Assembly (NCBI GenBank): GCA_964016885.1
Contig: CAXHJY010001182.1
Coordinates: forward strand, 1 to 38,904
Source: Eledone cirrhosa
Taxonomy: Eukaryota
DNA length: 38,904 bases
Direction of reading: 5' to 3'
Position numbers and translations under genes: made by a program. Every line of letters begins with the position of its first letter. Positions within the stretch are counted from its first letter, which is position 1. Of this stretch, positions 1-38,904 are shown one piece after another. The notes beneath the pieces were generated by a model. The model was not told the DNA's origin and did not search any database. It was given only the letters and a program-made list of their open reading frames with translations.

Positions 1-3076
<3,076 letters not shown>

Positions 3077-3117
3077 GTACAATATTAAATAAATGGAAAA
3101 CTATATTTATAAAACCA

Positions 3118-3192
3118 TATTTATTTCATTATATATATTTCGGGGATATCATATTAACAATATGCTATGCCTTCATCAGACAAAATACAATA
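3118..3192 (-). ncRNA. Type I hammerhead ribozyme motif (PLE terminal repeat)
   Basis: Reverse complement of 6439-6513: CUGAUGA, stem II, GAAA, UAUAUA, UA, then the stem I partner. Confidence 0.75.
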
Positions 3193-4624
3193 TAAACAGT
3201 TTTATAGATAAATAGATTCGACATACCGTTATAACACCGACTTCATTTGAAGAGGTATACGCTGGCTGTGAAAAAATTTTTTACACAGAGAGAAAGAAAA
3301 AGAGAGAAAACAGAAAGAAAGACAGAAAACGAAGAAAAGGAAGAAAAGAAGAGAAAGAGGAAATGCATGGAAACAAAATAGAGAGATGGAAAGATAGATA
3401 AAGCGAAGAACTTCATGTAAAGAAACAGAAAGAGATATATATATATAGAGAGAGATGAAATAGAGATAGATACATATATATATATAGAAAATTAGGTAGT
3501 GGGAGGTCATTTTGAGTAAATGTATCAATGATACGTTTATTTATTTATTTATTTATTTAGCTCAAGTATTAATGTAAGGGAGATATATAGAGAGAGAAAA
3601 AAATATAGAGAGAGGAAAAAAATAGCGAGAGAAAAAAAATTTAAAAATAGCCAGATATATTCGAGGCATAAAACCCCTATGTTTTAATGTATTAGTATTT
3701 ATAAAACTTACACTATATTGTAAATATCAGTATTCCTGAATGAGACAAGTATCTATAATGTGTGAAAATTAATTATCTTATGTTTAGTTTTAAAAAAAAT
3801 TCATGTTTATGTGACAGCTACAAACATCCATGCGAATCCAACTGAATCAGTCTGCAAACTCTAAGTTCACGGAAAACATTCTCAATGTGGTATAAAAATT
3901 TGAGTATACAAATATGTGTATTATTATTCCTGTCATTGCTCTACAAGATTATCTATCAAGCAGAAGTAGAGAGCAGATTTCAATATACTAATAAAAATAT
4001 ATATCAAACAAAACTAAAAATAAAAAGATATCAATAATAATAATAAGTAAAATATAGAATAGAAAACTAAAAAAATTAAAAAATATTACGAAAGAATATT
4101 ACATAATAAAAATATTATATATTAAACATACTACGTATTAAAAAATATTACGTATTAAAAATTTACATATTAAAGATATTAAAAATACAAAAATAAAAAA
4201 TATTATAGAATACTACAATAATAAAAATTAAAATAAAAATAACAATAAAAAATAAAAATACACCACAAAGATCAACCCTTCAAAGTTAATTGACAATATA
4301 TTGTCAAGTTCTTTACAAGACAAAGCCAAAAATGATCTATCAAATCACATCTAGCAAAGATCATTTCAAAAAGATTATGATGTCCAATTATGTCTATATA
4401 TGTTCTTATATTTAATATAGAAGTTTATCTAGTGTAAGGTTTATTCAAAAAATTTGGAGCATCAGCTTTTAGGGTAGCTTAATTTTTCATGAGGAATGTT
4501 TAGATAAAAATAAAATAAAAATAAATAAACAATAAAAAAGAGAGTAAAAAGAAGGAATCAAAGATTTAGGAATCAAAAATTTATCGGCTAGTTTCCCATA
4601 TAAATATAAATCAAACTAAATATA

Positions 4625-5407
4625 CTACATTTTAAATTTAAATTTATATTTAAACGTTGAGTTTAATCTATGTTTGCAACAACTGAATAAATTTGTCCGT
4701 AGGTTAAGGGAATTTTTAGATTTTAGTATAAAGAATATCTCCTCTGCGCAGAGGTCACATGTCTCAGAGGATGAATTAAAAGGAATCCCTCTTGAGACTA
4801 TATTCCAAGCCGTCGAATATCTAACGTTATCTAGCTTAAGTTGCCAGAGTACGCCTGATAGTGCCGTTGAAGATTTTTTACTTGGATCTGTGAAAGAATT
4901 CTTGTGGTTATTATAGCGAAGTTTAAATTCCGTCGATGTGGAACCGACGTAGTTAAAAGAATTAGAGTCAGTATTAACATTACAATTGTATACTATATTT
5001 TTAACTAAGCAGTTGTTATTTAACGGACATTTAGATCTATCTCTACAGTTACATTTGTTACCTTGTATATTATTTATGCTATTATCATTAGGTTTTAAGT
5101 TCCTATTATTTATTCTATTAATATTTTGTGCTAAATTTTTGGTGGATGAGTAAGTTAATTTAATTGTATGCCTATTGAAAATTGAGTGATACCTATGTGT
5201 TCTAGGGAAGCGATTATCAAGAGCTTTGAAAAATAATTTAGCGATGTGGGTTTTAATGTTTAGTGAGAAAGGGGGAGCAAACCAAATTATGTTCCTAGTT
5301 CTATTTCTTTTTTGTCCTTTGGAATTATTGTAATGCTTTCTATTATAGTTGTTAATGTTGTTGCCGTAATTAAAAAAGTTGTTACTTTGTTTAGTTTGTC
5401 TATCATT
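4625..5407 (-). pseudogene. C-terminal fragment of the PLE ORF (linker plus GIY-YIG endonuclease), 5'-truncated
   Basis: 783 bp, colinear with 13644-14426 and ending at the same TAG. Some differences between the copies are synonymous (AAC/AAT, TGT/TGC). Confidence 0.9.
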
Positions 5408-6438
5408 TAATTTTTATTATTGTAGTATTCTATAATATTTTTTATTTTTGTATTTTTAATATCTTTAATATGTAAATTTTTAATACGTAATATTTTTTAA
5501 TACGTAGTATGTTTAATATATAATATTTTTATTATGTAATATTCTTTCGTAATATTTTTTAATTTTTTTAGTTTTCTATTCTATATTTTACTTATTATTA
5601 TTATTGATATCTTTTTATTTTTAGTTTTGTTTGATATATATTTTTATTAGTATATTGAAATCTGCTCTCTACTTCTGCTTGATAGATAATCTTGTAGAGC
5701 AATGACAGGAATAATAATACACATATTTGTATACTCAAATTTTTATACCACATTGAGAATGTTTTCCGTGAACTTAGAGTTTGCAGACTGATTCAGTTGG
5801 ATTCGCATGGATGTTTGTAGCTGTCACATAAACATGAATTTTTTTTAAAACTAAACATAAGATAATTAATTTTCACACATTATAGATACTTGTCTCATTC
5901 AGGAATACTGATATTTACAATATAGTGTAAGTTTTATAAATACTAATTACATTAAAACATAGGGTTTTTACGCCTCGAATATATCTGGCTATTTTTAAAT
6001 TTTTTTTCTCTCGCTATTTTTTTCCTCTCTCTATATTTTTTTCTCTCTCTATATATCTCCCTTACATTAATACTTGAGCTAAATAAATAAATAAATAAAT
6101 AAACGTATCATTGATACATTTACTCAAAATGACCTCCCACTACCTAATTTTCTATATATATATATGTATCTATCTCTATTTCATCTCTCTCTATATATAT
6201 ATATCTCTTTCTGTTTCTTTACATGAAGTTCTTCGCTTTATCTATCTTTCCATCTCTCTATTTTGTTTCCATGCATTTCCTCTTTCTCTTCTTTTTCTTC
6301 GTTTTCTGTCTTTCTTTCTGTTCTCTCTCTTTTTCTTTCTCTCTGTGTAAAAAATTTTTTCACAGCCAGCGTAAACCTCTTCAAATGAAGTCGGTGTTAT
6401 AACGGTATGTCGAATCTATTTATCTATAAAACTGTTTA

Positions 6439-6513
6439 TATTGTATTTTGTCTGATGAAGGCATAGCATATTGTTAATATGATATCCCCGAAATATATAT
6501 AATGAAATAAATA
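6439..6513 (+). ncRNA. Type I hammerhead ribozyme motif with minimal palindromic stem III
   Basis: Stem I UAUU(G)UAUUUUGU pairs with AUGAAAUAAAUA. CUGAUGA at 6452-6458. Stem II contains CAUAUU-GUU-AAUAUG with an A.C mismatch at its base. GAAA at 6490-6493. Predicted cut after AUA at 6501. Confidence 0.75.
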
Positions 6514-6640
6514 TGGTTTTATAAATATAGTTTTCCATTTATTTAATATTGTAAATATACTCCAAATATTTGTCGAGTGCTTTTATACCAGTTATAAATA
6601 TTTACTAGTTGTAACCCAACAATTTTAAATATAACTTTCC

Positions 6641-9086
<2,446 letters not shown>

Positions 9087-9698
9087 TTATGTCAGGTCAC
9101 CAGTTGGTGCTATTGGTAACATGTATCCCAGTACAACCTGTCTCATGGTCGGGTCGTTGGCGACTAAACTGGCAACCCCACCAAGGTTTCTTGGTGAGGA
9201 GGGTGGCTTTGGACATCCTGCAGGACTAAAAACAAAACCTGTCAAAGGGCAAAGGGGCTCTTAAGAGTCAATAGCCATCCAAAATCACTGGGAGAGATGA
9301 CCCCTTAGCCTTTGTCAAGGCAGAATTCTAGGAGAAGGAAAACTCTGATATAACACCTGCAACCCTGATGGTATCCAATGATGTTGAATTGTTCTTCTTT
9401 TTGGTAAATATCATCTTGGTTAAGAGAGTGGGACTGGCTTTGTGCAGTGCCTTTGCTCACTATAAAAGCTTCACAGCACAGGCATTGCTTTATATCTGGA
9501 GATCTCTCTGCACTTGTCGTCACATGGTACCATGGGCCCAGCACTATGTGTCAATAATTGTCACAAGTGTAGTGTTTGTACCAGAGTTTTCAAGTCGCTG
9601 GCTGGACTAAAAAGTCACACTCGTTCAGCGCATTGGTAGGGGTTCTCCTACATGGATATAAAGTAGTGGCCGTACTCGAAAACGAGTTGGCAGCCACC
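9087..9698 (+). mobile_element. 612-bp non-autonomous RTE-derived element, copy 1
   Basis: Colinear with 22349-22960. Contains an RTE 5'UTR-like motif (CTAGGAGAAGGAAAACTCTGA), a C2H2 zinc-finger remnant at 9559-9639 and a 3' end GGCCGTACTCGAAAACGAGTTGGCAGCC running into (TA)n. Confidence 0.7.
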
Positions 9699-12170
<2,472 letters not shown>

Positions 12171-12210
12171 GTACAATATTAAATAAATGGAAACTATATT
12201 TATAAAACCA

Positions 12211-12285
12211 TATTTATTTCATTATATATATTTCAGGGATAACATATTAACAATATGCTATGCCTTCCTCAGACAAAATATAATA
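12211..12285 (-). ncRNA. Type I hammerhead ribozyme motif (best-formed PLE copy)
   Basis: CUGAGGA-AGG-C-AUAGCAUAUU-GUU-AAUAUGUUAU-C-CCU-GAAA-UAUAUA-UA. It differs from insertion 1 at the free N7 position, and stem II is closed by an A-U pair. Confidence 0.8.
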
Positions 12286-13643
12286 TAAACAGTTTTATAG
12301 ATAAATAGATTCGACATACCGTAAACAACATCTACTTGCATTTGAGAAGGTTGATTTGGTTGTGACAAAATTGTACACAGAGAGAAAGAAAGAGAGAGAG
12401 AAAGAGAGAGAAAAAGAGAGAAAAAAAGAAAAGAAAGACAGAAAACGAAGAGAAAGAAAAAGAAGAAATGCATGGAACAAAATAGAGAGATGGAAAGATA
12501 GATAAAGAGAAGAACTTCATGTAAAGAAACAGAAAGAGATATATATATATAGAGAGAGAGGAAATAGAGATAGATACATATATTGAAAGCTAGGTAGTGG
12601 GACAACTGTTGAATAACGTATCAATGATACATTTATTTATTTATTTATTTATTTAGCTCTAGTATTAATGTAAGGGAGATATATGGAAGGAAAACCAGCT
12701 GTTATATAGGGAGAGAAAAAATATAGAGAGAGAAAAAAAGAGAGAGAGAAAATTCAAAAATATCCAGACACAGGCTAGGCGTAAAAAACCTGTTTTAATG
12801 TAGAGGTATTAGTATTTACAAAACCAGCCTCTGCATTGTAAATATCAGTATTCCTGAATGAGATATGTATCCACAATGTGTGAAAATTAATGATCTTATG
12901 TTTAGTTTTTTTAAAAATTCATATGTTTATGTGATAATTACAAACATCTATGTGAATGTACATGATCAATTCTGCAAACTCTAAGTTCACGGAAAGTATT
13001 CTCAATGCGGTATAAAAATTTAAGTATACATATATGTGTATATAGAGTCAATATTACTATTTCTGTCTCTACTCTACAAGATTATCTATCAAGCAAAGAT
13101 AGAGCAGATTTCGATATACTAATAAAAATAAAAATAAAAATATATCGGAAACAAAACTAAACTAAAAATAACAATAACAATAATAAGTAATAATAAAATA
13201 GAAAACTAGGAAATATTACGAAAGAATATTACATATTAAAAATATTACATATTAAAAAATTTACATATTAAAAATATTAAAAATAAAAATTAGGAAAAAC
13301 TACAGTAATAAAAATAAAATAAACCACAAAGATCAACCCTTCAAAATTAATTGACAATATATTGCCAAGTTCATTATAAACATCAGAGTCGAAAAACAGA
13401 TAAAGCCAAAAATTATCTATCAAATCGCATCTAGCAAAGATCATTTCAAAAAGTATAGGATGCCCAATTTGGTCTACATGTGTTCTTATATTTAATATAA
13501 AAGTTTATCTAGTGTAACGTTTATTCGAAATATTTTTCATGAAGAATGTTTAAATAAATAAAATAAAAAAATAAAAAGAGTAAAAAGAGAATCAAAGATT
13601 TATCGGCTAGTTTCCCATATAATTATAAATCAAACTAAATATA

Positions 13644-14935
13644 CTACATTTTAAATTTAAATTTATATTTAAACGTTGAGTTTAATCTATGTTTGCAACA
13701 ACTGAATAAATTTGTCCGTAGATTAAGGGAATTTTTAGATTTTAGTATAAAGAATATCTCCTCTGCGCAGAGGTCGCATGTCTCAGAGGATGAATTAAAA
13801 GGAATCCCCCCTGAGACTATATTCCAAGCCGTCGAATATCTAACGTTATCTAGCTTAAGTTGCCAGAGTACGCCTGATAGTGCCGTTGAAGATTTTTTAC
13901 TTGGATCTGTGAAAGAATTCTTGTGGTTATTATAGCGAAGTTTAAATTCCGTCGATGTGGAACCGACGTAGTTAAAAGAATTAGAGTCAGTATTAACATT
14001 ACAATTGTATACTATATTTTTAACTAAGCAGTTGTTATTTAACGGACATTTAGATCTATCTCTACAGTTACATTTGTTAACTTGTATATTATTTATGCTG
14101 TTATCACTAGGTTTTAAGTTCCTATTATTTATTCTTTTGATATTTTGTGCTAAATTTTTGGTGGATGAGTAGGTTAATTTAATTGTATGTCTATTGAAAA
14201 TTGAGTGATATCTATGTGTTCTAGGGAAGCGATTATCAAGAGCTTTAAAAAATAGTTTAGCGATGTGGGTTTTAATGTTTAGTGAGAAAGGGGGGGCAAA
14301 CCAAATTATGTTCCTAGTTCTATTTCTTTTTTGGCCTTTGGAATTATTGTAATGCTTTCTATTATAGTTGTTAAGGATGTTGCCGTAATTAAAAAAGTTG
14401 TTACTTTGTTTAGTTTGTCTATCATTATCTATGTACACAATCTTATCAGCATATCCTGCTCTAGCTAATGCTTCATTGTAGTATTGGGCTTTTTCGTCGA
14501 AAATCTTTCTATTCGACGAGATCCTAGAGATACGTTTTTGGACAGAGTTTACTATAGTGTTTTTGACAGATCTGGGGTGGTTAGAGTTAAAATTTACATA
14601 GTTTAAGTTTTCATTCAACTTGTGAAAAGGATAGTGAAGACATGTGTTGAGATTTAATGTTATATCTAGGAAATTGACTATTCTATGGTTGTTTTCAATT
14701 TCTATTTTAAGATTAAAGTAATTAAAAAATTGTGTAATTTGTTTACATTTTCTATTTAGTTCAGAGTTTTATCAATAAGTAAAAGCATGTCGTCTCTATA
14801 TAAACCTCCGGTAGTACCGGGTATTTTCCTATGTAGCGAATTGATTAAAAATAAACCCACAAGGTCAGTTACCTGGGCTGAGTCGGATGATCCCATAGTA
14901 ATGTCAAAATTGCTATCTCTATCTGCTCTGGTCCA
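13644..14935 (-). pseudogene. PLE reverse transcriptase (C-terminal half, one frameshift near 14760) plus GIY-YIG endonuclease
   Basis: Hand translation gives [21 protein letters not shown] and GLYRDD (14789-14800), then after a frameshift VNFLDITL, SNHP, IIWFAPPFS, CNC...CP...C, IVY...YVGST...FKLRYNNH, CDLC, CCKH. Confidence 0.92.
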
Positions 14936-15035
14936 TATTTAATATTGTAAATATACTCCAAATATTTGTCGAGTGCTTTTATATCAGTTATAAATATTTA
15001 CTAGTTGTAACACAACAATTTAAATATAACTTTCC

Positions 15036-18076
<3,041 letters not shown>

Positions 18077-18132
18077 CTTATGTCACGTCACCAGTTGGTG
18101 CTACTGGTAACATGTATCCCAGTACAACCTGT
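18077..18132 (+). repeat. Left copy of a direct duplication flanking the full-length RTE
   Basis: 56 bp identical to 22348-22403. The preceding TG/TA pattern also matches. Confidence 0.9.
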
Positions 18133-18155
18133 ATATATATATGTATATGTATGTA

Positions 18156-18218
<63 letters not shown>

Positions 18219-18390
18219 GTATATATATATATGTATATATATATATGTGTATATATATATATGTGTATATATATATATGTGTATATATATGTATATATAT
18301 ATATGTGTATATATATATGTGTATATATATATATATATATGTGTATATATATGTATATGTGTATATATATGTATATGTATATGTATATAT

Positions 18391-21300
18391 ATCATCATCA
18401 TCATCATCATCACCGTTTTACGTCCGTTCTTCCACGCTAGCATGGGTTAGACGGGTTGTCCTGTTGTGGGCAGTGTCTGGTCGGCTGACCATGCCTTGCT
18501 CATACAGGAACTGATCTGGCTTGATTTCTACAGCTGGATGCCCTTCCTAACACCAACCTCATTTACAGTGAGTGCTGGGTGCTTTTTCGTGGCGCCTACA
18601 CGTCCACTTTACAGTGTGGGCTGGGTGCTTTTTTGCCGTGGCACCTCCACGACCACCTTGCGGTGGGGGGGGGGGGGCATATTGTTTATATGCTTCAGCA
18701 TGTACCCATGGGAGGTCGGGTACCCTGTATTACTGCGTGACGCCAGAAGTCACGGTCGTGTGTCATTGACTTTGAGAGGTGTAGTTGGGTAAGGTCGGCT
18801 TTTATCACCTCATCCCAAGTCATCTTGGGTCTCCCCACTCCGCGGTTTCCATCAACTTCTAGTGCTCTGCACCTTTTTATGCAGCTGTCATCCTTCATAC
18901 GCATCACATGTCCATACCAGCGTAACCGCCTCTCCTGCACGCAGCATTTGATTCCTCTTATGCTCAGTCTCTCTCTCAATTCATTTATGCTTTGTCGTTC
19001 ACGTATATTACTGTTACACATCCATCGGAGCATGCAGGCTTCGTTTCTCTCTAATCTACGTAAGTCTTCCACCTTCAGCGCCCAGGTCTCACTACCATGC
19101 AACATCGCTGTTCGGATACACGCATCATACAGTCTGCCTTTCATTCTGAGGGAGAAGCCTTTTGCAGCTAGCAGTGGTAGTAGTTCCCTAAACTTCTTCC
19201 ATCCCGTTCTTACCCTAGTTATTGTACTTTCTGAGCACCCACCTCCGTTGCTAATTCGGTCACCTAGGTAGCAGAAGCTGTCTACTGTTTCTACAGGGCC
19301 CTCCCAGAGATTGGTGGTACTTGTTTCCTGTGGCTGTTTGCTTGCTGTTTCAGCACAGCTGCTGCATGTGAATCCTACATTCTTAATTAAGCTTCCTGAG
19401 ATCCCGCTACATCTCTTGTGTACCCATTGTTTGCATTTGGGGCAAAGAATGGAGTTCCTACCTACACCTTTCCTACATACTGAACAAGGCCATTTCCCTG
19501 AGGGGATCTGGGTTCTGTTTTCTCGTCTACTTATAAGGACCTTAGTCTTTGTCATGTTGACTTTGAGGCCCTTTCTCTCTAGTCCCTGCTTCCAGGTTTG
19601 GAATTTATTCTCTAGTTCTACCATAGATTCAGCTATGAGTGCGAGGTCATCAGCATACAGGAGTTCCCATGGGCATCCGGTCTTAAACTCCTCCGTTATT
19701 GCCTGCAGGACTATGATGAACAGGAGAGGGCTAAGAACAGAGCCCTGGTGGACCCCAACCTGTACGCTAAATTCCTCGCTATACTCATTGCCAATCCTAA
19801 CTTTGCTGACTGCTCCCCTATACATGGCTTGTACCGCTTTCACAAGCCATTCATCTACTCCTAGTTTTCTAAGAGCCCACCAGATTACTGCACGTGGAAC
19901 TCTGTCAAAGGCTTTCTCAAGGTCGACAAATGCCAAGTAGAGTGGCTTACTTTTAGCTAGGTACTTTTCCTGTAATTGCCTCACAAGGAAGAGCGCATCA
20001 GTGGTGCCTTTCCCTGGAACAAACCCAAATTGCATCTCGTCTATATTCACCCGGTCCCTAATCAGCTGTGCTATAACTCTTTCTGTTACTTTCATGACCT
20101 GGTCCATCAACTTTATACCTCTATAGTTTCCTCTATCTAGTGCATCGCCTTTACCTTTGTAGCAGTTGACAATGATGCTACTGCACCAATCTTTTGGTAT
20201 GGCCCCCTCTAGTATTACCTGGTTAACGATACGTGTGGTTATAGTGTGACCTACAGACCCAGATGCCTTCAGCATCTCGGCAGCTATACCCGATGGACCG
20301 GTTGCCTTCCCTATCTTCATATCTCTGATTGCCTTACTTACTACGCTGCCGCTGACTTGTACTGCTGGTCCCTCTATAGGGTCTACGTGGGGTAGGGTCT
20401 CTTCTTCCCATGCATTCTCCTCATTTAGTAATCTATCATAATGACTCTTCCATGCATCTTTCTTCTCAGCACTTGTGAGGGCAAGCTCACCTTTATCATT
20501 CCGGATACACTTCTCTCCAATGACATCACAACTATCTCTGACACACTGCCTCGCAATCTTGAATACCTCCTGTTTCTGGTCCTCACGTTGTAAAACATGC
20601 TTGAATTTTCTATCCTCTGCTTCCCTCCTAGCTAAGTATACTTGTCGCCTAGCTTCCCTCTTGGTCTCTATGTAATGTACCCTGCTCCCCCCGTTCTTCC
20701 ATTCTTTCCATGCCTGTCTCTTGGCCTTGACTGCTTCATCTACCTTATTGTTCCACCACCAAGTCACTCTCCTCCTGCTTGAGGTCTTACTCCAGCCACA
20801 AACCTCATCCGTCGCCTCTAGTAAGTTATTTTTTAGGAACTCCCAGTTCTCTTCTACGTTAAATGTCTCTATCTGTTCTTCTTTACTGTCGTAGGCGTTG
20901 AGTAAAATATCTTTAAATCTGTTACTGGTTGAGGGGACTTTCAGCTTCCAGATCTTTCTTTTCCAGGTTGGCCTCTGTTTCAGGGCTCGTCTAGTTCTGA
21001 CCGTGAGGTCGCTGACAACTAAGCTATGTTGGGATGTACATTCCTCACTAGGGAAGGCTTTTGTGTTTACGACCGTCCATCTGTCACGTCCTCTGATGAG
21101 GATAAAATCTAACTGACTAGAGTGCTCCCCTGATCTATAGGTGATCAGGTGGTTGTCGGGTTTTTTAAAGTTTGTGTTACATATCGACATGTCATTGGCG
21201 TCGCAGAATTCTAGAAGTCTGAATCCTTCCTCATTCCTTGTGCCAACTCCATGGCCTCCATGTACTCTATTGAAGCCGTCGCAGTGTTTACCTACGTGTC

Positions 21301-22170
21301 CGTTAAAATCTCCTGCAATGATTAGGAAGTCCTTGTCGTCTGTTAGAGCAGTAGTGTGTATTAGGGACTCGTAAAACCTATCCTTAAGTTCGTCTGGCAG
21401 CCCCGATTGGGGTGCGTAAGCTGATATTATTGTGGTAATTGTCTTATTCAGGACTAGTCTGAGTTTAATGATTCTTGCATTTACCCTGTACACTGAGATT
21501 ACTTTATCTACCCACTTGTCAGCTAATAGTATACCTACACCACCCATCCCATCGTCATTTCCCACCCAGAAAAATTTGTAGCACTGGCTTTTTCCTACAA
21601 GGACTCTAGCAGACCCTCCTCTCCATCTAGTCTCTTGCACACAGCATACATCAACTTCCTTTCGCTCTAGCATTTCTACGATTTCTCCTGCTCTTCCTTT
21701 CATTGAGCCTACATTGATGGTACCAACTCGGAGTTTTGGGCATTTGTCGACACTCGTAGGGGAGGGTCTCTGGGTTGGCGCTTCACGTGGGTGCTTGGTA
21801 GCTCGCAGATTCATATTTCATCTATTGATTCAGAGTTGCTCGTGTATTCCCAGCTCATCCATCCCTAACGGTGGGAAAATTGAGGGCTAGAAGGACAGTG
21901 GTGGTGGGGTAATGGCAGGGTGTGTTGGGATGCGCCAGAGGAGGAGAGAGTTAGTTAGGCAGGTAGTAGCAGCAGCAGCAGTGGAAATGGCATGCTAGGT
22001 TTGATTGGTCGAATAGACTATGGTGGTGTGTGGGGGTGGGGGGGAGGGAAATTGTGAGGTAGGAACTGAGGGTCGCATGGTAAATATCCAAGTTAATACT
22101 ACATCAGTAAAATTAACAATAATAACGTCATGAAAAAAGCTACTAAGAGAAACCCTCGAAAATTTATCGT
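18391..22170 (-). mobile_element. Full-length RTE-clade LINE (family A) with (TGA)n tail
   Basis: About 350 bp of 5'UTR, a single intact ORF, about 280 bp of 3'UTR, and (TCA)7 on the plus strand at 18392-18412. Confidence 0.95.
18695..21814 (-). CDS. RTE LINE protein: APE endonuclease, reverse transcriptase and PHD-like finger (1039 aa)
   Basis: APE motifs GTINV, VQETRW, SAYAPQ, GDFNGHVG, QLDFIL. RT motifs NYRGIKL, QFGF, FVDLEKAFDRV, GVHQGSVLSPLLF, YADD, FCYLG. RTE C-terminal motifs HGSETW and RRLRWYGHV. Confidence 0.97.
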   Translation of the reverse strand: MNLRATKHPREAPTQRPSPTSVDKCPKLRVGTINVGSMKGRAGEIVEMLERKEVDVCCVQETRWRGGSARVLVGKSQCYKFFWVGNDDGMGGVGILLADKWVDKVISVYRVNARIIKLRLVLNKTITTIISAYAPQSGLPDELKDRFYESLIHTTALTDDKDFLIIAGDFNGHVGKHCDGFNRVHGGHGVGTRNEEGFRLLEFCDANDMSICNTNFKKPDNHLITYRSGEHSSQLDFILIRGRDRWTVVNTKAFPSEECTSQHSLVVSDLTVRTRRALKQRPTWKRKIWKLKVPSTSNRFKDILLNAYDSKEEQIETFNVEENWEFLKNNLLEATDEVCGWSKTSSRRRVTWWWNNKVDEAVKAKRQAWKEWKNGGSRVHYIETKREARRQVYLARREAEDRKFKHVLQREDQKQEVFKIARQCVRDSCDVIGEKCIRNDKGELALTSAEKKDAWKSHYDRLLNEENAWEEETLPHVDPIEGPAVQVSGSVVSKAIRDMKIGKATGPSGIAAEMLKASGSVGHTITTRIVNQVILEGAIPKDWCSSIIVNCYKGKGDALDRGNYRGIKLMDQVMKVTERVIAQLIRDRVNIDEMQFGFVPGKGTTDALFLVRQLQEKYLAKSKPLYLAFVDLEKAFDRVPRAVIWWALRKLGVDEWLVKAVQAMYRGAVSKVRIGNEYSEEFSVQVGVHQGSVLSPLLFIIVLQAITEEFKTGCPWELLYADDLALIAESMVELENKFQTWKQGLERKGLKVNMTKTKVLISRRENRTQIPSGKWPCSVCRKGVGRNSILCPKCKQWVHKRCSGISGSLIKNVGFTCSSCAETASKQPQETSTTNLWEGPVETVDSFCYLGDRISNGGGCSESTITRVRTGWKKFRELLPLLAAKGFSLRMKGRLYDACIRTAMLHGSETWALKVEDLRRLERNEACMLRWMCNSNIRERQSINELRERLSIRGIKCCVQERRLRWYGHVMRMKDDSCIKRCRALEVDGNRGVGRPKMTWDEVIKADLTQLHLSKSMTHDRDFWRHAVIQGTRPPMGTC

Positions 22171-22348
22171 ATATATATGTATATATATATATGTATATAT
22201 ATATATGTATATATATATATATGTGTGTGTGTATATGTATGTGTGTGTGTATATGTGTATATGTATGTGTGTATATGTATGTATGTATGTGTGTATATGT
22301 ATGTATGTATGTGTGTATATGTATATATGTATGTATGTGTGTATATAC

Positions 22349-22960
22349 TTATGTCACGTCACCAGTTGGTGCTACTGGTAACATGTATCCCAGTACAACC
22401 TGTCCCATGGTCGGGTCGTTGGCGACTAAACTGGCAACCCCACCAAGGTTTCTTGGTGAGGAGGGTGACTTTGGACATCCTGCAGGACTAAAAACAAAAC
22501 CTGTCAAAGGGCAAATGAGCTCTTAAGAGTCAATGGCCATCCAAAATCACCGGGAAAGATGACCCCTTAGCTTTTGTCACGGCAGAATTCTAGGAGAAGG
22601 AAAACTCTGATATCACACCTGCAACCCTGATGATATCCAATGATGTTGACTTGTTCTTCTTTTTGGTAAATATCATCTTGGTTAAGAGAGTGGGACTGGC
22701 TTTGTGCAGTGCCTTTGCTCACTATAAAAACTTCATGGCACAGGCATTGCTTTATATCTGGAGATCTCTCTGCACTTGTCGTCACATGGTACCATGGGCC
22801 CAGCACTATGTGTCAATAATTGTCACATGTGTAGTGTTTGTACCAAAGTTTTCAAGTCGCTGGCCGGACTGAAAAGTCACACTCGTTCAGCGCATCGGTA
22901 GGGGTCCTCCTACATGGATATAAAGTAGTGGCCGTACTCGAAAACGAGTTGGCAGCCACC
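22349..22960 (+). mobile_element. 612-bp non-autonomous RTE-derived element, copy 2
   Basis: Colinear with 9087-9698. C2H2 finger [22 protein letters not shown] at 22830-22895. Confidence 0.7.
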
Positions 22961-23029
22961 ATATGTATGTATGTGTGTATATGTATATATGTGTGTATAT
23001 ATGTATGTATGTGTGTGTATGTATGTATG

Positions 23030-23081
<52 letters not shown>

Positions 23082-23114
23082 TGTATGTTTGTGTGTGTGT
23101 ATATATATATATAT

Positions 23115-23660
23115 AGTAATAATAATAAATGTGAAGACTAAAATTCAAAGAGGGCTTGATAAGGATAAATATATATCAAATATATAAGAACCCTAGAGCA
23201 AATATTTATTAAAATAATAGATTAAAGTTTAAGCAAAGAATATCTGCTTTCACCCTTAATGGGATTTACTGAAACTAAAAAAAAAAAATCAATCTGTGAA
23301 CGTAGAAGTAAATATTTTAAAAAATGTTGCAACCGAAGGAAAACAGGAAGACGATACTTTGGTTCGTGAAGACGTTCCCTGGCAATGAACGGAAAGAAAC
23401 AAATATAATAACGTCATTATTTGGAGCGATGAGAAAAATTACATGCAAAGACAAAACCACGATAATTATCTTCGCATTCTTCCGGTCATCGCCAGGGAAC
23501 GTTTTCACGAACCAAAGTGTTGTCCTTCGGTTGCAACGCTTTTTGAAATATTTACTTCTGCGTTCACAGATTGACTTTGTTAGTTTCAGAAGATCCCGTT
23601 AAGGGTGAAAGCAGCGATTCTTTGCTTAAACTTTAATCTGTTATTTTAATTAATAAATAT
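23115..23660. mobile_element. Degenerate fold-back element (arms ~23202-23414 and ~23459-23660) with hammerhead-like ends
   Basis: Imperfect ~200-bp inverted arms and about 87 bp of unique extension on the left. (TA)n lies on both sides. Confidence 0.65.
23582..23632 (+). ncRNA. Degenerate hammerhead-like motif (more degenerate mirror copy at 23226-23276, minus strand)
   Basis: AGUUU-CAGAAGA-UCCC-GUUAA-GGGU-GAAA-GCA-loop-UGC-UU-AAACU. All three stems form, but the core reads CAG instead of CUG. Confidence 0.5.
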
Positions 23661-23840
23661 ATATATATATAAAGTCCAGAAATAGCCGTCAAAACGGGTT
23701 GAGCTCTGCCGTCAGGGTCCTCACTCTTTTCCTATTACCCACTCTACTACCCAAAGTATCGAGTACTCTGGTGCATTATGGTCCACCTGGTTCCTTACCA
23801 CACTTCCTTCGTTATATATATATACACACACATACATATA

Positions 23841-23986
23841 TCATTATCATCGTTTAACACCTAATTTTCCATGCTAGCATGGGTTAGACGGCTCATCTAT
23901 GTTATGAGACATGACTGGCCCTACCATAACTTGATCAAACGGGACTGTATTGTGGCTGGATACCCTTCCTAATGCTAACCACGTTT
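23841..23986 (-). mobile_element. Decayed RTE/SINE 3'-end fragment
   Basis: CCATGCTAGCATGGGTTAGACGG and GCTGGATACCCTTCCTAA motifs shared with 18412-18560. Confidence 0.65.
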
Positions 23987-24717
23987 ATATATGATATGTA
24001 AAACCCAGTTTTTAGAATAGATACACTGTAGACCAGTGCAAAACATTGTCTCAAAACACCCCATCGAACCCAGCATGGAAAAATGGATGTAAAAACAATG
24101 ACGATATATATATGTCACTTGAAATATTTGTAAACTGAAACTATTTTGAGAGAGAGAGAGACTGTGTGTGAAAGGCAGATAGATATCACCATAGTAACTG
24201 ACTACACAGAAAGTGACACTCTCCCCACTGATACTTCCAGCTTGTCAACCATTGTTGCTGGCTTGGATGTTTGTTAGTCAAAACACCATTCATCACCTGA
24301 GACATTTTATGTTTGTAAAAACTGTTCTTGATCTAATTTGTTTGTGATGAGTCATTTGTGAACTGAGGTTCCACTATATATGCAACAAAACCTCTTTCAT
24401 ATATTCCATATTTGGTATGGTTTCTACAGCTGGATGTAAAAGTCTTGTACTATTAGCCTTTAGTTGTCCCATTGTTTTGTAAGTGAATTTGGAAGATAGA
24501 TTCTGTGATAACGTTTGCCATATATTACCTGAGTTGTTTTCTTGCTGCTTTGGTTCATGTGGTTGGCCCCCGGTCGCAGTCTTCAATTTGTCAGGCTTTC
24601 TAACGTATGTTTTTATTCCAAGGTGACACAACCTTATCGAGTGCTTAGCTGCACATACCTGATTGTATATCGTTAGCTTGGCCACAGCCAAAACTTCGAT
24701 TTTACTGAACTTCCATT

Positions 24718-24761
<44 letters not shown>

Positions 24762-25083
24762 AAAGGTAAACAGAAATAATAACACAATCGGTACAGTATA
24801 TGGAAGGGATATATTAGGTTAACGCTTGATATAGCAGGAAGAGGGTCTTAACGTTTTGGACGCTAATCCTTCATCATAAGATAGGTTGAGTGGATGGGCA
24901 GGTTGGAATTGGAAAAAATGTCTTTAGATAAAAATAACAGGTCCATTAATATATATATATAGATATTGTCATCATTGTTTAATGTCCATTTTTTCATGCT
25001 TGCATGGATTAGACGGGTTGTTATGCTATGAAACAAGTCAGGTCAGTTGATCACGTCTTGCTCATACAGATCATATATATATA

Positions 25084-25638
25084 TCATCATCATCATCATC
25101 GTCCATCTTCCACGCTAGCATGGGTTTGGACGGTAATTTTCCCACTTGAGGCAAGAGTGGTTGTCTTGCCCGCATAGGACTGTCTGGCGGGTTTTCTACG
25201 GCTGGATGCCCTTCCCAACACCAACCATGTTTACAGTGTGGACTGGGAGGTTTTTACCGTGTTACCTACACGGCCACATTACAGCGTGGACTGTGTTTTT
25301 TTTTGTCGTGACACCTACACGACCTCATTTATTTCGGACTGGATGCTGTGGTACCAACATAACTTTACATCGAAAGGGGTGGTGTGGATGGGGTGGTGGT
25401 AGTGGGACGGGGGTGTATTTTGGTAAGAGGTGCTTACTGACTGTAGTAGGTTTCGCTTTGTACTTAGGCAAGGCGGGTCTTCTGTATTACTGCGTAGCGC
25501 CAAAGATATCGGCCCAGTGACATTGTCTTGGAGAGGTGTAAGTGTGTGAGGTCGGAATTTATCAGCTCGTCCCAGGTTTTTCTGGGTCTGCCTACCACGT
25601 GGCTACCGTCTATTTTGATTGCCCTGCACTTTTTTATT
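25084..25638 (-). mobile_element. Older 5'-truncated RTE family B copy
   Basis: Colinear with about 30609-31140, including the (TCA)n tail, with many substitutions. Another short RTE 3'-end remnant lies at about 24968-25070. Confidence 0.85.
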
Positions 25639-25741
25639 TAGAAAAGTGATGAAGTTTCTTTTACATGTATTCACTGCGGATAGGCTCAGGGTCACCCAAC
25701 TCCATTATTGATCTGCTCTTCAGACTGGTGGTCTAACTAAA

Positions 25742-25920
25742 TACTGGTGCTGAAAAATTCCTGGCTTTAAGGGTAGCGCTGTTACCGTTACAGGGGAGGT
25801 AGGATTGCTGCAATAAGTGTGTGAATCTGAGAACGGAATATGTTGAATAAAATTATTAGTAACTGATCTTCCTGTATTTTCTTTTACTCAAAGCCAGGAA
25901 CTTTTCAGCACTCCCTCATA
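25742..25920 (+). mobile_element. Mariner-type MITE or internal deletion derivative
   Basis: TIR cores GTGCTGAAAAATTCCTGGCTTT (25747-25768) and AAAGCCAGGAACTTTTCAGCAC (25890-25911). Internal KCVNLRTEYVE* resembles a mariner transposase C-terminus. TA is present at both ends. Confidence 0.75.
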
Positions 25921-26108
25921 TGTATGGTATATTTCAGAAATATATCCTTAAAGTATAATTCTTATATTTAATCTCTTCCATATGTCAGTAATCAACATAA
26001 CTATTGGGTTTCTCTTATGCAAACCGTTAATTTATCAAAACAAAACTCCCAGTTTGTATGTTTATATATCTTGTAACCCTGGTTTTTATAACATTCTAAT
26101 TTTAAACT

Positions 26109-26342
26109 TTAAATTTTTAGCATTTAAACAGGCCATATCCGGCCAGAACTGTCTCACCTCTTTCTGTTCAAACCGGCTCTCACTGGCCACTCATACCTAT
26201 ATTAAGGTATTGTTCTCAAAATAAATAACCTCAAACTCTCATAGATTCGATATTATGTGAGATAATTATCTAAGATAAACTGTTTACCATGAAAATACAG
26301 AAATATAGTAAATATAGAATAATGTAAATGCTAAATGGTTAA
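26109..26342. mobile_element. piggyBac-like (TTAA) MITE, decayed
   Basis: Ends TTAA..TTTAGCATTTA and TAAATGCTAAATGGTTAA. An inverted homologue lies at 35716-35996. Confidence 0.55.
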
Positions 26343-26431
26343 ATAAAATAACATTCAAATCTATTGCTGCTATGGGTCTACTAGTGTATATACTATTGTA
26401 TATATATCATCATCATCATCATTATTATCAA

Positions 26432-26524
26432 AGGTTAACTTTGCCTTTCATCCTTACAGGGTCAATAAAATAAAGTACCAGTAATGTACTGGGTAATTGC
26501 TGGCCTTGTGCCAAAAGTAGAAAC

Positions 26525-26528
<4 letters not shown>
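26432..26528 (+). mobile_element. SINE fragment with Nin/Deu-like central domain
   Basis: GCCTTTCATCCTTACAGGGTCAATAAAATAAAGTACCAG. A close reverse-complement copy lies at 35277-35360. Confidence 0.6.
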
Positions 26529-26573
<45 letters not shown>

Positions 26574-26773
26574 TCACTAATTAACTGGAGCCTCTGATCT
26601 CCAGATGGTCCAGGGGTTTTGACATATGCTCTTGTACACTATCTAGTATACCAACACTAGGGAGGTTGTCTTTGGCACAGCTGAATAGTCTTCCACACCC
26701 TTCATGGGGAAGTTTTCTATGCCCATCATATCACTTTACAGAATGTACTGAATGAGTTTATTATATAATTGTT

Positions 26774-26868
26774 AAACTCAGCGGGATTTGAATTCAGAAT
26801 GGCAAGGGCCATAACTCTATGCATCAAATCATGGCGTCCGACCCTCTACCGATACTGCCAAGTTCACC
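26774..26868 (-). mobile_element. Decayed tRNA-like SINE head
   Basis: Minus strand carries an A-box-like TGGCAGTATCGG and a B-box-like GAATTCAAATCC. Confidence 0.45.
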
Positions 26869-27137
26869 AATACTATTGAGAATGTCATGTCTGACACAAC
26901 TAAAGTGTCCTCTTGTCCATTTGGCATGGTTTCTACAGCAGTATGCCCTTCCCATTGCCAACCACCTTACAGGGTGTGCTAGGTGCATATATCATGGAAT
27001 TGGCACCAAATAAGTTGCCGTCATTGATTCCAACTGAAGATTCATCGCTAACACGTGATCATCCAACCTGGCTTGCCTCATAACGGACAGCTTGTCTAAC
27101 CCATGCTAGCATGGAAAATGGAAGTTAAACAGTGATG

Positions 27138-27191
<54 letters not shown>

Positions 27192-27203
27192 TTAATATAG
27201 AAA

Positions 27204-27254
27204 GGCTTCTACAGGACTAGAACTGTTTCATTCGGGAGAAATCATCAGGAAGCC
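27204..27254 (-). ncRNA. Type I hammerhead ribozyme motif
   Basis: GGCUUC-CUGAUGA-UUUC-UCCC-GAAU-GAAACAG-UUCUAGUC-CUGUA-GAAGCC: 6-bp stem I, 4-bp stem III, GUA cleavage triplet, U.U at the base of stem II. Confidence 0.8.
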
Positions 27255-27300
27255 TTCCTGATGATTTCTCCCGAATGAAACAGTTCTAATCCTGTAGAAG
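27254..27300 (+). ncRNA. Type I hammerhead ribozyme motif (mirror copy, 4-bp stem I)
   Basis: CUUC-CUGAUGA (27258-27264)...GAAACAG...CUGUA-GAAG. Predicted cut after 27296. Confidence 0.75.
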
Positions 27301-27603
27301 CCTTTCTATATTAAATATCTATACTCTTCTTTATATTGAGTACCTTATTTACTGTGGTTACCCCCGATTGAGCCCAGGATAAATGTGGTTACCCCCGATT
27401 GAGCCCAGGATAAACTTATCTATATATATATAATATGTATTCTTTGATGGGTGTGGTAGACTACTGTTAACCACACAAAACCTATAGGTTTGTAGTAATA
27501 ATATGCTTTACTAAAGCATATATATATATTATTCTTTTACTCTTTTACCAGTCCCAGCCATCCGGCTGAGGCCTTGCTGGGCACCGCTCTGATATACATA
27601 TAT

Positions 27604-27939
27604 GGAATCACATGGCTTAGTGGTTAGAGCATTGGCCTTGCAATCGAAAGGTTGTGAGTTCAATTCTCAGACCGGGTGATGTGTTGTTTCCTTGAGCAAG
27701 ACACTTTATTTCACATTGCTCCAGTTTACTCAGCTGTATAAATGAGATGATAGGGACTGGGGTCCTTATCATTCCACTGCAAAGTGGTCGTCGAGGTGCC
27801 ACGGCAAAAAAGCACCCAGCACTCGCTGTAAATGAGGTTGGTGTTAGGAAGGGCATCCTGCTGTAGAAATCAAGCCAGAATCAATTCCCGTCCCACCCTT
27901 GCAAGCAAGGAAAAGCGGACGTAAAATGATGATGATGAT
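27604..27939 (+). mobile_element. tRNA-derived SINE with RTE-A 3' end, full length
   Basis: A box TGGCTTAGTGG, B box GAGTTCAATTC, central CCTTGAGCAAGACACTT domain, 3' half matching the RTE-A 3'UTR, (TGA)n tail. Confidence 0.88.
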
Positions 27940-28021
27940 CTCTCTCTTTCACTCACTGTCTCTGTCTCTCTCACTCTCCCCATCTCTCACTATGATATAT
28001 GTAAGTACATATATATATGTA

Positions 28022-28349
28022 TATAAGTATATGTATATATATCATCATCATCATCATCAACGCTTAACGTCCGTGTTCCACGCTTGCATGGGTTTGGACG
28101 GGGGTTTTTCCACTTGAGGCAAGAATGATCATCTTGCTCGCATAGGACTATCTGGCGGGTTTTCTACAGCTGGATGCCCTTCCTAACACCAACCACATTT
28201 ACAGTGTGGGGCTGGGAGGTTTTTACCGTGTTGCCTACACGGCCACATTACAGCGTGGACTGTCTGGCGGGTTTTCTACAGCTGGATGCCCTTCCTAATA
28301 CCAACCACATTTACAGTGTGGGTCTGGGAGGTTTTTACCGTGTTGCCTA
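28022..28349 (-). mobile_element. RTE family B 3'UTR fragment with internal ~112-bp-period tandem duplication
   Basis: Matches 30609-30825. 28145-28237 is repeated at 28257-28349. Confidence 0.85.
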
Positions 28350-28994
28350 ATATATATATATATATATATATAAGTATATATATATATAAGTATATATATA
28401 TATAAGTATATATATATATAAGTATATATATATATAAGTATATATATATATATATAAGTATATATATATATATATAAGTATATATATATATATATAAGTA
28501 TATATATATATATATATAAGTACATATATATATAAGTATATATATATATAAGTATATATATATATATAAGTATATATATATATAAGTATATATATATATA
28601 TATAAGTATATATATATATATAAGTATATATATATATATATAAGTATATATATATATATATATAAGTATATATATATATATATATATAAGTATATATATA
28701 TTAAGTATATATATATATATACTTATATATAAGTATATATATATATATATATATAAGTATATATTTCATTCATCATTTCATTTACGTCCGCTTTTTCCCT
28801 GCCTGCAAGGGTGTGATAAGTATATATATATATATAAGTATATATATATATATAAGTATATATACTTATATATATATATACTTATATATATATACTTATA
28901 TATATATACTTATATATATATATATATGTACTTATATATATATACTTATATATATATATATATGTACTTATATATATATACTTATATATATATA

Positions 28995-29045
<51 letters not shown>

Positions 29046-29224
29046 TTATATATATATATATATATATATACTTATATATATATACTTATATATATATACT
29101 TATATATATATACTTATATATATATACTTATATATATATACTTATATATATATACTTATATATATATACTTATATATATATACTTATATATATATACTTA
29201 TATATATATATATATATATATATA

Positions 29225-29263
<39 letters not shown>

Positions 29264-30608
29264 TTATATATATATATACTTTATATATATATATACTTAT
29301 ATATATACTTATATATATATATACTTATATATATATATACTTATATATATATATACTTATATATATATATATACTTATATATATATATATACTTATATAT
29401 ATATATATACTTATATATATATATATACTTATATATATATATATATACTTATATATATATATACTTATATATATATATACTTTATATATATATATATATA
29501 TACTTATATATATATATACTTATATATATATATATATGTACTTATATATATATATATATATACTTATATATATATATATATGTACTTATATATATATATG
29601 TACTTATATATATATATATATGTACTTATATATATATATATATATATATAAGTACATATATATATATACTTATATATAAGTATATATATATATACATATA
29701 AGTATATATATATATAAGTATATATATATATAAGTATATATAAGTATATATATATATATAAGTATATATATATATAAGTATATATATATATATAAGTATA
29801 TATATATATATATAAATAAGTATATATATATATATAAGTATATATATATAAGTATATATATATGAGTATATATATATAAGTATATATATATATATATAAA
29901 TAAGTATATATATATAAGTATATATATATATATAAGTATATATATATATATATAAATAAGTATATATATATATATAAGTATATATATATAAGTATATATA
30001 TATGAGTATATATATATAAGTATATATATATATATATAAATAAGTATATATATATATATAAGTATATATATATAAGTATATATATATGAGTATATAATAT
30101 ATGAGTATATATATATGAGTATATATATATATAAGTATATATATATATAAGTATATATATATATATATAAATAAGTATATATATATATATAAGTATATAT
30201 ATATAAGTATATATATATGAGTATATATATATGAGTATATATATATGAGTATATATATATATAAGTATATATATATATAAGTATATATATATATATAAGT
30301 ATATATATATAAGTATATATATATATATAAGTATATATATATATATATAAGTATATATATATATATATAAGTATATATATATATATATAAGTATATATAT
30401 ATATATAAGTATATATATAAGTATATATATATATAAGTATATATATATATAAGTATATATATATATATAAGTATATATATATATAAGTATATATATATAT
30501 AAGTATATATATATATAAGTATATATATATATAAGTATATATATATATAAGTATATATATATAAGTATATATATATATAAGTATATATATATATAAGTAT
30601 ATATATAT
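28350..30608. repeat. (TA)nAG / CT(TA)n microsatellite array with orientation switches
   Basis: TAAG-marked units, with a CTTA-marked (reverse-complement) block at about 28864-29630. A short SINE 3'-end fragment interrupts it at about 28766-28815. Confidence 0.95.
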
Positions 30609-31718
30609 ATCATCATCATCAACGTTTAATGTCCGTGTTCCACGCTTGCATGGGTTTGGACGGGGGTAGTCCCACTTGAGGCAAGAGTGATTGTCTTGCT
30701 CGCATAGGACTGTCTGGCAGGTTTTCTACAGTTGGATGCCCTTCCTAACACCAACCACATTTACAGTGTGGGTCTGGGAGGTTTTTTACCGTGTTGCCTC
30801 CACGGCCACATTACAGCGTGGACTGTGTGTTTTTTTGTCGTGACACCTACACGATCTCATTTGTTTCGGCCTGGATGGCGCGGCACCAACATAACTTTAC
30901 ATAGAACGGGGTGGTGTGGATGGGGTGGGGGTGGTGGCGGGACGGGGTGTATTTTGTTAGAGATGCCTACTGGCAAGGCGGGTCTTCTCTGTTACTGAGT
31001 ACCGCCAAAGGTCTCGGTCCAGTGACATTGTCTTGGAGAGGTGTAAGTGTGTGAGGTCGGAGTTTATCAGCTCATCCCATGTTTTTCTAGGTCTGCCTAT
31101 TCCGTGGCTACCGTCTATCTTTATTGCCCTGCACTTTGTAATACAGCTATCGACTTTCATGCGCATCACGTGTCCATACCAACGCAGCCTTCTCTCGAGT
31201 AAACAACATCTGATCCCTCTTATCTCTAATTTTTTCCTTAGTTCGTTTATGCTTTGCCGTTCACGTATATTACTGTTACACATCCAGCGGAGCATGCAAG
31301 CTTCGTTCCTCTCTAGTCTGCGTATATCCTCTGCACACAATGCCCAGGTCTCACTACCATGCAACATTGCTGTTCGTATGCAGGCATCGTACAACCTGCC
31401 TTTCATTTTTAGGGAGAACCCTTTAGCAGCTAATAGTGGTATAAGCTCTCTGAACTTTTTCCAACCAGTTCTGACTCTAGCTACAGTACTTTCAGAGCAC
31501 CCTCCCCCACTGCTGATTTTATCGCCCAGGTAACGGAAGCTGTCCACTATTTCTATAGAACCCTCTGCGCAATTGAAAGAGCTAGTATTTTGTGGGCACT
31601 TGCTGCTACTTATTGCACCAGAACACCGGCCACATGTAAAATCTATGTTCTTAGTTAGCTTACCTGTGATCCCACTACATCTTTTATGCACCCATACTTT
31701 GCATTTAGGACATAATAT
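30609..31718 (-). mobile_element. 5'-truncated RTE family B copy (ORF C-terminus open from 31718 to the stop at 30957)
   Basis: [14 protein letters not shown]...FRYLG...HGSETW...RRLRWYGHV, paralogous to RTE-A, followed by 3'UTR and (TGA)n tail. Confidence 0.93.
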
Positions 31719-31781
31719 ATGTATATATATATAAGTATATATATATGTATGTATATATATATATATAAGTATATATATATG

Positions 31782-31815
<34 letters not shown>

Positions 31816-32230
31816 AGTATATATATGTATATATATATATATAAGTATATATATATATAAGTATATATATATATATATATATAAGTATATATATATATAT
31901 ATATATAAGTATATATATATATATATATAAGTATATATATATATATAAGTATATATATATATATAAGTATATATATATATATAAGTATATATATATATAT
32001 AAGTATATATATATATATATAAGTATATATATATATATATAAGTATATATATATATATATAAGTATATATATATATATATATATAAGTATATATATATAT
32101 ATATAAGTATATATATATATATATAAGTATATATATATATAAGTATATATATATATATATATAAGTATATATATATATAAGTATATATATATATATATAT
32201 AAGTATATATATATATATAAGTATATATAT
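31719..32230. repeat. (TA)nAG array between the inverted RTE-B copies
   Basis: TAAG-marked TA repeat. Confidence 0.95.
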
Positions 32231-32709
32231 ATGGGATGAGCTGATAAACTCCGACCTCACACACTTACACCTCTCCAAGACAATGTCACTGGACCGAGAC
32301 CTTTGGCGGTACTCAGTAACAGAGAAGACCCGCCTTGCCAGTAGGCATCTCTAACAAAATACACCCCGTCCCGCCACCACCCCCACCCATCCACACCACC
32401 CCGTTCTATGTAAAGTTATGTTGGTGCCGCGCCATCCAGGCCGAAACAAATGAGATCGTGTAGGTGTCACGACAAAAAAACACACAGTCCACGCTGTAAT
32501 GTGGCCGTGTAGGCAACACGGTAAAAACCTCCCAGACCCACACTGTAAATGTGGTTGGTGTTAGGAAGGGCATCCAACTGTAGAAAACCTGCCAGACAGT
32601 CCTATGCGAGCAAGACAATCACTCTTGCCTCAAGTGGGACTACCCCCGTCCAAACCCATGCAAGCGTGGAACACGGACGTTAAACGTTGATGATGATGAT
32701 GATGATGAT
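32231..32709 (+). mobile_element. Short 5'-truncated RTE family B copy, inverted relative to 30609-31080
   Basis: Near-identical reverse complement of 30609-31080, with its own (TGA)n tail. Confidence 0.93.
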
Positions 32710-32851
32710 ATATATATATAAGTATATATATATATATATAAGTATATATATATATATAAGTATATATATATATATATATATATATAAGTATATATATATA
32801 TATAAGTATATATATATATATATATATATAAGTATATATATATATATATAA

Positions 32852-32888
<37 letters not shown>

Positions 32889-33322
32889 TATATATATAAG
32901 TATATATATATATATATATATAAGTATATATATATAAGTATATATATATATATAAGTATATATATATATATATATATAAGTATATATATATATATATATA
33001 TAAGTATATATATATATATATATATAAGTATATATATATATATATATATAAGTATATATATATATATATATATAAGTATATATATATATATATATATAAG
33101 TATATATATATATATATATATAAGTATATATATATATATATATATAAGTATATATATATATATATATATAAGTATATATATATATATAAGTATATATATA
33201 TATATATATAAGTATATATATATATATATATAAGTATATATATATATATATATATAAGTATATATATATATATATATATAAGTATATATATATATAAGTA
33301 TATATATATATAAGTATATATA
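32710..33322. repeat. (TA)nAG array
   Basis: Regular TAAG-marked units, many 18 bp long. Confidence 0.95.
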
Positions 33323-33421
33323 TACACATGCATACATATTTTTAACATGTATTATATATAGAATTGGAAATATCAAACAGGTTTTAATTTTTTTTCTATA
33401 GATACTTACACATGTGAAAAT

Positions 33422-33425
<4 letters not shown>

Positions 33426-33483
<58 letters not shown>

Positions 33484-33986
33484 GTGTGTATGTATATATA
33501 TATATGTGTGTGTATGTATATATATATATGTGTGTATGTATATATATATATGTGTGTGTATGTATATATATATATGTGTGTGTATGTATATATATATATG
33601 TGTGTATGTATATATATGTGTGTGTATGTATATATATATGTGTGTGTGTATGTATATATATATATGTGTGTGTATGTATATATATATATGTGTGTATGTA
33701 TATATATATATGTGTGTGTATGTATATATATATATGTGTGTGTATGTATATATATATATGTGTGTATGTATATATATATATGTGTGTATGTATATATATG
33801 TGTGTGTATGTATATATATATGTGTGTGTGTGTGTATATATGTGTGTGTGTATATATGTGTGTGCGTATATATGTGTGTGTGTGTGTATATATATATGTG
33901 TGTGTGTGTGTATATAGATGCTGAGGTGTGTGTATATATATATGTGTGTGTGTGTATTATATATATAGTGTTATATATATATATAC
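33426..33986. repeat. (TA)n(TG)n compound microsatellite
   Basis: Alternating TA and TG runs. Similar arrays lie at 36656-37069, 37408-37505 and 37820-38128. Confidence 0.95.
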
Positions 33987-34065
33987 ACACATTAGCATGT
34001 GTGTGTGTGTTTTTGTACTCACACAGACACAGTACCGGTGATTATCTTGAGCAACTAGTTGCTTT

Positions 34066-34325
34066 AGTGGTAGTAGTATTAGTGGCAGTCGCGGTGGTAG
34101 TAGTAATAATAGATGTAGTAGTGGTGGTGGTAATAGTAGTGGTAGTAGTAATATTAGTAGTAGTGCTGGTGGTATAGTAATAGTAGTGGTGATAGTAGTT
34201 GTAGCGATAGTGGTAGTAGTAGTAGTAATATTAGTAGTGGTGGTGGTAGTAGTAGTAATATTAGTTGTAGTAGTAGTAGTGGTGGTGGTAATGGTAGTAG
34301 AGGTATTTGTAGTTGTCATTGTTGT
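34066..34325. repeat. Degenerate (GTA/GTG)n trinucleotide repeat
   Basis: Reads as poly-Val on the plus strand and poly-Thr/Leu on the minus strand. Confidence 0.9.
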
Positions 34326-34914
34326 TTTAGTTCTTTTTTTTGGGTTTGTATCAGAGGCAGTGAAGTTTAGTACTGGAGGGGGGAGACTGTCTTTGGTATA
34401 GAGGCAGTGAAGGGGGGAGACAGGCTGTGTGAAAGATAGTTAAATAGAGCGTTAGAGAGAGAGAGAGAGAGAGACATAGGCTGAATGAGAGAGAGTGTGT
34501 GTGTGAGAGAGACACAGGCTGAATGAGAGAGAGAGAACAAGCTGGTATTCTATAGTAGGTTATACTAAAAAGGTAATCAACTTTTTCTCGCTTCTTACCC
34601 TTGTCTTGGTATATCTCCCTCTTGTAAGATGTTTCTGTTCCCTAAGAAAACCTCCCTAATTTCAATTTCTAAACAACATTCTGTCCTCCTTGATAAAAAC
34701 CTCTTCCATTCTGGTCCTCATATTTCTCTATTTCTGTACACAACAACAACAGTAACAAGATGGAAAATTTGTGTGGAATTTCTTATTCTTGCCTTGTCTG
34801 ATTTAACCATTTAACCATTCTCATCTGCCCAACTCTGCTGCTGCTGATGACATGGTTTCCTTTCCAGTTTCCCTGTGTGACCTTCACCCTTCTAATAACA
34901 TACCCCCTTGAAAC

Positions 34915-35710
34915 TCTCTAATGTTACAAGTGTTTTAAAGTGTTTATATTTATCTAAAAAGTTTTCATAATTTTATATAAGAACCTCTGTTAAGTTATGT
35001 TCCAAACACCCCTGGTTCAATGTTACAAGCTATTTATTTTAAAGTGTTTATATTTATCTAAAAACTTTTCAAAATAATTTTATAAAGGAATATTTATGTC
35101 CCAAACATAAACTTAATGTGAAAGTTACTTTACTAAATCCCTTCTCTTCTTCTTCACCCACTTATTCCTGAAAGGATTGTGGGTGGGGTGGGAGTCCTCA
35201 AACACTCCTTCACATTCTTGATTATTTTCAAAATTATTTGGTAAACATAGGCAATGTTTTCATTAGAAATATAACTGTTTCTACGTTAGGCACAAGGCCA
35301 GCAAATACCCAGTGCATTACTGGTACTTTATTTTATCGACCCTGTAAGGATGAAAGGCAATGTTTTCATTAGAAATATAACATTCTAAGTTATGCCTCCC
35401 AAACCAGTTTAATAATGTGAAATCCTTTCAAATTCTTGATTATTTCCATCATTAACTGAAAAACAGGCAGTTTTCATTAGAAATATGGTAACAAAACAGT
35501 TAAAGTGTTTAAATTTATCTAAAACCCTTCTATTTTATATTTATCTAAAAGTCTTCTAATTTTATGTAAGAAATTTTAAAGTTTTTCTCCTAAACTATAA
35601 TAATGTAAAAGTATTGTTTTTTTTTTTAAATATAAAATTACTAAATCTTTTTAAATTATTGATTATTTTCAAAATTATTTAAAAATCATAGACAGTGTCT
35701 TTCATTAGAT
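34915..35710. repeat. Degenerate tandem AT-rich units, probably MITE remnants
   Basis: Recurrent AAAGTGTTTATATTTATCTAAAA (~34937, 35041, 35502) and TTGATTATTTTCAAAATTATTT...TTTTCATTAGA (~35218, 35436, 35659). Confidence 0.6.
35277..35360 (-). mobile_element. 5'-truncated Nin/Deu-like SINE fragment with target-site duplication
   Basis: Reverse complement of about 26439-26524. Flanked by AGGCAATGTTTTCATTAGAAATATAAC at 35249-35275 and 35355-35381. Confidence 0.75.
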
Positions 35711-35715
35711 TTGGG

Positions 35716-35996
35716 TTAACCCTTTAGCATTTACATTACTCTATATATACTATTGTATTTTCACAGTTGTGGCTTTACCTCACATAATATCTCACATAAC
35801 ATTTACATTACTCTATATATACTATTGTATTTTCATGGTAAAGGCTTTACTTCACATAATATCAAATCTACGAGATTTTGATGTTATTTACTTCGAGAAC
35901 AATACTTTAACATCAGTAGGAGTGGCCAGTTACAGCCGGTTTGAACAGAAAGAGTTGAAAGAATTCTGGCTGGTTATGGCTGGTTTAAATGCTAAA
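35716..35996. mobile_element. piggyBac-like (TTAA-CCC) MITE with internal tandem duplication
   Basis: Starts TTAACCCTTTAGCATTTA and ends TAAATGCTAAA. Homologous to 26109-26342. CATTTACATTACTCTATATATACTATTGTATTTTCA occurs twice. Confidence 0.6.
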
Positions 35997-36304
35997 CTCC
36001 ACCAAAATCTAAACCTCTGTTTTATTCTTTATCCAAGATTTATGTTATTGTAATTAGTTCCAGTTAGTAGATATATGGCCCAAGATAAGTCACCTGCAAA
36101 ATTATTTGTTGTATAGCTTACTTTAGGAACCTGTCAACTGTAAACTAACTGATCCTTTTTTTAGTTTAGATGTGTGTGTATATATATGTTTGCGTGTATG
36201 CAGCTATGTATGTGTGTGTGTATATATTAATATATTTATGTGTGTGTATGTATGCTTATATATGTATATACACATCTGCATGTGTGTATGTGTATGTATA
36301 TGTG

Positions 36305-36652
36305 CGGGGACAGAGAAATAGTCGGGCTGGACACCCGATCGCGAGGTTAAACCACTGGGAGTGAAGGACCTCTAGCCTTTGTTAGGTCCTTCTTCTAGGA
36401 GAAGGCAACTCATGAAACTGGGATGACTCCGACATAAAACCTGCGGCTCAGTAGTTACCGATGATGTTGATCTTTTCTTCTTTTCAGGTTATAGCTACTG
36501 TCTCTCAGAGAGTGGGATTGGCTCAGTGCACAGTCTTTCCTCTCTTTAAAAAATATCTTCACGCACAGGCATTGCACGATAGAATTAATTGATAATTATT
36601 AATAATGGAATATCGTGCAATGGCCATACTCGATAACGAGGGGGCAGCCATT
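36305..36652 (+). mobile_element. Diverged relative of the 612-bp RTE-derived element, lacking the zinc-finger segment
   Basis: Shares TTCTAGGAGAAGG, GATGATGTTGA..TTCTTCTTTT, AGAGAGTGGGA, GCACAGGCATTGC and the 3' GGCCATACTCGATAACGAG..GGCAGCCA. Confidence 0.65.
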
Positions 36653-36656
36653 GTTG

Positions 36657-36697
<41 letters not shown>

Positions 36698-36724
36698 ATG
36701 TGTGTATATATATGTGTGTGTGTG

Positions 36725-36759
<35 letters not shown>

Positions 36760-36820
36760 ATGTGTGTATATATATATATGTGTGTATATATATATATATA
36801 TGTGTGTGTATATATATATA

Positions 36821-36867
<47 letters not shown>

Positions 36868-37030
36868 ATATATATGTGTGTGTATATATATATGTGTGTG
36901 TGTATGTATATATATATATGTGTGTGTATATATGTGTGTATATATATGTGCGTGTATATATATATATGTGTGTGTATATATATATATGTGTGTATATATA
37001 TATGTATGTGTGTGTGTATATATATATGTA

Positions 37031-37069
<39 letters not shown>

Positions 37070-37071
<2 letters not shown>

Positions 37072-37405
37072 CATCATCATCATTTTACGTCCGCTTTTCC
37101 CTGCTTGCAAAGGTGGGACGGGAACTGATTCTGGCTTGATTTCTACAGCTGGATGCCCTTCCTAACACCAACCTCATTTACAGTGAGTGCTGGGTGCCTT
37201 TTTGCCGTGACACCTCCACGACCACTTTGCAGTGGAATGATATGGACCCCAGTCCCTACCATTTCATTTCTACAGCTGAGTAAACTGGAGCAATGTGAAA
37301 TAAAGTGTCTTGCTCAAGGAAACAACACATCACCCGGTCTGAGAATTGAACTCACAACCTTTCGATTGCAAGGCCAATGCTCTAACCACTAAGCCATGTG
37401 CCTCC
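37070..37405 (-). mobile_element. tRNA-derived SINE with RTE-A 3' end, full length
   Basis: Reverse-complement homologue of 27604-27939. Confidence 0.88.
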
Positions 37406-37828
37406 ATGTATATATATATGTGTGTGTATATATATATATATATGTGTGTGTGTGTATATATATGTATATATATATGTGTGTGTGTGCATATATATATATA
37501 TGTATATAATATATAAGAACAAAAGATGGTTAAAAGAGTTCCATGTATTTTATTATGTGCATTTCAAAAACAAATATCATCATGCAATAATATTTGTGTT
37601 TTCATCAGATAAAACAGGAAGACATGATATGAAGGTTAAAAAACACTTGTGGATAGTTCAGTTTGAAATGCGCATAATAAAATACATGGAACTCTTTTAA
37701 CCATCTTTTGTTCTTTTGTTCTTATATATTATGTATACTCCAGTCCTACAAATTGTAGAGTGCTTCTTATCCGATATCTGCATTGCTTTATTGTACTACA
37801 ATAAAACTCACCTCCTACATTATATATG

Positions 37829-37935
<107 letters not shown>

Positions 37936-38128
37936 GTGTATGTATATATATATATGTGTATATATATATATGTGTGTGTATATATATATGTATATATATA
38001 TGTGTGTGTATATATATATATGTATATATATGTGTGTATATATATATGTGTGTGTATATATATATGTGCGTGTATATATATATATGTATATATATATGTG
38101 TGCGTGTATATATATATATATATATATA

Positions 38129-38904
38129 CACAGGAAACAAGTACCACCAATCTCTGGGAGGGCCCTGTAGAAACAGTAGACAGCTTCTGCTACCTAGGTG
38201 ACCGAATTAGCAACGGAGGTGGGTGCTCAGAAAGTACAATAACTAGGGTAAGAACGGGATGGAAGAAGTTTAGGGAACTACTACCACTGCTAGCTGCAAA
38301 AGGCTTCTCCCTCAGAATGAAAGGCAGACTGTATGATGCGTGTATCCGAACAGCGATGTTGCATGGTAGTGAGACCTGGGCGCTGAAGGTGGAAGACTTA
38401 CGTAGATTAGAGAGAAACGAAGCCTGCATGCTCCGATGGATGTGTAACAGTAATATACGTGAACGACAAAGCATAAATGAATTGAGAGAGAGACTGTGCA
38501 TAAGAGGAATCAAATGCTGCGTGCAGGAGAGGCGGTTACGCTGGTATGGACATGTGATGCGTATGAAGGATGACAGCTGCATAAAAAGGTGCAGAGCACT
38601 AGAAGTTGATGGAAACCGCGGAGTGGGGAGACCCAAGATGACTTGGGATGAGGTGATAAAAGCCGACCTTACCCAACTACACCTCTCAAAGTCAATGACA
38701 CACGACCGTGACTTCTGGCGTCACGCAGTAATACAGGGTACCCGACCTCCCATGGGTACATGCTGAAGCATATAAACAATATGCCCCCCCCCCCACCGCA
38801 AGGTGGTCGTGGAGGTGCCACGGCAAAAAAGCACCCAGCCCACACTGTAAAGTGGACGTGTAGGCGCCACGAAAAAGCACCCAGCACTCACTGTAAATGA
38901 GGTT
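38129..38904 (+). mobile_element. 5'-truncated RTE family A copy (runs off the window)
   Basis: Near-identical reverse complement of about 18557-19332. One amino-acid difference (S/C) and a shorter C-run (11 vs 13). Confidence 0.96.

Follow-up and report, generated by a model that had tools for sequence, protein, structure and literature searches.

Known Penelope-like elements and their hammerheads

Minimal type I hammerhead ribozymes are known from the Penelope-like elements (PLEs) of metazoans, where they lie in the pLTR on the sense strand, have a long helix II and a short palindromic helix III of the dimer type, and often occur in truncated single copies and opposite-strand pairs (PMC4209133). 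Activity as dimers, low rates and protein assistance have been reported for them (PMC4209133, PMC11167929, PMC6765202). Within the PLEs, the Hydra clade is generally shorter than 3 kb, and nearly all of its families carry hammerheads and insert into (TA)n; the description of the clade includes a CxCX5C linker, CxxC and CxH motifs around conserved E and N residues without CCHH, a hammerhead near the 3' end, and inverted 5'-truncated copies (PMC8557442). In 26 of 26 published rows for this clade stem III reads ac..gt, none being A/U-only, and 24 of those 25 families target (TA)n (PMC8557442). The literature already covers a palindromic helix III in PLE hammerheads, hammerheads in the Hydra clade, the targeting of (TA)n and inverted arms.

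On how PLEs choose the start sites of reverse transcription, and why they leave a one-sided tail and inverted arms, we found one in vitro system, the Poseidon element PAc of Anolis. Its reverse transcriptase (RT) initiates at two internal positions downstream of the hammerhead, and the sequence in between becomes the tail; the start site lacks homology to the target, and mutating the ribozyme had no effect on insertion in vitro (PMC11167929).

Here we describe a related locus in a stretch of 38,904 nt from Eledone cirrhosa (contig CAXHJY010001182.1), referred to below as the window. We hold it quite probable that the window carries a minimal type I hammerhead in the terminal repeat of a Hydra-clade PLE, a ribozyme for which we expect slow cutting that likely requires two copies to pair through an 8-nt palindrome, and that bulged hairpins just downstream of it likely set two starting points of reverse transcription.

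Hammerhead copies in the window

Motif and fold identify a minimal type I hammerhead at 6439..6513 (+), here copy B. Its core CUGAUGA (6452-6458) is followed by stem II (6459-6489) and GAAA (6490-6493); stem III (6493-6500) is the palindrome AUAUAUAU, stem I pairs 6444-6451 with 6502-6509, and the cut is predicted after A6501, in an AUA triplet. Beyond an internal loop, stem I is extended (6425..6523, +) by an 11-bp outer helix, 6425-6435:6513-6523, with pair probabilities of 0.65-1.00 in the computed fold, and the family variant A>G at 6430 still pairs there, as G-U. Copy A, at 3118..3192 (-) with its predicted cut after 3130, is identical to copy B over 75 nt. Copy C, at 12211..12285 (-) with its predicted cut after 12223, differs from both at four sites, in copy B numbering 6443 (G/A), 6456 (U/G, the N7 position), 6482 (A/U) and 6489 (C/U).

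An earlier note on this DNA, made from the letters alone, had placed CUGANGA, GAAA and UH at these coordinates, and all of them are present in A, B and C, with UH as UA; the differences that it gave for N7, the stem I bulge and stem II are the four sites just listed. It listed three copies. The coordinates stand, but A and B are identical arms of one insertion, and a fourth hammerhead, E, was missed at 37542..37621 (-). A descriptor found E, and so did a model built from the three copies (E-value 8.5e-7, a rough figure); it belongs to a second family, and its architecture matches that of A-C in the 3 bp, the pyrimidine mismatch, the long stem II, the 8-nt stem III (AUGCACAU) and the AUA triplet. 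A relaxed type I descriptor matched four times in the window and once in 100 shuffled windows, so the motif is not a product of chance.

Three helices join the core CUGANGA, GAAA and UH, closed by stem I, as in the minimal type I ribozymes of PLEs. The position is that of a pLTR hammerhead on the sense strand, 1.4-1.5 kb 3' of the endonuclease stop and 52-139 nt from the insertion ends; together with Hydra-type protein motifs, this bears out the earlier naming of a PLE hammerhead. The long helix II, the short palindromic helix III of the dimer type, the truncated copies and the opposite-strand pairs are likewise those described in PMC4209133, and the hammerhead itself is ordinary for PLEs. It differs from the metazoan description in a longer stem II (14 positions), in the 11-bp outer stem I, and in positions 10.1-11.1, which are mostly A-U here and G-C there (PMC4209133). 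In copies A and B an extra nucleotide after A9 followed by G10.1-C11.1 is a possible fold; with the major allele, U6489 (69% and 76%), the pair is A-U or G-U.

For comparison we used 78 homologous loci from metagenome contigs (from the best 80 of 359), called relatives below. Hammerheads occur in 54 of the 78, as 56 distinct motifs of which two calls are doubtful; at 10.1-11.1 these have U.U in 22 of 56 and G-C in 20 of 56. The Rfam hammerhead models had no match at E<=10 in the two regions scanned. Six relatives with clear hammerhead motifs also had no Rfam match at the gathering score, and the models therefore miss this type of hammerhead. Among the matches listed in a scan of the whole window, microRNA models matching (TA)n dominate.

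Inverted insertions and the element behind them

Arm A (3078..5407, -) is a 5'-truncated PLE with the end of the ORF (linker, GIY-YIG-type endonuclease, stop at 4625), a 1.5-kb 3' UTR and the hammerhead, and its short end, 52 nt past the cut site, is joined to (TA)n. The inverted arm B (5406..6640, +) is a 1.15-kb copy of the 3' UTR with an 87-nt tail (6554-6640), and its long end, 139 nt past the cut site, is also joined to (TA)n; the same-species run X1 has six contigs in which a loose end at 6638 leads on into (AT)n. In a self-comparison, 3078-4232 and 5406-6553 form an inverted repeat of 98.9% identity. A and B are thus the arms of one insertion, and as identical arms of it their hammerheads are not independent copies.

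The second insertion consists of arm C (12172..14935, -), a 5'-truncated PLE with RT motifs, thumb, linker, endonuclease (stop at 13644), 3' UTR, hammerhead and short end, and of the inverted arm D (14936..15035, +), which contains only the tail with its long end and is 97% identical to 6540-6640. In the third insertion, E, the inverted arm (37655..37819, +) begins within the hammerhead, has the perfect palindrome AUGCGCAU as stem III (37668-37675), and has a long tail ending at (TA)n. Each insertion has one short arm (52, 52 and 38 nt past the cut site) and a long inverted arm (139 nt, the equivalent point in D, and 143 nt); the overlaps of the inverted arms are about 1150, about 60 and 14 nt, and every short and long end adjoins (TA)n. 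At both short ends the junction with (TA)n is a C (positions compared: 6554/3077/12171), at a place occupied by A in the long arms, and this C is present even at the purely A/T array 1-3076. The copies in the window are 5'-truncated and dead, and RNA transcribed across A and B would trap the ribozyme within a 1.15-kb duplex.

The protein fragments of the window resemble those of the Hydra clade. The linker CNCRDRSKC is of the form CxCX5C, and the Neptune/Nematis linker pattern is absent; CDLCAEE...LN...CKH gives CxxC and CxH around the conserved E and N, without CCHH; and the ORF fragments have a GIY-YIG-type core that lacks the inner cysteine pair. The RT motifs of arm C, MGSSDSAQV and LYRDD (with a frameshift near 14770), differ from those of Hydra-1_Obim (PMC8557442). 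Pfam had no match for the PLE fragments, and the endonuclease call is made from motifs and homologs. The window copies end before the RWK and DKT motifs, which are present in 49 and 53 of the 78 homologous loci and in full-length homologs. We found 21 long homologs, 31-39% identical and mostly of about 700 aa; a quick tree, made from the thumb-to-endonuclease part only and without Neptune, Nematis or Poseidon outgroups, gave no clear placement, with a long branch (1.81). In viral contigs, 167 pattern matches included no relatives.

A 3' UTR of 1.4-1.5 kb and an ORF of 700 aa together imply an element of about 3.7 kb, which lies outside the typical Hydra-clade size of less than 3 kb, and the 87-nt tail differs from the 30-40 bp described for PLEs (PMC8557442). 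By feature matching to the list of Craig et al., with the linker, the CxxC/CxH residues, the insertion into (TA)n, the hammerhead near the 3' end and the inverted 5'-truncated copies in common (PMC8557442), the element is classified as a Hydra-clade PLE.

Bulged hairpins in the tail

The tail in arm B contains a bulged hairpin at 6559..6578 (+), with an ACUC/GAGU base stem, a 2-nt 3' bulge and a CAA/UUG upper stem (ACUC-CAA-loop-UUG-UC-GAGU), which starts 5 nt after the short end and has a TA-rich tract before it. The same hairpin occurs at 14955..14974 (+) in arm D and at 37737..37761 (+) in the tail of family E. Among the relatives, RCUC..GAGY is found in 39 of 45 regions of at least 90 nt, compared with 2.0 (maximum 6) in shuffles, a 4-bp pattern that was chosen after the sequences had been seen and counted without correction for relatedness, most loci being mutually distant; a stricter 5-bp test, run first, gave 20 of 45 compared with 7.2. 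The three positions of the upper stem pair in 28, 24 and 19 of 29 rows, using several kinds of pair and only with the 2-nt bulge (sizes 0-4 were tried and 2 alone was significant; 8 of 37 rows with short inner stretches are omitted). RNAalifold found no pairs in a MAFFT alignment of 37 tail hairpins, in which the 5' arm is visibly one column out of register, and for this reason pairs were counted from motif anchors. The outer A-U pair of the window stands for G-C, replaced on both sides; none of eight family variants at 6554-6590 falls on the 16 paired positions of the hairpin; and the base stem is nearly invariant in sequence. Judged by these counts, the hairpin covaries as RNA.

Two copies of the hairpin lie between the cut site and the ATG in 14 of 18 full 5' regions, compared with 0.02 in shuffles, the 18 including one L035 repeat and two doubtful hammerheads. 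Hairpin 1 is 36-52 nt past the cut site in the relatives, and hairpin 2 is 101-113 nt past it. Upstream of 34 ORF starts, 24 have at least two hairpins, spaced by 55-83 nt in 23 of the 24, and the second is usually about 36-50 nt before the ATG. A conserved, target-like TA tract lies about 40-55 nt downstream of the cut site, just 5' of the bulged hairpin: TATA or ATAT occurs in the 14 nt preceding the hairpin in 31 of 39 cases and in 39 of 183 control windows. The families of the window have no full-length copy there, and hairpin 2 is not seen for them on that account; for the main family we predict it shortly after the equivalent of 6640, about 87 nt from the first.

Among the (TA)n runs in the loci of the relatives, only 2 of 26 are followed by the hairpin. 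In L024:342-530 and L028:1837-1915 a (TA)n run leads directly into the hairpin and then into an ORF start; these full-length copies begin at a hairpin and not at the cut site, possibly by insertion into the TA tract of the element itself.

The covarying bulged hairpin, twin in the relatives, looks new. Neither the twin hairpins nor the AUA variant discussed below turned up in Rfam or in the literature searched, most subscription papers and the PAc and bioRxiv supplements lying outside that search. The main text of PMC8557442 has no occurrence of the words hairpin or stem-loop, and hairpin-like strings are visible in published Hydra consensus sequences.

Insertion ends and hairpins

In the window, the ends of insertions lie away from the cut site. 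All six arm ends are 38-143 nt past it, none of the best-supported loose ends listed for the same-species runs lies at 6501, and read depth has no drop there. Among 18 ends joined to (TA)n in the relatives, seven are at 31-44 nt and lack the hairpin, seven are at 92-113 nt and include hairpin 1, and the remaining four are at 5, 63, 73 and 140 nt, two of them following doubtful hammerhead calls. Where an end and a hairpin can be compared at the same locus, the distances are 95 and 101 nt (L014), 31 and 39 nt (L066), and 34 and 41 nt (L067), and in L007 the 3' copy diverges after hairpin 1. The ends fall just upstream of one or the other hairpin, an arrangement that would account for the Penelope "tail".

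PAc agrees with what we propose for this element in having two start sites, a stem-loop at the start site, an AT-rich target and a protein-assisted ribozyme. It differs in having one AC-rich stem-loop inside the ORF, without homology to the target, whereas here two bulged hairpins lie upstream of the ATG; and its start sites were demonstrated in vitro, whereas here they are read from genomic ends, each 5' of one hairpin, with a TA tract before hairpin 1 (PMC11167929). By analogy with PAc we infer a scheme of two start sites, each of which would be set by one hairpin copy, and we are moderately inclined to think that the twin hairpins fix the two start sites of the RT. If so, the twin hairpin gives a tangible signal, open to being shifted or altered, whose spacing predicts the length of the tail.

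A competing reading, which we regard as unlikely, is that the tail hairpins serve transcription or translation, as a promoter repeat or a 5' UTR signal, and match the insertion ends only because TA-rich tracts adjoin them. Their location between ribozyme and ATG, the second copy usually about 36-50 nt before the ATG, would suit such a role, as would the nearly invariant base stem and the presence of PLE promoters in the pLTR, known from the literature. Against it, the upper stem covaries as RNA, the two copies fit the two classes of ends, and the spacing of 55-83 nt (23 of 24) fits the difference between long and short ends.

Stem III, the cleavage triplet and dimers

The earlier note described stem III as a minimal palindrome of the dimer type, and so it is, with 46 of the 56 motifs from relatives fully pairable at this stem. 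In all 56 it reads AC..GU, and in none is it A/U-only. The triplet is GUH in 56 of 56 relatives and in 26 of 26 published Hydra rows, and it is AUA in both families of the window, which also share U15.2-A16.2; the AU..AU stem III with AUA sets them apart from the ac..gt of the published rows (PMC8557442). The replacement of a clade-wide GUH by AUA in this lineage looks new; the variant was not found in Rfam or the searched literature. Such a natural switch in an expanded lineage could serve to test whether PLE hammerheads are kept for cutting.

Among the variants of stem III are AUAUGUAU and AUGCGCAU; at 6497 a G has a frequency of 28% in one same-species run and 64% in another. Insertion E, which is also flanked by (TA)n, has AUGCGCAU in its inverted arm and AUGCACAU in its main arm. 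The centre of the palindrome thus differs on both sides (AUAUAUAU as against AUGCGCAU), where only a dimer can pair. The suggestion that stem III matters as a (UA)n repeat like the target DNA does not survive the G variant at 6497, family E and the absence of any A/U-only stem among the 56 relatives. At the level of sequence the palindrome is conserved and the (UA)n sequence is not, which fits cleavage as a dimer.

The double-hammerhead fold is computed at -26.8 kcal/mol, compared with 2 x -7.1 for monomers, and is better by about 12 kcal/mol. Inactive folds are lower still (monomer -15.7 compared with -7.1, dimer -39.9 compared with -26.8), with a stem I probability of 0.00. A review puts AUA at a cleavage rate that can be orders of magnitude below that of GUC or GUA (PMC3138052). 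The triplet and the computed energies agree with the low activity, dimer dependence and protein assistance published for PLE hammerheads. Most likely, the hammerhead processes tandem transcripts as a slow, protein-assisted dimer.

The main rival to dimer processing is that the hammerhead is kept mainly as a scaffold that does not cut, binding protein or dimerising RNA and so holding two templates in one particle, with AUA reflecting relaxed selection on catalysis. We find this doubtful. The AUA of both window families against GUH in all 56 relatives and all 26 published rows speaks for it, overlapping arms (about 1150, about 60 and 14 nt) arise most easily with two templates, and in PAc the ribozyme mutants insert normally and the protein is a predicted dimer (PMC11167929). 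Yet all 11 catalytic core positions are invariant in the family reads and in the second family E, AUA still obeys the NUH rule, and the Naiads, which lack canonical hammerheads, also show inverted insertions (PMC8557442).

Probable selection on the ribozyme fold

Whether the fold is under selection depends on how far one looks beyond the three copies. The earlier note held that the surrounding UTR had diverged markedly while CUGANGA, GAAA and UH were kept. Between A and C this is true of the distant 1.4-kb UTR (198/1252 substitutions, 84.2% identity) but not of the immediate flanks, where 77 of 78 positions are identical, plus one gap, compared with 71 of 75 in the ribozyme (1/78 versus 4/75 substitutions, Fisher p=0.20). 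With flanks as conserved as itself, the ribozyme is part of a conserved 3' block and not an island. The ORF is 97.7% identical (18/780 substitutions; 11 synonymous and 6 non-synonymous codons of 259), and the 3' block (5/153) is no different from it (p=0.57). The 3' UTR segments 3232-4627 and 12324-13643 stand at 84%, the ORF and the 3' block that border them are much more alike, and there is a sharp boundary near 6400, a pattern that suggests a mosaic or an exchange of UTRs between subfamilies.

Copies A, B and C show no two-sided change, and an unchanged 11-nt core among them is expected with p=0.15 to 0.69; the three copies alone thus do not bear out the variation respecting the structure that was claimed for them, and the support comes from family reads, hammerhead E and the relatives. 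From same-species runs, 3529 contigs (X1) and 29445 reads (X9) at least 80% alike were aligned to 6250-6648; the runs X5 and X7 from other species, with just 3 and 12 aligned records, added little. The variants listed for X1 and X9 include seven sites within 6439-6513 that reach 4% or more, none of them a core base: N7 (6456), the stem II mismatch (6466 and 6482), loop II (6473), 6489, 6497 and 6504. The change A>G at 6497 is at the centre of stem III and gives a U-G pair in the dimer, and that at 6504 turns U-G into U-A. Six further variant rows, obtained by subtraction, are all changes at A, found in X9 only and weaker than those listed.

All seven variable sites are compatible with the structure, for which random placement gives p of about 0.002-0.005, a rough figure since the variants are linked in subfamilies, X9 consists of RAD data from few loci, and the rules of tolerance were set after the table had been seen. 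The linkage of 6466 with 6482 is not resolvable in the reads, and some combinations appear mismatched. For a family-wide comparison of core and flanks, to which the earlier note had pointed, the outcome is divided: the core is invariant at the 4% level, yet the density of variable sites is 7/75 in the ribozyme and 25/158 in the flanks (p=0.22), and core invariance in the reads alone has p=0.19.

Covariation across family copies, which the same note had called for, is nil among the three copies and appears with hammerhead E. Compared with the A-C family, E has eight two-sided changes in stem II, where slid controls give 1-3; all eight come from this one sequence, in an alignment fitted to the model. 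The two families have no other clear DNA similarity (best blastn E-value 0.013), and the 11 core positions are unchanged in both. These wider data, the same-species reads and hammerhead E, support selection on the fold.

That the conserved 3' block merely reflects recent shared ancestry or recombination between subfamilies, without selection on the ribozyme, seems to us very unlikely. The sharp boundary near 6400, and a block (5/153) no more conserved than the ORF (18/780, p=0.57) with a UTR of 84% identity between them, are what it would lead one to expect, but it leaves unexplained the seven compatible sites out of seven, the eight two-sided changes relative to the E family and the motif in 54 of 78 relatives.

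Two further observations concern the reads. Over 6490-6533, many share the stretch from GAAA through stem I and the outer helix, but upstream of it their stem II differs, which suggests that there are more subfamilies with an exchanged stem II. One X1 contig joins the predicted cut site 6501 to 6444 through two letters; this weak case could be a short ribozyme tandem or an alignment artefact.

A proposed mechanism

We suppose that a tandem transcript of the form pLTR-ORF-pLTR joins two hammerheads and that these, probably with the protein of the element, process the RNA, a step to which we give good though not strong odds of being right. With slightly less assurance, we suggest that the RT would bind each hairpin and extend one nicked (TA)n strand from the adjoining TA-rich tract, so that the hairpin spacing equals the tail length. 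One strand of the target would use hairpin 1 and the other hairpin 2, and after truncation the two cDNAs would join to give inverted arms with a one-sided tail.

A more ambitious version, which we offer as improbable, is an insertion signal in three parts: the palindrome joins two RNAs, each hairpin copy seats one RT, and the nicked (TA)n strands are primed beside hairpin 1 on one RNA and beside hairpin 2 on the other, and in this lineage the ribozyme fold would be retained for dimerising rather more than for cutting. If true, it would account at once for the tail, for its lying on one side only and for the overlap of the inverted arms.

The idea that the (UA)n 3' end left on the RNA by cleavage, which is stem III, pairs with nicked (TA)n DNA to prime insertion is already largely refuted, and we give it hardly any credence: a 5' product with ...AUAUAUAUA at its end would complement the target, and one weak contig joint lies at 6501, but the six arm ends of the window lie 38-143 nt past the cut site, 6501 has neither a drop in depth nor a listed top loose end, stem III is not (UA)n in the variants, in family E or in any relative, and the cut end would bear a 2',3'-cyclic phosphate (PMC3138052).

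Other elements in the window

Another insertion with inverted arms lies between (TA)n runs at 23115-23812. Its arms (23203-23655) are 77% complementary, one being about 88 nt longer, and no recognisable hammerhead was found in this inverted repeat; an adjoining 140-nt piece between TA runs has a hairpin of the tail type at 23741, with a degenerate second one some 55 nt upstream of it. At 18695-21817 (-), 30957-32264 and 37759-38766 there are non-LTR elements that combine AP endonuclease, RT and PHD finger, one with an intact frame of 1040 aa and the others in pieces among TA arrays. A near-perfect inverted repeat of 141 nt (95%) at 27183-27323 is possibly a fold-back or MITE-like element. Finally, a dispersed repeat of 614 nt occurs at 9087-9700 and 22349-22962, 96% identical and with TA arrays on its flanks, and its first 49 nt recur at 18078.
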